Source: Bifidobacterium breve
GTDB taxonomy: Bacteria > Actinomycetota > Acidimicrobiia > Acidimicrobiales > Acidimicrobilacustridaceae
Direction: 5' to 3'
Length of the DNA stretch: 64,000 bases
NCBI GenBank assembly: GCA_945862505.1
Contig: CAMAYJ010000004.1
Span: 581 to 64,580 of the forward strand
Shown: one piece after another, positions 1 to 64,000 of the stretch
How the letters are laid out: each line of letters starts with the position of its first letter
How positions within the stretch are numbered: the stretch's first letter is position 1
Position numbers and translations under genes: made by a program
Notes under the pieces: generated by a model
Databases searched by the model: none
Seen by the model: only the letters and a program-made list of their open reading frames with translations
Told to the model about the DNA's origin: nothing

Positions 1-228
1 GTCAAACGACAACGTAACGAAATGGATGATGGTGAAAATCACTGCGAGTCCGCCAAAAAAACGGTGAATGTCGAGCAACCACGGCGCCGGGGATTTCCGA
101 CCCAACGCTCGAGTCGACAACGCGAGACCCCAGAGCACGGCGAGAGCAAGCAGTACCCATGCGACGATCCCCGTTGATCGGGAGACGTACCACCACACTT
201 TGGTGGCACCAAAGACCATTTCCGCCAT
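1..228 (-). CDS. Ferric reductase-like / MsrQ-like heme b transmembrane protein, N-terminal part (runs off the window edge)
   Basis: Not in the ORF track. My translation from ATG 228 is MAEMVFGATKVWWYVSRSTGIVAWVLLALAVLWGLALSTRALGRKSPAPWLLDIHRFFGGLAVIFTIIHFVTLSFD. The WYxSRxxG start, TM helices and heme-ligand-like His in LDIHR and IIHF fit this family; it lies directly downstream of apbE. Confidence 0.8.
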   Translation of the reverse strand, partial: MAEMVFGATKVWWYVSRSTGIVAWVLLALAVLWGLALSTRALGRKSPAPWLLDIHRFFGGLAVIFTIIHFVTLSFD

Positions 229-246
229 CTCAGAGCCGCTGATCTG

Positions 247-1203
247 TCATGAGCTCAGCGTAGGTCGCTTGACAACAAAGTCATTGAAATGGCCGGCCGC
301 GATGAGTTGTCCATCGTCGGCAACCAAAAGCCCCGATAACCCTGCACGCTCTAAAAGTGTTCGGCCAGCGATTGCGCCACCAATAAGTGCAGCTTTGGCA
401 TGCGCTTCGCCCCATGCGGCATGAGCAGCGATCACCGTGACAGACGTAAGGCCACTTTGTGATGGTTTTGCCGTCTTCGGATCAATGAGGTGATGGGCTT
501 CGCCATTCGTTGTCGACCATTTACGGCGCATGCGCGAGCTTGTCGCTACCGAACCTGATTCAAGACCCAGAACAGCGAGATCTTCACCGGGATGAAAAGG
601 GTCATCGATCACGATGACCCAACCGTCACCTTCCAGAGTTTCGCCGCCGACACGGATATCGCCACCAAAATCGAGACAAACCCCGGTTGCGCCATCCTCC
701 ATCGCCTGAGCGAAGAGGAGATCAGCAGCGTGCCCTTTGCCAATCCCTCCAAGATCAAAGTGAAGGCCGACCGGACCGTGGATAAGCGAGGAGCGAGCAT
801 CCAGAACTACTTCGTCGAGTACACCAGGCGAAGAGGAGAGAGCATTTATCTCGAAAGGGGCGCGATCAACGAGTTCATCGAACGTTTCGTCGTATCCAAG
901 TTCACGCAATACATCGAGAAGCGTTGGATCGAAAAGTTCATCGGTCGCTCTCCACGCATCGATGGCAAGAGCAACCACCGCAAACATTTCTGGACTTACA
1001 AATACCGGATCACCAGCGTGACGATTCAATTGAGAGAGTTCACTGCTGTCGATAAACCGAGACCAACGTTGCTCAAGATCCCGCATCCGAATTTCAACCC
1101 GATCAAGGATCGGTTCCGCTCGATCGTCATCGACAACGATTCGAACAACACAGTCACTACCCATCGCACGAAATTCACGCGAACTCGCCGCCAGCGCCGC
1201 CAT
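247..1203 (-). CDS. apbE: FAD:protein FMN transferase (ApbE family)
   Basis: Motifs FRAMGS, SELSQLN, LFDPT, DLGGIGKGHAAD, GGDIRV, ATSS, HHLIDPKT, TVIA and AKA. Confidence 0.93.
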   Translation of the reverse strand: MAALAASSREFRAMGSDCVVRIVVDDDRAEPILDRVEIRMRDLEQRWSRFIDSSELSQLNRHAGDPVFVSPEMFAVVALAIDAWRATDELFDPTLLDVLRELGYDETFDELVDRAPFEINALSSSPGVLDEVVLDARSSLIHGPVGLHFDLGGIGKGHAADLLFAQAMEDGATGVCLDFGGDIRVGGETLEGDGWVIVIDDPFHPGEDLAVLGLESGSVATSSRMRRKWSTTNGEAHHLIDPKTAKPSQSGLTSVTVIAAHAAWGEAHAKAALIGGAIAGRTLLERAGLSGLLVADDGQLIAAGHFNDFVVKRPTLSS

Positions 1204-1212
1204 GCCGATTAA

Positions 1213-1791
1213 TCAGGAAGCGCGAGTACGAGGCGGGGCCACCGTGGTGACTGGAGCCGGGGCAACGGTGACCACCGGAGCCGCGGTCGCAGGCGGTGAT
1301 GTCCCCGGTGCCGACGGAGATGCCGGAGCCGAGGTTGCCGGACTCGAAGCTGCTGGCGAACTTGAACTTCCTCCCGAGGAAGCCGGCACGACTCCCGCTG
1401 CGGACGCTTTCGAAGAATTAGCTGACGATGACGAGGGTCCGCCCGGGGAAGTCGACGTACCCGGCGAAGCAGTCGCTGGTCCTGCACCAGCTGCGGGCAG
1501 TGCCGCCGGGTCGGTTGCCGTTCCTGCCGTTGAGGACGCTTCTGAACCATCAACGACGGGAGCTCCGGTCACGTTCAGTTCCAGAGTGGCGGAGTTCGCT
1601 CCGCTACTTTGCTGACCACTCAGAGCCAGCGCAGCAACGATTGCGGCACTCGCCGCCAAACTCAGACCGGCAGTCAGCGCACGAGACGCTGGAGCAGTCG
1701 GGCCCTTCCGCTTTGCACGAGTCGCGGCCGAATGAGGCGTCGTTCCACTCTTTGCATCAGTTCGTTGTACCTCAGGGGCTTGCTCAGTCAT
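1213..1791 (-). CDS. Single-TM anchored Ala/Pro/Ser/Thr-rich low-complexity protein ending in PRTRAS
   Basis: Start re-assigned to ATG 1791 (MTEQAPE), which overlaps the upstream stop (ATGACTGA). Basic N-terminus RAKRK, hydrophobic ALTAGLSLAASAAIVAALAL, then a disordered tail. Sits between the acidic-tail gene and apbE. Confidence 0.75.
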   Translation of the reverse strand: MTEQAPEVQRTDAKSGTTPHSAATRAKRKGPTAPASRALTAGLSLAASAAIVAALALSGQQSSGANSATLELNVTGAPVVDGSEASSTAGTATDPAALPAAGAGPATASPGTSTSPGGPSSSSANSSKASAAGVVPASSGGSSSSPAASSPATSAPASPSAPGTSPPATAAPVVTVAPAPVTTVAPPRTRAS

Positions 1792-2305
1792 CGTCTTCAT
1801 CCTCTTCATCCTCTTGGTCCTCTTCATCCTCTCGGTCCTCGTCGTCGTCGTCGTCGCCATCATCCGAACGAGATGTCGTTGGCGGAGACGGCGGTGTCGC
1901 CGTGGCCGGCGGGCTGAGAACCGTCGTCGTCGCCCCCGAAGGGTTCTCCGCTACTCCACTCAGACCGACCGAACCAGAACTTGTCGACCCGTTCAATGAC
2001 GTACTCGAACCCGATGAAGAAGCCAACGGACGTTGCGTTCCTGCAGCGTTGGTCGAATCCTGATTGATTGGATCAGAAGTACTTTGAGTTGAAGAAGCTT
2101 CAGATCCCGCAGCGGCAGCAGTTGCATTGATCGGAACCGCAACCGCGAGTTGACTGACATTGGCGGCACTCAGTTGGCCGGCGGGCTTTGAAGCCCCAAC
2201 GGAAAGAATCCCGATATTCGCGGCGACCGCACCGCTCGCAGCCGTGACGACGATGGCGGCTGCGCCAGCAATAGAGAGTGCAATTTGTCTGTTCATGGAG
2301 TCCAC
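1784..2305 (-). CDS. Secreted/membrane-anchored low-complexity protein with a highly acidic C-terminal tail
   Basis: N-terminal signal/TM segment IALSIAGAAAIVVTAASGAVAA, Ser/Thr-rich middle, and terminal DDGDDDDDEDREDEEDQEDEEDEDDD. First gene of the operon divergent from the response regulator. Confidence 0.75.
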   Translation of the reverse strand: MDSMNRQIALSIAGAAAIVVTAASGAVAANIGILSVGASKPAGQLSAANVSQLAVAVPINATAAAAGSEASSTQSTSDPINQDSTNAAGTQRPLASSSGSSTSLNGSTSSGSVGLSGVAENPSGATTTVLSPPATATPPSPPTTSRSDDGDDDDDEDREDEEDQEDEEDEDDD

Positions 2306-2338
2306 CGTAAGGATCCCAACCCCAACAAATGCCTCGCT

Positions 2339-2360
2339 AATGGTTAAGAAATGGCAAAGT
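2339..2360. promoter_or_regulatory. Candidate OmpR/PhoB-type tandem binding site
   Basis: AATGGTTAAGA AATGGCAAAGT: an 11-bp-period direct repeat (8/11 identical) in the divergent intergenic region. Confidence 0.4.
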
Positions 2361-2441
2361 CATTCGACTAAAGGTCCCCAAACCGCCGTATTCGTAGATT
2401 AGGGACACACCCTGCCCTCTTCGGCGTGCCACCCTTGCCCG

Positions 2442-3137
2442 GTGGATGTTTTATTGGTCGAAGATGACAACGCCATCGCTGAGCCCCTCATCAGAGGTCT
2501 TGAGCGACAGGGATTCGTCGTACATCGCGAGTCAACGGGACTTGGGGGCGTAGCCGCATTCCACTCTCGTCCATCAGTTGACATCGTTCTTCTTGACCTC
2601 GGACTTCCCGATATCGATGGCTACGAAGTGTGCCGACGCGTTCGGTCCGACTCGACGGTTCCGATCATCATCCTTACCGCACGCGGCGATGAAATCGATC
2701 GCGTCCTCGGACTCGAATTAGGCGCCGACGACTACATGGTCAAACCTTTTGGCTTCCGCGAACTCATTGCCCGGATCAATGCAGTTACCCGTCGCAGCAA
2801 TGCGCCAGGCACGACCAAAGAAGACATTGCCAAACTCACCGGAGATGTGACTCTCGACAGCCGCACTCGAAAAGTCACAGTGCACGACGAAGATATCCAA
2901 TTAACGCGCAAAGAATTCGATCTCCTCGCCCTCTTGGCGAGTGACGCCGGTGCAACCCAAACACGAGAAACAATCCTCGAACAGGTCTGGGATGCCCATT
3001 GGTACGGGCCGACAAAGACGCTCGATGTTCATGTCGCCTCGCTACGCAAGAAACTCGGCGATCCAACGATCATCGAAACCGTTCGAGGTGTGGGTTTCCG
3101 ACTTCGTTCGAACGCTGACAACGATTCAGCCTCGTGA
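2442..3137 (+). CDS. OmpR/PhoB-family response regulator
   Basis: Receiver motifs LLVEDD, LLDLGLPD, LTA, GADDYMVKPF, plus winged-helix LTRKEFDLL and IETVRGVGFR. Confidence 0.95.
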   Translation: MDVLLVEDDNAIAEPLIRGLERQGFVVHRESTGLGGVAAFHSRPSVDIVLLDLGLPDIDGYEVCRRVRSDSTVPIIILTARGDEIDRVLGLELGADDYMVKPFGFRELIARINAVTRRSNAPGTTKEDIAKLTGDVTLDSRTRKVTVHDEDIQLTRKEFDLLALLASDAGATQTRETILEQVWDAHWYGPTKTLDVHVASLRKKLGDPTIIETVRGVGFRLRSNADNDSAS

Positions 3138-4516
3138 TCCGACGTCTCCTCGCCTCCTATCTCCTTCTCACCCTCGTCGTACTCATCGCGCTCGAAGTAC
3201 CCCTCGCCCTGGGGTACCGCGATCACCAAATGGATCAGTTGACATCAGGCATTGAACGAGATGCATTCGTGCTGTCGTCCTACCTTTCCGATTCACTCTC
3301 CGGCGGAACGCCAGTTGACCTCACTACGGTCGTCACCAACTACACAGCATCGACAGGCGGCAGAGTCGTCATTGTCAACTCGACCGGCGATGTCCTCGCC
3401 GATTCCGAACCCGCCTCAGCAGGAAAACGAAACTTTCTGTCACGACCCGAAATTGCCGATGCACTCGATCGAGAGATTGCGACGGGAACTCGTTATTCAA
3501 CGACGCTAGGAACGGGTCTTGTGTATGTGGCCATTCCAATTTCGATCGGAGATCAGGTCTTCGGTGCACTTCGTGTGAGTTATTCAACCGATCAGGTCGA
3601 TGCCGAAGTCCGTCGCTACTGGGTCGTACTTCTCGGCGCCGGACTCGTCACCCTGATTCTTGCTGCAGCACTCGGAGTACTCCTCGCCCGATGGGTGACC
3701 CGTCCCATTGCCAAGTTGCGCGATGCCGCGACTCGGATAGGCGACGGCGAACTTTCTGCACGCGCCGAGATCGAACGCGGACCTCCCGAAATCAAAGACC
3801 TCGCGGCCGCATTCAATGCAACCGCAGTCCGTTTGGAGGAACTCGTCACCGCACAAGAACAGTTCGTTGCCGACGCATCCCATCAACTTCGAACGCCCTT
3901 GACTGCGTTACGCCTTCGCCTCGAAATGTTGGAAATCGATTCCAACGACGGCAATCGTGACGACATTGAGGGCGCCCGCAAAGAAGTACATCGAATGTCC
4001 AGAATGGTTGACGGACTCTTGGCGCTCGCAAGGGCCGAACGCACGCTGGGGGCACGTCCAGGACGCCTTGAACTCGACAAGGCGCTGCAGGAACGAGCCG
4101 CAGCGTGGCAGCCCGTTGCCGAAGAGCGAGACGTCTCCATCGTCGCTCGTGGCGGAGGGTTCAAAGCGCGCTGCACCTCGGACATGCTGAGCCAAGTTCT
4201 TGACAACCTCATCGCAAATGCCCTTGAAGTTGCTCCCGCCAATTCGGTGCTCACACTGCACGCAACCGCCGAGGATTCTTCTTCGGGATCAATCATTGCC
4301 ATTCACGTCGTTGATCAAGGTCCGGGCCTCACTGACGAACAGCGCGAGCGGGCTTTTGACCGTTTCTGGCGAGCCACCAATGAACGCGGTGAATTGGGAG
4401 GAACTGGCCTCGGACTCGCCATCGTTCAGAAACTGGTGGAATCTGAAGGAGGTCGAGCGGAACTTCGGGCCGCTGAAGGCGGCGGACTCGATGCCATACT
4501 CCTTTTCGGCAACTGA
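3134..4516 (+). CDS. Sensor histidine kinase (HAMP-HisKA-HATPase)
   Basis: Two TM segments, HAMP, ADASHQLRTPL, NLIANA, DQGPG and GTGLGLAIV. GTGA overlap with the regulator. Confidence 0.95.
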   Translation: MIRRLLASYLLLTLVVLIALEVPLALGYRDHQMDQLTSGIERDAFVLSSYLSDSLSGGTPVDLTTVVTNYTASTGGRVVIVNSTGDVLADSEPASAGKRNFLSRPEIADALDREIATGTRYSTTLGTGLVYVAIPISIGDQVFGALRVSYSTDQVDAEVRRYWVVLLGAGLVTLILAAALGVLLARWVTRPIAKLRDAATRIGDGELSARAEIERGPPEIKDLAAAFNATAVRLEELVTAQEQFVADASHQLRTPLTALRLRLEMLEIDSNDGNRDDIEGARKEVHRMSRMVDGLLALARAERTLGARPGRLELDKALQERAAAWQPVAEERDVSIVARGGGFKARCTSDMLSQVLDNLIANALEVAPANSVLTLHATAEDSSSGSIIAIHVVDQGPGLTDEQRERAFDRFWRATNERGELGGTGLGLAIVQKLVESEGGRAELRAAEGGGLDAILLFGN

Positions 4517-4603
4517 ACCTCTAGCGAAGAGGGCAATAACACTTGCTCTCTTGTCACGTGCGAGCATGAACTCGATTGATCACTCAATCCTGGAGGAAGA
4601 GTC

Positions 4604-5401
4604 ATGACCAACACCATCGTTGTGCCCCTTGACGGTTCTGAACTATCTCAGGCCGCTCTGCCAATTGCGAACGAACTCGCTGCTGCACTCGACTCTTCGA
4701 TCGTGCTTCTCGCTTCGGGTTGGGGAACCACCGTCGAAGAACTCATTGGCTACCTGAACAATCAAGGCGTCTCACTCACCGTGCCGTTCAAGAGTTCCGT
4801 TGTTCCCGACACCTTCCCCGCGACAGCCATTGCTAACGCCGTCAATGACCCTGATGACGCGATCGTCATGGGCACACACGGACGAACTGGGTTTGGCAAG
4901 GCACTACTGGGATCGGTTTCGGAGGACGTACTCAAGCGATCAAACAATCCGGTGCTTCTTATTGGGCCTCAGGCGAAGCCATTTACAAACTTCAAGGGGG
5001 CCACGATGGTCGTCACCACCGACGGTTCACCAATTTCTGCAATGGTGCTTCCGCGCGCCGCCCGTTGGGCAAAGGCCTTGGGGATGAAAGTGGTCGTGCT
5101 CTCCGCTACCGCAGCTGGAGGATCTCCTCTGGGCAGTACCGATACTGGCGCACTCGCGAACGCTGTGGATTCAGCTGTCGGATTTTTCACTCGCGAAGGC
5201 ATTGAAGCTCGGTCCGAAACTGTCGTTGGCTCTGACGCTGCTATTGCCGTTTCAGATTGGGCAAACGACAACGACATCGCGCTTGTCGCCATGGCAACTC
5301 ATGGACGTGGCGGACTTGCTCGCACTGCCCTTGGGAGCACGACGATGCGCACGGTACACAACTGCCACTGCCCCGTTCTCGTGCAGAAGCCAGTCGGCTA
5401 A
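4604..5401 (+). CDS. Tandem-domain universal stress protein
   Basis: Two USP repeats: IVVPLDGSELS...IVMGTHGRTG...LLGSVSEDVL and TDGSPIS...VAMATHGRGG...LGSTT. GGAGG RBS. Confidence 0.92.
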   Translation: MTNTIVVPLDGSELSQAALPIANELAAALDSSIVLLASGWGTTVEELIGYLNNQGVSLTVPFKSSVVPDTFPATAIANAVNDPDDAIVMGTHGRTGFGKALLGSVSEDVLKRSNNPVLLIGPQAKPFTNFKGATMVVTTDGSPISAMVLPRAARWAKALGMKVVVLSATAAGGSPLGSTDTGALANAVDSAVGFFTREGIEARSETVVGSDAAIAVSDWANDNDIALVAMATHGRGGLARTALGSTTMRTVHNCHCPVLVQKPVG

Positions 5402-5523
5402 CGCCACAGGAACTTTCCCAAACGTTCACATTCCGCTCACCAGATTTACCGTGAGTTGGTCTAGGGCCCTACAACACTTTGCTTTGCAACTGCGTTGGGC
5501 AGTCCCACCACTCAGGAGTCAAC

Positions 5524-6342
5524 GTGAACCCTCCCGCTGCACGTAGCCTCACACTTGTGAATGAAGAAGAGCTTTCCCTCGCCACCATCCATCCGGACCG
5601 ACGCCTCAGTTTTGAAGGAGCGTTTAACTTTCGCGATCTCGGTGGTTATGCAACAGCTGATGGTCGCATGGTCAAGTGGCGCACACTGTTTCGCGCCGAC
5701 GCCGTGCACCGTCTTCCCGATGCCGAACTCGATCAACTCGCTGCGATCGGCCTGAAGACCGTGATCGATCTTCGAACTGGGTCCGAAGTCGAGCATGGGC
5801 ATCTCCACGATCCCGAGCGCGGTATCCAACACGTACACCTTGATGTTCTCGGCGAAGTGTGGAAGCCGCTCGATCTCGATGAAAACGCCGACGCACGCGT
5901 CGTACTCAGCGACCTTTATGTCCACATGCTCGATATAGGTGCTCCCGCGCTTTCCCAAGCATTCCGAACCCTGGCGAACGCCGACAACCTTCCTGCGGTG
6001 TTTCACTGTGCAGCAGGAAAGGACCGCACCGGAGTCCTCGCCGCCATGGTGCTCTCAACCATCGGCGTCGCCGATCATGTAATTGTCGCTGATTACGCAA
6101 TTTCTGGGGCAAATATGGCCGAACTCGTTGAACGACTCAAACGAGATCGTCCCGAAGCGCTCACCGCAATGAACGAACAGCCATCGGCATATATGGCCGC
6201 ACCGCCCGAGGCCATGAAGCGACTTCTTGCTCACGTCAACGCCGAATACGGTTCGATGACTGGCTATGTGAACAGCATCGGCATCTCCACCGATGTTATT
6301 GATTCACTTGCAGCAAGCCTTCTCGACTCAGAAGAGAATTAG
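5524..6342 (+). CDS. Tyrosine-protein phosphatase family (PtpB/Y_phosphatase3-like)
   Basis: NFRDLGGY, VIDLRT and the P-loop FHCAAGKDRTG, then DYAIS. Start GTG 5524 follows a GGAG RBS. Confidence 0.9.
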   Translation: MNPPAARSLTLVNEEELSLATIHPDRRLSFEGAFNFRDLGGYATADGRMVKWRTLFRADAVHRLPDAELDQLAAIGLKTVIDLRTGSEVEHGHLHDPERGIQHVHLDVLGEVWKPLDLDENADARVVLSDLYVHMLDIGAPALSQAFRTLANADNLPAVFHCAAGKDRTGVLAAMVLSTIGVADHVIVADYAISGANMAELVERLKRDRPEALTAMNEQPSAYMAAPPEAMKRLLAHVNAEYGSMTGYVNSIGISTDVIDSLAASLLDSEEN

Positions 6343-6698
6343 CGGCGTTTGCGTCGGAGGAGAAGCACAGCAACGAGTGCAACGGTTGCTGCAATAACTG
6401 CGATCGCAATTTTTGATCGGTTGTCGCTGGTCGGCTGGACGCCGGAACTCGACTGACGAGGAACATCGGCCGCAACTCGCGGTGCAACATCTGTAACGAT
6501 CGCTTCGGCGGCTGGGTTGACAGCGCTTGTCTCTGCGGAATGCACAACAGCATCGCCGCGAGACGTCACGTCGGTATCGGCACCTTCAGGAACAAGCCTT
6601 GATGGAGGCATGGCATCAAGGAAAGCATCGACGGGCGCAGGACGATCGGTAGCAGGTCCCGGGCGATTCCGTATTCGTTGCGGGTCATACGCTGGCAT
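6339..6698 (-). CDS. Hypothetical tail-anchored membrane protein, ParA-associated
   Basis: GGAGG 5 nt before ATG 6698, inside the end of parA. C-terminal TM IAIAVIAATVALVAVLLL followed by RRKRR. Confidence 0.7.
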   Translation of the reverse strand: MPAYDPQRIRNRPGPATDRPAPVDAFLDAMPPSRLVPEGADTDVTSRGDAVVHSAETSAVNPAAEAIVTDVAPRVAADVPRQSSSGVQPTSDNRSKIAIAVIAATVALVAVLLLRRKRR

Positions 6699-7536
6699 CG
6701 GATCCTCCAATGGGTTCGGTGGTCACTGATGGCGCTGGTGCAACCACCGCTCCCCCAGACCGTGTCATCTCCGGCACGACCGAATCAAGCAGAGTGTCGA
6801 ATTCCTGAGCCGCATCGCTGGCTCCTTGGCGATTTCCGAGACCATGAATCGGCAAAGACTGCGCCGAGGCCTCAGCAACCGCGGCCCGCATGTGCACTGG
6901 AGCGAAAACCTGGCTTCCGTATTGCTCAAGCAACATCGTGTGCCAGTAGTGAGCGTCACGAGTTCGACCGAGTCGATTTACGGCAATGCCGGCAACTTCA
7001 GGACGGCCGCCGCGTCGCGCTGCTATTCGTGAAATGGTGAGTTGCACATTGGCTACGCCATCGGAAGCCCAAGCGCCGGGTTCGGTAACGATGAGCGCGC
7101 GATCAGCGGCGAAGAGACCATTGATGGTGAGCAGACCAAGCGACGGAGGACAATCGATCACTACAAGGTCGTAGTCGTTTCCTTCGAGGGCGAGTTGCAG
7201 TCGGTCCTGCGCTCCAACGGGATCATTCGCCAGTTGCGGTTCTCGAGCCGAAAGCGCAGGAGTGCTGGCAAGCAGGTCTGGGGCCATTCCGCTTTCAAGC
7301 ACCCACGCCGTTGGCACAGCCAGTGAACTGGCCGAACCGGGACGATCGGCCTCGAGTGCAAGATCGACGGTGGTCGCGGGCTCCCAAACGCCGAGTCCTG
7401 ACGTGGCATTGGCCTGAGGGTCGAGATCAACGACGAGAACCCTCTTCCCCCGCTGAGCGGCGGCAGAAGCGAGGCCAAGGGTGACGGTGGTTTTGCCCAC
7501 TCCGCCCTTCTGGTTCACGACAGCGACGATTGGCAT
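6685..7536 (-). CDS. ParA/Soj-family ATPase (orphan)
   Basis: Deviant Walker A NQKGGVGKTT, DLDPQANAT and IDCPPSLGLLTIN. No parB nearby. Confidence 0.93.
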   Translation of the reverse strand: MPIVAVVNQKGGVGKTTVTLGLASAAAQRGKRVLVVDLDPQANATSGLGVWEPATTVDLALEADRPGSASSLAVPTAWVLESGMAPDLLASTPALSAREPQLANDPVGAQDRLQLALEGNDYDLVVIDCPPSLGLLTINGLFAADRALIVTEPGAWASDGVANVQLTISRIAARRGGRPEVAGIAVNRLGRTRDAHYWHTMLLEQYGSQVFAPVHMRAAVAEASAQSLPIHGLGNRQGASDAAQEFDTLLDSVVPEMTRSGGAVVAPAPSVTTEPIGGSDASV

Positions 7537-7638
7537 GGCCCAACGCTACGCGGCAGGGCCCTCCGATCGGGCGATACCGATGGCGAAAAGACTGGTTTCG
7601 GAGGAATATCGACGCTGGTTTCGGTGATAAGAGAGTGC

Positions 7639-8097
7639 ATGACCATCATCGAAGGCCAGCCAGTTCCCGAGTTCTCGCTTCCCGACCAGAACGGCACCAC
7701 CACCACATCGGCCCAACTCCGCGGAAGTTGGGCGGTCATCTACTTCTACCCAAAGGATGACACCCCAGGCTGCACCGCCGAGTCATGTTCATTCCGCGAC
7801 AACTTTGAAGCCTTCACTGATGCCGGAGCAAAAGTCATTGGCATTAGTTCCGATTCCGTCGACTCACATAAAGCATTCGCACAGAAGCACAACCTTCCAT
7901 TTACATTGCTTGCCGACACGAAGAGCGAAGTTCGCAAGCAGTTCGGCGTGACCAAAACCCTCGGCCTTCTGCCGGGACGAGTCACCTATGTGGTCGATCC
8001 CAATGGCATCGTGCGCAAAGTGTTCTCTTCGCAATTCAAGCCAAAGAAGCACATCGACGAAGCGCTCGCGGTAATCGGTTCTACATCGACGAACTAG
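7639..8097 (+). CDS. bcp: Peroxiredoxin, BCP/PrxQ type
   Basis: YFYPKDDTPGCTAESCSFRD (CxxxxC) and GRVTYV. Start ATG 7639. Confidence 0.92.
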   Translation: MTIIEGQPVPEFSLPDQNGTTTTSAQLRGSWAVIYFYPKDDTPGCTAESCSFRDNFEAFTDAGAKVIGISSDSVDSHKAFAQKHNLPFTLLADTKSEVRKQFGVTKTLGLLPGRVTYVVDPNGIVRKVFSSQFKPKKHIDEALAVIGSTSTN

Positions 8098-8141
8098 TTC
8101 TCAGACACGTCACAGTTCCTCGAGAGACAACGTGATTGGTC

Positions 8142-8840
8142 TCAAGCCTTCGTTGAATAACGCGTGGGATCGCTGATCCCAGCATCAGCAAATCCACGAG
8201 CGCGCAGAAGACACGCGTCGCAGTGCCCACATGATCCGCCATCGACAGTGGGGTCATAACACGACAGCGTGACGCTGTAATCAACACCAAGTTCGAGACC
8301 CCGCTGGATGATTTGCGCTTTCGTCAAGTCAATTAATGGAGTCCGAATACGAAGGCGACCACCTTCGGTGCCTTCGCGGGTCGCGAGATTGGCCATGAGC
8401 TCAAAGGCTTCGATGAACTCCGGGCGACAATCGGGGTAGCCCGAGTAATCGACAGCATTCACTCCGATAAAGACATCGTGTGCCCCGCGTGTTTCGGCAA
8501 CCGCTGTCGCGAAGCTCAAGAAGATCGTGTTGCGCGCAGGCACGTAGGTGACGGGAACTGAATCTGCGGTTAGCTCATCAACCGACTCATGTTTCGGAAT
8601 TTCTATCGAATCATCGACCAATGCTGAGCCACCAAAGGCGGCGAGGTCGATATCGACGATTAGATGTTCGACGCTTGCGGCGTTCGCTATAACTGCGGCG
8701 CATTTAAGTTCATTGGTATGTCGCTGTCCGTAGCGAAAACTTAAGGCGATCACTTCGAAACCTTCGCTCTGAGCGATGGCCAGACAGGTTGTGGAATCGA
8801 GTCCGCCCGACAGCAGAACGATCGCCGTCGCTTTGCTCAC
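8142..8840 (-). CDS. queC: 7-cyano-7-deazaguanine synthase
   Basis: [33 protein letters not shown] and SCY...CGHCDAC. GTG start overlaps the esterase stop. Confidence 0.95.
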
Positions 8841-10345
8841 AGAACGCCTTCCCAAACCCCACGTTCCGCCGACATCGGATCGGAGAGAAGTTCCCTGACT
8901 ACATCGAAACGTTGCGTCGGACGCGACTCACTGTTCCATGCCTGCCAGCCAGGATCGCCGTTGCGTGCAAACGAAAGCCACGCTTCCTGCATTGCCGCTG
9001 ACAACTCCCACAAGTCATCGCTCACTGGACCACCAAGAAACAGTTCTGCCCCTTGGTTATCGAGCACCCCAAAGACAAAGGGGATCTCGAGCGCGTGACA
9101 TGACTTCACAACACCACCGAAGGCCGGCGTTCCCCACGTAAAGAGGTACTGCCAGGTTGGCGATTTCGCCGCCCCGCGAGCTTCGACGAGACGAATCGCT
9201 GGAATCCGAAATGAGCCATCGGTGAGCACTGCATTCCAAAGTTCATCCGCCGAGACATCGGGGCGATCGGAGGCATACACATCACGCACCCGATGTCCGG
9301 ACCCAAAGATGCCCTCAAGACGCTCCATCAAAAGGGAGTCGTCGAGACCGCCGGGGCTCATAAGTGCAAAAAGATTCCATTCGTTGAGATTGGTACCCGT
9401 CAGAAACGGAACGTCGACTGCGTCGCCATTCGCCACAGCAACGAGTGGATCGTGAGGCAGGTACATGCCGTCGATAATCGGCTGAAAGGCCATCGCGAGC
9501 GCAAAACTGGTGGGTCCCCCCAAACCCGATGGATCGTCGGACAACTTTGCTTCAACCTTCGTCGCCGCTTTTGCGATGTCTTCTGCAGATGCTCGCAACA
9601 GACCATCGATGTCTGCGACACCGAGTTTCTCCATGAAATCTTCGGTCATCGCCGCGCCCATCGCAGGGGTAAAGACGTTGTGTGCTGCGCCACTTTGAGC
9701 GATTGCCTTCTGGAAGAGCCCGCTCGCGGCGGGAAGGGCGAGAAGCGTCGAGATGCTCATCGCTCCTGCTGACTCTCCGAAGATGGTGACGTTATTTGGA
9801 TCACCACCAAACGCGATGATGTTGTCTCGCACCCACGCAAGCGCAGCTACTTGATCAAGCAATCCATTCACGCCACTCGAGCGATACCGATCATCGAGAT
9901 CGCCGAGCCAAAGAAAACCAAGCGCGCCAAGTCGGTAGTTGAGGGAGACAACGACAACGTCGCCACGGGTTGCTAACGACGTTCCGTCGTACCAAGGCGT
10001 CGATGAAGATCCGTTGGTGAAAGCGCCGCCGTGAATCCACACCATCACAGGACGAGCCGCATCGTCGCAGGACGGCGTGGTCACATTGAGAAAGAGACAG
10101 TCTTCATTTGAGTCGAGGGCCGCATCACCTAAGAGCGCTGTGATGCCTCCTGATTCTTGAACGGACATTGACCCGAACTTGGTTGCGTCCCGGACTCCAT
10201 CCCATGATTCCGGAGGCGCCGGCGCCAGGAATCGGCGCTCGCCGACAGGTGGCGCAGCGTAGGGAATACCTCGAAACTGGACGATGCCGTCCTTTTCAAT
10301 GCCCTGAAGGGCGCCTTGGGCGACCGTGACTGTCGTGGAACTCAT
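8837..10345 (-). CDS. Type B carboxylesterase/lipase (PnbA-like)
   Basis: [41 protein letters not shown] and [10 protein letters not shown]. Start re-assigned to ATG 10345 (MSSTTVT) after a GGAGAG RBS. Confidence 0.93.
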
Positions 10346-10442
10346 GAGTACTCCCTCTCCAAGTGATCGCCGCAACGCTACCGGCCTTGTCCGTTCCGTG
10401 GCCCTCGTCCGGTGAGGGAAACCCCGTGGCCGACCCCTAACG

Positions 10443-11951
10443 TTGGATCTTGTGACACCGCGACTCCGAGCCCTTCGATTTCTCCTGCCTCTTAGCCTCA
10501 TTGCTGCTTTTGTGGTGGTCCTGAAGAGCGGACGCCCACCTCGTAATTCCACTGGTCCGGTGCAGAACGGTGCCCGAGGCGCCCGCAATCTTCGCCTTGC
10601 TCTTCTCGGAGCAAAAACGGGTGGCGCTTACGCTCGCCATCGCGCCCGCCGAGTCTTCACCGATGCCGGCAAGCGCCAGGAACTTGATCTTGCTTTCGAA
10701 TTGAAGACCACCCAACAGGTTGCTGAAGCGCTTGGGCAGATGAAGGGCGCGCTCATGAAGGTCGGGCAGATGGCCAGTTACATCGACCAAGGGTTGCCCG
10801 AACACGTCCGCAGCGCTCTTGCTGACCTCCAACAGAACGCGCCGCCAATGAGCGCCGAACTTGCTGCTCAAGTGATCTACGAAGAACTCGGTAAACACCC
10901 AGATGAACTCTTTGCCACGTGGGACCCAGCGCCCATTGCATCCGCGTCGATCGGTCAAGTGCATCGAGCGCTTACACATGAGGGTCAAGCAGTTGCTGTG
11001 AAGGTGCAGTATCCCGGCGTTGCCGAAGCAGTCGCTTCTGACCTCAACAACGCCGGTTTTATTTTTGCAGGTCTGGGGGTGCTCTTCCCGGGGCTTGACC
11101 ACAAAGCTCTTGTCGCTGAACTGCGTGAGCGAGTCGTCGAGGAACTCGATTACGAAACCGAAGCCGCCAACCAACGAGCATTCGCTCGCTACTACGACGG
11201 ACATCCGACAATTCATATCCCGCATGTGATTGATCTCTACTCAAGTCGTCGCGTCCTCACTACCGAACTTTCAGATGGCGTCCGCTGGGAAGAACTCATG
11301 ACGTGGAGCCAGAAAGAAAAAGATCTCGCTGCCGAAACGCTGTATCGCTTCGCGTTCGGCGGTTTGTATCGACTTGCAGCGTTTAACGGCGATCCCCATC
11401 CCGGCAATTACTTGTTTCACCCAGGTGGTCGAGTCACGTTCCTTGACTTCGGCCTGGTCAAGTACTTCACCGCAGCGGAACTCGATGAGTTCGGCGAGAT
11501 GATCCAGCACATGGTGATCGACCACGATGCCGTCGCATTCCGTTCGACCGTTGAACGTCTCGGACTCCTTCCCGCCGGACTCGACGTCACCGACGCCGAC
11601 GTCATCGACTACCTCGGCCACTTCTACGAATTCGTCGCCGTTGAAGGCGACTTCACCATCACCCCCGACTACGCATCTGAGACGGTTCGCCGATTCTTCG
11701 ACACCAGCGGCCCCTACGCCGTCATGCAAAAGGCCGCGAACCTCCCCGGAAGCTTCGTGATTATTCAGCGCATCAGCCTCGGCCTCTATGCGATTCTCGG
11801 CGAGCTCCATGCGACCGGCGACTGGCGCAAGATTGCCGAGGAACTTTGGCCGTTCGTCGATGGCCCTCCATCAACGCCCATGGCCCTCGAAATCGATGCT
11901 TGGCGACGCCTTCGCCACCCCGATGCCAAGGGTGCGATGCTGTCACGGTGA
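10443..11951 (+). CDS. ABC1/UbiB (AarF) atypical protein kinase
   Basis: MKVGQ, PIASASIGQVH, VAVKVQYPG, EELDY, NGDPHPGN and LDFG. Start position uncertain. Confidence 0.92.
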   Translation: MDLVTPRLRALRFLLPLSLIAAFVVVLKSGRPPRNSTGPVQNGARGARNLRLALLGAKTGGAYARHRARRVFTDAGKRQELDLAFELKTTQQVAEALGQMKGALMKVGQMASYIDQGLPEHVRSALADLQQNAPPMSAELAAQVIYEELGKHPDELFATWDPAPIASASIGQVHRALTHEGQAVAVKVQYPGVAEAVASDLNNAGFIFAGLGVLFPGLDHKALVAELRERVVEELDYETEAANQRAFARYYDGHPTIHIPHVIDLYSSRRVLTTELSDGVRWEELMTWSQKEKDLAAETLYRFAFGGLYRLAAFNGDPHPGNYLFHPGGRVTFLDFGLVKYFTAAELDEFGEMIQHMVIDHDAVAFRSTVERLGLLPAGLDVTDADVIDYLGHFYEFVAVEGDFTITPDYASETVRRFFDTSGPYAVMQKAANLPGSFVIIQRISLGLYAILGELHATGDWRKIAEELWPFVDGPPSTPMALEIDAWRRLRHPDAKGAMLSR

Positions 11952-13267
11952 CACCTGACGACCAGACGTCCCTGACCAGCGCCCATGATCGCTGGGTCGA
12001 CCGAGACGCTGCCGTTGTTTGGCATGGCTTCACTCAGATGTCGACCTATGCCACAAATCGGCCCGTCATCGTGGACTACGCCGAAGGACGCGAACTCGTC
12101 GACGTTGATGGAACCCGCTACCTCGATGCGATTTCCTCGTTGTGGGTGACGACGCTCGGTCACCGGGTACCGGAACTCGATGCGGCCGCTCGTGAACAAC
12201 TCGACCGAGTTGCTCACACCACGATGTTGGGAAACGGAAACCGCATCACGATCGAATTAGCAGAGGCCCTCGCTCCACGTGTGCCCGTCAGCGAACCACA
12301 TTTTCTCTTTGCCTCCGATGGCGCAGCTGCGGTTGAGCAAGCAATCAAAATCGCGTTTCAGTACTGGACGAATCAGGGCATCACCTCCCGGACTCGGTAT
12401 CTCGCTCTCGGCGGGGCCTACCACGGCGACACCATCGGGGCTATCTCGATCGGCGCCGGTGGATTCGGAACAGACATGTTCGATCCGCTGCGTTTCGATG
12501 TTCTGCGCGCTCCTGGCTATGACGATCTCGGCTGGGCCGACACCGCCGTTGCGATGATCGCCGCCCATGCACATGAACTCGCGGCCGTTGTTATCGAGCC
12601 ACTCGTGCAAGGCGCTGCGGGCATGTGGGTTACCGACCCCGAGTCCGTCGAGCGCGTTGGTGACGCATGTCGCGAACACAACGTCTTGCTCATTGCCGAT
12701 GAAGTTGCCACTGGATTCGGAAGAACTGGCACGTTGTTCGCCACCGAACAATGCCGAATCCGTCCCGACCTCATGTGTATCGGCAAAGGCCTGACGGGCG
12801 GATACTTGGCCATGGCCGCGACCGTGGCCTCTCGACGCGTCTACGAGGCTTTCCTCGGACCCGACCTCAGCGAAATGACGCTGTATCACGGGCACTCTTT
12901 TTCTGGCAATGCGCTCGCTGCTGCCGTGGCGCTCCGTCATCTTCAACTCTTCGAAGAGCTCGAAGTTCTCGCAAACGTTCGCGACCGTGCCGCTCAATTA
13001 CATGAACGACTTTCAGAGCTAGCGATCGACAACCCTGCCATCAAAGTTGTGCGCCAACGCGGCCTCATGGTGGGCGTAGAACTCAATCCACCCGCCGACG
13101 ATCTTCGTTGGGGCCGACGTGTTTGCGCTGCGTCAGTCGAACGCGGTGTCCTGCTCCGACCGCTCGGTGACGTCGTCGTGATTATGCCCATTCTCACTTC
13201 TACTGCCGATGAAATCGACCGCATTTTCGATGTCTTGGCCGCATCCATTACTGAAGTGTGCTCGTAG
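11948..13267 (+). CDS. bioA: Adenosylmethionine-8-amino-7-oxononanoate aminotransferase
   Basis: LDAISSLWV, SDGAAAVEQAIKIAFQYW, YHGDT, IEPLVQGAAG, DEVATGFGRTG, GKGLTGGY and HGHSFSGN. GTGA overlap with the ABC1 kinase. Confidence 0.93.
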   Translation: MTPDDQTSLTSAHDRWVDRDAAVVWHGFTQMSTYATNRPVIVDYAEGRELVDVDGTRYLDAISSLWVTTLGHRVPELDAAAREQLDRVAHTTMLGNGNRITIELAEALAPRVPVSEPHFLFASDGAAAVEQAIKIAFQYWTNQGITSRTRYLALGGAYHGDTIGAISIGAGGFGTDMFDPLRFDVLRAPGYDDLGWADTAVAMIAAHAHELAAVVIEPLVQGAAGMWVTDPESVERVGDACREHNVLLIADEVATGFGRTGTLFATEQCRIRPDLMCIGKGLTGGYLAMAATVASRRVYEAFLGPDLSEMTLYHGHSFSGNALAAAVALRHLQLFEELEVLANVRDRAAQLHERLSELAIDNPAIKVVRQRGLMVGVELNPPADDLRWGRRVCAASVERGVLLRPLGDVVVIMPILTSTADEIDRIFDVLAASITEVCS

Positions 13268-14412
13268 TGAGCGAGAACCAACCGAGCGATTGGCCCACAT
13301 GGCTTGTTGCCGAAAATGATTCGATCAAGAGCAGCGACCGGTGGAGATCTCCACGTTCTTTTGACGCGAACGGTCCCGTCGGAATCCTCGACGGTCAAAC
13401 CGTTGTTTCGTTTGCCTCAAATGACTATCTCGGACTCACCTCTCATCCGGCCGTAAAAGCTGCCGCTCAAGATGCGATTGACCGTTGGGGAACTGGCTCC
13501 GGAGCCTCTCGACTGGTTGTTGGTTCACGACCAATTCACCACGAACTTGAACTCAACCTCGCCCGATGGCGAGGCACTGAATCGGCAGTTCTCTTCCCCA
13601 CCGGATTCGCAGCCAACCTCGGACTACTTGCAACCCTCGGCGGACGCGGTGTCGTCATTCATTCCGACGAACTCAACCATGCGTCGATTATCGACGGCTG
13701 CCGCATGGCTCGTTCCAATGGTGCCGAGGTTCTCACCTATCCCCATCTCGATCTTGAAACACTCGCCGCAAACATGGAATCTCATTCCGATGCTCGTCAG
13801 GTGGTCGTCACCGACTCGGTGTTCTCCATGGACGGCGACGTTGCGCCAATCGCTCAACTCGCAGCACGTTGTGCTCGCTATTCGGCGTTACTTATTCTCG
13901 ACGAGGCCCACGCTGTCCTCGAGCCCATTCAGCCACCACAACTGAGTGGCACCACAATCGTCCAAGTTGGCACTCTCTCGAAAACGTTGGGAGCGCTTGG
14001 AGGCTTCGTCGCTGGGCCCACCGTGCTTGTAGATCTTCTCGTTAACCGAGCTCGGACCTACATCTTCACGACCGCTCCAAGTCCCGCCGACTCCGCTGCC
14101 GCACTCGCCGCAATTGAAATTCTTCAGTCCGACGAAGGCGCGGCGCTGCGTGATCGTCTGCGATCATCGGTCGATCGCATTCGACCCGATCACCCTTCTC
14201 CCATCATCCCCATTGTCCTCGGTGACGAAGCTGCCGCCCTTCGCGCATCACAACAACTCCTCGAACGCGGCCTTCTCGTTCCCGCGATTCGCCCCCCAAC
14301 CGTGCCAGTCGGATCAAGCCGCCTGCGCGTGGCGCTGTCGGCAGCCCATACTGATGAGCAGATCGATGCACTGCTCGACGCTCTGAATACGTTGGAAACG
14401 GATGGTGGCTGA
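13267..14412 (+). CDS. bioF: 8-amino-7-oxononanoate synthase
   Basis: FASNDYLGL, GTGSGASRL, NHASIIDG, VFSMDGD, DEAH, GTLSKTLG and AIRPPTVP. Confidence 0.93.
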   Translation: MSENQPSDWPTWLVAENDSIKSSDRWRSPRSFDANGPVGILDGQTVVSFASNDYLGLTSHPAVKAAAQDAIDRWGTGSGASRLVVGSRPIHHELELNLARWRGTESAVLFPTGFAANLGLLATLGGRGVVIHSDELNHASIIDGCRMARSNGAEVLTYPHLDLETLAANMESHSDARQVVVTDSVFSMDGDVAPIAQLAARCARYSALLILDEAHAVLEPIQPPQLSGTTIVQVGTLSKTLGALGGFVAGPTVLVDLLVNRARTYIFTTAPSPADSAAALAAIEILQSDEGAALRDRLRSSVDRIRPDHPSPIIPIVLGDEAAALRASQQLLERGLLVPAIRPPTVPVGSSRLRVALSAAHTDEQIDALLDALNTLETDGG

Positions 14413-15074
14413 TGACCTTCGACGGATTACGACCACAACGCCTTGTCGTTGTTGTTGGAACTGGGACTGAAGTTGGAAAGACGTGGGTCGCAGCGCGCCT
14501 TCTTCGTGATCTTCGGGCCAACGGCGTTCACGTGGCTGCACGCAAGCCCGTGCAATCATTCGATCCAGATGATTCACTGACAGATGCGCATCACCTTGCT
14601 GACGCATCGGGCGAATCACCGATGGACGTCTGCCCTCGACATCGCTGGTATCCGATTGCAATGGCGCCGCCAATGGCTGCCGATGCTTTAGCCCGTCCTG
14701 CGTTCTCCGTCGAAGATCTCGCAGCGGAAATCCAGTGGCCACTCCCAGCCCCCGATGTTGCGTTTGTTGAAACTGCGGGTGGCATCCGTTCACCAATGGC
14801 AAGTAACGGCGATGCAATTTCACTCATTGAACTTCTGCAGCCCGACATTGTGCTTCTCGTCGCCGATGCCGGGCTCGGCACCATCAACTCCATTCTTCTA
14901 AGCCTCGAAGCAATCAACAGTGGTGCCCACGTCGCAACCCCTGTTGTTGTCTTAAATCGATTCGATCCTGCCGATGATTTACACCGTCGCAATCGTGACT
15001 GGCTTACCAAGAATCTTGACGTTGACGTACTTTCAAGCGTCCCGGCAGTGCTGGCAAAAATCAAAGCAAACTGA
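14412..15074 (+). CDS. bioD: Dethiobiotin synthase
   Basis: GTGTEVGKT, RKPVQS, ETAGGIRSP and LGTIN. TGATG overlap with bioF. Confidence 0.92.
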   Translation: MTFDGLRPQRLVVVVGTGTEVGKTWVAARLLRDLRANGVHVAARKPVQSFDPDDSLTDAHHLADASGESPMDVCPRHRWYPIAMAPPMAADALARPAFSVEDLAAEIQWPLPAPDVAFVETAGGIRSPMASNGDAISLIELLQPDIVLLVADAGLGTINSILLSLEAINSGAHVATPVVVLNRFDPADDLHRRNRDWLTKNLDVDVLSSVPAVLAKIKAN

Positions 15075-15162
15075 GAATTTCCGCCCGATCAGGCCTGAAG
15101 TTCTGGTCGCCGGTACCGTCTCATACATAACGTCGCAAGAACTACTGGTGAGGGGCGGGGAA

Positions 15163-16026
15163 ATGACCAAAGAATCGGAGTCCTCGTCATCGGCCGATCT
15201 AACGTTGACCCTTACCGAAGCGGCGGATCAACTCGGTGTGCATTACATGACGGCATATCGCTATGTCCGCACCGGTCGTCTTCCAGCAGTGAAAGCTGGA
15301 GGTGGCTGGCTCGTCAACAAATCCGCAGTAGATGACTTCACTTCGACCCCAACGAAAACGAAATCTGAGGGGAATGTCGACTGGAGCGCTCGGCTTGGCG
15401 ACCGCCTCTTGGTAGGCGACGAAGCCGGGGCATGGAGCGTGATCGAGGCATCGATGATGTCGGGACTCGAACCTTCAGAGGTGTACCTCGACGCGCTCGC
15501 TCCTGCTCTTGCCGCTATCGGAAGTGCTTGGGCAGCAGGAGAACTTTCGATCGCCGATGAACATCGTGCGACTGCAGTCACAAACCGTCTGATCGGTCGT
15601 CTTGGACCGCGGTTTCATCGTCCTGGGCAAACTCGCGGAACAATCGTTGTTGGGGCAGTAGCCGGCGACCATCACGCCATTCCGACAGCGATCGCTTCGG
15701 ACTTACTTCGTGGGGACGGCTTCACTGTCTTCGACCTTGGTGCCAATTCGCCGGTTGAATCGTTTCTCGATACGGCAAGTAGTGCCGACCGATTGATTGC
15801 AGTTGGAGTCACTTCAAGCGCTGCCGGCACCGATGATCAGATGATCGCCACTGTCGCCGCCATCAAGGAAGAACTTCAGTGCCCGGTCGTTATCGGCGGC
15901 CACGGGATCGGTACCAAAGCACGCGAGGCCCATCCCGATGCAATCACAGCATCGGCAACCGAGATGCTTCTTGCGTTTAACGAAATTGCAGAACGAGCAA
16001 CTTCATCTCGGGCAAAAACTGCCTAA
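15163..16026 (+). CDS. CarH/LitR-like cobalamin-binding regulator with an N-terminal excisionase-type HTH
   Basis: HTH LTLTEAADQLGVHYMTAYRYVRTGRLPA; B12-binding_2 helical cap with W-x9-EH (WAAGELSIADEH); Rossmann B12 domain GAVAGDHHAIP and FDLGANSP. Start ATG 15163. Confidence 0.85.
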   Translation: MTKESESSSSADLTLTLTEAADQLGVHYMTAYRYVRTGRLPAVKAGGGWLVNKSAVDDFTSTPTKTKSEGNVDWSARLGDRLLVGDEAGAWSVIEASMMSGLEPSEVYLDALAPALAAIGSAWAAGELSIADEHRATAVTNRLIGRLGPRFHRPGQTRGTIVVGAVAGDHHAIPTAIASDLLRGDGFTVFDLGANSPVESFLDTASSADRLIAVGVTSSAAGTDDQMIATVAAIKEELQCPVVIGGHGIGTKAREAHPDAITASATEMLLAFNEIAERATSSRAKTA

Positions 16027-16030
16027 GACT

Positions 16031-16996
16031 TCAGGTCGGCACTGGAGTAACCGCCGGCCGTCCCGCGAGCACGGCAATGACATTCTCGCAACACAGTCGA
16101 ACCATGTCGCCGCGTGCCAACGTCGATGCTGAACCCAGGTGCGGTGCCAGCACAACATTGTCGAGACCTAACAAACCTTCAGTGATTTTCGGTTCGAATT
16201 CATACACATCGAGACCGGCAGCAGCGAGACGCCCATCACGAAGCGCCGCAACTAGCTCAACTTCATCGATCAATGCTCCGCGAGCCGTGTTTACCAGCAC
16301 CGCAGTGGACTTCATCAACTGAAACGTTTGCTGATTGAAAAGGTGTCGACTGTGCTCATTCAGCGGCGCATGTAGCGAAAGGAAGTCCGAGCGACGTAGC
16401 AACTCTTCAAATGACACAAATTCAGCGCCAAGCGACGCCTCGATGTCGGGAGCAACACGATTGCGATTGAAGTAGACGATCTCCATTCCGAAACCCTTCC
16501 CGCGTCTCGCTACTGCTTGACCGATTGCCCCCATTCCCACAATGCCCAACGTTCGACCCTGAAGCGGTTCGCCGAGTAGTTGCATCGGACCCCAACCTGT
16601 CCACTCCCCCGCGCGCACCATTCGCTCGCCCGCTCCAAGGTTTCGCGCCGCGGCAAGAAGTAATGCCCACGCAAGATCGGCAGTGGCTTCGGTGAGCACC
16701 CCAGGGGTGTTCGTGACCTCGATGCCGCGTTTTCGGGCAGCGCCGACGTCGATGTTGTCGTACCCAACCGCATAGTTCGCGACCACTTTCAGCATTGGCG
16801 CTGAATCAAGCAGTTCTCGATCGATGCGATCGCTCAACATGCAGACAAGTGCATCGGCTTCGCGTACCCCTGCGAGTAACTCCTCTCGACTGAGAGGACG
16901 ATCTTCAGGATTTGATCGAACCTCAAATCCAGAATCACTCAGGAGACCGATGCCTGGCGCGGGTAGTGGGCGCGTAACGAAGACGTGAGAAGCCAT
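16031..16996 (-). CDS. D-glycerate dehydrogenase / glyoxylate reductase (D-2-hydroxyacid dehydrogenase)
   Basis: AVGYDNID, NTPGVLTEATAD, GMGAIG, NTARG, GLDVYEFEP and PHLGSA. Confidence 0.92.
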   Translation of the reverse strand: MASHVFVTRPLPAPGIGLLSDSGFEVRSNPEDRPLSREELLAGVREADALVCMLSDRIDRELLDSAPMLKVVANYAVGYDNIDVGAARKRGIEVTNTPGVLTEATADLAWALLLAAARNLGAGERMVRAGEWTGWGPMQLLGEPLQGRTLGIVGMGAIGQAVARRGKGFGMEIVYFNRNRVAPDIEASLGAEFVSFEELLRRSDFLSLHAPLNEHSRHLFNQQTFQLMKSTAVLVNTARGALIDEVELVAALRDGRLAAAGLDVYEFEPKITEGLLGLDNVVLAPHLGSASTLARGDMVRLCCENVIAVLAGRPAVTPVPT

Positions 16997-17018
16997 ACGA
17001 CACCGTGCCACAACTGAC

Positions 17019-17858
17019 TCAGTGGATGGTGCTTCCAGTTTCTGCCGGAATGAACGTCACCGGGGCTTCGAACGCTGCTCGGCGGGCCACCCTTCTCAGC
17101 GCGCCAAGTACCGGCCGACCGGCGATGACAAGAAAGAGCGCCGTAAACACTGCTCGAGGAATATCAAACCCGAAGGAGGTGGTGATGTGGAAGCCCCAAA
17201 AGCGGCGAAGGTTCTCGGCCACCGAATCACCAGCGACATAGGAAACGGTCGTGTCGCCTGAACTCACAAATGGCCAGAACCAAAGGTTCATCACTAACCC
17301 GTAGGCGAGAGCCGCTACTGCTCCATAGGTAGCAAGAAGGGTGATTTCGATTCGCCCACGCGCTGGCGGAAGACAGCCGGCGAAGAATCCGATCCATGCC
17401 GCACCAAACATCTGAAACGGAAGCCACGGCCCAACGCCACCTGTAATGAGTGCGCTAACGAAGAGTGTCAGTGCACCAAGAACAAAGCCAAAGCCCCGAC
17501 CGAACACTCGACCTGCCGGGATAAGGAGGAAGAACACCGGCTCAAACCCCGCCACTCCGCCACTTGGGAGTCGCAATACTGCCCCACTCGCGGCGAGCAC
17601 ACCGAGCAGCGCTACCGATTTTGCGTCGAGAGAGCCATCGGCCAACTCGGCAAGGATCACCCCGATCAATAGCGGAATAAGGATCACAAAAATCCACGGA
17701 GCATCAGCACTGTGCGATGCATCAAGCGCAGAATTCGCGGAGGCAAAAAGGGGCCAGGCAAAGGCGACAATACCCAGCGCAAACGCGGCAATGAGCAACG
17801 CCAACGATGTCGGCCCTAAACGAATCACGTCGATCCGATGTATTCCGGATCGTTTCAT
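17019..17858 (-). CDS. ECF transporter S component (CbrT-like, cobalamin)
   Basis: Multi-TM protein with GFEPVFFL, GFGFVLG and GGVGPWLPFQM. Last transport gene of the riboswitch-led operon. Confidence 0.87.
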   Translation of the reverse strand: MKRSGIHRIDVIRLGPTSLALLIAAFALGIVAFAWPLFASANSALDASHSADAPWIFVILIPLLIGVILAELADGSLDAKSVALLGVLAASGAVLRLPSGGVAGFEPVFFLLIPAGRVFGRGFGFVLGALTLFVSALITGGVGPWLPFQMFGAAWIGFFAGCLPPARGRIEITLLATYGAVAALAYGLVMNLWFWPFVSSGDTTVSYVAGDSVAENLRRFWGFHITTSFGFDIPRAVFTALFLVIAGRPVLGALRRVARRAAFEAPVTFIPAETGSTIH

Positions 17859-19489
17859 GAGAAGGGAAGATCCCCAGCCGCTGCAAGAGCGAGTTCGACT
17901 TCGCGAACTGTCAGCAGCGATAACGGCGCAAGAACTTTCGCTACTTGCGGCGCGAACACTGGTGAATGAATCACGACATCGCGAGCAGAACCATCGGAGA
18001 CGACCTCACCTTCGGCCAGCACAACACATCGGTCGGCAACCGCGGCAACCACTTCGACATCGTGCGTGGCGATAACGACTGCACGGCCTTCAGCGGCCAA
18101 TCGACCAAGAACCTCAACCAGTCGTTGCTTCGCCCCGTAATCAAGCCCTCGTGTCGGTTCGTCAAGTAGCAATAACGGCGGCTCTGACGCCAACACAATT
18201 GAGAGCGCCAGCCCGAGACGTTGTCCCTCTGAAAGATCGCGGGGATGAGCAGTCGCCTTGATGTCAGGAACAATCTGATCGAGTACCGAACGTGTCGTTC
18301 CAGCAACGAGGCCCGCGTCGCGATCAGACGCGCTGCATTCGGCAGCAACCGTGTCGTGGTACAGCAAGACACCGCTGTCTTGCGGAACCAACCCAGCGAT
18401 ACGGACGACGTCATGAGCCGAAAGCCGATGCGGCTCCGCGCCCATCACTCGAACGGTTCCCGAATCGGCTTCGCGCAGGCCAACGAGATGATTCAGCAAT
18501 GTCGACTTTCCTGCGCCATTACGACCCATCAGCGCAACAACTTCACCTGCCCGGAACTGCAGATTGATGCCGCGGAGTGCAGTGACGGGCCCGTACGAAG
18601 CTTGAAGCCCGTCGGTTACCGCAATGACCTCACCGACCATGCTCGGAGTTCGTCGAAACGCAGACAGTTCAACTTCGGCGAGTCGCTCACGCAATGGGCC
18701 CGCAAGGCGGCGGGCATCTCGCACCGAAAGAGGAAGCGGCGACCAACCGGCTAACCGCCCGAGTTCGACTACCGGTGGCGCAACTGACGATTGACCAAAA
18801 ACTTCGGCGGGCGTACCCATGGTCACAGGCCGGCCATCGCCAGGAACCATCACGATTCGATCGGCATACTGAACGACTCGTTCGAGTCGATGCTCTGCGA
18901 TAAGCACCGTGATTCCTAGGTCATGGACTAACCGTGTGAGCGCGGCGAGCACCTCCTCCGCTGCTGCTGGGTCGAGGGCAGACGTTGGTTCATCGAGAAC
19001 GAGAACTCGCGGACCAGCAGTAAGCACTGCTCCAATCGCTACTCGTTGCTGCTGTCCACCCGAAAGCGACGCCAAGGGCCGGTGTCGAATTTCATGCAGA
19101 CCAAGGAGATCGAGAATGTCTTCAACGCGACGGCGCATGACCTCAGGCGCAACACCGAGGTTTTCCATTGCATAAGCCAGTTCGTCCTCGACGTAATCGG
19201 TGACGAATCCAGCAGCCGGATCTTGACCAACGACACCAACGACGTCGGCGAGATCCCGAGGCGGAAGATCGGCTGTGCTCTTCCCATCAATGATGACTGA
19301 TCCGGCGAGCACCCCACCAGAAAAGCGCGGAACTAACCCGTTGACGGCCCGCAACAAGGTGGACTTTCCGGAACCGGTGACGCCAACAACAAGACACAAC
19401 TCGCCTTCGGGAACTTCGAAAGAGACATCCACCAACGTCGGAGATTCGGCTTCGGGATAGGTGATCGTCACATGTTCAAACCGAATCAT
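17855..19489 (-). CDS. ECF transporter duplicated ABC ATPase
   Basis: Two ABC domains (GSGKS/LSGGQ/DEPT and GAGKS/LSEGQ/DEPT). Start re-assigned to ATG 19489 (MIRFEHV), an ATGA overlap. Confidence 0.92.
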   Translation of the reverse strand: MIRFEHVTITYPEAESPTLVDVSFEVPEGELCLVVGVTGSGKSTLLRAVNGLVPRFSGGVLAGSVIIDGKSTADLPPRDLADVVGVVGQDPAAGFVTDYVEDELAYAMENLGVAPEVMRRRVEDILDLLGLHEIRHRPLASLSGGQQQRVAIGAVLTAGPRVLVLDEPTSALDPAAAEEVLAALTRLVHDLGITVLIAEHRLERVVQYADRIVMVPGDGRPVTMGTPAEVFGQSSVAPPVVELGRLAGWSPLPLSVRDARRLAGPLRERLAEVELSAFRRTPSMVGEVIAVTDGLQASYGPVTALRGINLQFRAGEVVALMGRNGAGKSTLLNHLVGLREADSGTVRVMGAEPHRLSAHDVVRIAGLVPQDSGVLLYHDTVAAECSASDRDAGLVAGTTRSVLDQIVPDIKATAHPRDLSEGQRLGLALSIVLASEPPLLLLDEPTRGLDYGAKQRLVEVLGRLAAEGRAVVIATHDVEVVAAVADRCVVLAEGEVVSDGSARDVVIHSPVFAPQVAKVLAPLSLLTVREVELALAAAGDLPFS

Positions 19490-20586
19490 GCTGCGACCGC
19501 CATCGACGTTGACACCGTTGCGAGTGTCGGGGGCGTTGGAGCAAACCACGACGGAAGCGTTGCCACAAGAAGTCCGACGACCGCAACTAATGGAACCGCA
19601 GGCACCTCGAGCGGGTTTGTCGAAGGAGTAAGCGCGTCGCTTATTCTCCCTGCAAGAACAAACGATGCAAGAGCTATCAGGCCAGCAAGCGAAACGATCC
19701 ATTCCGGTTTCACCCATGGATCAGGTCGATAGCGAGTTCGCTCGGTGGAACGACCGCTAGCGGCGAGTGAACCCACGAGAGCGGCCACCCCGACAGCGAG
19801 CGCGGGGATCCGGAACATCGTCGGTGCCCCTGGGTCAAGGAGTCCATACGAGCCAATCGCAATGGCGACGAGACCCGCCAAAACCAGACCAACCGAACGA
19901 CGACGCTGCGAGACCGATGCTCCACCCCGTCGGCCGTAGCCGCGACTGTCCATTGATGCAGCGAGAGCAACAGCTCGATCGAGCGCTCCTTCAAGTACCG
20001 GCAATGCTGACGCTGACCATGCTCGAAATCCACGATCGGAACGTCCACGAAGGCGACGCGCTTCACGAACTTGGCGAGATGCGACAATCGCCTGCGGCGC
20101 AAACGTGAACGCCACGGTCACCGCTACCCCTGCTTCATAAAGCACCGTAGGAAGGGCTCGCAGCATGCGATAGGGACTGCATAAAGAGGTCGCTGCTCCG
20201 AAACAGGCCAACACCGTCGCAAGCCGAAGTCCTTGGTAGAGCGCCGCCATCAAGGATTCGAGCGTGACCGGTCCGCCCAGACTCACTCCAGCGGCCCAAG
20301 ACGGAAGGGTGACCTCGGGGATGGAAAAGAGTGTCGTGCCAGGGATTCGAACCCCGAAAAGGATCTGGAATACAAGTCGGACAGCAATCACGATGAGCCC
20401 GAGTCGCAAGAAACTTGCGAATGATCGCGACCATGGAACATCGGTTCGACGGGAAACCACAACCCATCCGGTGACAGCAATGATGAGGCAGAGCAGCACC
20501 GGATTCGTCGTGCGCAATGCGCATGCAGCGAGTCCCACCGCCCACAACCACCATGCTCCCGGATGCAGCAGTCGCGGCGCAGTCAT
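19486..20586 (-). CDS. ECF transporter T component (CbiQ/EcfT)
   Basis: LHPGAWWLWA, multiple TM segments, and the coupling motifs ARRLRG and ASMDSRGY. Confidence 0.9.
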   Translation of the reverse strand: MTAPRLLHPGAWWLWAVGLAACALRTTNPVLLCLIIAVTGWVVVSRRTDVPWSRSFASFLRLGLIVIAVRLVFQILFGVRIPGTTLFSIPEVTLPSWAAGVSLGGPVTLESLMAALYQGLRLATVLACFGAATSLCSPYRMLRALPTVLYEAGVAVTVAFTFAPQAIVASRQVREARRLRGRSDRGFRAWSASALPVLEGALDRAVALAASMDSRGYGRRGGASVSQRRRSVGLVLAGLVAIAIGSYGLLDPGAPTMFRIPALAVGVAALVGSLAASGRSTERTRYRPDPWVKPEWIVSLAGLIALASFVLAGRISDALTPSTNPLEVPAVPLVAVVGLLVATLPSWFAPTPPTLATVSTSMAVAA

Positions 20587-21410
20587 CGAGACCTACGAGT
20601 CTGTATCCACGCGCCGCCTGCCATCATGGCTATGAGAAAAAACACCGCAGCAATAGCGAACCATCGACCAATGATTGGGTCACTCGCACGTGACGACGCC
20701 AGTGCAATACCTTCAAAAGCAACGGGTTCAAGCGTTGTCGTCGCCATCGAAACGACACCGGGTGAATCGGAAGTTGCTCCTCGATCAACATCGATCGTTG
20801 TCGAAGAACTCGACAACGATGCGGTTCCACTCGCTACTGCTGGCTGCTCGACAACAGCAGGGACGTTTGGAGCGAGTACCGGAAAGAGTGATTGTGACGG
20901 CGCGATCCGCGGTGGCGGATCCTGCGCAGAACCTTTTCCTCCGCGCACATACCGCCAGCCCTCGATGTCGCCATCGGAAACTCGTCGCGTGAACGGATTG
21001 ATGTTGCCGTAGGCCCAACTTCCCGATGGAGCATTGAAATACCCCCAATAGTCAAAGCCTCCAGCGTTGTGGTCGCCGCATCCAGTTGCCGGCATCCCAT
21101 CAATCGCACAGAGCAAACCACTCGACCCATAACGAACAGAACCAGTTCCGAGTTCTGCGCTGCGTCGCGCCAATAACTGCGAACCCGTGGTCCCGGTTGG
21201 GACAACAAGGCAGGTCGCCGAAGATCCACCGCCGAAATCGGTGGCATCAACAACAATCACGACACGAATTTCTCCACCCGAAAGTGGACCAGAGCAAGAC
21301 GAAGCCTCGGCGCGCGCACTCGTCGTCACAATCAAACCGGCGAGCGCGATGACAAACACACAACACACCGCCATCGCTCGACACGCGCGTGTCAATCGTG
21401 CACGCAGCAT
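20583..21410 (-). CDS. Secreted, C-terminally TM-anchored protein (SCO2322/DUF4430-like), putative B12 capture protein
   Basis: Signal peptide ending ARA, four Cys, LCAIDGMP and YWGYF...WAY...EGWRY, a Pro/Ser linker, and a C-terminal TM followed by RRSR. First gene after the riboswitch. Start uncertain (21410 or 21374). Confidence 0.7.
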   Translation of the reverse strand: MLRARLTRACRAMAVCCVFVIALAGLIVTTSARAEASSCSGPLSGGEIRVVIVVDATDFGGGSSATCLVVPTGTTGSQLLARRSAELGTGSVRYGSSGLLCAIDGMPATGCGDHNAGGFDYWGYFNAPSGSWAYGNINPFTRRVSDGDIEGWRYVRGGKGSAQDPPPRIAPSQSLFPVLAPNVPAVVEQPAVASGTASLSSSSTTIDVDRGATSDSPGVVSMATTTLEPVAFEGIALASSRASDPIIGRWFAIAAVFFLIAMMAGGAWIQTRRSR

Positions 21411-21607
21411 TGCGGAAGAGATACGGCTGAAGCCCACGGGGTGCGGTTACTCGGTTCTTTTTCTGGTCTGATTTCAGGTCTGCCACAGACGCCTACGTGT
21501 GCCGGTCTATGGGTGCGAGACCCGACCGGACCACGGACCAAGGCCGCCGACCGAACCGAGCCCCACCTCCCGTAATCCGACGACGGTCTGTGATGGAGCA
21601 ATCCCCC

Positions 21608-21715
21608 CGAAGCAGGCAGTCCGGCTCGTGGCCGCCCGGAGAATCTCCCCAGAGGCCACCTACGGTTGCGGGTCAGCGCCGGAATCAGACCGGCTTCCCC
21701 TGCTGCGGTGGGTCA
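21608..21715 (-). ncRNA. Cobalamin riboswitch (short type)
   Basis: The minus strand reads GCAGGGGAAGCCGGTCTGATTCCGGCGCTGACCCGCAACCGTAGG...GAGCCGGACTGCCTGC, matching the B12-box core (GGGAA, CCGG/CCGG T-loop stem, GCAACyGT, GAGCC). It lies upstream of an ECF importer. Confidence 0.92.
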
Positions 21716-21817
21716 AGTTGTAGTGACACCCCACCACATGGGGTGGTCCCCGTCAATCACCGAGAGCGATACTCGCCCGACCGGCGGTTTCGCGCCCATG
21801 AGTCCTATCCTCAACGC

Positions 21818-22735
21818 ATGACCTCCGAGCCAAATCTGCCTCCGGGGCTGACCGCCATCGCCGAAGCGATCGGTTCGGCGCTTGGCGATGTCCGTTTGCG
21901 GCTGGGTCGAGAACTACGCACGCTGATCTCCGGAGACAACCCCCCGGTTCGAGATCTCACCAAACCACTCGAAGGTGACCCTGGCCTTTTCGGACCCGAC
22001 AGCGTCACATGGCGAGTCCACTCCGACGGCTCGATGCTCATTGGCGGATTACGCGCCCTTCTCGTTCAGTTGATGCACCCGCTCGCTATGGCCGGTGTTG
22101 CCGAGCATTCCGATTACCGACGTCATCCCCTCGACCGCCTCAGCGCAACAAGCCAATTCGTTGCTGCCACCACATTCGGCACAAACGAACAAGCCACCGC
22201 GGCAATCGAAATGGTGACTCGGGTGCATCAACGAGTCGTCGGCCTCGCACCTGATGGTCGCGAGTACTCGGCCAATGACCCTCACCTTCTTTCGTGGGTC
22301 CACCATGCAGAGGTCGATTCATTCCTTCGCTCGTATCAACGCTACGGAGCCACAACTCTGACTTCCGCTGAAGCCGATCGGTACGTCGATGAAATGGCAA
22401 TCATCAATGACCGACTCGGGGGCAACGAGTCCGCGCATTCTGTCGCCGAACTCGACCAATGGATGCAAAAGATTCGTCCGGAGCTCGAGGCCGGCCAGCA
22501 GGCTCGTGATGCTGCCCGTTGGCTCATGCTTGCTCCCCTTCCGCTTGCGGCCCGTGCCGCGTACGGCGTGATTGCGCCGGCCGCTGTGGGCATGCTCCCC
22601 ACATGGATGCGCGAAGACCTCAAACTGCCGTTGGTCCCAGCTCTTGATCCGCTGATCGTTCAACCTGCGGCACGGGCGCTGATCCGCACTCTTACATGGG
22701 CCATCGAAGGTGTCATCGAGGCCGAAGCAGCCTGA
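21818..22735 (+). CDS. DUF2236 / MpaB-like oxygenase family protein
   Basis: PGLFGPDSVTWRVH, GGLRALLVQLMHP, GVAEHS, RVHQRVVG, YSANDP and WVH. Start ATG 21818. Confidence 0.87.
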   Translation: MTSEPNLPPGLTAIAEAIGSALGDVRLRLGRELRTLISGDNPPVRDLTKPLEGDPGLFGPDSVTWRVHSDGSMLIGGLRALLVQLMHPLAMAGVAEHSDYRRHPLDRLSATSQFVAATTFGTNEQATAAIEMVTRVHQRVVGLAPDGREYSANDPHLLSWVHHAEVDSFLRSYQRYGATTLTSAEADRYVDEMAIINDRLGGNESAHSVAELDQWMQKIRPELEAGQQARDAARWLMLAPLPLAARAAYGVIAPAAVGMLPTWMREDLKLPLVPALDPLIVQPAARALIRTLTWAIEGVIEAEAA

Positions 22736-22750
22736 CGCTGGCGTCGTTCT

Positions 22751-23521
22751 CTAGATGCCGTAGCCGCCATCGATGTCGAGCATCTGGCCCGTAATGAAAT
22801 CGGCTCGGTCGGACGCGAGGAAACAAACAGCCTCCGCGATGTCGACAGCATCACCGAACTTTCGCAACGGAATGTTCTTCATTGTCACTTCAAGCGCAGC
22901 GTCGTCAAGATCGCCCGAGGCCATAAGGCGCGCTGCCATTCCGTCAGTGAGCATTCCCGGCCCAACGCAATTCGCGCGCACACCGAATCGTCCTTCTTCA
23001 GCAGCGAGTGCCCGAACCACGGCTTCAACTGCGCCCTTTGTCCCAGATGAGAGGCCATCACGAACTGGGTAGCGACGAGTCGCTGCAGTCGTTACCGCAA
23101 CGATGCTTCCCCCCGCTTTTCGTAACTGTTCAAGTGCAGGCTGCACAACATTGAAAAAGGCAATCGCTTCGCCTTCGATCTGAGCTCTATACGCCGAAGG
23201 TTCAACCCGACTCAGGTGCATCTGTGTGACATGCGGACCTGCCGCATGCACAAGTGTATGAATGCCTCCAAACTCTGCGACCGCTGCAGCAATCACCGAT
23301 GCAGCTACCGACTCGTCAACAAGATCAGCGGGCATCGCCATAACTCGAACATCAAGCGACGAAAGTTCAGCAATGATCGCATCGGCTGCATGGCGATTTG
23401 CTCGATAGGTAAAAAGCACATCACTGCCGCGTTCGGCCAACATGCGCACGATCGCCGCGCCGATACCACCGCTGCCACCTGTCACCACCGCTGTCCCGCT
23501 TCGGCCTGCAAAATCTTCCAC
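22751..23521 (-). CDS. Short-chain dehydrogenase/reductase, atypical (no YxxxK Tyr)
   Basis: TGGSGGIG, VRANCVGPG and ITGQMLDIDGG. GGGAG RBS before GTG 23521. Confidence 0.88.
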   Translation of the reverse strand: MEDFAGRSGTAVVTGGSGGIGAAIVRMLAERGSDVLFTYRANRHAADAIIAELSSLDVRVMAMPADLVDESVAASVIAAAVAEFGGIHTLVHAAGPHVTQMHLSRVEPSAYRAQIEGEAIAFFNVVQPALEQLRKAGGSIVAVTTAATRRYPVRDGLSSGTKGAVEAVVRALAAEEGRFGVRANCVGPGMLTDGMAARLMASGDLDDAALEVTMKNIPLRKFGDAVDIAEAVCFLASDRADFITGQMLDIDGGYGI

Positions 23522-23687
23522 GTGTGCTCCCAAATTGAGACCTGCCCAATAACGGTACTTGCCTACAACACTCAGACGGACCGCTTCTCTGCCGCAATGC
23601 GACACCGAGCGCGACTCGCAGGAGGGTGAAGTTCCAGCATATTTGCTCCGGAACCCTCGCCACTCTCGGAAGTAGCATCTTCAAGTC

Positions 23688-24980
23688 GTGACTGCTGCTC
23701 CCAACCCCGCTTCTGCAACAGGCCGAGCCAAGAGCCTGCGACCCCGCGCACGTCTCGCCGTTGCTGCCGGTCGCCTTGTGGCTTGGGGCTCGCGTGTCGT
23801 GCAATTCGGGACTGGTTCGGTGATCGGCGGACGCGTGTCATTACTTATTGACAGGAACCTTCTGTCGGAACTCACTGCATCTCGAGACGTCGTCATAGTG
23901 AGTGCAACCAACGGAAAAACGACAACGACGAAACTTCTCTCAAGCGCACTCGGCACCAGTCGACCAATTGTGTCCAATTGGTTAGGCGCGAATATGACCC
24001 CAGGAATCGTCGCGGCTCTTGCCGCCGCCAACGCAACTGATACAGCGGTTCTTGAAGTCGATGAACGTTGGGTCGATTCGGTACTGCGTGCCACCAACGC
24101 AAATACGGTCGTGCTCCTCAATCTCAGTCGCGATCAATTAGACCGAACACAAGAAGTACGAAAACTCGCAGAGCAGTGGCGAATTGCACTTGAAACAACT
24201 CCACCTCGTACCGTCGTCGCGAACGCCGATGATCCACTCGTGACATGGGCGGCACTCGCCGCTCCAAACGTTGTGTGGGTTGGCACTGGTCAAGAATGGA
24301 CCGCTGACGCCGCCGGTTGTCCCGCTTGCTCAGGTCGCATCGATTTCACCGACACGGGTTGGGCCTGCTCCGGCTGCGATCTTCGGCGCCCTTCGGTCGA
24401 CGTGGCGCTCACCAACGGCGACATTGCCATTAATGGCAGAACGATGAGCGGAGAACTCGCGCTTCCTGGTCGCGTCAACCGTGTCAATGCTGCGTTTGCA
24501 CTCGCCGCCGCTTCGGCGATGGGGACTGACCTCGACCAAGCATTCGATGGACTCGACGATGTTCGCGAAGTTGCGGGTCGATATCGGGTGGCCCAACTTG
24601 GCGACACGCGCATTCGGCTCCTCTTGGCCAAAAACCCCGCGGGCTGGCACGAAGCGCTCGAACTACTTGAAGGACCATCAACGCCGCTCGTCATCGCCAT
24701 CAACGCCCGAATCGCCGACGGTCACGACCCATCGTGGCTTTGGGACGTCGCCTACGAGCGCATTGGCCAACGCTTTGTCGTCGCTATCGGCGAACGACGG
24801 CACGATCTGGCTGTTCGACTCCGTTACGGCAACCTCAATCACATTGTCGCCGACGATCTCGAGTCAGCCATTGAATTAGTGCGTCAGTCGCCCGCCTACG
24901 ACCCAACGATGCCAATCGATGTTGCATCGAACTACACCGCTTTTCAGGACCACCTTGAGCGTGTAGGCGGTGTTCTGTGA
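23688..24980 (+). CDS. murT: Lipid II isoglutaminyl synthase subunit MurT (Mur ligase + DUF1727)
   Basis: TNGKTTT, GANM, LEVDE, NLSRDQLDR, a CxxC...CxxC Zn ribbon, LAKNPAG and DGHDPSWLWDV. Confidence 0.9.
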   Translation: MTAAPNPASATGRAKSLRPRARLAVAAGRLVAWGSRVVQFGTGSVIGGRVSLLIDRNLLSELTASRDVVIVSATNGKTTTTKLLSSALGTSRPIVSNWLGANMTPGIVAALAAANATDTAVLEVDERWVDSVLRATNANTVVLLNLSRDQLDRTQEVRKLAEQWRIALETTPPRTVVANADDPLVTWAALAAPNVVWVGTGQEWTADAAGCPACSGRIDFTDTGWACSGCDLRRPSVDVALTNGDIAINGRTMSGELALPGRVNRVNAAFALAAASAMGTDLDQAFDGLDDVREVAGRYRVAQLGDTRIRLLLAKNPAGWHEALELLEGPSTPLVIAINARIADGHDPSWLWDVAYERIGQRFVVAIGERRHDLAVRLRYGNLNHIVADDLESAIELVRQSPAYDPTMPIDVASNYTAFQDHLERVGGVL

Positions 24981-25783
24981 CGTCACTCCCCACGACTCGC
25001 CGAACCGACTCCGCGGTCCGGATCGTTTCGCTCTACCCAGACCTCCTCGGCACATACGGCGACGGAGGAAACGCTCTCGTGTTGTCTCGTCGCCTCGAAT
25101 GGCGCGGAATCGCTGTCGAACACATCACTGTCGATGCGGGCGAACCAGTCCCCGATTCTGCCGATTTGTACCTTGTTGGCGGTGGCGAGGATGGTCCGCA
25201 GGTTCAAGCGACTCGGGAACTCGAACAAAGCCAAGGTTTGCATCGCGCCGTGGACAACGGCGCTGTCGTTCTGGCCATTTGCGCTGGGATGCAGATTCTT
25301 GGGAATCGGTTCCCTGATGCCAATGGAACGATTCGCCCCGGGCTGGGGCTCCTCGATTGCGAAACCGTCCGCGTCGACAAACCACGGGCGGTTGGAGAAC
25401 TGCTGACAACGAGAGCGCAACTCACCACACCCGAAGGGATCATCGAACTCGGCCCACTCACAGGATTCGAAAATCATGCTGGTCGGACAATTCCCGGCAG
25501 TCGTTCTCAAACACTTGCTTCGGTTGAAGTCGGAGAAGGCAACGGCGACGGAACCGAGGGTGTCGTCACCGGAAAAATCGTAGGGACCTACCTGCACGGT
25601 CCTGCGCTTGCTCGCAACCCATTACTGGCCGATGCGCTTTTGGGTTGGATCGTCGGCACTTCGGCGATGACCCCACTTGATGACACTGACGTGGATTCAT
25701 TACGCACTGAGCGAATTCAAGCTGCTCGCGATCACGAACTCGCTCCTCGACGCTCGTGGCGCGACATCCTGCGACGCTCATGA
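24977..25783 (+). CDS. gatD: Glutamine amidotransferase subunit GatD (CobQ-like)
   Basis: YPDLLGTYGDGGN, GGGED, ICAGMQILG, GFENH and TYLHGPAL. GTGA overlap with murT. Confidence 0.9.
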   Translation: MTSLPTTRRTDSAVRIVSLYPDLLGTYGDGGNALVLSRRLEWRGIAVEHITVDAGEPVPDSADLYLVGGGEDGPQVQATRELEQSQGLHRAVDNGAVVLAICAGMQILGNRFPDANGTIRPGLGLLDCETVRVDKPRAVGELLTTRAQLTTPEGIIELGPLTGFENHAGRTIPGSRSQTLASVEVGEGNGDGTEGVVTGKIVGTYLHGPALARNPLLADALLGWIVGTSAMTPLDDTDVDSLRTERIQAARDHELAPRRSWRDILRRS

Positions 25784-26277
25784 CTTCCGAACCCACACGG
25801 CCGCGCGCTAAGGCCGGTTCCATCGCGCAAATTGTGCTGGTCACGCTCACACTCGTGTTCCTAGTGCTCGGCGATGTTCTTGCGTTCAATCAAATCGCCA
25901 CACAATCTTCTACTGATGCAATCCTGCAGTTGATGGTGTTTTCGATCGGTGGCGCAGGCTTCGTTGAATTCATTCGCCAAGCGGTTTTCGGTCCAACGAT
26001 GAAGGAACGTCTTTTCGCCCTCGTCCCTGGCGTAGTGAGCGCCGCAGCGCTGATCGGATGGAAGCTGCAGTTCCCCGTTGGTTGGTCGATCATGGTCACC
26101 GCTCTCGCAGCAGCGGCCCTCGCCACAGTGGTCGTGCGGAGACTCTGGGGCCCATCGGACGAACAGGATCGAGACTCCGCCCAATTTCTTGGCCTGCTCT
26201 GCCTCGCCCAAACGATCATCTTTGTCTACGTAGCGGTTCTTGCCGCCGCCGATGCAAGCTCAAACCTGTTCGGGTAA
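25780..26277 (+). CDS. Hypothetical multi-pass membrane protein
   Basis: About five hydrophobic segments. ATGA overlap with the gatD stop. Confidence 0.7.
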   Translation: MTSEPTRPRAKAGSIAQIVLVTLTLVFLVLGDVLAFNQIATQSSTDAILQLMVFSIGGAGFVEFIRQAVFGPTMKERLFALVPGVVSAAALIGWKLQFPVGWSIMVTALAAAALATVVVRRLWGPSDEQDRDSAQFLGLLCLAQTIIFVYVAVLAAADASSNLFG

Positions 26278-26355
26278 TCCGCGACACAGAAGATTCGCCC
26301 GTCGAATCCCCACCCGAACAAGCACGGCGCCACGACAAAACCGTAATGTGACCGC

Positions 26356-26838
26356 ATGACAATCAACGTTGGAGACACAATCCCCGCAATCGACCTCTTC
26401 ATCATGGGCGCAGCCGGACCCGAAAAGGTCAACACCGCCGATGTGCTCGGATCAGGCAAAGTCGTACTGTTCGCTGTTCCCGGAGCATTTACGCCGGGCT
26501 GCTCGAAAGTTCATCTTCCTGGTTTCGTCCAGCAAGCAAACGAACTCACCGGCAAAGGTGTCGACCGAATCGCTTGCATCTCCGTCAATGACGCGTTCGT
26601 TATGGGCGCTTGGGGCGAAGATCAGCAGGTCGGCGAATCAATCACGATGCTTGCCGATGGCAATGGCGAATTCACACAGGCCATGGGCTTAGTTATGGAC
26701 GGCACCGGATTTGGCCTTGGCGTGCGCTCAAAGCGCTACGCAGTCATCATCGAAAACGGCGTAGTCACAAATCTTGACGTCGACGAAAACGGTGGCATTG
26801 AAGTGAGTTCCTGCGCAGCGGTGATCGGGCGTCTCTAA
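26356..26838 (+). CDS. Peroxiredoxin, Prx5 type
   Basis: FAVPGAFTPGCS, SVNDAFVM, LADGN and RSKRYA. Confidence 0.92.
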   Translation: MTINVGDTIPAIDLFIMGAAGPEKVNTADVLGSGKVVLFAVPGAFTPGCSKVHLPGFVQQANELTGKGVDRIACISVNDAFVMGAWGEDQQVGESITMLADGNGEFTQAMGLVMDGTGFGLGVRSKRYAVIIENGVVTNLDVDENGGIEVSSCAAVIGRL

Positions 26839-26872
26839 GCCTGCTCTTGGCGCGCAACACAGCACTAATCGC

Positions 26873-26902
26873 AATCGGGTCTGGGGAAACCCAGACCCGA
26901 TT
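26873..26902. terminator. Perfect 13-bp hairpin between convergent genes (probable bidirectional terminator)
   Basis: AATCGGGTCTGGG-GAAA-CCCAGACCCGATT. Confidence 0.75.
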
Positions 26903-26913
26903 CACGTTCAAGT

Positions 26914-29019
26914 TCAGATTGATCGACCGGCGAGATAACCAGTCCGGACCGCACCTTCGATGTAACCCACGCTTGCGGCATCGCCCACAACGCGAACATC
27001 GAAACCATCGGTACGAAGTTGTTCCGCAATCGATTCATCGGTGTGCACGCCACTGGCAATGACAACAGCGTCGGAACGAACCGTGTGGGTCTCGTCTCCG
27101 ACAAGGTAGGAAACACCACTCTCGGTGATCCCAGTGAGTTGCGCTCCGGTGATGAATGAAACGCCGTGATTACGAGCCTCGAACAACGAGCGAGCACGGC
27201 GAGGATGCGCCATTTCGACACCCAGTTTCTCGCCTTCTTCGAGCACGGTCACACTCCGGCCGCGCTCAGCGAGGTACTCGGCTAATTCGACTCCGACCAA
27301 TCCCCCACCGACAACAACGACTCGCTTGCCGATCGGCATCCATCGCTTCGACATCGATCGAACACGATCCATGCTCGACATGAACCCCAGCGATCGACCA
27401 ATCGACACCATCAGACGTCGATGAACGGGCAGCCGCGAAGCCGCTGCTGGGTCATCACCCGTCAGGAGTCCTCGCAGATCGTCACCGGAGAACACATGGG
27501 GCAGGCCGGCACCAGGAATATCAGGACGCTCTCTGCGGGCCCCTGTCGCAACGACGACAACATCGGCATTCAATTCCCGAAGCAATCCGGCGGTCACCGG
27601 GGTCGAGGTGCGAATGTCGACATCAAGAAGCGAAATCTCGGTGCTCAAGTAGCGAACAAGTTCGGCGTTCATGGGAGTGGTCAGCGAGGAGAACCGAGCA
27701 GTACCTCCCAAGTGGGGTGATTTTTCCAACAGCGTGACGGAATGACCGCGAACCGCAGCAACACGCGCAGTTTCCATTCCTCCGGGGCCACCACCAACGA
27801 CCACAACCTTGCGTCGTTCAGTTGCCAGACGAAGTGGACCTTCGTCGTAGTGGCCGAGTTCAGCATTGACGGCACAGATGGGCGCACCGTCCCAGAAATT
27901 CTGGGCCACACAAACAAAGCAGTTAATACATGTTCGAACACGATCAGGTTTTTCCGATAACAATTTTGCCGGAAGATCAGGATCGGCCAAAAGTTGTCGA
28001 CCCATCGAAACGAAATCACAATCGCCGTTCTTCAGATGTTTTTCTGCAGCATCGGGGAAGATGCGACCCACGGCGATCACGGGAATCGATACTGACTGCT
28101 TAACGACCGCAGCCAGGCCCAGATACTGATCGGGTTGCCATGGAAGCGGACCATTGGTAAACCCAACACCCATTGAATTGGGCCCAGATGCCGATACATG
28201 AATCGCATCGGCTCCCGCTGATTCCGCAAGCACAGCGTATTCAGCGGAAAGTTCTGGGGTGATTCCACCTTCAACATATTCACGCCCATCAAGTCGCACG
28301 ATGATTCCGAAATCGGAACCGCATCGTTTACGAATTGCGCTAACGACTTCGACGAGCAAACGGGCACGGTTTTCGACCGAGCCTCCGTACTCATCGTCAC
28401 GAAGGTTGTAATGCGGCGACAGGAACGTCGAAATCAGATACCCATGCGCGGCGTGGACTTCGATGCCGTCGAGCCCGGCCTTCTGCACGCGCTCGGCGGC
28501 ATCAGCAAACTGATCGACAACCCACACGAGATCATCGATGGTGGCGGCGCGCTGTTGAGCCCGCTTTCCCCCGGTGAGCCCCGCCATCTTCATCAACTCA
28601 TCCATCGTGACGGAACTGAGATCGTTCTCGTCGGCTGGCAACGGGACCGACGGAACCAGTTGCTCACGATCCTGCATCGCATCAACACCAGCGGTTTTAC
28701 CGTGATGACACATCTGCACGAACATTTTCGAGCCGTGGCGATGCGCCGCTTCAGCCAACCGCTTTAGTCCAGGAATGAATCGATCTTCGGAGAGTGCGGG
28801 CTGGTGGAGCGAGGTTGCGCCGATAGGCCAGGCCACTGCCGAAGTTTCAAGAATGAGGAGCCCCACTCCCCCGCGGGCTCTCGCCTCGTAGTGCGCGATG
28901 TTGAGGTCGGTGATTTCCCCGTCCTCGCAACTGTTTTGGTCCATGGCTGGCAAGACGATGCGGTTACGAGTTTCAACCGAACCAATGCGGCCCTGCGTGA
29001 GAAGTGTGGGATGTGGCAC
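26914..29019 (-). CDS. NADH:flavin oxidoreductase (OYE TIM barrel + 4Fe-4S + FAD; 2,4-dienoyl-CoA/enoate reductase-like)
   Basis: RNRIVLPAM, HAAHGYLISTFLSP, NLRDDEYGGS, CINCFVC-x11-C and two GGG dinucleotide-binding motifs. Confidence 0.9.
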   Translation of the reverse strand: MPHPTLLTQGRIGSVETRNRIVLPAMDQNSCEDGEITDLNIAHYEARARGGVGLLILETSAVAWPIGATSLHQPALSEDRFIPGLKRLAEAAHRHGSKMFVQMCHHGKTAGVDAMQDREQLVPSVPLPADENDLSSVTMDELMKMAGLTGGKRAQQRAATIDDLVWVVDQFADAAERVQKAGLDGIEVHAAHGYLISTFLSPHYNLRDDEYGGSVENRARLLVEVVSAIRKRCGSDFGIIVRLDGREYVEGGITPELSAEYAVLAESAGADAIHVSASGPNSMGVGFTNGPLPWQPDQYLGLAAVVKQSVSIPVIAVGRIFPDAAEKHLKNGDCDFVSMGRQLLADPDLPAKLLSEKPDRVRTCINCFVCVAQNFWDGAPICAVNAELGHYDEGPLRLATERRKVVVVGGGPGGMETARVAAVRGHSVTLLEKSPHLGGTARFSSLTTPMNAELVRYLSTEISLLDVDIRTSTPVTAGLLRELNADVVVVATGARRERPDIPGAGLPHVFSGDDLRGLLTGDDPAAASRLPVHRRLMVSIGRSLGFMSSMDRVRSMSKRWMPIGKRVVVVGGGLVGVELAEYLAERGRSVTVLEEGEKLGVEMAHPRRARSLFEARNHGVSFITGAQLTGITESGVSYLVGDETHTVRSDAVVIASGVHTDESIAEQLRTDGFDVRVVGDAASVGYIEGAVRTGYLAGRSI

Positions 29020-29063
29020 GCCGAGATCCTATGACCCAATCCTCCGACAAGCCTCGAGACGCG

Positions 29064-29091
29064 CCGGTGCCCCGCCGAGGCGGGGCACCGG
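29064..29091. terminator. GC-rich 12-bp hairpin downstream of the SHOCT gene
   Basis: CCGGTGCCCCGC-CGAG-GCGGGGCACCGG. There is no U-tract, which is common in actinobacterial terminators. Confidence 0.55.
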
Positions 29092-29129
29092 AACTACCAG
29101 AATTGCAACACCTAGATGCTGCGAGAAAT

Positions 29130-29525
29130 TCAGCTAACGACCTTGGCCTTCAGTTTGTCGAATTCGGCCTGATCGATGACGCCACGATCCTTGAGGTCGG
29201 CAAGACGGTGAAGCTCGTCGGCCGGCGTGGTGCCCGCTGCGTTGCGGATGTAGTTCTGCATCGCTGCATCTTGAGCCTTTGCGGCTTCGATCTCATGCTC
29301 GTGCATCTTGCCGCCACGAACGATGAGGTAGGCGAGAATGGCAAAAAGGTTGAAGGCGAGAATGGCAACAACCCAGATGGCCTTATGGATGCCGCCCATG
29401 TCACGGCTGCGGAAAATGTCGATGAAGACACTGATCGCCAACCAGATCCAGATGAAGAGAAAAGTGAAGTAGAGCATGGCCAAAACAACTTCGCCGACAC
29501 CCCAACCACTGCTCGCTGCAAACAT
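29130..29525 (-). CDS. PLDc_N-terminal TM hairpin + SHOCT domain protein
   Basis: DIFRSRDMGGIHKAIWVVAIL...LAYLIVRG, then ADELHRLADLKDRGVIDQAEFDKLKAK. AGGAGG RBS. Confidence 0.88.
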   Translation of the reverse strand: MFAASSGWGVGEVVLAMLYFTFLFIWIWLAISVFIDIFRSRDMGGIHKAIWVVAILAFNLFAILAYLIVRGGKMHEHEIEAAKAQDAAMQNYIRNAAGTTPADELHRLADLKDRGVIDQAEFDKLKAKVVS

Positions 29526-29651
29526 TTTTTCCTCCTGTGTGCCACTGTTGACACGTCGTACCGCGCGGGACGAACTCCCGCGATCGCCAAAGACTACTCC
29601 TCGCAGATCTACAGATGATGGACTTCGAACATTTTTTATTCCGAGATTGAG

Positions 29652-31175
29652 CTATGGCGTTATCGCAGTTCGCGACACCGGCTCTGGAGTTGCTTGGCGG
29701 CGATACATGGCCCGCTGCAGCGAATCGAGCAAGACATCGCGCGTCTCTCGAGGGTCAATAAGTTCATCAAACCCAAGGTTCTCGGCTGATCTATACGAAG
29801 CCTGCAACTCTGCGTCGCGCAACATCGCCGCTTCATCAGCATCGGCATTTGTGGCCCGGCTCATGGCGTTCGCTCCCATCGCCCCCAAGGTCGCTCCCGG
29901 ATAGGCGAACGTTGCCGACTGATGATCAAAGCCAACGAGAGACATCACCATCGATCCGAATCCGTAAGCCTTGCGCAACGTGAGATGCAGTTTCGGACTC
30001 GAAGCCTGGGTTTGCGCGGCGAACATTCGTGCACCCGAGCGCAGAACTCCATCGCGTTCCGATGCGCTTCCTGGCAACATCCCTGGGTTGTCAGCGAGGA
30101 AGACCAACGGAAGATGGAACGAATCGGCGACCATGATGAAATGCGCGGCTTTATCGGCAGCAGCCGCATCGATTGAACCGGCCATAACGGTCGGCTGATT
30201 CGCGATCACTGCAACCGATTCGCCGCCGAGGCGAGCGAGCCCGCAGATCATCGATTGGCCAAAACTCGGTTGCACTTCAAACCAAGACCCATCGTCAACC
30301 ACCACATCGAGTACTGCACGCATGTCATAGGCCCGACGCGAATCGCTCGGGATGATCGACAGCAGTTCGTCGGTAGAGCGGAATCCTTGGTCATCGCTCT
30401 GTTCGGCGGGGAGACGCGGCGCAAAGCTCCACGCGCTCGATGGGAAGAACGAAAGATAGACACGCAACATATCGAGAGCGGTCTGATCGTCGGGCGCAAC
30501 GTTATGAATGAGTCCGCTTGGAACAGCGACAGAAGGACCACCGAGGTCTTCCTTGGTTATGTCTTCACCAAGAGACTCGCGAACGACCGGTGGACCAGCA
30601 GTAAACACTGCGGCGTCCTGCGTCATCACGCTGAAATCAGACATGGGAACGATCAACGCGCCGTGTCCGGCCGACGGTCCCATGACAGCACTCAATACGG
30701 GGATTTTGCCAGAACACTGCGCTTGAATAAGGAGATCGGTCGGCGCGCGGCCGCCGCCTCCACCACCACGGTGACCAGCACCCTCAAGCAACATAATGAG
30801 CGGAATGCGCTCGGCTAAAGCAAGTTCCGCAAGCCGGTATCGCTTTGAAGAACTACCGGGACCGATTGAACCCGCCAGCACGGTGAAATCCTCCGCACCA
30901 ATCATTACGGGTCTGCCATCGATGCGACCGGCACCAGCAACGATGCCATCGCCTGGCACCTCGCCAACGAGCGTTCCAAGTTCGCGAAATGTTCCTGGAT
31001 CAAGGAGATAGTCAACGCGAGCCCGCGCATCGAGTTGACCTTTCGCGTGTTTCTTCGCGAGACGTTCTTCGCCACCCATCGCGCGCGCTGCGGCGCGACG
31101 TTGCGCGAGGTCATCAAGGGCCGGGCCCCACCCACCGGGAAGCTCAGATGGATTCGATTCGACGCTTTCGCTCAC
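29652..31175 (-). CDS. Acyl-CoA carboxylase carboxyltransferase (beta) subunit
   Basis: MGGEERLAK, ARARVDYLLDPGTFRE, EDFTVLAGS, FTAGPPVV, DNPGMLPG, RKAYGFG and IDPRETR. Start GTG 31175. Confidence 0.88.
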   Translation of the reverse strand: MSESVESNPSELPGGWGPALDDLAQRRAAARAMGGEERLAKKHAKGQLDARARVDYLLDPGTFRELGTLVGEVPGDGIVAGAGRIDGRPVMIGAEDFTVLAGSIGPGSSSKRYRLAELALAERIPLIMLLEGAGHRGGGGGGRAPTDLLIQAQCSGKIPVLSAVMGPSAGHGALIVPMSDFSVMTQDAAVFTAGPPVVRESLGEDITKEDLGGPSVAVPSGLIHNVAPDDQTALDMLRVYLSFFPSSAWSFAPRLPAEQSDDQGFRSTDELLSIIPSDSRRAYDMRAVLDVVVDDGSWFEVQPSFGQSMICGLARLGGESVAVIANQPTVMAGSIDAAAADKAAHFIMVADSFHLPLVFLADNPGMLPGSASERDGVLRSGARMFAAQTQASSPKLHLTLRKAYGFGSMVMSLVGFDHQSATFAYPGATLGAMGANAMSRATNADADEAAMLRDAELQASYRSAENLGFDELIDPRETRDVLLDSLQRAMYRRQATPEPVSRTAITP

Positions 31176-31197
31176 GGATTCTCCTGCTGCAGTTCGA

Positions 31198-31980
31198 TCA
31201 GAGCCGGGGTGGACGCATATCCGGCATCGCCCGAAGCGTATGGCCCCCGTCCACCGTGAGATGTTGACCGGTAACCCAACTTGATTCGGGACCAGCAAAA
31301 TAGCGAATGGCATGGGCAATATCGTCAGCCTCACCCCCGCGATCGATCGCCTGTTGCTCGAGGAATCGGGACAAAAGTCCGGGGCTTTCAAACATCCGAG
31401 CCGTTGACTCGGTACGCGTCAGACCGGGTCGGACCGAGTTCACGCGGATATTGCGCTCTCCGAGTTCGTCGGCGGCGACGTCGACCAGCGCATCGACAGC
31501 AGCCTTGCCTGCGCGATAGGACGCAAGTCCTCGGGTGGAAAACACCGCCGCCGTGGAAGAAACAGCAACAAAGGAACCGCCATTGGTCATCATTGGAGCG
31601 GCGTAGTGCAACAGCATGTAGACCGGACGCACGTTCTTATCGACCTCTGCACTGAACGCGTCGCATTCATAATCAAGGACGTTCATTGGTGTTCCCCCGC
31701 CCGGCACAGTTACAGCGATATCGAGTCGCTCCCCTTCGCTGGCCACCTCAACAGCACGGGCAACGTCTGTCTCGACCATCGTGTCGCATGCGACCCATGC
31801 AACCGACAATCCCTCTGCCGCGAGTAACTCGACCACAGACGCCATTCGCTCTTCGCCTCGAGCAGCAATCGTGACTCGACAACCATCAGCGGCGAGTAGC
31901 CGCGTCGTCGCCAAGCCAATGCCGCTGCTGCCGCCCACTACGACTGCGCGAGTCCCGGCAAGGAGTGATCCTGTCGTCAT
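31198..31980 (-). CDS. Short-chain dehydrogenase/reductase
   Basis: GGSSGIG, SYRAGK (YxxxK), IRVNSVRPG and VTGQHLTVDGG. Confidence 0.9.
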   Translation of the reverse strand: MTTGSLLAGTRAVVVGGSSGIGLATTRLLAADGCRVTIAARGEERMASVVELLAAEGLSVAWVACDTMVETDVARAVEVASEGERLDIAVTVPGGGTPMNVLDYECDAFSAEVDKNVRPVYMLLHYAAPMMTNGGSFVAVSSTAAVFSTRGLASYRAGKAAVDALVDVAADELGERNIRVNSVRPGLTRTESTARMFESPGLLSRFLEQQAIDRGGEADDIAHAIRYFAGPESSWVTGQHLTVDGGHTLRAMPDMRPPRL

Positions 31981-32064
31981 GAGTCGTTTCTAGCAGTCCC
32001 GTCATGACTGGGGCGGTGCCACTGAAGCCCACCGGCTACCGTTCCCCAGAGACTGGGGGGCCAC

Positions 32065-33225
32065 ATGACAACTGCTGTCGATCCACTTCTTGCACAAGCA
32101 AGCGAACTCACAGGAGGACTCGCCGATTTCGGCGACGATTCATTTCGCGATGGGCTCGAAGTCTTTCTCGATTCCGGCGCCAACGAGGGTCAACTCACAG
32201 AGATTGGCAAGGCTGCGCTTGAGGGAATGGCACTCAGCAATCTGGTGAACCGCCTGAATGTTGTGGAGTGGCATCGCACCCACCCGGAACTTGCGACTTC
32301 GCATATCGACTCGCCGATTTTTCTTATAGGTTTGCCCCGCACGGGAACAACAGCGCTCAGCCATCTCCTTTCGGTTGACCCTGCCAATCGTTCACTACTG
32401 GGCTGGGAAATCAGCCAATCGGTGCCGCCTCCGACCACCGCGACCTATCGCACCGACCCACGATTCGTGACGGCCATGGAAGCGCCCGACATGCTCGGCA
32501 TGCTTAATCCCGAGTTCAAAGCGATCCACCATGATCCGCCCGAAATGCCGCTTGAATGCGCAACCGTTCTTGGTCAGCACTTCTCAAGTCTCCATCTCTC
32601 CACCACGTTCAATCTCCCGTCCTACATGGACTGGATCAGAACCAACGATCACACTCAGGCCTACGAGTGGCATCGCACTGTTCTGCAGGTCTTGCAATCG
32701 CAATGTCCGGGACAGTGGCAGTTGAAGTCGCCCGTGCATCTCATAGACCCCTCCGCAATCGCCGCGGTCTACCCCGATGCACGATTCGTGCTGACACATC
32801 GAGATCCAGTGAACGTCATCGCCTCGGTTTGCAGCCTCGTGCGTTCTCTTGCTGGGACATTCACCGACACTGATTGGCAGAACTACATCCGAGAAACATG
32901 GCCCGAGGTCGTTGGCGGCCTCTTAGACAACCAGAACGCCTTCCGAGATGCACAGATTACTGCGGGCCGCGGCGATTCGTTCGTTGATATCGCTTACAGC
33001 GACCTCGTAGGCGATCCCATAACGACAATCGCGTCGCTCTACGAACAACTCGGCGAGAATTTCTCTGCCGAAGCAGAGTCAGCGATGCGGGCTCACAGCG
33101 CCGAGCACAAGAAGGATCGTTTCGGATCGCATTCCTATTCGTTAGAAGAATGGGGACTTGACCGCGATGCACTGACGGAGCGCGTGCAGCCCTACCTCAC
33201 CCGTTATGCCGAATACCTGGAGTAG
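32065..33225 (+). CDS. Sulfotransferase family protein (Stf/Sulfotransfer_3-like)
   Basis: PAPS-binding GLPRTGTT, WQLKSPVH, THRDP and YSDLVGDP. Confidence 0.88.
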   Translation: MTTAVDPLLAQASELTGGLADFGDDSFRDGLEVFLDSGANEGQLTEIGKAALEGMALSNLVNRLNVVEWHRTHPELATSHIDSPIFLIGLPRTGTTALSHLLSVDPANRSLLGWEISQSVPPPTTATYRTDPRFVTAMEAPDMLGMLNPEFKAIHHDPPEMPLECATVLGQHFSSLHLSTTFNLPSYMDWIRTNDHTQAYEWHRTVLQVLQSQCPGQWQLKSPVHLIDPSAIAAVYPDARFVLTHRDPVNVIASVCSLVRSLAGTFTDTDWQNYIRETWPEVVGGLLDNQNAFRDAQITAGRGDSFVDIAYSDLVGDPITTIASLYEQLGENFSAEAESAMRAHSAEHKKDRFGSHSYSLEEWGLDRDALTERVQPYLTRYAEYLE

Positions 33226-33227
33226 CT

Positions 33228-34673
33228 ATGTCTGATTTTGAACGACTTCTTGATGAGAACGACACACTTGGTCTTGCATCGCTCGTCGCTGCAGGTGAAG
33301 TGAGCAGTGTTGAACTCGTTGAAGCATCGATCTCGCGAATCGAAACACGCAATCCCACCCTCAATGCGGTCGTTGCGAAGCGATATGACGAAGCGCGCGC
33401 AGACGCCACTCGTGTCACATCGGCGTCACCGATCGCTGGCGTTCCGTTCCTCGTCAAGGACCTCAATTGCGATGTCGCTGGGCTTCCATCAACAAAGGGA
33501 AGCCGATTATTCGCCGATGTCATCGCTTCGAACGACAGCGAGATGACAAAGCGCTTCAAAGCTGCAGGGCTTTTGATTCTTGGAAACACGAATACACCAG
33601 AAATGGGCAAAGCGCCCGTCACCGAATCGGTGTTATTCGGACCAGCCCATAATCCGTGGCGAACCACCCATTCCACCGGCGGTTCGTCAGGCGGTTCATC
33701 CGCAGCCGTCATTGGCGGGATGGTCACTGCTGGTCACGCCAACGACGGTGGTGGATCCATCCGTATCCCCGCATCCGAATGCGGCTTGTTCGGACTGAAA
33801 CCAAGCCGAGGCCGCACGCCAACCTGGCCCGCTGCCGCAGCGTTCTCCTACCCAATGGGCATTGGCCATGCCGTCACCAGAACAGTCCGAGATAGCGCGG
33901 CGATTCTCGATGCAATCTCAGGACCACTCGCCGGCGACCCCTACCCGTCCCCGCCGGCGCCGGCGGCTGGATCATTCCTCGCAGCCCTCGAACAGGAAGC
34001 TCCGACCCTTCGCATCGGCTTCAGCACAATCTCGCCAAACGGAAACGAGATCCACCCCGCAGCGGTCGAAGCAATCCTTCGAACCGCACGGATGCTCGAA
34101 TCGCTCGGACACGAAGTCACCGAAGGTTCGCCGACTTGGGACTACGCGATGCCGGCAAATTCTCTCGCAATGGTCATGGGCGCTGCGGGAGCAAAAACTG
34201 TTGAAGACCGACTCACTGAACTTGGTCGCGAGATCCGGGATGACGACATCGAACCGTTTACGCGGTTTCTCCACGATCGGATGCTTGCAATAAGTCCACT
34301 CCGTCTTGTTGAAGCACTCCAGCAAATCGAAATTGTCAGTCGCGATGTTGCTCGTTTTTATGACACCCACGACGTTTGGCTTACGTCGACACTGCCAGTG
34401 CCTGTTCCTGAACTCGGGGTGATCGACACAACCAATGTTGATTCGATGTTCGCCCACGCCGGTCGATTCTCTGAACTCACTGCAGTGTTCAACGTCACCG
34501 GTCAGCCCGCAGCTTCGATCCCCGCTGGATTCGATGCCAATGGGCTTCCCGTCGGCGTGCAAATCGTTGGTCGTCATTGCTCGGAAGCGATGCTCCTGCA
34601 ACTTGCGGCTCAGATCGAGCGAGAACTGCCGTGGCCCACAATCGCTCCGTGGCCACCTCCAAGCGAACGATAA
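33228..34673 (+). CDS. Amidase signature family enzyme
   Basis: GVPFLVKD, GNTNTPEMG, GGSSGGS and DGGGSIRIPASECGLFGLKPSRGR. Confidence 0.92.
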   Translation: MSDFERLLDENDTLGLASLVAAGEVSSVELVEASISRIETRNPTLNAVVAKRYDEARADATRVTSASPIAGVPFLVKDLNCDVAGLPSTKGSRLFADVIASNDSEMTKRFKAAGLLILGNTNTPEMGKAPVTESVLFGPAHNPWRTTHSTGGSSGGSSAAVIGGMVTAGHANDGGGSIRIPASECGLFGLKPSRGRTPTWPAAAAFSYPMGIGHAVTRTVRDSAAILDAISGPLAGDPYPSPPAPAAGSFLAALEQEAPTLRIGFSTISPNGNEIHPAAVEAILRTARMLESLGHEVTEGSPTWDYAMPANSLAMVMGAAGAKTVEDRLTELGREIRDDDIEPFTRFLHDRMLAISPLRLVEALQQIEIVSRDVARFYDTHDVWLTSTLPVPVPELGVIDTTNVDSMFAHAGRFSELTAVFNVTGQPAASIPAGFDANGLPVGVQIVGRHCSEAMLLQLAAQIERELPWPTIAPWPPPSER

Positions 34674-34721
34674 CTATCCCAAGAAAGCCGAAGTACGCAT
34701 TCCCGTGATAGAACCGGAGTC

Positions 34722-35318
34722 ATGTCCGGGGGGAATGCTGATCTAAAAACTGCCGACGTTGTCATTCCAAAAATTCCTCCAACCGCGTGGGCTGTGCTTG
34801 GAATCCTCAGTTTTGGCCGTGAACTCACCGGCTACGACATCAAGAATTGGTCCGATGCCATTCTCCATTTCTTTTACTGGAGTCCCGCTACCAGTCAGAT
34901 CTATACCGAACTTCGGCGCCTTGAGGAATTCGGACTCGTCACCTGTCGAACAATTGCTCGCGATGACGTCCGAGAAAAAACCGTCTACTTGATCACCGAA
35001 CATGGTGTCACTGCACTTCGAAATTGGCAGGAAAGTACTGACGCAGAGGCAACCGTCCTCAAACACGGAGTCCTTCTGCGGGTGTGGCTGGGGCATCTCG
35101 CGGAACCTGACCGACTTCGCGAACAAATACTCGATCACCGCTTTCGCCTCCTCGAAGAGTTAGACGCCGCGAAAGACTCAAGTACCCAAGCCGATGCCCA
35201 GCCCGACTGGGCCTACCCCGCGCTTGTCGCATCTTGGGCAGTTCGCCGTATCGAAAGCGAAATCGAACTCACCGATGCAATGCTTATCGACCTCGAACGA
35301 CTCGCCCAGACACGCTGA
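34722..35318 (+). CDS. PadR-family transcriptional regulator
   Basis: LGILSFGRELTGYDIK...FYWSPATSQIYTELRRL...KTVYLITEHG. Confidence 0.87.
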   Translation: MSGGNADLKTADVVIPKIPPTAWAVLGILSFGRELTGYDIKNWSDAILHFFYWSPATSQIYTELRRLEEFGLVTCRTIARDDVREKTVYLITEHGVTALRNWQESTDAEATVLKHGVLLRVWLGHLAEPDRLREQILDHRFRLLEELDAAKDSSTQADAQPDWAYPALVASWAVRRIESEIELTDAMLIDLERLAQTR

Positions 35319-35341
35319 ATTCAACAACAAAAAGGACAACC

Positions 35342-36094
35342 ATGAGCCCCACCTCTGCAGTCATCGTTACCGGTGGCGCGTCAGGAATCGGCCGCGCATC
35401 TGCTGAAGCCATCGCTACACAAGGTCGAGCTGTCGCGGTCTGGGATCTCAACGCAGATGGCGCGCTTGCTGCCGCGCGCGAGATCGCCAATGTTCACGGT
35501 GTTGCCACCTTCGGACTTGGCATCGACGTCACGAAAACCGGTGAACTCACCGGCGCGGTCGATGCAAGTCGCGATGTTGTCGGACCAATTGGTGGGCTCG
35601 TCCATGCCGCCGGCACTGTTCGGAGACAGAGCATCGGCGAACTCGACGATGAGGGCTGGGATTTCGTCCTCAATGTCAATCTTCGAGCCTTCCCCATGCT
35701 CGTGCAGGCAATGTACGCAGACCTTGTCGCCGCCGAAGGCGCAGCCGTCGTCGGGATTGCATCTATTGAGGGTTGGGTCGGCAACGCCGGAATCCCCGCC
35801 TATTGCGCGTCAAAAGCAGGAATGCTTGGGGCTGTCCGATCGATGGCTGATCGACTCGGTCCCGACGGCATTCGTGTCAATGCGATCTGCCCAGGCTTCA
35901 TCGAAACCGCGATGCTGGGCATCACTTTAAATATGCCTGGAGTTCGCCAGCGTTTCGAAGAAAGTTCTGTGCTGAAACGAATCGGCCAACCATCCGAGAT
36001 TGGCGAGCCAGCGGCATTCCTACTCAGCGACAAAGCTTCATTTATCACCGGACAATCCATCATCGTCGATGGTGGCGTGCTCGCTACTGCCTAA
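35342..36094 (+). CDS. Short-chain dehydrogenase/reductase
   Basis: TGGASGIG, AYCASKAG, IRVNAICPG and ITGQSIIVDGG. Start ATG 35342. Confidence 0.92.
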   Translation: MSPTSAVIVTGGASGIGRASAEAIATQGRAVAVWDLNADGALAAAREIANVHGVATFGLGIDVTKTGELTGAVDASRDVVGPIGGLVHAAGTVRRQSIGELDDEGWDFVLNVNLRAFPMLVQAMYADLVAAEGAAVVGIASIEGWVGNAGIPAYCASKAGMLGAVRSMADRLGPDGIRVNAICPGFIETAMLGITLNMPGVRQRFEESSVLKRIGQPSEIGEPAAFLLSDKASFITGQSIIVDGGVLATA

Positions 36095-36106
36095 TTCAGC
36101 GCACAA

Positions 36107-37666
36107 TCACAGCGGACAAACTGCGACATCGCGTCGCCACACGCTCAAGCCGTCGACGACTCGATCGATGTTGTAGCAACGGTCAAGCCATTCCCCAATA
36201 GGAAACGACTGAGGCCCGTACATCGCCCAGTCCGTATCGGGACGGGCTGCATCGATGACGACAACGGGGGGATATGCAGCGACGTCTTCGAAGAACATGT
36301 TCCAACGAGAACGGAATGGTTCCGCGGCTATGACGCTCTCACGAAGTGGATGATCTCGGCTGGCCCAATTTCCGGTGAGATACCCGTCGTGTAAAAAAAT
36401 TCCTGCCGGGAGTCGACCAGCGCTGACGTAAACATCGGGAAGCGCACCCCAAACAAGAATTCGTTCATTGGCTTCAGTCGTGCTCTGCACATATCGCCCA
36501 AGTGCAGTGAAGTTCGTGAGGTCGGGACGATGAATCACGGCCAACCCCACCATCACAACAAGAAGTCCAACCGTTATCGCAGTCAGTGTTTGCCAAACAC
36601 GCCGTCCCGCAACGACAAGCGCGCAGCCGGTGAGAACAGCCAACGGCGGAACCAACTGTTGGTAGTAATGACCAAAGAATCGCAACCCGATTGGGATGAC
36701 CAGTGCCGAACCGACGAGCCATACGAGCACTGTCAGGTCAGCACGGAAGCGCCGCGCAACTGCGGCCCACACTCCATAGAACAGTGGAAGATGTAAGGCA
36801 ACAAAAGAAAGAGTGAGAGCAGCTCCAATCGCTGTCGCCCTAGCGATTGAAACTCCACCGCTGATGTAGTCGCTGTTATCGATCCATACCCATCGGATCA
36901 TTGTTGAACCACCAAAGAACACAAAAATAGGGAGCGCAGCCGCTGCGGCACCAAACACTGTCGCGACGATCGACAGACTCTTATCATTCGTCCGCCGCAC
37001 TGCCTCAAAAAGCACCACCAGTCCGACCACGATGTACGGCTGTTTGCAATTGGCGGCGAGAACAGCGCATGAGCCTGCAAGCGCGAACCAAAGCGCAGGT
37101 GTTCGTTTCGACTCTCGAGCCACAACAACACAAAGAACTGCGGCTGAAGCGGGTAGGAGCCCCCACAATTCGAAGTTTGCTGCCTGCGCATCCGGCGGCA
37201 GGAACAACGCTGTGCCAATAATGGCCAAGACTCCGGCGAATAGCGCGGCACGATGAGACGTCGAGAGTCGTCGAACAAGTTCCGCTACAACCACACCATT
37301 AAGGAAGATCAATAACGCCAGAACAATCCGAACGGCGCGCATATCGACGCTCAATTCACGAATGAGCGCATACATCACCGGAGCAACCGGAGGCTTGCGG
37401 TCAATAACGTCGACATAGAGTCGACCGCCATTGCGGAGTACGTCGCCGGTGACAGCCAGATACGACTCGTCGCGGTCAAACATTCCGTTATAGAGAATTC
37501 CAGGTGCACGCGAAACAATGGTTGTCAGGCCGAGGACACTCACCATCCACGCGCCCCACGACATGTGCGAGCGAACAGACTCAATGGCCTCTCTACATCG
37601 ACGAGTGACCTTCGCCCATCGCTGCTTGGTCAGATCGACTGTGGTGGTCACTGAGGTCTCCTGCAC
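36107..37666 (-). CDS. GT-C fold membrane glycosyltransferase (ArnT/PMT-like)
   Basis: DRDESYL and LYVDVIDRKPP in the first external loop, about 11 TM segments, HYY, and a C-terminal soluble domain. Confidence 0.75.
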   Translation of the reverse strand: MQETSVTTTVDLTKQRWAKVTRRCREAIESVRSHMSWGAWMVSVLGLTTIVSRAPGILYNGMFDRDESYLAVTGDVLRNGGRLYVDVIDRKPPVAPVMYALIRELSVDMRAVRIVLALLIFLNGVVVAELVRRLSTSHRAALFAGVLAIIGTALFLPPDAQAANFELWGLLPASAAVLCVVVARESKRTPALWFALAGSCAVLAANCKQPYIVVGLVVLFEAVRRTNDKSLSIVATVFGAAAAALPIFVFFGGSTMIRWVWIDNSDYISGGVSIARATAIGAALTLSFVALHLPLFYGVWAAVARRFRADLTVLVWLVGSALVIPIGLRFFGHYYQQLVPPLAVLTGCALVVAGRRVWQTLTAITVGLLVVMVGLAVIHRPDLTNFTALGRYVQSTTEANERILVWGALPDVYVSAGRLPAGIFLHDGYLTGNWASRDHPLRESVIAAEPFRSRWNMFFEDVAAYPPVVVIDAARPDTDWAMYGPQSFPIGEWLDRCYNIDRVVDGLSVWRRDVAVCPL

Positions 37667-37746
37667 CGACCCGAGAGCGGGCCATCAACCGCCCGGGACA
37701 TCAAGAGGTCGCCCTAGATGATGGCAGACACGTAGCCTCGGCGGGA

Positions 37747-38289
37747 ATGAGCATTGCACCGATGAACCCAGGAACTCCAGACCCTGCATCGCTTGCCGAT
37801 CGCCAGGCAATCAGCGATCTCCTTCTCACCTATTGCCGTGGCATCGACCGCTTGGACCGCGAACTCGTCGCCAGTTGCTTCCACAGCGACGCCACCGACA
37901 CTCACGGATCCTTTCAAGGAACAATCGGCGAATTCATCAACTGGGCCTTCGGTCTTTTAACCAAGTACGACGCCACCATGCACATGGTCGCAAACCACCT
38001 CGCAACTATCCACGTCGATGCCGCTGTCGCCGAAACCTATGGAATCGCCTACCACCGCTCTTCCGACCCTGACCCGCGCCGAAATCTCACCGTTGGCTTC
38101 CGCTATCTCGACCGACTTGAACGACGGGAGAACGGTCCGTGGCGCATCGCTCGGCGTATCGCGACCACTGAATGGGTCAACGCCCCCGGCGCCGATTCTG
38201 AGTGGCCGATTCCGGCAGACTCCGCCGTAGGAAAACGAGATCACACCGATCCGCTCTATCAGTTGCTCGAAGAACTCACTCACGACTAG
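37747..38289 (+). CDS. SnoaL-like / NTF2 family protein
   Basis: DRQAISDLLLTYCRGIDRLD, FHSDA, TMHMVANH and RYLDRLERR. Confidence 0.85.
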   Translation: MSIAPMNPGTPDPASLADRQAISDLLLTYCRGIDRLDRELVASCFHSDATDTHGSFQGTIGEFINWAFGLLTKYDATMHMVANHLATIHVDAAVAETYGIAYHRSSDPDPRRNLTVGFRYLDRLERRENGPWRIARRIATTEWVNAPGADSEWPIPADSAVGKRDHTDPLYQLLEELTHD

Positions 38290-38334
38290 TCACAATGTGA
38301 CGGCCCCAGCCCATCGCAGACCCCAGGGAGAACT

Positions 38335-39270
38335 ATGCGCGCAGTTCGTTGTCCAGAAGGAATACCCACCATTGTCGATGTTCCTGAGCCGACAGGCGAC
38401 GGAGTTCTTGTCACGGTGGCGTCGGCCGGAATTTGTGGTTCCGACCTTCACCTCTTGAGCTTCAGCCTTCCTGCCACGTTTGGACACGAGTTTGCCGGCA
38501 CTCTCGCCGACGGCACCCCTGTCGCAGTTGAACCGATTGATCCCTGCCACGTGTGCGATGCCTGCATCGACGGAAACACGCAACTCTGCGTCCGCGGACC
38601 ATCGATGGCATTCGGCGTTGGCCGCGACGGAGGAATGGCCGAGAAGGTTCTCGTTCCCACATCATCGATCGCACGACTTCCCGTCGGAGTCGAAGCATCA
38701 AACGGCTGCTTGGTTGAACCTCTTGCCGTTGCCGTCCATGGTGTCCGGCGCGGAAATATTCGTGGCAGCCACCGGGTCGCCGTCATTGGTGGCGGAACAA
38801 TCGGACAAACCGCGCTCGTCGTTGCTCAGCAAACAGGTGCAAAGGTCGACCTCTCCGCCCGTCACCAACGGCAGATCGAAGCCGCCACTCGCCTTGGGGC
38901 TGGTTCGCTTGACGGAAACGGATACGACGTCGTCATCGAAGCGGCAGGAACTGCATCGGCACTCGCAGAGGCTGCTGACCGCTGCCGGCCCGGCGGCACC
39001 ATCGTTTTGTTGGGCAGTTACTGGGACGGAACCGTCGAGATGCCAGGCATGGCCATAGGCATGAAAGAGCTCACGCTCGTTCCTGCAGTTATGTACGGCC
39101 GCAGCGGGCCCTCACGCGATGTCGACGTGGCCGCCACGATCCTTGCCCAGCGACCCGAGCTTTCCGACATCATCGTCACGCATCGATTCCCACTCGACGC
39201 AGCTGTAGAAGCATTCGCCGTTGCTGCCGATCGCTCTGCTGGCGCCATCAAGGTCGTACTCGAACCCTGA
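38335..39270 (+). CDS. Zn-dependent alcohol dehydrogenase (MDR family)
   Basis: GICGSDLH, GHEFAG, CHVCDAC...C, EPLAVAVH and GGGTIG. Confidence 0.92.
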   Translation: MRAVRCPEGIPTIVDVPEPTGDGVLVTVASAGICGSDLHLLSFSLPATFGHEFAGTLADGTPVAVEPIDPCHVCDACIDGNTQLCVRGPSMAFGVGRDGGMAEKVLVPTSSIARLPVGVEASNGCLVEPLAVAVHGVRRGNIRGSHRVAVIGGGTIGQTALVVAQQTGAKVDLSARHQRQIEAATRLGAGSLDGNGYDVVIEAAGTASALAEAADRCRPGGTIVLLGSYWDGTVEMPGMAIGMKELTLVPAVMYGRSGPSRDVDVAATILAQRPELSDIIVTHRFPLDAAVEAFAVAADRSAGAIKVVLEP

Positions 39271-39282
39271 CGGCACTTGTCG

Positions 39283-39537
39283 TCAATACTTGTCTGCCTC
39301 ACGCACGACCGCCATCAATTCGGTGATGGACGGATTCACGAGAATTTCTTCACCAACCAACACGCTCGGAACAGTTTCGCTTCCGATGCGTTGATTCAAA
39401 AGCGCGCGCGCTTCGTCGTCTTCCCAGATGTTGCGCAATTCAACTTCGAGCCCGTGTTTTTCGATGCCCGAGAACAACATGCGACAAAACGGGCAATGAG
39501 GTCGCCAGAGAACAACTGGAATGATCGGGTCGGTCAC
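39283..39537 (-). CDS. Glutaredoxin-like / mycoredoxin (Mrx1-like)
   Basis: WRPHCPFC and GSETVPSV (cis-Pro). Start GTG 39537; 84 aa. Confidence 0.82.
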   Translation of the reverse strand: MTDPIIPVVLWRPHCPFCRMLFSGIEKHGLEVELRNIWEDDEARALLNQRIGSETVPSVLVGEEILVNPSITELMAVVREADKY

Positions 39538-39544
39538 GGTGATC

Positions 39545-40222
39545 TCAGTCGAACGAAAGAGGATCGCGCAGCGAACGCTTGAGTTCGGCGAAACCTGGCG
39601 TGCGCGCAAGGGTCTGCACTGCGCTCCACAGCTCAAGTGCTGCAGCGCCGCGAGGAATCGAAGAAATCACGGGACCGAACAACGAGGCCTCGCGATCGGT
39701 ACCTGGCGCAAACGTGAGGATCGGCGTGCCGACGTCGCGACCAGTGCGGCTGAGTGACAGTTCAGTTTCTTCGCGAAGGAGTACATCCCATGACTCGTCA
39801 TCGGCAGCAGTAGCAAGTGACGCATCAAGCCCAGCAGCAGCGACAACCTCGGCAATAAGATTCTCGGGGATTGATTCGCCACCAAACACGGCCACAGAAA
39901 CGCCGTCGTGATGCATGCGTTCACCGGCAGCGTTGTACAGAGCAGCTACCGCGTCATTGCCACCTTCAGCACGTGACGCAGCGGCTACGCGCAGCAGACG
40001 GCGCCCAAGCCCGTGCAACGACGGATAGGCCGGCGGAAACTTTGAGTAATCAGTGTCCTCGTTGACGATCGCCAATGCGATGAACTTCCATTCGATCAAA
40101 ACGTCAAGTTGTTGAGCGACCTCAACCACCCAACGGCTGGTGACCCATGCAAATGGGCAGATGGGATCGAAAAAGAATTCAAGATCAGGAGAAGAAGCCA
40201 TAACGACACGATAGGTCGGCAT
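39545..40222 (-). CDS. Rv2466c-like DsbA-fold (mycothiol-dependent reductase family) protein
   Basis: FFFDPICPFAWVTSRW, DVGTP, FGPVIS and GFAELKRS. Confidence 0.85.
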   Translation of the reverse strand: MPTYRVVMASSPDLEFFFDPICPFAWVTSRWVVEVAQQLDVLIEWKFIALAIVNEDTDYSKFPPAYPSLHGLGRRLLRVAAASRAEGGNDAVAALYNAAGERMHHDGVSVAVFGGESIPENLIAEVVAAAGLDASLATAADDESWDVLLREETELSLSRTGRDVGTPILTFAPGTDREASLFGPVISSIPRGAAALELWSAVQTLARTPGFAELKRSLRDPLSFD

Positions 40223-40247
40223 TCGCTATTTCGTCAGACCAACATTT

Positions 40248-40592
40248 TTAAAATGCCGACTCGATCACGGTCACTTCCCTGCCAACCACACAGGACACGT
40301 CGAAGCGCAGCGACCCAGCAACCACACCACGGGCGTTGAGCCACATCAGTGACAGCTTTCGTAATCGTGCTTGTTTCGCGCGTGTCACCGCCGCAGCCGG
40401 TGAACCGTAAGCGTCGCTTGAACGAGTCTTGACCTCACAGAACACCACCAACCGACCACGCACCAGCACGAGGTCTATTTCACCCTCACGGCAACGCCAG
40501 TTGCGATCAACAACGATGTAGTGGCGTTGCTCGTACCACCGTGCGGTCAGATTTTCGCCGTAGGACCCGAGAGCCCGACGACCGGCGGTCAA
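40248..40592 (-). CDS. yraN: YraN/UPF0102 family putative endonuclease
   Basis: LGSYGE, DRNWRCREGEIDL, FCEVKTR and RFDV. Start TTG 40592. Confidence 0.9.
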   Translation of the reverse strand: MTAGRRALGSYGENLTARWYEQRHYIVVDRNWRCREGEIDLVLVRGRLVVFCEVKTRSSDAYGSPAAAVTRAKQARLRKLSLMWLNARGVVAGSLRFDVSCVVGREVTVIESAF

Positions 40593-40605
40593 CAGCGTTG
40601 AGCCT

Positions 40606-40908
40606 TCACGGGAGTCGCAGCTCTTCGCGTGGCAACTCTTCGATGTTGACGTCTTTGAATGTGACCACTCGGACGTGAGAAACGAATCGGTTCTGCCTGT
40701 ACATGTCCCAAACCCACGCGTCACGAAGTTCAATCTCAACTCGAGAGCGACCGTTTTCATTCACAACGCTCTGATTGACCTCGTTGGCCAAATAGAACCG
40801 CCGCTCGGTTTCGACAACGAACCGGAACATGGGACAGACATCTTTGTACTCGCGATAAAGCTGCAGTTCGACGTCGGACTCGTACTCTTCGAGATCCTCA
40901 GCACTCAC
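40606..40908 (-). CDS. DUF2469 family protein
   Basis: MSAEDLEEYESDVELQLYREY, ETERRFYLAN, DAWVWDMYR and TFKDVNIEEL. Confidence 0.9.
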   Translation of the reverse strand: MSAEDLEEYESDVELQLYREYKDVCPMFRFVVETERRFYLANEVNQSVVNENGRSRVEIELRDAWVWDMYRQNRFVSHVRVVTFKDVNIEELPREELRLP

Positions 40909-40922
40909 GAGCAACTCCCACC

Positions 40923-40966
40923 GAAAGAAATGCGACCAGCGTTGGTCACGGCTGACAAATGGTCAG
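40923..40966 (-). terminator. Twin hairpins plus a U-rich tract after rplS
   Basis: Minus strand GCTGAC-CATTT-GTCAGC, then GTGACCA-ACGC-TGGTCGC followed by ATTTCTTTC. Confidence 0.5.
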
Positions 40967-40981
40967 CGCGAGGCGCGACAC

Positions 40982-41326
40982 TCAGTCGCGCTTCTCCTTG
41001 ATCTTGGCAGCCTTGCCGACGCGATCACGCAAGTAATAGAGCTTGGCTCGACGAACATCGCCTCGGCTCACAACTTCGATCTTGGCCACGATCGGGGAAT
41101 GGATCGGGAAGGTGCGCTCGACTCCAACACCGAAACTCACCTTGCGGACGGTGAAGGTCTCCTGAAGCCCACCGCCCTGACGACGGATAACGGCGCCCTG
41201 AAAGAGCTGCACGCGCTCGCGGGTTCCTTCGACCACTCGGACGTGGACTTTGAGCGTGTCGCCGGGGCCGAACTGAGGCACGTCGTCGCGGAGGCTCTGG
41301 GCGTCGATGAGGTCGATGGCGTTCAT
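40982..41326 (-). CDS. rplS: 50S ribosomal protein L19
   Basis: [24 protein letters not shown] and [10 protein letters not shown]. Confidence 0.97.
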
Positions 41327-41459
41327 TGAAGTGTCCTGGCTGCGATGCCCGCCCGAAGGTGGGTCAAGAAGTGAATTCGGGACCGGGATAGGTGGCCCGA
41401 AGGAACGGCCATGTTAGGCGGACTGCTCCCCGATCGGCAAAGCGCCGAACGGCCCTTAC

Positions 41460-42185
41460 TCAGGCCTGCAGGTCGGGATCGGCCAACAAGGCTTGTTCAT
41501 CGTCGGAAAGCCCCCCACGGGCCTCGATCAGGTCGGGTCGTGAGGACAGCGTCCGCTCGAGGGCCCGGGCCCGACGCCATCGGGCGATTCGGCCGTGATC
41601 GCCAGAGCGCAGGACCTCAGGAACGTCCATCCCCCGAAATTCCGCCGGCTTCGTGAACTGCGGATATTCGAGCAGGCCGTCGCTGAAGGACTCATCGCCC
41701 GCTGAAGCGGAATTGCCCATCACCCCAGGCACCAGCCGTCCTACGGCCTCTAGGACCACCATGGAGGCCACCTCGCCGCCACTGAGGACGTAGTCGCCAA
41801 TCGAAAGTTCCCCATCGCAGAGATCTGTCCGAACTCGATCGTCAACGCCTTCGTAACGACCGCACAAAAGCGAGAACCCACGGGAGTTCGCTAATTCCTG
41901 CGCCATGGCCTGATCGAGACGACGTCCACCGGGTCCGAGCAAGAACAGTGGTCGAGGCGGATCGGCAGCTTCGACAGAGGCATAAATCGGTTCGGGACGA
42001 AGCACCATGCCTGCTCCCCCACCAAATGGTGAGTCATCGACTGTGCGATGAACATCGGTGGTGTGCTCGCGCAAATCGTGAACGCGGACATCGAGCAGAC
42101 CCTTCGCCGTCGCGCGGCCCAGAAGACTTTGCCCCGCAAATCCCGACACCATGTCAGGGAAGATCGTGAAGACGTCGATTCGCAC
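41460..42185 (-). CDS. trmD: tRNA (guanine-N1)-methyltransferase
   Basis: TIFPDM, VDDSPFGGGAGMV, CGRYEGVDDR, SIGDYVLSGGE and LLEYPQFTKP. Confidence 0.97.
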   Translation of the reverse strand: MRIDVFTIFPDMVSGFAGQSLLGRATAKGLLDVRVHDLREHTTDVHRTVDDSPFGGGAGMVLRPEPIYASVEAADPPRPLFLLGPGGRRLDQAMAQELANSRGFSLLCGRYEGVDDRVRTDLCDGELSIGDYVLSGGEVASMVVLEAVGRLVPGVMGNSASAGDESFSDGLLEYPQFTKPAEFRGMDVPEVLRSGDHGRIARWRRARALERTLSSRPDLIEARGGLSDDEQALLADPDLQA

Positions 42186-42191
42186 GGTTGC

Positions 42192-42704
42192 TTACTCCTC
42201 GTCGAGAAGTTCAAAGAGACCATCGGGAACATCGACGACGAGGCGACCTTGCTCGTCTCGTCCTTCAAGAAAGCGCAACGGGACCAGTGCCCCCGTGTCG
42301 AGAACAAGCAGATCGCTAGCCGGGTTGTCCTGCACTGCTTGCACAACGCCGCGATCGGTGCCGTCGGGCTCTACGACAGGAGACCCGATGAGCTCATGCA
42401 CCCACAACGCGTCGGGATCGTCATTCTCCAAAGCTTCGGCCGAAAGTACAAGACCAGAAATCGCTTCGGCCCCTTCTCTTCCGAACACACCTTCGAAGGT
42501 CACGATCCAACGATGCTGATGTGGACGTGATGCGGTGATCAGAAATTCACGATCGCCAGAAAACAGACGCGTACCAGGAGAAACGCGACCCTTCTCGGTC
42601 GTAGTGAGAGCAACGACGACATCGCCGCGCACTCCATGCGGTTTGTCGATTCGGCCTACCTCAAGGAGGTTCACCGGATCAGTCGAGGAACTCGACCTCG
42701 ACAT
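42192..42704 (-). CDS. rimM: Ribosome maturation factor RimM
   Basis: EVGRIDKPHGVRG, ELIG, NPASDLL and LVPL. Start either ATG 42704 or GTG 42674. Confidence 0.93.
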   Translation of the reverse strand: MSRSSSSTDPVNLLEVGRIDKPHGVRGDVVVALTTTEKGRVSPGTRLFSGDREFLITASRPHQHRWIVTFEGVFGREGAEAISGLVLSAEALENDDPDALWVHELIGSPVVEPDGTDRGVVQAVQDNPASDLLVLDTGALVPLRFLEGRDEQGRLVVDVPDGLFELLDEE

Positions 42705-42966
42705 CGCCACCGTCACGGGCAGCGGCGGCGCGCACGACGGTGCGGATCGACTGCGCAACACGACCGCGCTTGCCGATGACGCGACCCATGTCGCCAGGAC
42801 CAACGCGCACGTTGAGTACAGACTTACGGCCGCGAGAGTCGAGTTCGATTTCGACGGCGGAAGGATCCTCGACGAGTTGCTGAACGACGTAGGTCAACAC
42901 AGCCTTGGCTGTGCTGTAGTCGGGAGTTTCTTCCGACGCGTCCACGGTTTCGGCGACGTCGCTCAC
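42679..42966 (-). CDS. khpA: KH domain RNA-binding protein
   Basis: [19 protein letters not shown]. Lies between rpsP and rimM, with a GTGA overlap. Confidence 0.93.
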
Positions 42967-43226
42967 GATGCTGCGCCGGTGAACTGCTCCCAAGCGCCAG
43001 AGATCTTCAGAAGCTTCTCGACAACTTCAGTGGGCTGCGCGCCCTTCTGAAGCCAAGCAACGGCCTTGTCATTGTCGATGGTGATCTCAGATGGCTCGGT
43101 ACGAGGGTTGTAGTGACCCACGATTTCGATAAAACGGCCATTGCGCGGCGAGCGCGCATCGGCGGCAACGACGCGGTACGTCGGCTGCTTGGTCTTTCCC
43201 ATCCGCATGAGGCGGAGCTTCACCAC
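42963..43226 (-). CDS. rpsP: 30S ribosomal protein S16
   Basis: [28 protein letters not shown] and WLQKGAQPT. Confidence 0.97.
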
Positions 43227-43349
43227 GAGGTTTCTCTCTTCTGCTGGTCGTGCAAGAACGGAACTGCGAACGTTTTCGGCCGAACCCATCGGGACGGCTG
43301 AGCGGCCTTCAATCGTGGCCCGCAATGCCGTCGCGGGCAAGTTGAGAAC

Positions 43350-44852
43350 TCAGCCGAGGCCGAAGGGGTCACTTTCGGGACCGCCAGGAAGGCCGGGAAG
43401 ACGTAATCCGCCGCCGGGCTTCGACCCTCCTAAATCAGCCTCAAAATCCGGCAATCGCAAAGGGGCCTTGCCCTTCGGGGCGACTCGACCGGCCCCAGTG
43501 GAGCGGCCACCCGGCCCCTTGGCTTTGCCTTTGGCGACTTTGCGCCGCGACTTGGTGAGCCGCTTGGTTCCGGCCCCGCCCATGCGCTTCATCATCTTCG
43601 ACATCTCTTTGAACTGTTTGATGAGCTCGCCCACCCGAGCTGGTTCCGTGCCCGAGCCAGTCGCGATTCGGACTCGACGAGACTGATCGATGAGATCGGG
43701 ATCGACCCGTTCGGCCGGGGTCATCGAGCGAATGATGGCTTCGACTCGCGCAATTTCACGGTCGTCGATCTGTGCGTTCTTCACCTCTTTGGGGATACCC
43801 GGCATCATGCCGAGCACTCCCGAAAGCGGACCCATCTTTTTCAACTGCTGCATCTGATCGAGAAAATCTTCGAGGGTGAATTCACCTTCAAGTAGGCGTG
43901 TCGCCGCAGCTTCTGCTTGATCCTTTTCGTAAACCTCTTCGGCCTTTTCAATGAGCGTGAGCATGTCGCCCATACCAAGAATGCGACCGGCCAGACGATC
44001 TGGATGAAACAGGTCGAAGTCACGGAGTTTTTCACCAGTCGACGTGAACGCGATCGGACGACCAACAACTTCCTTAACGCTGAGTGCTGCACCACCGCGC
44101 GCGTCACCATCGAGTTTGGTGAGAATGACGCCATCGAGTTCGAGAGTTGCGTGAAATGCTTCGGCGGTGTTGACCGCGTCTTGACCGGTCATCGCGTCAA
44201 TGACAAGGAACGTGTAATCGGGATCGACCGCTTCTGAGATGCGACGGACCTCGTCCATCAAATCTGCATCAATCGCGAGACGACCAGCAGTATCAACGAT
44301 CACAACGTCACGACCGGTCTTACGCGCTTCAGTCAGCGCGCTTTTCGCAACCTGTACTGGATCGGTGTCCTCGGAGAAAACGGGAACTTCGATCTGGCGT
44401 CCGAGCGTGCGCAACTGCTCTACCGCCGCTGGACGTTGAAGATCGGCACCAACAAGAAGTGGGTGACGCCCTTGACTTTTGAACCATCGAGCCAACTTCG
44501 CCGAGTTGGTTGTCTTACCCGAGCCCTGCAAACCCGCCATGAGAACAACGGTCGGGGGCTTCGAGTTATAGGTAATGCGAATGGTTTCGCCACCGAGAGT
44601 GGCAGTGAGTTCATCGTTGACGATCTTGACCATCTGTTGGCCAGGATTCAGCGCTTTCGAAACCTCTTCACCAACCGCTCGGTCGCGGATTCGCGCACAG
44701 AAATTCTTGACAACGGTGAAGTTGACGTCGGCTTCGAGAAGAGCAAGGCGAATCTCGCGCAGCGCTTCATCGACGTCGGCTTCGGAGAGTTTGCCTTTGC
44801 CCTTCAGTTTCCCGAGGACAGACTCAAACCTGTCTGAAAGTGACTCGAACAT
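43350..44852 (-). CDS. ffh: Signal recognition particle protein
   Basis: ALLEADV, GLQGSGKTT, DTAGR, TKLDGDARGG and FHPDRLAGRILGMGD, followed by the M domain. Confidence 0.97.
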   Translation of the reverse strand: MFESLSDRFESVLGKLKGKGKLSEADVDEALREIRLALLEADVNFTVVKNFCARIRDRAVGEEVSKALNPGQQMVKIVNDELTATLGGETIRITYNSKPPTVVLMAGLQGSGKTTNSAKLARWFKSQGRHPLLVGADLQRPAAVEQLRTLGRQIEVPVFSEDTDPVQVAKSALTEARKTGRDVVIVDTAGRLAIDADLMDEVRRISEAVDPDYTFLVIDAMTGQDAVNTAEAFHATLELDGVILTKLDGDARGGAALSVKEVVGRPIAFTSTGEKLRDFDLFHPDRLAGRILGMGDMLTLIEKAEEVYEKDQAEAAATRLLEGEFTLEDFLDQMQQLKKMGPLSGVLGMMPGIPKEVKNAQIDDREIARVEAIIRSMTPAERVDPDLIDQSRRVRIATGSGTEPARVGELIKQFKEMSKMMKRMGGAGTKRLTKSRRKVAKGKAKGPGGRSTGAGRVAPKGKAPLRLPDFEADLGGSKPGGGLRLPGLPGGPESDPFGLG

Positions 44853-45154
44853 CAGGCTGCGACCCCGTTGGTTGCGCCATCAAACACGAAGTCAGTCTCA
44901 TGGTCATGGTCATGATTATGCGACATCAGTCCGATCTGACGACCGATGACAATGCCAATCACCACTCCAATGGTGACTGCGCCAACGATTTTCCAGCCGA
45001 GGGCACGTGTGACCGCCGCGCTTCCCTTCACCGGCAGCGCTCCGACTTTGAACCCAGCCCGAAAGGTAAGCCCCAGTGACGCAATAAGCACCTTTACGGG
45101 GAGGACGATTGCTCGCCAGGCAATGTGAACCGGAAATGTTATGAATTTTTTCAT
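44852..45154 (-). CDS. Hypothetical 100-aa membrane protein with a His-rich tail, between ftsY and ffh
   Basis: The ORF exactly fills the gap, with an ATGA overlap on the ftsY stop and a TGATG overlap on the ffh start. Gly-zipper TM segment. Confidence 0.8.
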   Translation of the reverse strand: MKKFITFPVHIAWRAIVLPVKVLIASLGLTFRAGFKVGALPVKGSAAVTRALGWKIVGAVTIGVVIGIVIGRQIGLMSHNHDHDHETDFVFDGATNGVAA

Positions 45155-46296
45155 GCGAACAATGCCTCCACAAATTCATGTGCATCGAATGAAACAAGGT
45201 CTTCGGCGCCTTCGCCAAGTCCGACCAACTTCACCGGAATGCCAAGTTGATCGTGAATTGCAATGACGATCCCACCCTTAGCTGATCCATCAAGTTTGGT
45301 GAGCACCACGCCAGTGAGTTCAACCGCTTCAGTGAATTGCTTTGCCTGGACCAGACCGTTCTGGCCAGTGGTCGCGTCGATCACAAGAAGAACTTCGGTG
45401 ACAGTCCCATCGCCCTTATCGGCAACACGACGTACCTTGCTCAGCTCTTCCATGAGATTCACATTGTTATGAAGGCGTCCAGCAGTGTCGGCAAGAACGA
45501 GGTCGATAGTGCGGGCGCTTGCGGCTTCGACGCCGTCGAAAATCACCGCACTTGGGTCGCCGCCCTCGTTCCCCCGAACAAATTCGGCTCCTGCGCGTTC
45601 AGCCCACATTCCAAGTTGTTCTGCCGCCGCGGCACGGAACGTATCGCCAGCCGCCATCAGAACAGTTCGACCTTCTCGTACCTGGCGGACACCAATCTTT
45701 CCGATTGTGGTCGTCTTTCCAACCCCATTAACGCCCACAAAAAGCCACACAGTTGGGCCGGAATCACTCGACAGTTTGAGTTCGCGATCAAAGCCACTCA
45801 ATCGATTGGCCATCTCAGCTTTGAGCGCGCCTAGAAGTTCCTCGCCATTCGAAAGTCCATCGACTTTCACTCGCGCGCGTAGGTGATCGAGAAGTTCTTG
45901 AGTCGATCCAACACCGACATCGGCGAGGATGAGCGCTTCTTCGAGTTCATCCCACGTCTCGGCATCGATCTTCGAGCGACCTGCGATCGAACCCATTGCG
46001 CCCGACAACGCAGCACGGGCTTTTCCGAGACGATCGCGGAAACGAGGACGTTCAGCAACCTCTTCGACGACAACGTCATCGACCGGAACATGGGTCGCAA
46101 GATCAGCAGCGACCTCGGCTTCGACCAGTGCCGCACGCTCAACTTCTTCAGGGGGAACAACGCGGTCGTCGACCAGGGTGCGGCGCTTTGACGGCGGTTC
46201 CAGAGACCCTCGGCGATTCCGAGGGGCAATGAATCCGAGTCCGACAATCAGGCCAAGGACGATGACGACGGCAACGATGATGAGAATCACAGTCAT
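45151..46296 (-). CDS. ftsY: SRP receptor FtsY
   Basis: N-terminal TM, GVNGVGKTTT, DTFRAAA, DTAGRLH and TKLDGSAKGG. Confidence 0.97.
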   Translation of the reverse strand: MTVILIIVAVVIVLGLIVGLGFIAPRNRRGSLEPPSKRRTLVDDRVVPPEEVERAALVEAEVAADLATHVPVDDVVVEEVAERPRFRDRLGKARAALSGAMGSIAGRSKIDAETWDELEEALILADVGVGSTQELLDHLRARVKVDGLSNGEELLGALKAEMANRLSGFDRELKLSSDSGPTVWLFVGVNGVGKTTTIGKIGVRQVREGRTVLMAAGDTFRAAAAEQLGMWAERAGAEFVRGNEGGDPSAVIFDGVEAASARTIDLVLADTAGRLHNNVNLMEELSKVRRVADKGDGTVTEVLLVIDATTGQNGLVQAKQFTEAVELTGVVLTKLDGSAKGGIVIAIHDQLGIPVKLVGLGEGAEDLVSFDAHEFVEALFA

Positions 46297-46355
46297 GGGC
46301 TAGCAAGTCTAGTGGGCCGCCCTTCGGGCCCATCCGGGCGTTTCGGCACCGCTTG

Positions 46356-47603
46356 TTACTTCAGCGTGCCCAGCGTTACGTCAACATTGAGAACCTTGCC
46401 GTCACGATTGATCTCGACGACAACCTTGTCGCCAGGGCTATAGCCACTGGCCATGCCTCGCAGTTCATCAAAACTGCCCACCTGCACCCCGTCGACAGCA
46501 ACGATGAGGTCGCCCGATTTAATGCCAGCCTTGTCGGCGGCGCCGCCGCTTGTGACGCTCTGGACATATGCACCAGCACTACCCGAAGGCGTCGTACTCG
46601 GACCACTAAGCCCGAGTCCCGCTCGAGCCACGGTCTTGCCTGCAGCAAGTTGGTCCGCAACACGCTTGGCGGTCGAGATCGGAATGGCGAAACCAATACC
46701 CGTGTTCTCACCCGTCTGGCTGTAGATCGAGGAGTTAATGCCCATGATCTCGGCGTTGCGATTTGCTAGCGCACCACCCGAGTTGCCGGGGTTGATGGAA
46801 GCGTCGGTCTGGATCATGTTGATCACGACGCTCTTTGCATTGGGCACCGGTCGGTTCACCGCTGAAACGATGCCCGAGGTCACGGTCTGATCAAGGCCAT
46901 ATGGACTACCAACCGCAACAGCAATCTGCCCAACCTGTGGTTTCTCATTGGCCAACTTCGCCGGCGGAGCTTGAAGACCAGCAGCACGAACAACGGCAAT
47001 GTCAGTGCCAGTATCGGCGCCAAGAACTTGGCCCTTCACTGCGGTGCCGTCCGAATCACGAACGGTAACTGTTTGAGCAGTACCCACAACATGAGCATTG
47101 GTGATGAACAAATCAGTGTCGTAAGCGACGCCCGAACCAACGCCATCACCGGTTTCAATTTGCACAACTGACGGGCTCACCATTGCCGCAACGTAGGCAA
47201 TCGGTTCTGAGCCGGGATCGATGGTGACGGCCGTCGTCGTGACCTGACCGCTCGCATTTGAGCTTCGAACCACAGTTGTCTTGTTGTTGTCGATAAGCGA
47301 TCGAATCCCGAAGCCAAGGCCGAACAGGCCGACAACAACAACGAGAGTAACAACAGCGCGAAGGAACGGATTCGAGCGACGCGGACCAGACGAGTTCGTA
47401 CCGCGATCCGGAGGAGGTGTCGGTGCACCACCCCACGCGTCGGTCACTGGAATCGGCGCGTCCGGAGTCGTCGGCGCGACTGGGGCGGCACTTCCCCACG
47501 ACGGTGGCATCGGCGCGGGCGTCCAACCGCTCGCCGGCACGGGGGGCGCTGGAGGGGACGGAGGCTGAGGGGGCATGGCGGGGGGCTGGTTATCCCAGGT
47601 CAT
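46356..47603 (-). CDS. HtrA/DegP-family serine protease with PDZ domain
   Basis: Pro-rich N-terminus, TM, TNAHVV, DIAV, IQTDASINPGNSGG and a C-terminal PDZ. Confidence 0.93.
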   Translation of the reverse strand: MTWDNQPPAMPPQPPSPPAPPVPASGWTPAPMPPSWGSAAPVAPTTPDAPIPVTDAWGGAPTPPPDRGTNSSGPRRSNPFLRAVVTLVVVVGLFGLGFGIRSLIDNNKTTVVRSSNASGQVTTTAVTIDPGSEPIAYVAAMVSPSVVQIETGDGVGSGVAYDTDLFITNAHVVGTAQTVTVRDSDGTAVKGQVLGADTGTDIAVVRAAGLQAPPAKLANEKPQVGQIAVAVGSPYGLDQTVTSGIVSAVNRPVPNAKSVVINMIQTDASINPGNSGGALANRNAEIMGINSSIYSQTGENTGIGFAIPISTAKRVADQLAAGKTVARAGLGLSGPSTTPSGSAGAYVQSVTSGGAADKAGIKSGDLIVAVDGVQVGSFDELRGMASGYSPGDKVVVEINRDGKVLNVDVTLGTLK

Positions 47604-47680
47604 AGAAATCGGCTCCTACAGCGGGTTCGGAAGAGATCGTACGGACGCCGGGCGGCAAACGTGTGGGAAACGTACCGATG

Positions 47681-47713
47681 GGCAGCGAAAGACGAACGAA
47701 AGTCAAAAAGAAT
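47681..47713 (-). promoter_or_regulatory. Candidate OmpR-type tandem site upstream of htrA
   Basis: Minus strand ATTCTTTTTGA CTTTCGTTCGT CTTTCGCTGCC: an 11-bp-period CTTTCG repeat. Confidence 0.35.
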
Positions 47714-47736
47714 CGTTCGCTTGGGTGCGACCTCCA

Positions 47737-49035
47737 CTAGATAGCTGCGTTGACGGGTGACGGTGTTGAAGGTCGCGTCGGGGCGAGCGCCGGAAGCCAG
47801 AGTGCGAATGCCGAGCCGTGATCGACCTGCGAAACGAGCTTGACCTCGCCTCCATGGGCTTCGGCGATCTGACGAACAATCGTCAAGCCCAGTCCACTGC
47901 GTCCTTGTTCGCGCCCCTCTCGTAAGTCGCCTCGCCAGAAACGCTGGAACACTCGATCTTGGTCAACAAGGTCAATCCCCGGACCCTGATCTTCAATAGC
48001 CATCCACGCCCATGGCCCTTCGAGGCCACCTCGAAGCCGAACTGTGGTGCCTTCGGGTGAATACCGGATGGCATTGGCTAAAAGATTGCCAAGCGCCTGG
48101 CGCAAAGCAAGACGATCGCCCACTACCCACAAATCACCGGGCGCATGATGAACAAGATGAACACCTGCCGCCGTTGCGGGTGCGGTGAATTCTTCAGCGG
48201 CCTCATTGATGAGCAACGCAAGGTCAACTGGATTGCGTTCGAGCGAAAGCGTTCCCTTCCGGGCGTAGACGAGCAAGTCATCGACCAATCGCGCCATGCG
48301 TTCAGACGATCGCTCCACCACTTCGGCTGCGTGTCGTAGTTCCTCAGCACTGGCGTCGGGATCGGCCAAAGTTACTTCGAGATTTGTCCGGATAACGGCC
48401 AGTGGGTTTCGTAATTCATGACTTGCTTCATGGATGAACTGTCGCTGTCCTTCGAACGCTTCGTCGAGACGACCGAGCATGTCGTCGAAGGTGTCTGCCA
48501 ATTGTCGCAGTTCGTCATTCGGCCCGCCAAGATCAATTCGTTGCTTGAGATCGCTCGCTTGAATCTCACGAACCGAGTTTGAGATTTCACCAAGAGGACG
48601 AAGCAATCGCCCACTCACGATCCAACCGACAATCAGACTGAGAAAAAAGAGTGCCAGCAAGGCCCAAAACGAATAGACCCGCAAAGCATCGAGCGCTCGT
48701 TCGTTGACCGCCCGCTGAACCAATTGAGCTTGATCAGGCTGGATGAATGTGATGCCGCCAACTTGAAATGCCATCGCCGAAATCTTTTGATTTTTTAGCG
48801 AATATTCCAGGCCTAAATAGATGCCGCCCACAACGAGTGCAGCCAGCCCGAAGACAAGAATCGACCACACAGCAGTGAGTCGGAAGCGGATCGAACCCAT
48901 CCACGAAGGAAGGCGGCTCGAGGCTCGGTGCGAACGTGAATGCAAACGCGTCCGAACCGTGCTTGTCGAGCGCGTTTGCTCAATCTTGACCTCGAGCGGA
49001 TCGTGCGCTGGCGCTGGAAGGTGCGGGTCAATCAC
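47737..49035 (-). CDS. Sensor histidine kinase (HAMP-HisKA-HATPase)
   Basis: Two TMs with a short external loop, HEASHELRNPL, NLLANA, DQGPG and SGLGLTIV. Confidence 0.94.
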   Translation of the reverse strand: MIDPHLPAPAHDPLEVKIEQTRSTSTVRTRLHSRSHRASSRLPSWMGSIRFRLTAVWSILVFGLAALVVGGIYLGLEYSLKNQKISAMAFQVGGITFIQPDQAQLVQRAVNERALDALRVYSFWALLALFFLSLIVGWIVSGRLLRPLGEISNSVREIQASDLKQRIDLGGPNDELRQLADTFDDMLGRLDEAFEGQRQFIHEASHELRNPLAVIRTNLEVTLADPDASAEELRHAAEVVERSSERMARLVDDLLVYARKGTLSLERNPVDLALLINEAAEEFTAPATAAGVHLVHHAPGDLWVVGDRLALRQALGNLLANAIRYSPEGTTVRLRGGLEGPWAWMAIEDQGPGIDLVDQDRVFQRFWRGDLREGREQGRSGLGLTIVRQIAEAHGGEVKLVSQVDHGSAFALWLPALAPTRPSTPSPVNAAI

Positions 49036-49706
49036 GGGTCGAGTAACCGGTATCCAGAACCGATGAGCGTCTCAATAAGCGGAGTTTCGCCATCAAGCGA
49101 AACTTTGCGACGAAGCGTTCCGACGGTGACGCGCACGGTATTTGTAAACGGATCGGCGTGTTCGTCCCATACATGCTCAAGCAATTCCTCTTGTGAAATG
49201 ACTTCACCGGCGTGGAGCATGAAATAGCGAAGTAACGCGAATTCTTTGGAAGTGAGGTCGAGACGACGCACTCCACGCTTTGCCTCGTGTCGTGCATCAT
49301 CAAGTTCAAGTTCACCAACGACCGTCACCGCAGAAACTGCACGAGAATCACGACGAAGCAACGATCGCACTCGAGCGAGGAGCTCTGGAAATGCAAACGG
49401 TTTGACCAGGTAATCATCAGCACCGTCATCAAGGCCTGACACCCGATCGTCAAGACCATCGCGAGCGGTAAGCATGAGTATTCGCGGCTGGGGACCTGCT
49501 GTTGCTCGCACTTTGCGACAGACTTCACGGCCGTCTGTGCCGGGCATAGTGATATCGAGACACAGCAAGTCGTAGGTATTGATCATGACTTTGTCGAGCG
49601 CGTCGTCGCCATCGTTTGAGACGTCCACTGCATAGCCTTCACGGCGTAAGCCCCGGGCCACCGCCTCGGCCAGCTCCACTTCGTCATCAACCACAAGCAC
49701 TCGCAC
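49032..49706 (-). CDS. OmpR/PhoB-family response regulator
   Basis: VLVVDDE, LDITMP, LTARD, GADDYLVKPF, LTSKEF and NTVRVTV. Start re-assigned to GTG 49706. Confidence 0.94.
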   Translation of the reverse strand: MRVLVVDDEVELAEAVARGLRREGYAVDVSNDGDDALDKVMINTYDLLCLDITMPGTDGREVCRKVRATAGPQPRILMLTARDGLDDRVSGLDDGADDYLVKPFAFPELLARVRSLLRRDSRAVSAVTVVGELELDDARHEAKRGVRRLDLTSKEFALLRYFMLHAGEVISQEELLEHVWDEHADPFTNTVRVTVGTLRRKVSLDGETPLIETLIGSGYRLLDP

Positions 49707-49891
49707 GGTGTTGACGGTACCGCCCCCGACTCCCCCACCGATTGCACTTAGAGCTATGTCGTCGCCCAAACGACCGGCGACAAGGTCTCCCCTCGGCTTT
49801 ATGGTGTCCTTCGGTCCGATGTGGTCCCCTTCCCACCATGACTGCCACCCATAACGCCCCAACGTCCACGAATCCTTTCCAGGAGCCCCCG

Positions 49892-50935
49892 ATGTCAGAT
49901 CAGCCTTTCCCCGCAGCGCCGAACGAATCCACGGCAGCGACCGCCACCGAGGCCGCCCTTCTTGAATCAGCGCTCATGGAGATGAAGAAAGTCATCGTGG
50001 GTCAAGACCGTGCCATCGAGCGCCTCTTCGTCGGGCTACTCGCTCGGGGCCACGTGCTTCTTGAAGGCGTTCCTGGTCTGGCCAAAACACTTGCGGTCGA
50101 AACACTCGCAACAGTGATCGGAGGCGATTACAACCGGCTGCAGTTCACGCCCGACCTTCTCCCCGCCGATCTGATCGGCACACGAATTTTCCGTGCGTCG
50201 AACGAATCGTTCGATATCGAATGGGGTCCGGTGTTCGCCAACATCGTGCTGGCCGATGAAATCAACCGCGCTCCAGCGAAGGTGCAGTCAGCGCTTCTCG
50301 AGGTCATGGCCGAGCATCAGGTTTCAATCGCCGGCATCACGAAGAAGGTTCCCGAACCGTTCTTGGTTCTCGCCACACAAAACCCCATCGAGAGCGAAGG
50401 CGTCTACCCGCTCCCCGAGGCACAGCGCGATCGATTCCTCATGAAGGTTGTTGTTGGCTACCCAACAGCAGCAGAGGAAGCACAGATCGTGGCCCGCATG
50501 AGCGCAGGAGCACCAAAAGCTCAGCAAATCCTGAGTCTCGAACATCTCATCGAGCTGCAGAAATCATGCGACGCCGTGCATATTGCGCCTGCCGTCGCCG
50601 ATTACGCGGTTCGCCTTGTCCTCGCGACTCGCGAACCAGCCGCATACGGGCTACCGGAACTTGCCGAACTCATTTCTTGGGGCGGAAGCCCGCGAGCATC
50701 ACTCGGTCTCGTCGCTGGTGGACGTGCCCTCGCTCTCATGAGGGGACGCGGGTATGTCTTACCTCAAGATATTTTTGATATCGCTCCCGATGTGCTGCGT
50801 CACCGTGTGGTGCCGTCCTACGAAGCGTTGGCACAGGGACTCTCCGTCGAGCAGATCCTCGCCCGCCTTCTGTCGACCGTGCATGCACCAATCGTTGCGC
50901 CGTCGCAGAATTCGACTGCCGTCGCCGGCCGGTGA
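49892..50935 (+). CDS. moxR: MoxR-family AAA+ ATPase
   Basis: LEGVPGLAKT, RLQFTPDLLPAD, DEINRAPAKVQSALLE, ATQNPIE and SPRA. AGGAG RBS before ATG 49892. Confidence 0.93.
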   Translation: MSDQPFPAAPNESTAATATEAALLESALMEMKKVIVGQDRAIERLFVGLLARGHVLLEGVPGLAKTLAVETLATVIGGDYNRLQFTPDLLPADLIGTRIFRASNESFDIEWGPVFANIVLADEINRAPAKVQSALLEVMAEHQVSIAGITKKVPEPFLVLATQNPIESEGVYPLPEAQRDRFLMKVVVGYPTAAEEAQIVARMSAGAPKAQQILSLEHLIELQKSCDAVHIAPAVADYAVRLVLATREPAAYGLPELAELISWGGSPRASLGLVAGGRALALMRGRGYVLPQDIFDIAPDVLRHRVVPSYEALAQGLSVEQILARLLSTVHAPIVAPSQNSTAVAGR

Positions 50936-51933
50936 GCGCCAAAAAAACGGCGGTCCCCTCAATCGACGGAACCCCCGCCGCGGAAATCCTCCGTCGACTC
51001 GAAATCACGGTCACCCGCCGACTCGACGGGCTCTTACAAGGCGACCATCGCGGGCTCACCCCCGGACACGGTTCCGAGCCTGGCGAAATTCGTGCCTATC
51101 AACCTGGTGACGACGTTCGTCGCATCGATTGGAACGTCACCGCCCGACTCGGCGAGACCCATGTGCGTGACAGCGTCGCCGATCGCGAACTCGAAACCTG
51201 GATCCTTGTCGATGCATCTGCGTCGCTCGCGTTCGGCACCGCAACCTGTGAAAAGCGCGACCTTGCCCTTGCGGGGGTTGCGGCAACTGGTTTCCTCACC
51301 GCTCGCACGGGCAACCGCATTGGGGCGATGACCATCGGACCCGATGGCGCATCCCCACCAATTCCGGCTCGATCGGGCCGCGTACATATGCAAGCACTCC
51401 TGCGCCGCGTACTTGGCGCCCTCGATAACCCACAACCGGGCCGTACCGATCTCACCGCCGGGCTGCGCCGCATTGCCGGCACCGCAAAGCGGCGAGGACT
51501 CATCGTCGTCATCTCGGATTTCCTCGACCCAGGCCTGTGGGATGCAGCCTTGCGAGCCATGGCTCTTCGCCACGATGTTCTTTGCATCGAAGTCGTTGAC
51601 CCAGTCGAACTTGAACTTCCCGATGTCGGAATGCTTGTTCTCCATGACACCGTCACCGGTCACGAAATTGAAGTTCCGACAGGTAATGCAAAGTTCCGCG
51701 AACGCTACGCGCTTGCTGCAGCCGAACAACGGGCAGGAATCGCATCACGAATTCGCGCTTCGAGCGCTGATCATCTCGTACTTCGCACTGACCGGGATTG
51801 GTTACTCGACCTCGCCCGTTTCGTATCTCGTCGCCGTGACCGCATTGATCCGTTGTCACGTTCCGCCGCGCATGGCTCTGGAAATGTCGGAGCACTTGCC
51901 GGAGCGACCCTCACCACTGGAGCCGTCCGATGA
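50932..51933 (+). CDS. DUF58 domain protein (MoxR-associated)
   Basis: EIRAYQPGDDVRRIDWNVTAR, DASASL and VISDF. Confidence 0.92.
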   Translation: MSAKKTAVPSIDGTPAAEILRRLEITVTRRLDGLLQGDHRGLTPGHGSEPGEIRAYQPGDDVRRIDWNVTARLGETHVRDSVADRELETWILVDASASLAFGTATCEKRDLALAGVAATGFLTARTGNRIGAMTIGPDGASPPIPARSGRVHMQALLRRVLGALDNPQPGRTDLTAGLRRIAGTAKRRGLIVVISDFLDPGLWDAALRAMALRHDVLCIEVVDPVELELPDVGMLVLHDTVTGHEIEVPTGNAKFRERYALAAAEQRAGIASRIRASSADHLVLRTDRDWLLDLARFVSRRRDRIDPLSRSAAHGSGNVGALAGATLTTGAVR

Positions 51934-52889
51934 TGAGCATTTCCTTTCTCAGCCCATGGCGACTGTTGTTGCTCTTTGTCGTCGTCGCCCTAGGCGTCAC
52001 CTACGCCCTGTTCCAAAAACGTCGTTCAAAGTACGCAGTCCGCTTCACCAATCTCGCATTGCTCGAATCGCTCGCCCCGAATCGACCAGGTTGGCGCCGA
52101 CATATCACCGCGGCTGTACAGCTTTTTGCACTCGCTGCACTTGTGCTCGCCTTTGCCCAGCCTGTGCACGATGTGAAAGTTCCTCGCGAACGCGCCACGG
52201 TCATGCTTGCCCTCGACGTTTCGCTGTCGATGGAATCAACCGATGTGAAGCCCAGCCGGATCGAAGCGGCAAAGGCCGCTGCCACCGCATTCCTTGATGA
52301 TGTTCCAAAGCAGTTCAATGTGGGCCTCGTCACTTTTGCGGGTAGCTCGAAAATGCGAGTCGCTCCCACAACCGACCGCCAACAAGTTGCGAATGCAATC
52401 CAGAACGCTCCACTTGCCGATGGAACGGCGATTGGCGACGCAATCAATTCAAGCCTTGATGCACTTGGCGATGTTCCGCCGGCACCTGATGGCGCTGCGG
52501 TTCCGGCTGCAATCGTGTTGCTCTCTGACGGCACCACCACGATGGGCACTGCGAATGCAACCGCAACAAAGCGCGCCTCTGATGAAGGCGTACCGGTTTC
52601 AACGATCGCTTTCGGAACAGCGACCGGCACCGTCACACTTCCAAATGGTCAGAGTGTCAGCGTTCCTGTCGACGCACCCGCACTGAAAGCAATTGCCCAG
52701 GAAACAGGCGGCAATTCCTACGAAGCGACCACACAGAACCAGTTGACCGACGTCTATTCAAAGATCGGTTCTTCAATTGGATTCGATGACGGGCAGTCGC
52801 CACTCACCCAATGGTTCATTGCGGCCTCGTTCCTCACGCTGGCTATTGCGTCAGGGCTGGCACTGGCTTGGTCGAACCGACTGCCATAA
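51930..52889 (+). CDS. VWA domain membrane protein (BatA N-terminus)
   Basis: FLSPWRL, MIDAS DVSLSM, TAIGD, LLSDG and a C-terminal TM. Confidence 0.92.
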   Translation: MMSISFLSPWRLLLLFVVVALGVTYALFQKRRSKYAVRFTNLALLESLAPNRPGWRRHITAAVQLFALAALVLAFAQPVHDVKVPRERATVMLALDVSLSMESTDVKPSRIEAAKAAATAFLDDVPKQFNVGLVTFAGSSKMRVAPTTDRQQVANAIQNAPLADGTAIGDAINSSLDALGDVPPAPDGAAVPAAIVLLSDGTTTMGTANATATKRASDEGVPVSTIAFGTATGTVTLPNGQSVSVPVDAPALKAIAQETGGNSYEATTQNQLTDVYSKIGSSIGFDDGQSPLTQWFIAASFLTLAIASGLALAWSNRLP

Positions 52890-52898
52890 GTCGGACGT

Positions 52899-55800
52899 TT
52901 ACGAAGAAACCTTTTCGCTGACAACTTTCGACGAACCACCCGACTGCATCGACACGCCATAGAGGCAATCGGCTGCTTCCATCGTGCGCTTCTGATGGCT
53001 CACGATGACCAGCTGAGCGTCGTTACGGAATTCGGCAACGAGGCCAAGGAACCGACTGAGGTTCATGTCATCGAGGGCAGCCTCGACTTCGTCCATCACG
53101 TAGAATGGCGACGGACGACTGCGGAAGACTGCAAACAAGTAGGCCAAGGCGGTGAGCGAACGCTCTCCACCAGAGAGCAACGAAAGCTTTCGAACGTTCT
53201 TGCCAGAAGGCTTTGCCTCAACCTCAATACCGGTAAGCAGCAAGTTGTCGGGCTCGGTGAGCTTCAGTCGACCCTCACCACCTGGGAACAGCGTTTGGAA
53301 CAGCGCTTCGAAGTTGGCAGCGACATCGGCGAATGCAGCAGCAAACACGCTGACGATTTCGCCATCGATTGCACGAATCACCTTGGCGAGTTCACGACGA
53401 CTTTCCTTGACATCTTCGAGTTGCTGCTCAAGGAACGTGTGACGTTCCTGCAGGGCATCGAATTCTTCGAGCGCCAACGGATTGATCGGGCCCATGAGGC
53501 GGAGGTCGCGTTCAAGTTCGCGGGCTCGGCCGGCAGCGGTTGCGCCTTCGGCGAGTTCCGGGCATTCGCTGGCGATTGCGACATCGGGCTCGCAATCGAG
53601 ATCGCGACGAAGCGCTTCGACTGCTGCTTCGATACGCATCTCAATTTCAGCATGATCGATTTCGGCTCGCTGCAAACGTTCGCGAACTTCACCAAGACCG
53701 CGTTCTTGTTCAGAACGCTGGCGGCGCAGACCATCAAGCCGGCTAGCAACACCGCGTGCGGCTTCGGACTGCTGGCGACGACGCTCGCGAAAGTCAGAAA
53801 GCCGGCCTTCAATAAGAGAAGAACGATTCTGGACGAGCACTGACAAACGGTCGAGTGCGATCTGAGTCCGATCGAGTTCCAAACGACGCGCTTCGGCGGC
53901 TTCGCGTTCTGCTGCAGCACCGTCGAGACGGGTCTCGACCTCAGAGAGGCGACCGGTCAGGAACTGACGACGTTCAACAACAGCAACACTGCGGACTTCG
54001 AGATCACTCCGACGCGAACCAACCTCGGCAGCTTGCTCTTCAAGGCGAGAACGAGACTCGGCCATGCGGCGAGCCGATGCAGCCAATTCGTTGTCGGCCG
54101 CTTCGAGTTCGGGGAGCAGTCCTTCGAGTTCTGCGATTCGGGCGTCTTCACGCGTGACGCGATCGGAGAGTTCAACGAGGTGATCGTTCAGCGCTTCAGC
54201 TTCTGTTGCCGCATCACGCCGATCGGTTTCCGCCCGCTGAAGGCGATCGCCAGCAGCGGTAAGGCGCGAATCGTTGACGTCGAGATCGCGAGCAAGCGCT
54301 GCTTCGACCGCTGCCGCTTCAGAAAGGTCTTTTCGAGCGGCTTCGAGCACCAATGCGGCGTCCGACGCACGAACTTCGGCCTCTTCGGCGCGACGGGTTG
54401 CATCGTCAAGCGCAGCACCTGTGGCACCGGCCCCCGAGGAGCCAACACGCCAACCACTCACACCGAATCGGTCGCCGCTATTGGTCACCACGATGGCGTC
54501 GGGATACGCGAGCGATGCATCGACGGCCTGAACCCATCCGCCATCGATCACAACGGCAGATCCGAGAAGTGCATCGAGCAGCGGCTCGACATCGGGACGA
54601 CGGGCACGCACATGCCCACGCAACGGAGCCCCGATCGGGGGCGCGGTTCGCGCTGATCGTTCGGCACCGAGAGCCAGCACCGCGCCGCTCAAAGATTCGG
54701 CGCTGAGTGCTTCAAGCGCCCGACGACCAGAAGCAACACCATCGACCACTACCGCAGCAAGCGCCTCGCCGACGGCCGCTTCGAACGCGGATTCCCAACC
54801 AGCATCGATTTCGACGAGATCGAGAACAGTGCCAAGAACGCCATCGATGCCCGCAAGGCGTTCGGTGCCTGCACGAGACCGGGCTTCGTCGAGCGCAAGC
54901 GCCAAAGCTTCAACACGCGCACGCCACGCGTGCTGTTCGCTTTCTGCCGAGCGATGAACGGACTCGGCCACTTCAACAGCAGATTCCGCCTGTGAGCGAC
55001 GCGACTCCGCCGCTTCCATCGATTCGACAAGCGGAAGTTCTGCTGATTCAAGTTCGATCAATTGACCGCGCAGAGACTCTGTTTCGGTGAGTAATTGCGC
55101 AGCCTTCTCGGCGAGTGCTGTTGCGCGAGTCGCGATGCGATCTCGTTCTTCGCGAGCCCGACCTGATGCAGTGCGCAGTGCAGCGAGTTCGCCACGAACT
55201 TCGGCCGCCGCACCAGTAGGCGCAGGGATACCAGTGGACCACTGTTCTTCGAATGCCAAACGTTCAGCAGCGAGCAATTCCTCGGCACTTGCAAGTTCTG
55301 CAACCAACGGAGCGAACCCTTCGGCCTCGGCTTCAACCTCGGAAAGTTCCGTGGCCAGTCGAGCCGCTTCCGCCTCAAGCGAGGCAACAACACCCTGATC
55401 GATTGACGCACCTCGAAGACGATCGAGACCGCGTCGACGTTCTGTGAGAACTGCCGACAAGCCACGAGCTTGTTGGAAGAGTGATTCATACGACGCGAGT
55501 CCGTCGCCGAGGTCATCGCCACCCATGGCGGTGAGTTCGGCTTCAACCGACATGATCTGTGCGTCGAGTTCCGCCAATGAGCGGCGGAGGCGTTCTTCTT
55601 CTGACGAAAGTTCGGCGCGGCCACGCATGCCGTTTCCAAGACGAGTGCGCAGACCTGCAAGTTCGCGACCAGCGATGAAGATCCGCAATGCGGTGAGTTC
55701 GGAAACAACACCGGCATGGCGACGGGCGGCATCGGCTTGACGCTCGAGAGGACGCAACTGACGACGAACTTCACGAAGCAAATCTTGCAATCGAGTGAGA

Positions 55801-56360
55801 TTGCCCTCGGTCGACATGAGGCGACGCTCGGACTTTTCCTTGCGCCGGCGGTACTTCAAAATGCCCGCGGCTTCTTCGATAATTGCCCGACGCTCTTCTG
55901 GTCGAGCGTTGAGCACCGCATCGATTTGGCCCTGCGAAACGATCACATGCTGCTGACGACCAACGCCACTATCGGAAAGAAGATCCTGGATGTCGAGGAG
56001 TCGACAAGGCACGCCGTTCAGCGCGTATTCACTGTCGCCCGAACGGAACAGCGTACGAGTGATCGTGACCTCACTGAACTCGATAGGGAGCATCCCCGAC
56101 GCGTTGTCGATGGTCAGGCTGACTTCAGCACGCCCGAGAGCAGCGCGCTTTGTCGTGCCAGCAAAAATCACATCGTCCATTTTTTGTGAACGAACAGCTG
56201 AGGGAGCTTGCGCGCCAAGCACCCAGCCGATGGCATCGACCACGTTGGATTTACCCGAACCATTCGGACCCACCACAACGGTGACGCCTGGTTCAAGATC
56301 AAGAGCTGTCGTATCGGCGAAGGACTTGAAGCCCTTCATCGTGAGTCGTTTCAGATACAT
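52899..56360 (-). CDS. smc: Chromosome segregation protein SMC
   Basis: GFKSFAD, GPNGSGKSN, coiled coils, hinge, LSGGE and DEVEAALD. Confidence 0.97.
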   Translation of the reverse strand: MYLKRLTMKGFKSFADTTALDLEPGVTVVVGPNGSGKSNVVDAIGWVLGAQAPSAVRSQKMDDVIFAGTTKRAALGRAEVSLTIDNASGMLPIEFSEVTITRTLFRSGDSEYALNGVPCRLLDIQDLLSDSGVGRQQHVIVSQGQIDAVLNARPEERRAIIEEAAGILKYRRRKEKSERRLMSTEGNLTRLQDLLREVRRQLRPLERQADAARRHAGVVSELTALRIFIAGRELAGLRTRLGNGMRGRAELSSEEERLRRSLAELDAQIMSVEAELTAMGGDDLGDGLASYESLFQQARGLSAVLTERRRGLDRLRGASIDQGVVASLEAEAARLATELSEVEAEAEGFAPLVAELASAEELLAAERLAFEEQWSTGIPAPTGAAAEVRGELAALRTASGRAREERDRIATRATALAEKAAQLLTETESLRGQLIELESAELPLVESMEAAESRRSQAESAVEVAESVHRSAESEQHAWRARVEALALALDEARSRAGTERLAGIDGVLGTVLDLVEIDAGWESAFEAAVGEALAAVVVDGVASGRRALEALSAESLSGAVLALGAERSARTAPPIGAPLRGHVRARRPDVEPLLDALLGSAVVIDGGWVQAVDASLAYPDAIVVTNSGDRFGVSGWRVGSSGAGATGAALDDATRRAEEAEVRASDAALVLEAARKDLSEAAAVEAALARDLDVNDSRLTAAGDRLQRAETDRRDAATEAEALNDHLVELSDRVTREDARIAELEGLLPELEAADNELAASARRMAESRSRLEEQAAEVGSRRSDLEVRSVAVVERRQFLTGRLSEVETRLDGAAAEREAAEARRLELDRTQIALDRLSVLVQNRSSLIEGRLSDFRERRRQQSEAARGVASRLDGLRRQRSEQERGLGEVRERLQRAEIDHAEIEMRIEAAVEALRRDLDCEPDVAIASECPELAEGATAAGRARELERDLRLMGPINPLALEEFDALQERHTFLEQQLEDVKESRRELAKVIRAIDGEIVSVFAAAFADVAANFEALFQTLFPGGEGRLKLTEPDNLLLTGIEVEAKPSGKNVRKLSLLSGGERSLTALAYLFAVFRSRPSPFYVMDEVEAALDDMNLSRFLGLVAEFRNDAQLVIVSHQKRTMEAADCLYGVSMQSGGSSKVVSEKVSS

Positions 56361-57196
56361 CAGACCTGACAGACCTCGCAGTAGAAGGTGGACCGGCTCG
56401 CAACCTTTGTCTTGACAATGTCGTTACGACGACACCGGCGACATGGCTGCTTGTCTCGGTTGTACACCTGATGATGGCTTTGGTAATCGCCGGCCTTCCC
56501 GAACAGATCGACATATTGCCCATCGCTCAGGGTGGAACCGTTGTACTTAATTGCTTCGTGTAAAATCTCTACTAACGAGCGATAAAGGCGACGAATTTCC
56601 TGCGTCGTAAGTGAACCGGTTTCACGATCAAAACGAAGGCCCGAATCGAAGAGGATCTCGTCAGCGTAGATATTTCCGATACCAGCGATCATTGACTGAT
56701 CGGTGAGGAATGCCTTGAGTGACTGGCTCTTCGAACGAAGGAGGTGACCGAAGTCGACCCACGACATCGGTGTTTCGACGGGATCAACCCCGAGGCTCGA
56801 AAGCTCTTCGATTTCAGACGTGATTTCGTCTGGAGTTGCAAGAAACATTTCGCCAAACGTCCGCGGATCGACGAACCGAAGTTGGCCACCTTGCGTGAAA
56901 GTGATCGTCACGTGCGTGTGCTTCTCGACTGGATCCTTGATTGCGTTGCGACGCAATTGACCTGACATACGCAGATGCACCACAAGCACCTGCCCGTTGT
57001 CGAGTGGCATCAGGAGATATTTTCCCTTGCGCTGCGAACCGGTAATTTTGGCGCCTTCAAGGCCAGAAACAAATTCTGAGGGGGTCTGTCGTTTGATCGA
57101 CTTTTTCCCGACCGTTTCCACGGTCTTCACCTTGCGACCGACAACTTCTTTTTCAAGTTCGCGACGAATAGTTTCTACTTCGGGCAATTCAGGCAT
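56360..57196 (-). CDS. mutM: Formamidopyrimidine-DNA glycosylase
   Basis: MPELPEVE, HLRMSG, DPRTFG, GIGNIYADE and a C-terminal CxxC...CxxC Zn finger. Confidence 0.96.
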   Translation of the reverse strand: MPELPEVETIRRELEKEVVGRKVKTVETVGKKSIKRQTPSEFVSGLEGAKITGSQRKGKYLLMPLDNGQVLVVHLRMSGQLRRNAIKDPVEKHTHVTITFTQGGQLRFVDPRTFGEMFLATPDEITSEIEELSSLGVDPVETPMSWVDFGHLLRSKSQSLKAFLTDQSMIAGIGNIYADEILFDSGLRFDRETGSLTTQEIRRLYRSLVEILHEAIKYNGSTLSDGQYVDLFGKAGDYQSHHQVYNRDKQPCRRCRRNDIVKTKVASRSTFYCEVCQV

Positions 57197-57914
57197 CGTG
57201 CTGCCCACTCTCATGGTTGGGGACGGTCACCGTTGACAGAAAGTTGAGCGCGGCCTGCGCTGCGGCCTGTTCGGCGACCTTCTTTGATCGACCCTCACCC
57301 TCACCGATGACGTTGCCGTCGATCGAAACGCGAGCAGAGAATCGTTTCTCGTGATCGGGACCTTCGGCCCCGAGTTCATACATCGGCGCAGCGGAAAAGC
57401 GCCGCGCTGTGAGTTCTTGAAGTTGCGACTTGAAATCGCCATCGCCAGGTTCTTCAGCCGCAGCAGCGATCGATGCTCCGAAGAGACCGAGGACCACATC
57501 TCGAGCGGCATCAATTCCGCCATCGACATACACAGCGCCGATGATGGCCTCCAGAGCGTCAGACAGGATGGATGCTTTCGACCGACCACCACTGGCATCT
57601 TCACCCTTGCCGAGGCGAACCGCCTCGCCCACGCCAAGGTCGCCGGCGATTTTGGCTAGTGTTGGTTCGCTCACAACTGCTGACCGAACTTTGGCCAGGA
57701 GCCCTTCGGACATCTCAGGGCGACTGGTGAAGAGGTAATCAGTCACCACAACACCAAGAACAGCATCGCCAAGGAATTCAAGTCGTTCATTCGATGCCGT
57801 GTGGCCGGTTTCAAAACACCAGGACCGATGTGTGAGCGCGAGCGTTAAAGGCCCGGGATCGGAGAACCCGTAACCCAGACGTTCGACCAGCTCGGCAACT
57901 GCGTCGGTGCTCAG
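57189..57914 (-). CDS. rnc: Ribonuclease III (probable CTG start)
   Basis: The frame extends upstream of the ORF-track start: LSTDAVAELVERLGYGFSDPGPLTLALTHRSW...NERLEFLGDAVL, then DALEAIIGA and a dsRBD (DFKSQLQE, GPDH, KKVAEQ). Confidence 0.93.
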   Translation of the reverse strand: MSTDAVAELVERLGYGFSDPGPLTLALTHRSWCFETGHTASNERLEFLGDAVLGVVVTDYLFTSRPEMSEGLLAKVRSAVVSEPTLAKIAGDLGVGEAVRLGKGEDASGGRSKASILSDALEAIIGAVYVDGGIDAARDVVLGLFGASIAAAAEEPGDGDFKSQLQELTARRFSAAPMYELGAEGPDHEKRFSARVSIDGNVIGEGEGRSKKVAEQAAAQAALNFLSTVTVPNHESGQHDA

Positions 57915-57918
57915 GGCC

Positions 57919-58209
57919 TCAGCCCAGCTTCGCCATGACGTAATCGATGGCGTCGCGCACGGTCTTCAGATCGGCGAGATCTTCGTCCTCGATGCGGAAT
58001 CCGACGCTGCGCTCGCCCAGTTCTTCTTCAAGGGCTTCGACCAATTCAATAAGCGCAAGGCTGTCGGCGTCGAGGTCATCGGCGAAGGAATCGCCCTCGT
58101 TAATGGCAGTGGGCTCGGTCTCGAGGATGTCGGCTAACCGGTCTCGGACCAGATTCAGCACGAACTCTCGGTCGATGGGGCCTTGTTCGACATGGGTCTC
58201 AGCGGGCAC
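57919..58209 (-). CDS. acpP: Acyl carrier protein
   Basis: DDLDADSLALIELV (Ppant Ser) and LKTVRDAIDY. Confidence 0.93.
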   Translation of the reverse strand: MPAETHVEQGPIDREFVLNLVRDRLADILETEPTAINEGDSFADDLDADSLALIELVEALEEELGERSVGFRIEDEDLADLKTVRDAIDYVMAKLG

Positions 58210-58317
58210 AACGGTCTCCTCGGACGAAAACGGAACGTCCGGATCGTACCGGAATCAAACTTTGCCCGCTTGTGAAAACCGCAGGTCGGAACCACATCCG
58301 ACCAGCACCGCTTCAGG

Positions 58318-59313
58318 TCAGTCGGCGGGACGGACGGTGGCGGCAATATGGCCGACCACATCGGCAGTCACCATGTCAGCAGCCACACGAATGGCGTTCA
58401 CCATCGCTCGGTCCGACGAGGATCCGTGGCTAATGATGCACACACCATCGACTCCGAGAAGCATCGCTCCACCGGTGTTCTCTGGATCGAGAGAGTCATA
58501 CAACGGAAGAAGTGAGGGCCACAGAACTGCTGCAGCAGCGCGTGCTTCGTCAGAAGAATCGAATGCAGCGAGAAGCGAGTTGATGATCGACTTCAGCGAA
58601 CCTTCAAGAGTCTTGAGTGCAACGTTTCCGGTGAAGCCATCGGTGACTACAACGTCGACATCGTCGGTCATGATGTCGCGACCTTCAACATTACCGATGA
58701 ACTGTGCGCCGGTTGCACCGATCCAAGAACCTTCGGCCAACAACTTGTGCGTCTCTTTGACGAGCGGATTGCCTTTCGTGGGCTCTTCGCCAATCGAGAG
58801 CAAACCAACACGCGGAGACGCGATCTCGAAACGTTGTTTCGCGAACACCGCACCCATTTGCGCGAACTGAACGAGCCACTCGGCGCTGCACTCGGCATTC
58901 GCCCCGGCGTCGAGCAAGACCGTGGGAGTGTCGGCACCTGGAACAGGAATCGGCGTTGCAATTGCAGGCCTTTGCACGCCTTTAATACGCCCCATACGCA
59001 ACAACGCGCTCGCCATTGTGGCGCCAGTATTTCCTGCACTCACCATCGCTGATGCTTTTCCATCGCGCACAGCTTCGGCGGCGCGAACAAGCGATGAATC
59101 TTTCATCTTGCGAACACTTGATCCGGCGTCGGCATCCATTTCGATGACTTCGGATGCTTCGATGACTTCTAGACCGCCCGTATCGCCAAGTTCAGCGGCG
59201 CGTCCGACCAAGACAACGGGAATACCAAGTTCCTCAACTGCACGGCGCGCGCCGGCGACGATTGCAGTGGGAGCGTTGTCGCCCCCCATGGCATCAACAG
59301 CGATGGGAAGCAT
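58318..59313 (-). CDS. plsX: Phosphate acyltransferase PlsX
   Basis: IAVDAMGGDNAP, SAGNTGA, RPAI, LDAGAN, GEEPTKGN, GNVEG and TDGFTGN. Confidence 0.96.
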   Translation of the reverse strand: MLPIAVDAMGGDNAPTAIVAGARRAVEELGIPVVLVGRAAELGDTGGLEVIEASEVIEMDADAGSSVRKMKDSSLVRAAEAVRDGKASAMVSAGNTGATMASALLRMGRIKGVQRPAIATPIPVPGADTPTVLLDAGANAECSAEWLVQFAQMGAVFAKQRFEIASPRVGLLSIGEEPTKGNPLVKETHKLLAEGSWIGATGAQFIGNVEGRDIMTDDVDVVVTDGFTGNVALKTLEGSLKSIINSLLAAFDSSDEARAAAAVLWPSLLPLYDSLDPENTGGAMLLGVDGVCIISHGSSSDRAMVNAIRVAADMVTADVVGHIAATVRPAD

Positions 59314-59328
59314 GAAGACCCCTCGGGA

Positions 59329-59508
59329 TCAGTCGACGTCGAGGGCCTGGCGGCCGTTGTACCAACCGCAGTTGCCACACACGACGTGCGGACGCTTCAC
59401 GGCACCGCAACGCGGGCAGGTGCTACGAGCCGGGGTCACGATGCGCCACGCTGAGGCACGACGGCTGCGGCTCTTGGACTTCGAGGTCTTCTTCTTGGGT
59501 ACGGCCAT
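59329..59508 (-). CDS. rpmF: 50S ribosomal protein L32 (Zn-binding form)
   Basis: MAVPKKKTSKSK...CPRC...PHVVCGNCGWY. Confidence 0.96.
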   Translation of the reverse strand: MAVPKKKTSKSKSRSRRASAWRIVTPARSTCPRCGAVKRPHVVCGNCGWYNGRQALDVD

Positions 59509-59583
59509 GGTCGTTCCTGATTCGGGGGGCGGCACACAGAGCCGCTCGCGGGACCGGGGGGTGCCCCGGGCAGACGGAGGACT

Positions 59584-60126
59584 CTACTCGCCGGACTCCT
59601 CTGGTTCGAAGTCCAGATCTGCGAGGGCCGCCCAGCGGGGGTCCGAGACGGGTCCGGGGCCAGTGTCGCCATCGGTTTCGTCCACCTCAATCACACTGCC
59701 GGTGGGGAACGTTTCAGGGGCTGGACCACGACATTCCTCGTCGCACAGTGGCGCCAAGGGCAGAGCCAGGAGGACTGCATCGCGCACCATCGGCTCCAGA
59801 TTCACCGTGTCGTCAGCCATGGCGTAGGTCTCACCCTCGACCGGTCGAGGTTCAAAAATTTCACGCACCTTGGCCACAGAACGGCTTTGCACTGGCTGCA
59901 AGCAACGCCGGCACTCCCCTTCCCACGGGGTCGTAATGGTGCCCGTGGCGACCAGGCCATTACTCAGCGATTCGAGTTCAAGCTCGACATCGATCGACGC
60001 GCCTTCAGGAACCGAAGCCGACGAGATAGCCAGTCCCGAAAGCGCGACGGATTCTTTGAACTGACGGCGAGTCCCCGGATTTCGACGGAGATCGGCGATG
60101 CCGACCACCAGAGGCCGAAAGGTCAT
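59584..60126 (-). CDS. yceD: YceD/DUF177 family protein
   Basis: ECRRCL, PLAPLCDEECRG and DPRWAAL. Lies upstream of rpmF. Confidence 0.92.
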   Translation of the reverse strand: MTFRPLVVGIADLRRNPGTRRQFKESVALSGLAISSASVPEGASIDVELELESLSNGLVATGTITTPWEGECRRCLQPVQSRSVAKVREIFEPRPVEGETYAMADDTVNLEPMVRDAVLLALPLAPLCDEECRGPAPETFPTGSVIEVDETDGDTGPGPVSDPRWAALADLDFEPEESGE

Positions 60127-60129
60127 CGA

Positions 60130-61017
60130 CTACGAAATGTCCTGATCAAAGAAATTCGCGGCGGCATCGCGGATCGTTTGGGTCGGATGATTTGACGACG
60201 GCGGAGGAGGAAGGTCCGAATAGCGATCGTCGACAACGGTCAGACGCGGACGTTCTTCGTACTCATCGTCGAAGGGAAGCGACCCTTCATCCCACGAGTC
60301 AGCCTCGGCGTTCACCATGCCCTCATCGTCATGGAGCGCGGGTGCACCATCGAGTTGAGAAAGTTCGTCGTAGACCGAAGATGGCGCTGGCGGCGCACTG
60401 AAGTCATCAGACATGACACTGCCATCGTCGTAATCCGGAGGTCCTTCGACGCCGTGTTCCGCTGCAGCTGCTGCCTCGGCGAGGAGGTTGGTTCCCTGCA
60501 ACTTGGCCCGACCAGCACCAACAAGTTTCTGAGTGCGTTCCAACACGATTTCGAAACTGGCAAGTTTCTGATCGCAGAAATCTTCAACCTCATGACGAAG
60601 TCGACGTGCATCGGCTTGAGCGGCATCGACGATGTCATAGGCCCGTTGTTCTGCGGCCTTTACGACCTCTGTGCGTTGCACCATCCGCTCTGCTCGGGTC
60701 CGGGCTTGTTCAATGAGGTCATCGGCCTCGTGACGAGTCCTGGCAAGGAATTCTTCACGTTCTTTGAGTAGCCAACGTGCCGCACGAAGCTCTTCGGGGA
60801 GCGACTCGAGCGCTTCATCGACGAGCCTGAGTACTTCGTCTTTCGAGATCATTGATGATGCGGACAACGGAACATCGCGCGCGTTTTCGATCATGTCGCG
60901 CAGAGTCAAAAGCAGGTCTTCGGTTTCGGCGGGGTGATACTGCGCGCCCACCGAGGGAGGTGTGAGATCGATCTCGATGTCTTGATCGTCGAATATGGGG
61001 TTGTCGTAGTGACTCAC
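60130..61017 (-). CDS. SepIVA/Rv2927c-like coiled-coil protein with an acidic C-terminal extension
   Basis: ENARDVPLSAS...LPEELRAARWLLKERE and ARRLRHEVEDFCDQKL. Conserved position between coaD and yceD. Confidence 0.8.
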   Translation of the reverse strand: MSHYDNPIFDDQDIEIDLTPPSVGAQYHPAETEDLLLTLRDMIENARDVPLSASSMISKDEVLRLVDEALESLPEELRAARWLLKEREEFLARTRHEADDLIEQARTRAERMVQRTEVVKAAEQRAYDIVDAAQADARRLRHEVEDFCDQKLASFEIVLERTQKLVGAGRAKLQGTNLLAEAAAAAEHGVEGPPDYDDGSVMSDDFSAPPAPSSVYDELSQLDGAPALHDDEGMVNAEADSWDEGSLPFDDEYEERPRLTVVDDRYSDLPPPPSSNHPTQTIRDAAANFFDQDIS

Positions 61018-61493
61018 GATCGATACTTCTCCTGAAGTCGTTTGGCCACGGCGGGCGGCACCATGGCCGTCACGTCGCCACCGAAGCGGGTGATCTCTCG
61101 CAACAACTTGGACGCAAGGAACGAATTCCCCGAGGCCGATGGAATGAACAGTGTGTCCACTCCGGAAACCTTGTGATTCATCTGTGCCATCTGGAGTTCG
61201 CTCTCGAAGTCTGAAACGGCACGTAGACCCTTCACGATGAAATCGGCATCCATCTCTTTGGCAAGGTCAACTACAAGCGATGCGAACATCGTGACCTTCA
61301 CATTGCCAAGAGGAGCAACCGATTCCTCGAGCATCTCGCGCCGTTCTTCGAGAGAGAACAGGGGTTCGCCCTTTTGCGGATTGCGCATGGCGGCGACGAT
61401 GACTTCGTCAAAGAGACGCGACGCAGTCGCGATGATCTCAAGGTGACCGTTATGGATCGGGTCGAACGATCCCGGGTAAAGCACTCGGGTCAC
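61014..61493 (-). CDS. coaD: Phosphopantetheine adenylyltransferase
   Basis: YPGSFDPIHNGH, VKGLR, DFESE and LASKLLRE. Start GTG 61493. Confidence 0.96.
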   Translation of the reverse strand: MTRVLYPGSFDPIHNGHLEIIATASRLFDEVIVAAMRNPQKGEPLFSLEERREMLEESVAPLGNVKVTMFASLVVDLAKEMDADFIVKGLRAVSDFESELQMAQMNHKVSGVDTLFIPSASGNSFLASKLLREITRFGGDVTAMVPPAVAKRLQEKYRS

Positions 61494-62065
61494 GGAGACT
61501 CCGGACTGTCGGGGGGCAGCAGGACGCTTACGAGCGTACCCCCGTACCTCTTCTCCTTTTGTGCATCCCACCCTTTTGGAACTGCGAGAGGACGCGCCGA
61601 TTCGGCAACGACGACTCCTCCCGCAGCAATGATGCCAACAAAGCTGAGAACTTCTGACCAGAGGTCATCTCCGGCGGCATAAGGCGGATCGATAAGAACG
61701 AGATCAAATCGCGAATGTTCTAAACCTGCAGAAGTGGACACCTGACGCAGCCAAGTCACTGCGTCTTGCGGCGCCACAATTGACTGGTCGACGAAACCGG
61801 TTGTCACAAGGTTGGTCGCGATCGCCTTCCGTGCATCTCGTCCGGTATCAACAAACACGCAAGAAAGAGCACCTCGCGACAAGGCTTCGATCCCAAGGGC
61901 TCCTGAGCCCGCATAGAGGTCGAGCACCTTTGCGCCATCGACTGCGCCAAGACTGACAAGTGAATTGAACATGGCTTCGCGCACCCGATCAAGGGTGGGA
62001 CGGGTATCGCTCCCTTCCGGAGCGATCAATCGACGTCCTCCTGCTTCACCGGCCACAACCCTCAT
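61490..62065 (-). CDS. rsmD: 16S rRNA m2G966 methyltransferase
   Basis: MRVVAG, TRPTLDRVREAMF, LDLYAGSGALGIEALSRGA and DPPY. Confidence 0.95.
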   Translation of the reverse strand: MRVVAGEAGGRRLIAPEGSDTRPTLDRVREAMFNSLVSLGAVDGAKVLDLYAGSGALGIEALSRGALSCVFVDTGRDARKAIATNLVTTGFVDQSIVAPQDAVTWLRQVSTSAGLEHSRFDLVLIDPPYAAGDDLWSEVLSFVGIIAAGGVVVAESARPLAVPKGWDAQKEKRYGGTLVSVLLPPDSPESP

Positions 62066-62088
62066 GACGGCGACCGTACCCTGTGAAC

Positions 62089-62265
62089 ATGGAAGCCGAA
62101 CTCGGAATGACCTGCGTCGACTGCGGAGGCACCCTTCACCCCTTGTCCTACCCACCCGAAGAGGGTTGGGAACCTGGAGATGTGGTGGCCTACCGATGCC
62201 CCGACTGCAACGAACGATTCGACATCGTTCTCGGCGATCCCCCCGACGACGACGATCGCTACTGA
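62089..62265 (+). CDS. Small Zn-ribbon protein (58 aa)
   Basis: CVDC...YRCPDC with an acidic tail. Followed 14 nt later by a co-oriented gene. Confidence 0.72.
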   Translation: MEAELGMTCVDCGGTLHPLSYPPEEGWEPGDVVAYRCPDCNERFDIVLGDPPDDDDRY

Positions 62266-62279
62266 CCTACGGTCGCGCC

Positions 62280-62714
62280 ATGGGCATCGACGCTGACGTT
62301 CACAATCTTGTTGGTCGCTATTGCGACGCAGTGCTGCGCGTTGACATCGCTGAATTCGCGAATGCGTGGACGGAAGACGCTCGTTGGCTCATTCCTGGCG
62401 ACGGAGTCATCGAAGGACGCGATGCCATCACCGCAACCTTCGAAGAGATCCGTCCCTCGTATCGACAATGCGTCCAAGAAATTCTTAACGGCACCATTTC
62501 ATATGTCGACGGCGACAACGCAAGCGCCCGCTGGCAGATCCGCGAACTTCAGTGGCGTGAAGACGGAACGGTGAGTGAACTCATCGGCGTGTACCACGAC
62601 GTCATGGCCCGAGACCTTGACGGCGTATTGCGATTCACTCAACGCGATTTCGAATTGATTTACAGCGGTCCGATCGATGGAAGCGGAAAACTCCGTTCAC
62701 CGCGCAAGTTGTAA
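62280..62714 (+). CDS. SnoaL-like / NTF2 family protein
   Basis: LVGRYCDAV, WTEDARW, EGRDAI and GVYHDV. Start ATG 62280. Confidence 0.85.
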   Translation: MGIDADVHNLVGRYCDAVLRVDIAEFANAWTEDARWLIPGDGVIEGRDAITATFEEIRPSYRQCVQEILNGTISYVDGDNASARWQIRELQWREDGTVSELIGVYHDVMARDLDGVLRFTQRDFELIYSGPIDGSGKLRSPRKL

Positions 62715-62732
62715 CCCGTCGACCTCAAGCGT

Positions 62733-63398
62733 TTAATCGAGAAGTGCCACGAGGATGTCGGCGAGTTCTGCGGGACGTGCCACCATCGGCGAATGATCGC
62801 CGGGCATCTCGACCACATCGGCACCCATACGTTCGGCCACCGCGCGCTGACCATCGACCAAAAGAATCGGATCGTCTTTACAGACGACATAGGTACTTGG
62901 CCTTGAACGCCATGCCGCCTTTTCAACAACGACATTCCCGCCTGTATTTCCAGAACGAAGTTTGGTTGCCCAACGAGCGGCCTCTTCGGGATCAATGTCG
63001 GGGTAGAAGACCTGCGCAGCGAACTCGGGGTCGATGAACGGAAACCCGTCGTCATCAACACGCATGGTGGTGAGGAATTGCTCGCCGATTGTCATTGGTC
63101 CGCCGCTGCCCAACTCACCTGCGTCGGGCCCGAGTGCGGTGAGATATACCAGCCGTTCCACCGATGAGTGATTGCCGGCCACGGTGACAACCGCGCCGCC
63201 ATAGGAATGACCAAGAAGAATGACGGGACCATCGAGGCCATCAAGCACGGCAGTGACAGCGGCAGCATCTTCGGTGAGATCCGTGAGCGGAAGATCCACC
63301 AGCGCGGTTTTCACACCGCGAGCGTCAAGCTCTGTAACGAGTGCCTCGAAACACCAACTGCCGTGAAATGCGCCATGAGTAAGAACGATCGTTGTCAT
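62733..63398 (-). CDS. Alpha/beta hydrolase
   Basis: VLTHGAFHG, GHSYGG, DDP and GDHSPM. Confidence 0.9.
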   Translation of the reverse strand: MTTIVLTHGAFHGSWCFEALVTELDARGVKTALVDLPLTDLTEDAAAVTAVLDGLDGPVILLGHSYGGAVVTVAGNHSSVERLVYLTALGPDAGELGSGGPMTIGEQFLTTMRVDDDGFPFIDPEFAAQVFYPDIDPEEAARWATKLRSGNTGGNVVVEKAAWRSRPSTYVVCKDDPILLVDGQRAVAERMGADVVEMPGDHSPMVARPAELADILVALLD

Positions 63399-63421
63399 GG
63401 CCGCACATTAGGGCCGACCGC

Positions 63422-64000
63422 TCAACTTTTCATGAGGAAGTCGATGTCGTCTGCTTTCAGGAATAGGTCGACCTCTTCGGCCAGTAATTCGTGCTTCACG
63501 AGGTCGGGATCGGCGCCGAGAAGCTCTATTGCGACCTCACGAGCGATCACCACCCATTCACGATCTCGACGAAGCGAAGCCAGTTTCAAGTCGTTCTGAC
63601 CTTTCTGCCGCTCCCCCATGATCGTTCCTTCACCACGAAGGTCAAGGTCGACTTCGGCAAGTTCAAAGCCATCGGTGGTTCGAACCAACGCTTCGAGACG
63701 GGCCTCACCATCGGGAGTTTTAGATTCGCCAACGAGCCAACAAAAAGACTTCGCTGCACCTCGACCAACACGACCACGCAACTGATGCAACTGGGCAATG
63801 CCGAAACGCGTTGCATCAAGAACCACCATGACCGTTGCATTCGGAACATCGACACCGACTTCGATCACAGTTGTCGATATAAGGGCATCGAGTTCACCGA
63901 CACGGAACTGAGTCATAACCGCATCTTTTTCATCGGATTTAAGTCGCCCGTGCAACAGACCCACTCGCAATCCCACAAGTTCGCCGTTGGTGAGTTCTTC
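63422..64000 (-). CDS. recG: ATP-dependent DNA helicase RecG, C-terminal part (start outside the window)
   Basis: LHGRL, STTVIEVGVDVPNA, RFGIAQLHQLRGRVGRG, DGFELAEVDLDLRGEG and Q motif. Confidence 0.96.
   Translation of the reverse strand, partial: EELTNGELVGLRVGLLHGRLKSDEKDAVMTQFRVGELDALISTTVIEVGVDVPNATVMVVLDATRFGIAQLHQLRGRVGRGAAKSFCWLVGESKTPDGEARLEALVRTTDGFELAEVDLDLRGEGTIMGERQKGQNDLKLASLRRDREWVVIAREVAIELLGADPDLVKHELLAEEVDLFLKADDIDFLMKS

Follow-up and report, generated by a model that had tools for sequence, protein, structure and literature searches.

To which protein would an ApbE-family FAD:protein FMN transferase attach its flavin when its gene cluster encodes no flavin-binding domain? 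All ApbE substrates characterised so far, to our knowledge, bear an [ST]GA[ST] motif and keep the flavin inside or against a folded domain, and the residue at position -2 relative to the acceptor is Gly (or Ser) in those that we know of. Genomes with orphan apbE genes imply that undiscovered substrates remain (PMC8238504). The question is raised here by a cluster at the left end of a 64,000-nucleotide stretch of DNA (hereafter the window), the source of which is a lake actinobacterium. In this cluster apbE lies between the gene for a membrane cytochrome and those for two small proteins, small1 and small2. Judged from sequence, the conserved Arg-Thr-Arg-Ala-Ser end of small2 may represent a novel type of site for flavin attachment; it departs from the known substrates in having an Arg or Lys at position -2.

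Organisation of the apbE cluster

The minus strand of positions 1–2305 contains the tight four-gene operon described in the first-pass annotation, and all four genes were recovered with the anatomy given there. The features referred to below are the following (positions are those of the window).

1784–2296, minus strand: small1, acidic-tail protein, 170 aa, with an ATG start giving MNRQ
1928–1948, minus strand: ENPSGAT in the small1 linker, a match to [ST]GA[ST], sub-clade specific
1213–1791, minus strand: small2 (the "tether"), 192 aa, overlapping the small1 stop in ATGACTGA
1618–1680, minus strand: small2 membrane helix (about residues 38–58), Kyte-Doolittle hydropathy 2.07, preceded by a conserved APASR
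1216–1230, minus strand: small2 tip R-T-R-A-S-COOH, with Ser192 as candidate non-canonical flavinylation site
247–1203, minus strand: ApbE-family FAD:protein FMN transferase, 318 aa, PF02424
1–228, minus strand: MsrQ-like (Ferric_reduct) six-helix cytochrome b, N-terminal 76 residues, cut by the window edge
2339–2358, minus strand: conserved intergenic box TTTGCCATTTCTTAACCATT, two TTnnCCA half-sites 11 bp apart, from an alignment of 10 loci
2442–4516, plus strand: divergent OmpR-type response regulator (2442–3137) and HAMP-HisKA sensor kinase (3134–4516)

The start of small1 was placed at the ATG rather than at the GTG at 2305 because homologues show the ATG start. The 216-aa frame that the ORF tool gave for small2 was too long, and the start that overlaps the small1 stop gives the 192-aa protein. 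The small2 stop and the ATG of ApbE are separated by 9 nt in the window, and the cytochrome gene follows directly downstream of ApbE after about 18–27 nt, depending on the choice of cytochrome ATG. No FMN riboswitch or other known RNA was found upstream of the operon, and sigma-70 and terminator scans gave signals at background level only. Expression was seen as a single metatranscriptome contig of 151 nt, which lies over small1 (2106–2256).

No FMN_bind, DUF2271 or DUF3570 gene was detected in or adjoining the cluster, either by Pfam on the window or in the flanks of two public contigs (L001 and L002) that are 100% identical to it. These contigs contain the whole cytochrome gene, and the next gene is a convergent one for enoyl-CoA hydratase (ECH). 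This arrangement rules out the FMN_bind gene that had been suspected past the left edge of the window; the neighbours on both sides of the module are unrelated genes. Neither small1 nor small2 matched any Pfam or NCBIfam model, including the FMN_bind domain (PF04205), and AlphaFold2 modelled each as a single N-terminal helix (residues 34–60 of small2 and 3–32 of small1) and otherwise as coil, with mean pLDDT values of 51.5 and 50.6 for the two proteins. The initial observation that no recognisable globular domain is encoded upstream of apbE therefore stands.

ApbE is predicted to be active and carries no export signal

The transferase matched PF02424 over residues 14–287 (174.5 bits against a cut-off of 25.6), and its best relatives in the PDB were TM1553, FmnB and ApbEs. 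Residues S222, H238 and E266, which are invariant in 47 clade sequences, align with the catalytic Ser-His-Asp residues of FmnB (S257/H273/D301; the corresponding Vc residues are S241/H257/D285; PMC12052999), with Asp replaced by Glu at E266. The FAD-binding motifs DLGGIGKG and GGD are likewise invariant in the clade, and from the triad and these motifs we would expect the enzyme to be catalytically intact. Members of the family move FMN from FAD onto a Ser or Thr of a protein in a Mg-dependent reaction. An N-terminal lipoprotein or secretion signal is typical of ApbE proteins, if not universal. No signal peptide, lipobox or membrane helix was found in the ApbE of the window, in its clade or in the ApbE of a distant locus described below (L015). 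Of the 19-aa segments that begin within the first 40 residues, the most hydrophobic had a Kyte-Doolittle value of 0.51, and none of the longest clade members had a hydrophobic N-terminus. The cluster also contains no FAD exporter.

A conserved C-terminal pentapeptide in small2

Small2 consists of a basic N-terminus, one membrane helix, about 134 disordered residues (89% of them Ala, Ser, Pro, Thr, Gly or Val) and a conserved tip. The net charge is +4 N-terminal to its membrane helix and -1 C-terminal to it, and the positive-inside rule predicts that the tip lies outside the cell. The invariant columns of the family (A33, S36, R37, G42, S44, I51 and L55) fall in the membrane-helix region.

The first-pass annotation had noted that the tether ends in T-R-A-S and had suggested looking for a conserved C-terminal T-x-[AG]-S beside a diverging linker. 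Small2 of the window terminates in P-R-T-R-A-S, and 42 relatives share the tip consensus [RK]-[TS]-[RK]-A-S (Ser as the last residue in 39, Ala at -1 in 35, Arg or Lys at -2 in 36, Thr or Ser at -3 in 39, and Arg or Lys at -4 in 34), while the linker indeed diverges; a C-terminal [ST][RKHQ][AG]S fits 35 of the 42. Two relatives end in PPPC[ST]GSKC, yet retain ApbE. Arg and Lys make up only 1.7% of the 35 residues that precede the tip, and no other ORF in the window or in all fetched loci ends in this manner, the analogue at L015 excepted. The Ser codon alternates between TCC and AGC, and the Arg and Thr codons vary too, so that selection on the tip acts on the protein and not on the DNA. The acceptor position of the tip is always occupied by Ser, never by Thr; characterised ApbEs favour Thr as acceptor (PMC12052999).

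Compared with the motif D-x-x-[ST]-G-A-[ST], the tip agrees in register at the acceptor Ser, at Ala -1 and at Ser/Thr -3, but not at -2, where Arg or Lys stands in place of Gly, nor at -6, where the conserved Asp is absent and Pro, Ala or Thr is found. In substrate motif mutants, the D-to-A change had a minor effect and the G-to-A change left ~50% of the activity, and in NqrC a substrate Lys helps to activate the acceptor Thr (PMC12052999). ApbE can also flavinylate short unstructured tags, and 7-residue tags were modified best when placed at protein termini (PMC12052999), and FMN_red proteins have flavinylation sites on an unstructured C-terminal extension (PMC11334425). Like the small2 tip, these Flavin-tag and FMN_red sites place a Ser or Thr in a short unstructured terminal segment; however, they keep the full D-x-x-[ST]-G-A-[ST], whereas small2 has Arg/Lys at -2 and no Asp, and the FMN_red flavin docks in a folded flavin-binding site, whereas small2 is devoid of any folded domain.

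Other sites within small2 were considered and rejected. Internal [ST]GA[ST] sites were not enriched (9 seen against 6.4 expected, the same as for a permuted motif), and an excess of GGA[ST] was due to one sub-clade that shares SGGATASS. The Ser of APASR, considered as a cytoplasmic site ahead of the membrane helix, is Ala or Gly in several relatives.

The acidic protein and the cytochrome

Small1 comprises an N-terminal helix or signal sequence, a conserved AVAAN-GIL...P-G-L segment, a disordered linker and a poly-Asp/Glu tail. Over its last 32 residues the net charge is -21, and the tail is His-rich in most relatives; we infer that it binds cations. The fragment of the cytochrome in the window scored 16.7 bits against PF01794, below threshold, and the full-length protein on L001/L002 (198 aa; about 198–201 aa overall) carries this domain. 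Four His residues are invariant in 12 orthologues and form two pairs with spacings of 13 and 12 residues. The NCBIfam MsrQ match of the protein was far below its cut-off.

Probable regulation and distribution of the module

Genome and metagenome scans with ApbE gave 8 distinct relatives, and a wider sample was obtained through protein searches and contig look-ups. The module and its divergent OmpR-type system are kept together in Acidimicrobiia down to 42% ApbE identity, and the two-component pair adjoins the module in most loci. Among NCBIfam models the regulator came closest to CseB/CreB/MtrA and the kinase to the heavy-metal sensor kinase subfamily, every score being under the cut-off of its model. 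This two-component system probably controls the operon, and the conserved box in the intergenic region is likely to be a response-regulator site.

Outside this group, the low-GC contig L015 encodes a 28%-identical ApbE and a membrane protein with one membrane helix and an Ala/Glu-rich helical spacer that ends in RSRAS-COOH. Its neighbours are the signal-less ApbE, a six-helix membrane protein, an FNR-like protein, a rubredoxin and a two-component system. This locus is an independent cross-phylum analogue of the tether.

A proposed route for flavin loading and electron transfer

We put at roughly 40% the probability that ApbE uses the C-terminal Ser of small2 as a non-canonical site, which may be loaded ahead of Sec export. 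On this proposal the MsrQ-like cytochrome b, with its two His pairs, would carry electrons through the membrane and ApbE would provide covalent FMN, linked through a phosphoester to the C-terminal Ser of small2, where the sequence matches [ST]-x-A-[ST] in register. Small2 would thereby replace the usual FMN_bind-domain acceptor as a single-pass protein whose tip is its only conserved extracytoplasmic element, and small1 would be a second single-pass disordered protein, with the putative cation-binding tail. A flavin on a leash of ~130 residues could then relay electrons between the outer haem and acceptors located in the wall or outside it; the first-pass annotation had proposed metal captured by the acidic partner as the destination of the electrons.

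Since ApbE carries no export signal, the membrane would separate the enzyme from the tip, which is predicted to lie outside, unless the flavin is attached ahead of export. We therefore propose that the unfolded small2 tail may be loaded by ApbE in the cytoplasm and then threaded out via Sec, which is the simplest solution to the topology given the signal-less ApbE and a cluster that has no FAD exporter. A folded FMN_bind domain would be unable to pass Sec, and this would explain the disordered spacer here and the single helix in the distant analogue. We know of no precedent for loading before export, and small2 has no fold to shield the isoalloxazine ring, which we counted against a flavinylated tip. 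The complete scheme, in which FMN is loaded in the cytoplasm on [RK][TS][RK]AS-COOH, the protein is exported by Sec and a fold-less flavin shuttle serves an MsrQ-like cytochrome, recurring across phyla with a disordered or single-helix spacer, is doubtful when all its parts are taken together.

If the tip is flavinylated, it would define a new, fold-less class of substrate with a C-terminal acceptor and a basic motif, possibly with a load-then-export route that needs no FAD exporter, and the module would be a minimal, genetically compact conduit for electrons through the envelope of Acidimicrobiia that abound in fresh water and activated sludge. The pentapeptide also offers a simple means of searching for further systems, and it might serve as a new short tag in enzymatic labelling with flavin.

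Alternative acceptors and alternative roles

There is a substantial chance, short of an even one, that small1 and small2 escape flavinylation and assist the cytochrome or the neighbouring sensor kinase as accessory, sensor or scaffold subunits, with the tip as a docking or processing signal. The target of a cytoplasmic ApbE would in that case lie elsewhere, in a cytoplasmic FMN_bind protein encoded away from the cluster or in the C-terminal tail that the cytochrome exposes to the cytosol. The enzyme is indeed predicted to reside in the cytoplasm, and there are ApbEs that act there on cytosolic substrates (PMC12052999). The departures of the tip at Gly and Asp also favour such a role, as does the conservation of its basic residues, which equals that of Ala-Ser, as for a binding epitope. 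Conservation in both small proteins is highest in the membrane helix and the segment next to it, a pattern that suggests that the helices pack against a partner; an N-terminus of the small1 type, joined to a different C-terminal part, adjoins another regulator-kinase pair, and the tip protein of L015 shares its operon with a kinase. However, no known system recognises a C-terminus of this kind, and a docking role does not account for the association of the tip with ApbE in different phyla, nor for its in-register agreement with the ApbE motif at three of four positions. The cytochrome tail does bear a semi-conserved GPGRA-x-[ST] that could serve as a target, but this is unlike the flavinylation motif and is missing in L023. 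It is unlikely, by comparison, that small1 is the true in-cluster substrate through its linker, alongside or instead of the tether tip. The exact SGAT to which attention had been drawn is present, and ENPSGAT is the sole match to the extended motif [DE]xx[ST][GS]A[ST] in the ORFs of the 64-kb window, where no ORF of at least 100 aa other than small1 has a canonical flavinylation motif. In small1 of the nine closest lineages, [ST]GA[ST] occurs 9 times against ~1.3 expected from composition, and permuted non-overlapping motifs at most 2 times each. The site is nevertheless no family trait: it was found in 7 of 9 close relatives and in none of 15 distant ones, a count over the family gives 9 of 24 sequences with it (all from the closer sub-clade plus L019) and 15 of 24 without, it is lost in L010 and L018, and its position drifts among lineages, so that we rejected it as a family-wide site. 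The linkers are moreover rich in Ser, Gly, Ala and Thr, many of the sequences share ancestry, and the topology problem is the same as for the tether.

The two remaining explanations concern the small2 gene itself. Small2 and ApbE are in-frame in the window and in several close relatives, with one TGA and three codons between them, and the tether stop is TGA in 12 of 12 loci, as might be expected if small2 were the membrane anchor and linker of ApbE itself and placed ApbE outside through stop-codon readthrough or frameshifting. The spacer varies from 3 to 9 nt and the relative frame differs in L008, L017, L018, L020 and L022, no natural tether-ApbE fusion was found among the ApbE homologues, and the tip is conserved as a true C-terminus; we consider such a fusion very improbable and rejected it on the varying spacer length and frame. 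Even less credible is that the small2 frame is not a gene at all, being either non-coding low-complexity DNA or the complement of a real antisense ORF of 123–137 aa. Public gene callers overlooked small2 in this lineage in favour of an antisense ORF of 123 aa, and the antisense ORF was chosen on six public contigs and on L021; all close relatives keep the antisense frame open, and the only polymorphism between contigs is silent in either frame. Against this, the small2 frame is called as a gene in more distant genomes, and a profile search recovered 32 cluster representatives with E-values down to 1e-61. Its basic N-terminus, helix and tip are conserved throughout the family, which identifies it as a real gene, and the overlap of its start with the small1 stop is conserved as well. 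This conservation and the switching of the terminal Ser codon led us to reject the antisense ORF.

Relation to known flavinylation systems

If the terminal Ser of small2 is the ApbE site, the module would be a variant of the MsrQ-like flavinylation clusters of actinobacteria (PMC8238504). Both occur in actinobacterial lineages and have apbE beside the gene for a six-helix membrane protein with PF01794 and two haems, which is presumed to pass electrons across the membrane to an extracytosolic flavin. Typical clusters of that type carry an FMN_bind gene (PMC8238504), whereas the present module has no FMN_bind, DUF2271 or DUF3570 gene, its cytochrome has no NAD-binding domain, and it includes instead two disordered single-pass proteins and a divergent two-component system. 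The pipeline of that study would exclude the module because its ApbE has no signal peptide.

Extracellular electron transfer in Listeria (FmnB, PplA and FmnA/RibU; PMC9973259) is similar in that an ApbE-type enzyme loads a membrane-tethered, outward-facing flavin carrier in a Gram-positive envelope. In contrast to the present module, FmnB is an extracytosolic lipoprotein with a dedicated FAD exporter, PplA has folded FMN_bind domains, and electrons enter via Ndh2 and quinone rather than through an MsrQ-like cytochrome (PMC9973259). The cytosolic ApbE of Klebsiella pneumoniae, in the brief account given where it is cited in PMC12052999, likewise has no signal peptide and acts in the cytoplasm; its substrate in that account is a soluble fumarate reductase with an FMN_bind domain, and neither a membrane cytochrome nor an exported partner appears there. 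The haem domains of MsrPQ (MsrQ/YedZ), NOX, FRE and STEAP proteins share with the cytochrome the Ferric_reduct fold and the conserved His pairs for haem b, whereas the Acidimicrobiia module lacks both an MsrP partner and a FAD/NAD(P)H domain, whether fused to the cytochrome or encoded beside it. The L015 analogue differs from the Acidimicrobiia version in this respect, as its FNR-like protein is encoded separately.

Organization of the apbE locus

Four co-directional genes occupy the minus strand of window positions 1–2305, with an ORF antisense to the second:

1784–2296, minus strand: small1, the acidic-tail protein, starting at the ATG at 2296 and not at the GTG at 2305
1213–1791, minus strand: small2, the tether; its ATG and the stop codon of small1 overlap in ATGACTGA
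247–1203, minus strand: ApbE, starting 9 nt past the small2 TGA
1–228, minus strand: 5′ part (76 codons) of a gene for a Ferric_reduct/MsrQ-like protein (the cytochrome)
1202–1615, plus strand: antisense ORF opposite the tether gene

The small1 start was assigned to the ATG because homologues begin MNR. At the other end of small1, the overlap with the small2 start codon places a constraint on the final Asp-Asp. Several public contigs are 100% identical to the window across this stretch. These contain the whole cytochrome gene (198 aa, PF01794), beyond which lies an enoyl-CoA hydratase gene in convergent orientation; the FMN_bind gene that the first-pass annotation had considered possible past the left window edge is absent from the identical contigs inspected.

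ApbE relatives, with identities from 85% down to 42%, came from MAGs labelled Candidatus Microthrix, Actinomycetota or Acidimicrobiia/Acidimicrobiales. The order small1–small2–ApbE–cytochrome was kept, and a divergent OmpR-type regulator, a HAMP-HisKA kinase and a Usp gene were also present in most. One MAG with this locus (GCA_945878645.1) is titled Bifidobacterium breve, probably a taxonomic error since the relatives of the locus all carry the labels listed here. MsrQ-like flavinylation clusters are common in Actinobacteria and usually combine apbE with an FMN_bind gene, often with an NAD-binding domain (PMC8238504); the present module departs from them in that two disordered single-pass proteins replace the FMN_bind gene.

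Properties of the two small proteins

Neither small1 nor small2 matched Pfam or NCBIfam, and AlphaFold2 models from family alignments gave each one N-terminal helix (residues 3–32 in small1, mean pLDDT 50.6; residues 34–60 in small2, mean pLDDT 51.5) with coil elsewhere. Together with the gene content, these results bear out and extend the initial observation of an operon with disordered small proteins and no FMN-binding domain. The basic N-terminus of small2 (+4) is followed by a 19-residue segment of hydropathy 2.07 and then by 134 residues that are 89% Ala, Ser, Pro, Thr, Gly or Val, and its C-terminus is predicted by the positive-inside rule to lie outside the cell. On the public contigs of this lineage, small2 escaped automatic gene calling, which placed a 123-aa ORF on the opposite strand, and a collection of 15 billion proteins does not contain the exact tether protein; the tether frame is called in more distant genomes. 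Both frames stay open because their third codon positions coincide, and we regard an antisense gene as a minor alternative.

From its N-terminus, small1 comprises a short leading stretch, a hydrophobic segment, an invariant AVAAN-GIL, a linker and a tail of net charge −21. The wider family keeps the N-terminal helix, an AANxGIL...PxGxL segment and a His/Asp/Glu-rich tail, from which the window protein has lost the His residues. An SGAT in small1 had been singled out in the first-pass annotation; it is present, and is the sole [DE]xx[ST][GS]A[ST] among ORFs of at least 100 aa in the 64-kb window. [ST]GA[ST] occurs in small1 of 7/9 closest lineages (9 occurrences in the close clade vs ~1.3 expected from composition, and commoner than permuted motifs) but in 0/15 others, which rules it out as a family trait. 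It may be a lineage-specific flavinylation site, a reading that we rank as minor.

Conservation of the tether tip

We assembled 42 tether-family sequences from fetched loci and from two profile searches, one word-indexed and one exhaustive, the exhaustive one returning 32 tether cluster representatives with E-values to 1e-61. The linker was variable in length and sequence and the C-terminal pentapeptide (the tip, R-T-R-A-S in the window) almost fixed, as the comparative test proposed in the first-pass annotation had anticipated.

Residues at the tether tip among 42 sequences
Last position: Ser, 39/42
−1: Ala, 35/42
−2: Arg/Lys, 36/42
−3: Thr/Ser, 39/42
−4: Arg/Lys, 34/42

Arg and Lys make up just 1.7% of the 35 residues before the tip. 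Tip codons vary synonymously: lineages differ in whether TCC or AGC encodes the terminal Ser. What selection preserves is therefore the protein sequence, not the translation-initiation region of ApbE. Among the exceptions, the tether of locus L021 has SHAS followed by PPPP and that of L022 ends TQGS. Two distant tethers, P0130 (L023:5001–5642) and P0169, end in PPPC[ST]GSKC(HH/P) instead of [RK][TS][RK]AS, a variant that resembles a metal or redox site built of Cys and His; the L023 variant still lies upstream of ApbE and the cytochrome, with no adjacent two-component system. In one sub-clade only (L019-like, P0122–P0128), the linker carries a conserved SGGATASS resembling a relaxed flavinylation motif (GGA[ST], 11 observed vs 1.9 expected).

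A comparable end was found at L015, a locus on a contig of ~40% GC that was fetched solely on account of one peptide word common to its own ApbE (28% identity) and the query. One strand of L015:547–5182 encodes a signal-less ApbE, a 201-aa six-helix membrane protein with no Pfam match and an FAD_binding_6/NAD_binding_1 (FNR-like) protein; the opposite strand encodes a regulator, a kinase, a rubredoxin and a 160-aa protein. The latter has an N-terminal hydrophobic helix, ~110 Ala/Glu-rich residues, whose composition suggests a long helix, and the end ...SSRRSRAS. When the window and all fetched loci were scanned in six frames (ORFs of at least 60 codons), only the tether genes and this gene ended in such a pentapeptide; therefore the tip, not the spacer, is the conserved functional element. 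The tip goes together with an ApbE that lacks a signal peptide and with a membrane redox protein.

ApbE and the cytochrome

The window ApbE matched PF02424 at 174.5 bits, with the domain beginning at residue 14. In alignments, its S222, H238 and E266 occupy the positions of the Ser-His-Asp triad found in FmnB and V. cholerae ApbE (residue roles from PMC12052999), and these residues, DLGGIGKG and GGD are invariant among 47 clade sequences. By these residues the enzyme looks catalytically competent. Residues 266–270, canonically D-x-L-S-T (DGLST in FmnB), are E-A-H-A-K in this clade, with Asp replaced by Glu and Thr by a nearly invariant Lys; the Thr presumably helps to bind Mg in other ApbEs. 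No signal peptide, lipobox or membrane helix was found in any ApbE homologue, the longest ones included, and hydropathy at the window ApbE N-terminus peaks at 0.51.

Four His of the cytochrome are invariant and form two pairs, with spacings of 13 and 12 residues. After its last helix, a semi-conserved cytosolic YR-x-x-GPGRA-x-[ST]-V-[KR] was seen (L001:10985–11581, on an identical contig, and orthologues), and some orthologues carry a second [KR]RAS-like motif loosely resembling the tether tip.

A candidate flavinylation site and its alternatives

In register, the small2 tip fits [ST]-x-A-[ST]. Tags of seven residues suffice for flavinylation by ApbE, which works best on those at protein termini; Asp-to-Ala in the ApbE motif has a minor effect, Gly-to-Ala leaves about half the activity, and in NqrC a substrate Lys helps to activate the acceptor (PMC12052999). 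FMN_red proteins bear flavinylation sites on an unstructured C-terminal extension (PMC11334425). Cytosolic ApbEs are known (PMC12052999), and genomes with orphan apbE are still unexplained (PMC8238504). Because of the match and these published findings, we place first, among single mechanisms, a putative non-canonical ApbE site at the terminal Ser of small2 (probability about 0.4). Topology is the main obstacle, as ApbE lacks an export signal whereas the tip is predicted to be outside the cell. In the order of events that we propose, ApbE would load the unfolded small2 tail in the cytoplasm and the loaded tail would then leave via Sec, a sequence for which we know of no precedent. Such an order would explain a substrate without a fold and would remove the need for an FAD exporter, which the Listeria system requires (PMC9973259).

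In the principal rival reading, small1 and small2 serve as accessory or sensor subunits, and the target of ApbE is something else in the cytoplasm; we rate it only slightly below the terminal-Ser reading. A readthrough fusion is a minor alternative. The interpretation given in the first-pass annotation is partly supported; its further steps, electron shuttling by the flavin and metal capture by the acidic protein, are hypothetical.

Regulatory and neighbourhood features

The sole RNA evidence found was a 151-nt lake metatranscriptome contig within the small1 coding region (window 2106–2256, 100% identity). TACGGT (window 2304–2309) lies ~7 nt upstream of the small1 ATG, a position from which the transcript could be leaderless or near-leaderless. 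A conserved intergenic box, TTTGCCATTTCTTAACCATT (window 2339–2358), contains two TTnnCCA half-sites 11 bp apart, an arrangement like that of OmpR/PhoB-type sites. In a Microthrix MAG, a small1-type N-terminus is fused to a different C-terminal part beside another regulator-kinase pair, which may connect this anchor with the two-component system. A small1-like N-terminus (AANVGIL...PxGxLSA) or similar anchor, joined to a different, apparently beta-rich, C-terminal part, was seen next to OmpR-type regulator-kinase pairs at L024:5001–5413 (P0147) and L021:7606–8238.

Follow-up and report, generated by a model that had tools for sequence, protein, structure and literature searches.

Bacterial SRP targeting is usually described in terms of Ffh, 4.5S RNA and FtsY, and among the systems considered here YlxM of the Firmicutes (UPF0122, PF04297) is the only additional SRP protein encoded in the operon, its gene lying between ftsY and ffh in the order ftsY-X-ffh-rpsP-KH-rimM-trmD. 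YlxM binds Ffh and SRP RNA and modulates GTP hydrolysis (PMC8546722), so this slot is able to hold an SRP accessory factor. In the window, the 64,000-nucleotide stretch of DNA analysed here, the same slot within a similar gene order is occupied by an open reading frame (44852..45154, minus strand) that begins with ATG and encodes a small membrane protein of 100 aa (MKKFITFPVHIAWRAIVLPVKVLIASLGLTFRAGFKVGALPVKGSAAVTRALGWKIVGAVTIGVVIGIVIGRQIGLMSHNHDHDHETDFVFDGATNGVAA); it is flanked by ftsY, encoding the SRP receptor (45151..46296, minus strand; Pfam SRP54_N and SRP54), and ffh, encoding the SRP54 homolog (43350..44852, minus strand; Pfam SRP54_N, SRP54 and SRP_SPB). As originally predicted, the protein is not YlxM: the latter is a soluble HTH-type protein of ~110 aa, whereas the window protein has a clear TM segment and no sequence similarity to it, and PF04297 was not matched in Pfam scans of the window protein (E <= 1) or of 21 family members (E <= 10). 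Nor is the locus the amt-glnB-glnD insert of Actinomycetia, since a single 303-nt ORF lies between ftsY and ffh and there is no PII match.

Two other systems invite comparison. Eukaryotic SR-beta is analogous in role only, as an integral membrane partner of the FtsY/SR-alpha homolog; its role, that of anchoring the alpha subunit of the SRP receptor in the membrane, is summarised in two papers (PMC2064314, PMC2780400). SR-beta is, however, an Arf-like GTPase with an N-terminal TM anchor, while Pfam shows no GTPase domain in the window protein, whose membrane module is followed by just a 22-residue tail, and the FtsY found here already has a TM anchor of its own. CbtB, a putative cobalt transporter subunit, shares with the window protein the combination of one TM helix and a His-rich C-terminal tail, but the match is at noise level (E ~1, one member) and the genomic context is unrelated.

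The YtxH-like proteins (Pfam PF12732), of which Bacillus subtilis YtxH is a general stress protein, resemble the window protein in their small size and in a Gly-rich TM helix with a basic residue after it, and relatives of the window protein match PF12732 below threshold over this helix. Neither the window protein nor 21 close homologs match the model (cut-off 37.5 bits) at all, and the window protein differs from canonical YtxH in a conserved N-terminal extension of ~50 residues, in reading ..GIVIGRQIG.. and in having neither the APxSGxxxR motif nor an amphipathic C-terminal region. In the YtxH literature, where the protein is essentially uncharacterised, we found no link to SRP. The closest counterpart is a BON-domain protein of Acidimicrobiales (~160–170 aa; e.g., P0145 of Rhabdothermincola sediminis), which has a homologous N-terminal module (hhalign 99%), the identical ftsY/ffh slot and the same wider neighbourhood. 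Compared with it, the window protein lacks both the BON domain (PF04972, cut-off 27 bits) that orthologs at the same locus possess and the AP-x-S insertion, 4 residues long, within the YtxH motif; it has instead a 22-residue His/Asp-rich tail, and its gene overlaps its neighbours where BON-type loci often have short gaps.

Pfam (E <= 1) and NCBIfam scans of the ORF product returned no family match, and scanning 21 close family members against Pfam at E <= 10 gave only noise. Twenty clusters are homologous to the ORF product, and when 1.84e9 representatives were searched exhaustively with an HMM, only 26 matched, the weakest of them carrying the YtxH-like motif APxSGRxLR. When the window protein's alignment was compared by hhalign with the group of YtxH-like/BON relatives, the two matched with a probability of 99% (E 2.5e-18, 70 columns). 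These relatives combine a sub-threshold YtxH-like motif with a BON domain or, in others, a long acidic tail: at E <= 0.01, YtxH (PF12732) was matched in 14/14 members of the group (best 1.3e-07) and BON in 11 of the 14, with the BON domain of the first member, P0099, scoring 32.7 bits against the Pfam cut-off of 27, and in the individual tables distant orthologs score 15–28 bits for YtxH against a gathering score of 37.5. A search with the BON-type profile retrieved 943 clusters, among which NCBI uses the name 'BON domain-containing protein' for sequences of Acidimicrobiales and of Rhabdothermincola sediminis; obvious MAG mislabels aside, the named sources of homologs are Acidimicrobiia/Acidimicrobiales throughout. 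The product had been described as unknown and lineage-specific, and the restriction to a lineage is borne out, but the protein is not isolated, as the hhalign match ties it to the YtxH-like/BON family. In our searches of the literature on YtxH, on BON together with FtsY/SRP, and on YlxM in Actinobacteria, we found no account of the gene or of the arrangement.

By profile comparison, the ORF product is a reduced, BON-less, His/Asp-tailed ortholog of a larger Acidimicrobiales family of ftsY-linked membrane-module proteins, which was defined in this analysis and has no Pfam entry. The family is defined by an N-terminal membrane module of ~75 residues, predicted to consist of a basic, very hydrophobic helix that has a conserved Pro and Lys and finishes with (T)FR(A)G, followed by a hinge of the form G-x-L-P-V-[KR]-G and a YtxH-type Gly-zipper TM. 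The C-terminal part joined to it is interchangeable and can be a short His/Asp tail, a long acidic tail or a BON domain. The window protein has the helix with P19 and K21, the (T)FR(A)G, G38-x-x-P41, R50-x-x-G53, and the Gly zipper at G63 and G67.

In the window protein this module comprises residues 1–78 (44921..45154, minus strand), as delimited by the AF2 model, invariant columns, dN/dS and hhalign. AF2, run with a 95-sequence alignment, predicts two helices with moderate confidence (pLDDT 68.9): helix 1 (residues ~6–38) is hydrophobic, includes P19 and K21 and ends in TFRAG; a hinge follows at A39-L-P41; and helix 2 (residues ~42–81) contains RALGWK and the Gly-zipper hydrophobic core. This core, residues 56–71 (IVGAVTIGVVIGIVIG; 44942..44989, minus strand), is recognised by Kyte-Doolittle hydrophobicity and conservation, has conserved glycines at 63, 67 and 71, and is flanked by K55 and R72; the Kyte-Doolittle maximum in a 19-residue window is 2.21, at residues 52–70, while helix 1 is borderline (1.82). 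The features first noticed in this protein, namely P-V-[HK] repeats, a glycine-zipper TM and a His/Asp tail, are all present where they were placed: FPVHI (7–11), LPVKV (18–22) and LPVKG (40–44), G63xxxG67xxxG71, and SHNHDHDHE (78–86). Among homologs, the invariant elements are TFRAG, G38, P41-V42, G44, R50-A-x-G-W-K55 and G63/G67/G71-R72. Constraint as measured by dN/dS is strongest in the membrane module and weaker in the tail; the module is the conserved core of the family and the tail a swappable part. Searching the PDB with the ORF product as a sequence profile and with its AF2 model by Foldseek gave 0 matches in each case.

The residues ahead of the clear TM have a net charge of +9 and those behind it one of −4, and the most probable topology is one with the N-terminus in, a single span, and the tail out. 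BON-type members, by contrast, are strongly basic after the TM, which in a canonical YtxH protein would point to a C-terminus in the cytoplasm; BON proteins of Streptomyces lividans are annotated as facing the cytoplasm (PMC5853079).

The ORF is a genuine, conserved gene that is expressed as part of the operon. Its ATG (45154–45152) overlaps the ftsY TGA (45153–45151) in an ATGA junction, and its own stop TGA (44854–44852) has one base in common with the ffh ATG (44852–44850) in a TGATG junction, so that the predicted overlap with both neighbours is confirmed from the reading frames and the sequence itself. A Shine-Dalgarno GGAGG (45165..45169, minus strand) lies 10 nt 5' of the ATG, within the final codons of ftsY (..V-E-A-L-F-A*), and is identical at the junctions of relatives L001–L013. 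For ffh, an SD-like GGGG (44863..44866, minus strand), also 10 nt 5' of its ATG, falls inside the final codons of the ORF; in most relatives and in RNA-derived contigs this site is GAGG, which in the metatranscriptome results from the variant 44865 C>T (plus strand). The location of this site within the ORF probably explains the conserved C-terminus E/G-V-A-A, of which the form E-V-A-A is coded by GAGGTCGCAGCC; the C-terminal tryptic peptide of the product is QIGLMSHNHDHDHETDFVFDGATNGVAA. At the other end, the N-terminus MK(K)xxTFP is conserved among homologs. Pairwise dN/dS over residues 1–78, a check proposed at the outset, was 0.07–0.30, which demonstrates purifying selection in the frame of the ORF. 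Metatranscriptome contigs, for which DNA carry-over is possible and which speak to transcription rather than translation, bridge both the ORF-ffh junction (44785–45046) and the ftsY-ORF junction (45018–45229), with in-frame 6-nt changes as their only indels. The GC content is like that of the neighbouring genes, with no foreign-DNA signature seen in the composition. Scanning 42800–47800 for promoters and terminators gave nothing beyond shuffled expectation and placed no terminator within the ftsY-X-ffh block, and over the window Rfam found no SRP RNA gene, the sole match being a cobalamin riboswitch.

The position of the gene is conserved. The order htrA-ftsY-X-ffh-rpsP was observed in 14/14 genome loci, and in all of 11 further context look-ups, extending down to 68% Ffh identity, X was directly 3' of ftsY, making 25/25 contexts in all; no copy of X away from ftsY was seen among the contexts examined. 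In the P0099 lineage an opposite-strand HlyIII gene lies between X and ffh, with X still beside ftsY, and within Rhabdothermincola the acidic-tailed protein of R. salaria and the BON protein of R. sediminis share one slot. The ATGA and TGATG overlaps are found in the window, L001–L014, L020 and L025. In the clade of the window and in that with acidic tails, such overlapping starts and stops probably lead to coupled translation and a set ratio with FtsY and Ffh; this synteny bears out the prediction of a gene locked between ftsY and ffh with overlaps fitting translational coupling. Tight coupling to ffh is not universal, however, given that BON-type loci often have gaps of 9–57 nt instead of overlaps and that in one lineage another gene stands ahead of ffh. 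To judge from its N-termini, FtsY is TM-anchored at every locus compared, the anchor in the window being MTVILIIVAVVIVLGLIVGLGFIAPRNRRG, accompanied by an acidic linker; a TM-anchored FtsY has been reported for Streptomyces (PMC5853079). We considered whether this anchor (..GFIAPRNRRG) is itself a YtxH-like element or duplicates the TM of the ORF product, and rejected the idea, as AP-R occurs only in the window's clade and others have ..LVSSRRR...

As the best explanation of the whole, we tentatively favour, with somewhat less than even confidence, a role for the ORF product at the membrane as a partner or accessory of TM-anchored FtsY. The protein would sit in the membrane next to FtsY and would serve the SRP receptor and insertion site as an accessory or tether, with contact made by the conserved membrane module, and would be produced in fixed ratio with FtsY and Ffh through coupling, while the tail would serve as a lineage-specific surface module binding lipid, cations or metal. 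Gene order and translational coupling, that is, guilt by association, are the grounds on which the protein may be linked to SRP. It should also be recorded, against an SRP role, that the recognisable homology is to YtxH-like/BON proteins, whose ties in the literature are to stress or membrane binding and not to targeting. One could further envision, though this is doubtful, a three-gene SRP module of Acidimicrobiales, in which a small two-helix integral subunit pairs with FtsY, as a counterpart of SR-beta in role and not ancestry or as a YlxM-like membrane regulator, and in which the exchangeable tail (BON, acidic or His/Asp) adjusts the site of targeting to the lipid or ionic environment. If true, the retention in this slot, throughout an actinobacterial order, of a second, unrelated, membrane-embedded protein would point to lineage-specific SRP-receptor accessories being commoner than thought. 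The protein is a concrete candidate for testing, and two tail variants in cultured Rhabdothermincola species make the question open to experiment.

The main rival, which we consider rather unlikely, is that the protein is an envelope or stress protein of the YtxH-like/BON, OsmY type that protects or senses the membrane or envelope surface, travelling in the operon only for constitutive co-expression and without any SRP interaction. YtxH-like and BON are the sole similarities that can be recognised, BON being a domain to which a putative role in membrane binding is ascribed (PMC5853079); many loci have, directly upstream, genes for an HtrA-type protease, a sensor kinase and a response regulator; the tail, which on this account is the supposed working part, changes freely among lineages; and the link to ffh is broken in the P0099 lineage. 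However, the place after ftsY has been kept in every one of the contexts as Ffh diverged to 68%, while the supposed working domain was swapped or lost, selection is strongest on the membrane module and not the tail, and no copy was seen elsewhere in a genome. Even as a passenger, the family shows a conserved module exchanging its C-terminal part (BON, acidic or His/Asp) within a genus.

Alternatively, though improbably, the ORF could be a cis-acting coupling or sensor element that controls Ffh synthesis, with the mature protein of little weight: an SRP-dependent nascent chain would hold the ftsY-X-ffh mRNA at the membrane, or ffh translation would follow SRP capacity. Both junction overlaps, together with the ffh SD in the final codons and the conserved E-V-A-A, are as expected of such an element, and the strong TM segment makes the product a likely SRP client, small membrane proteins being among the known substrates of SRP (PMC7549839). 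Against this, the invariant TFRAG, P41-V, G44, R50, G53-W-K and Gly zipper exceed what generic hydrophobicity would need, dN/dS is low, orthologs of the BON type contain a folded domain and are separated from their neighbours by intergenic gaps, and an inserted gene precedes ffh in one lineage.

The variable, His-rich acidic tail (residues 79–100, HNHDHDHETDFVFDGATNGVAA; 44855..44920, minus strand) is marked off by the AF2 model, by the tail classes and by relaxed constraint, and is predicted to be disordered (pLDDT <50 from residue 88). Alternating runs of His and Asp are plausible metal ligands, and the original prediction went on to a possibly metal-responsive SRP modulator, in which the tail would bind Ni or Zn and tune the Ffh/FtsY GTPases. 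Tails with 3–13 His, usually alternating with Asp, are indeed present in the clade of the window and in several branches related to it, and the His-rich metal proteins ZrgA, CbtB and Metal_resist were matched in Pfam, if only at noise level. Most of the family, however, is without such a tail, orthologs at the same slot having acidic tails of 75–134 aa with 0 His or a BON domain. The His-Asp units derive from a hexanucleotide tandem repeat (TCATGG x2.8 on the plus strand, 44898..44914, by TRF) that reads CAT-GAC on the coding strand and whose copy number varies in frame: at 44909 metatranscriptome contigs have 6-nt insertions, and the number of HD units differs in RNA-derived contigs and inside a single cluster of 90% identity. 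Tail dN/dS also exceeds core dN/dS in most pairs where both are computable. The His/Asp tail is clade-specific, variable in copy number and less constrained, so that metal sensing is not a function of the family as a whole and cannot be the core one; in addition, with the tail out, as the charge bias suggests, it would be out of reach of cytoplasmic GTPases. We accordingly consider this modulator very improbable. The acidic tail, for its part, is not a frameshifted BON domain, since tblastx and blastn comparison of R. salaria with R. sediminis found similarity in the N-terminal module only and no alternative-frame match.

Finally, although overlapping chance ORFs of 50–170 aa are abundant here on both strands, a spurious ORF that opened by chance in a GC-rich intergenic spacer is refuted with near certainty by selection in the ORF's own frame, by the invariant motifs and junctions, by the conservation of start, SD and length class, by the exact filling of the gap by a gene at every locus, and by homologs that, through the hhalign match, reach as far as folded BON-domain proteins. 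On a minor point, an apolipoprotein-like amphipathic repeat is not claimed, the hydrophobic moments being modest (0.2–0.39); the [FL]-P-V-[HKR] motifs do show a possible 11-residue spacing, at positions 7, 18, 29 (as LTFR) and 40.

A conserved membrane module is always made from the ftsY operon, and the C-terminal module joined to it is exchangeable. In the window, the gene for this protein (X; 44852..45154 (-), 100 residues encoded) is a real one. Reading of the sequence confirmed the overlaps placed at its two ends in the original prediction: the X ATG (45154-45152) overlaps the TGA (45153-45151) of the upstream ftsY (45151..46296; Pfam SRP54_N and SRP54, E 4.5e-71) as ATGA, and the X TGA (44854-44852) has one base in common with the ATG (44852-44850) of the downstream ffh (43350..44852; Pfam SRP54_N, SRP54 and SRP_SPB) as TGATG. 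Each of the predicted motifs was likewise found (FPVHI, LPVKV, LPVKG, G63xxxG67xxxG71 and SHNHDHDHE). A GGAGG lies 10 nt 5' of the X ATG, within the final ftsY codons, the GC content of X is in line with that of the neighbouring genes, and no terminator-like sites were found on the coding (minus) strand of the ftsY-X-ffh block. A search of 5.8e9 proteins returned 20 homologous clusters (85-118 aa), across which T30-F-R-x-G34, G38, P41-V42, G44, R50-A51, G53-W-K55 and G63/G67/G71-R72 are invariant; over residues 1-78, dN/dS was 0.07-0.30 (Nei-Gojobori; only the 12 of 15 pairs with unsaturated dS counted). Both junctions, ftsY-X (45018-45229) and X-ffh (44785-45046), are spanned by metatranscriptome contigs of river, freshwater and marine origin, which shows, at the RNA level and with DNA carry-over possible, that the three genes are transcribed as one message; the sole indels in these contigs lie in the HD repeat, as 6-nt insertions that keep the frame.

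With each species represented by a single genome, a scan gave 14 X loci, all from Acidimicrobiia/Acidimicrobiales MAGs, a few of which have plainly wrong public labels. Four loci (L001, L007, L009 and L013) carry the public names 'Bifidobacterium breve', 'uncultured Bifidobacterium sp.' or 'Candidatus Microthrix', probable taxonomic mislabels; FtsY, Ffh and RpsP on their contigs are 72-100% identical to those of the Acidimicrobiia window. The order htrA-ftsY-X-ffh-rpsP is kept in 14/14 loci, with X exactly filling the ftsY-ffh gap from an ATGA start to a TGATG end, except that in L012 the stop has an 8-nt overlap instead. Across these loci identity to the window's proteins is 65-99% for FtsY and Ffh but only 41-95% for X. 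Deeper relatives lay directly 3' of ftsY and 5' of ffh-rpsP-KH-rimM-trmD-rplS in 11/11 context look-ups (P0038, P0099, P0075, P0093, P0048, P0049, P0145, P0140, P0173, P0179 and P0127). In the P0099 lineage an opposite-strand HlyIII gene separates X from ffh, and X still adjoins ftsY. This HlyIII-family insertion, in one abundant BON-type lineage, breaks the operon between the small-protein gene and ffh; its product is 225 aa in L018 (5509-6186) and L019 (2172-2849), and in L029 (4005-4214) the gene call yields a fragment of 69 aa.

When 1.84e9 representative proteins were searched exhaustively with the family HMM, only 26 matched. In the lowest-scoring of them ..GLLxAPxSGRxLRxRL.. comes right behind the TM helix, and their similarity to Pfam YtxH is consistent yet sub-threshold; a BON or PG-binding domain is present in some. 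Once they were included in the profile, more APxSG-type proteins were retrieved. In profile-profile comparison the window's family aligned with the YtxH-like/BON group of 14 members over the entire membrane module, 70 columns (probability 99%, E 2.5e-18). YtxH was matched in 14/14 group members and BON in 11/14 at E <= 0.01, and P0099 scores 32.7 for BON against a Pfam cut-off of 27 bits. The BON-type profile matched 943 clusters; those that have names are called 'BON domain-containing protein' and belong to Acidimicrobiales and to Rhabdothermincola sediminis. The original prediction of a lineage-specific SRP accessory factor is partly supported: X is real, lineage-restricted and locked into the SRP operon, yet it belongs, in reduced form, to a BON-domain family that is already annotated.

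The conserved part of the protein is not the tail (residues 79-100). Where Ffh is ~82-85% identical to that of the window, the ~75 N-terminal X residues are kept and the tail is 75-134 aa, strongly acidic (20-42 Asp/Glu, no His), with motifs peculiar to it, LVEDTIEVVETPDGEVVTETVTVTE and EIEAEIDQALGxTGGELGVD. In long-tail relatives such as L010 (5230-5588) and P0054-P0063, V-E-D-T-I-E-V-[IV]-[DE]-T-P-D-G-x-V-V occurs in 1-2 copies and EIEAEIDQALGxTGGELGVD forms a conserved C-terminus, so that the tail may include a small element that folds or binds. In the BON-type loci compared (L015, L018 and L021), Ffh is 68% identical to that of the window. R. sediminis has the BON form and R. salaria the acidic-tail form in an identical slot, with MoxR, response regulator, sensor kinase, HtrA, FtsY, X and Ffh common to both; nothing in their comparison points to the acidic tail being a frameshifted BON domain. 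His/Asp tails (3-13 His) are found in the window's clade and some neighbours, and the number of HD units varies inside one 90%-identity cluster; a hexamer tandem repeat coding His-Asp units (44898-44914) agrees with this variation. HD copy number also differs between close populations, with insertions of 6 nt (TCATGA or TCCTGA) at 44909 in runs X25 and X27, consistent with replication slippage. For the tail, dN/dS ranges from 0.13 to 0.65 in the short-tail clade; in the acidic clade it is ~0.9, a value that alignment uncertainty inflates. The terminal E/G-V-A-A is probably conserved at the nucleotide level, because its codons, GAGGTCGCAGCC (GGGG... in the window), form an SD-like element, with 10 nt between it and the ffh start codon.

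The AF2 model (pLDDT 68.9; 95 sequences) consists of two long helices, 6-38 and 42-81, that meet at the hinge A39-L-P41, with the tail disordered; neither Foldseek of this model against the PDB nor the family profile against PDB sequences gave a match. By hydropathy, residues 52-70 (KD 2.21) are the one clear TM, and a first segment at 11-29 (KD 1.82) is borderline. Because net charge is +3 (1-14), +1 (15-31), +5 (32-55), 0 (56-71) and -4 (72-100), the positive-inside rule favours an N-in single span with the tail out and helix 1 at the cytoplasmic interface. This orientation is tentative: in BON-type members a strongly basic stretch comes after the TM, canonical YtxH proteins look C-in, and S. 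lividans BON proteins are annotated as cytoplasm-facing (PMC5853079).

As to function, we tentatively favour a reading in which the X module would sit in the membrane beside FtsY and act as an accessory or tether for the SRP receptor or insertion site, coupling setting its ratio to FtsY and Ffh; the link is positional. YlxM of Firmicutes, which binds Ffh and SRP RNA and modulates GTP hydrolysis (PMC8546722), occupies the same ftsY-ffh slot, but it is soluble and by Pfam scan has no sequence relation to X, as had been predicted; the likeness to SR-beta is one of role only. We found no description of X or of the ftsY-X-ffh arrangement in Acidimicrobiia in the literature. The main rival, an envelope protein of YtxH/BON type encoded in the operon but making no contact with SRP, is somewhat less likely; YtxH itself is essentially uncharacterised. 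A cis-acting role in coupling or sensing is improbable: neither the invariant residues nor the lack of coupling in BON-type loci, where gaps of 9-57 nt rather than overlaps are frequent, sits easily with it. Metal response as the core role is more doubtful still and fails at the family level; the His tail is a side feature, one that may well bind metals in the window's clade.

In all related loci FtsY brings a TM anchor of its own at the N-terminus, with Arg-rich and acidic stretches after it, in agreement with Streptomyces FtsY, reported as an integral membrane protein (PMC5853079). In the window (46207-46296 (-)) the anchor, MTVILIIVAVVIVLGLIVGLGFIAPRNRRG, is followed by LEPP and an acidic linker, a layout common to all related loci with varying sequence. 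Past its M domain, Ffh (43350-43600 (-)) has a basic, Lys-, Arg-, Gly- and Pro-rich tail of ~80 residues (..TKRLTKSRRKVAKGKAKGPGGRSTGAGRVAPKGKAPLRLP..GLPGGPESDPFGLG), which could contact the acidic-tailed neighbour protein. Directly upstream of ftsY lie an HtrA-type Trypsin-PDZ protease with a Pro-rich N-terminus and then a HAMP-HisKA sensor kinase (46356-49035 (-)), which a response regulator additionally precedes in L020, L026 and L028; a MoxR/RR-HK-HtrA block beside ftsY, resembling envelope-stress modules, is kept in many Acidimicrobiales loci. The only Rfam match at gathering level in the window is a cobalamin riboswitch (RF00174, 21594-21756 (-), 38.7 bits). The longest-ORF call for rpsP (42963-43340 (-), 125 aa, TTG start) probably overshoots, and the true start is likely ~35 codons downstream, because the S16 consensus begins near there.
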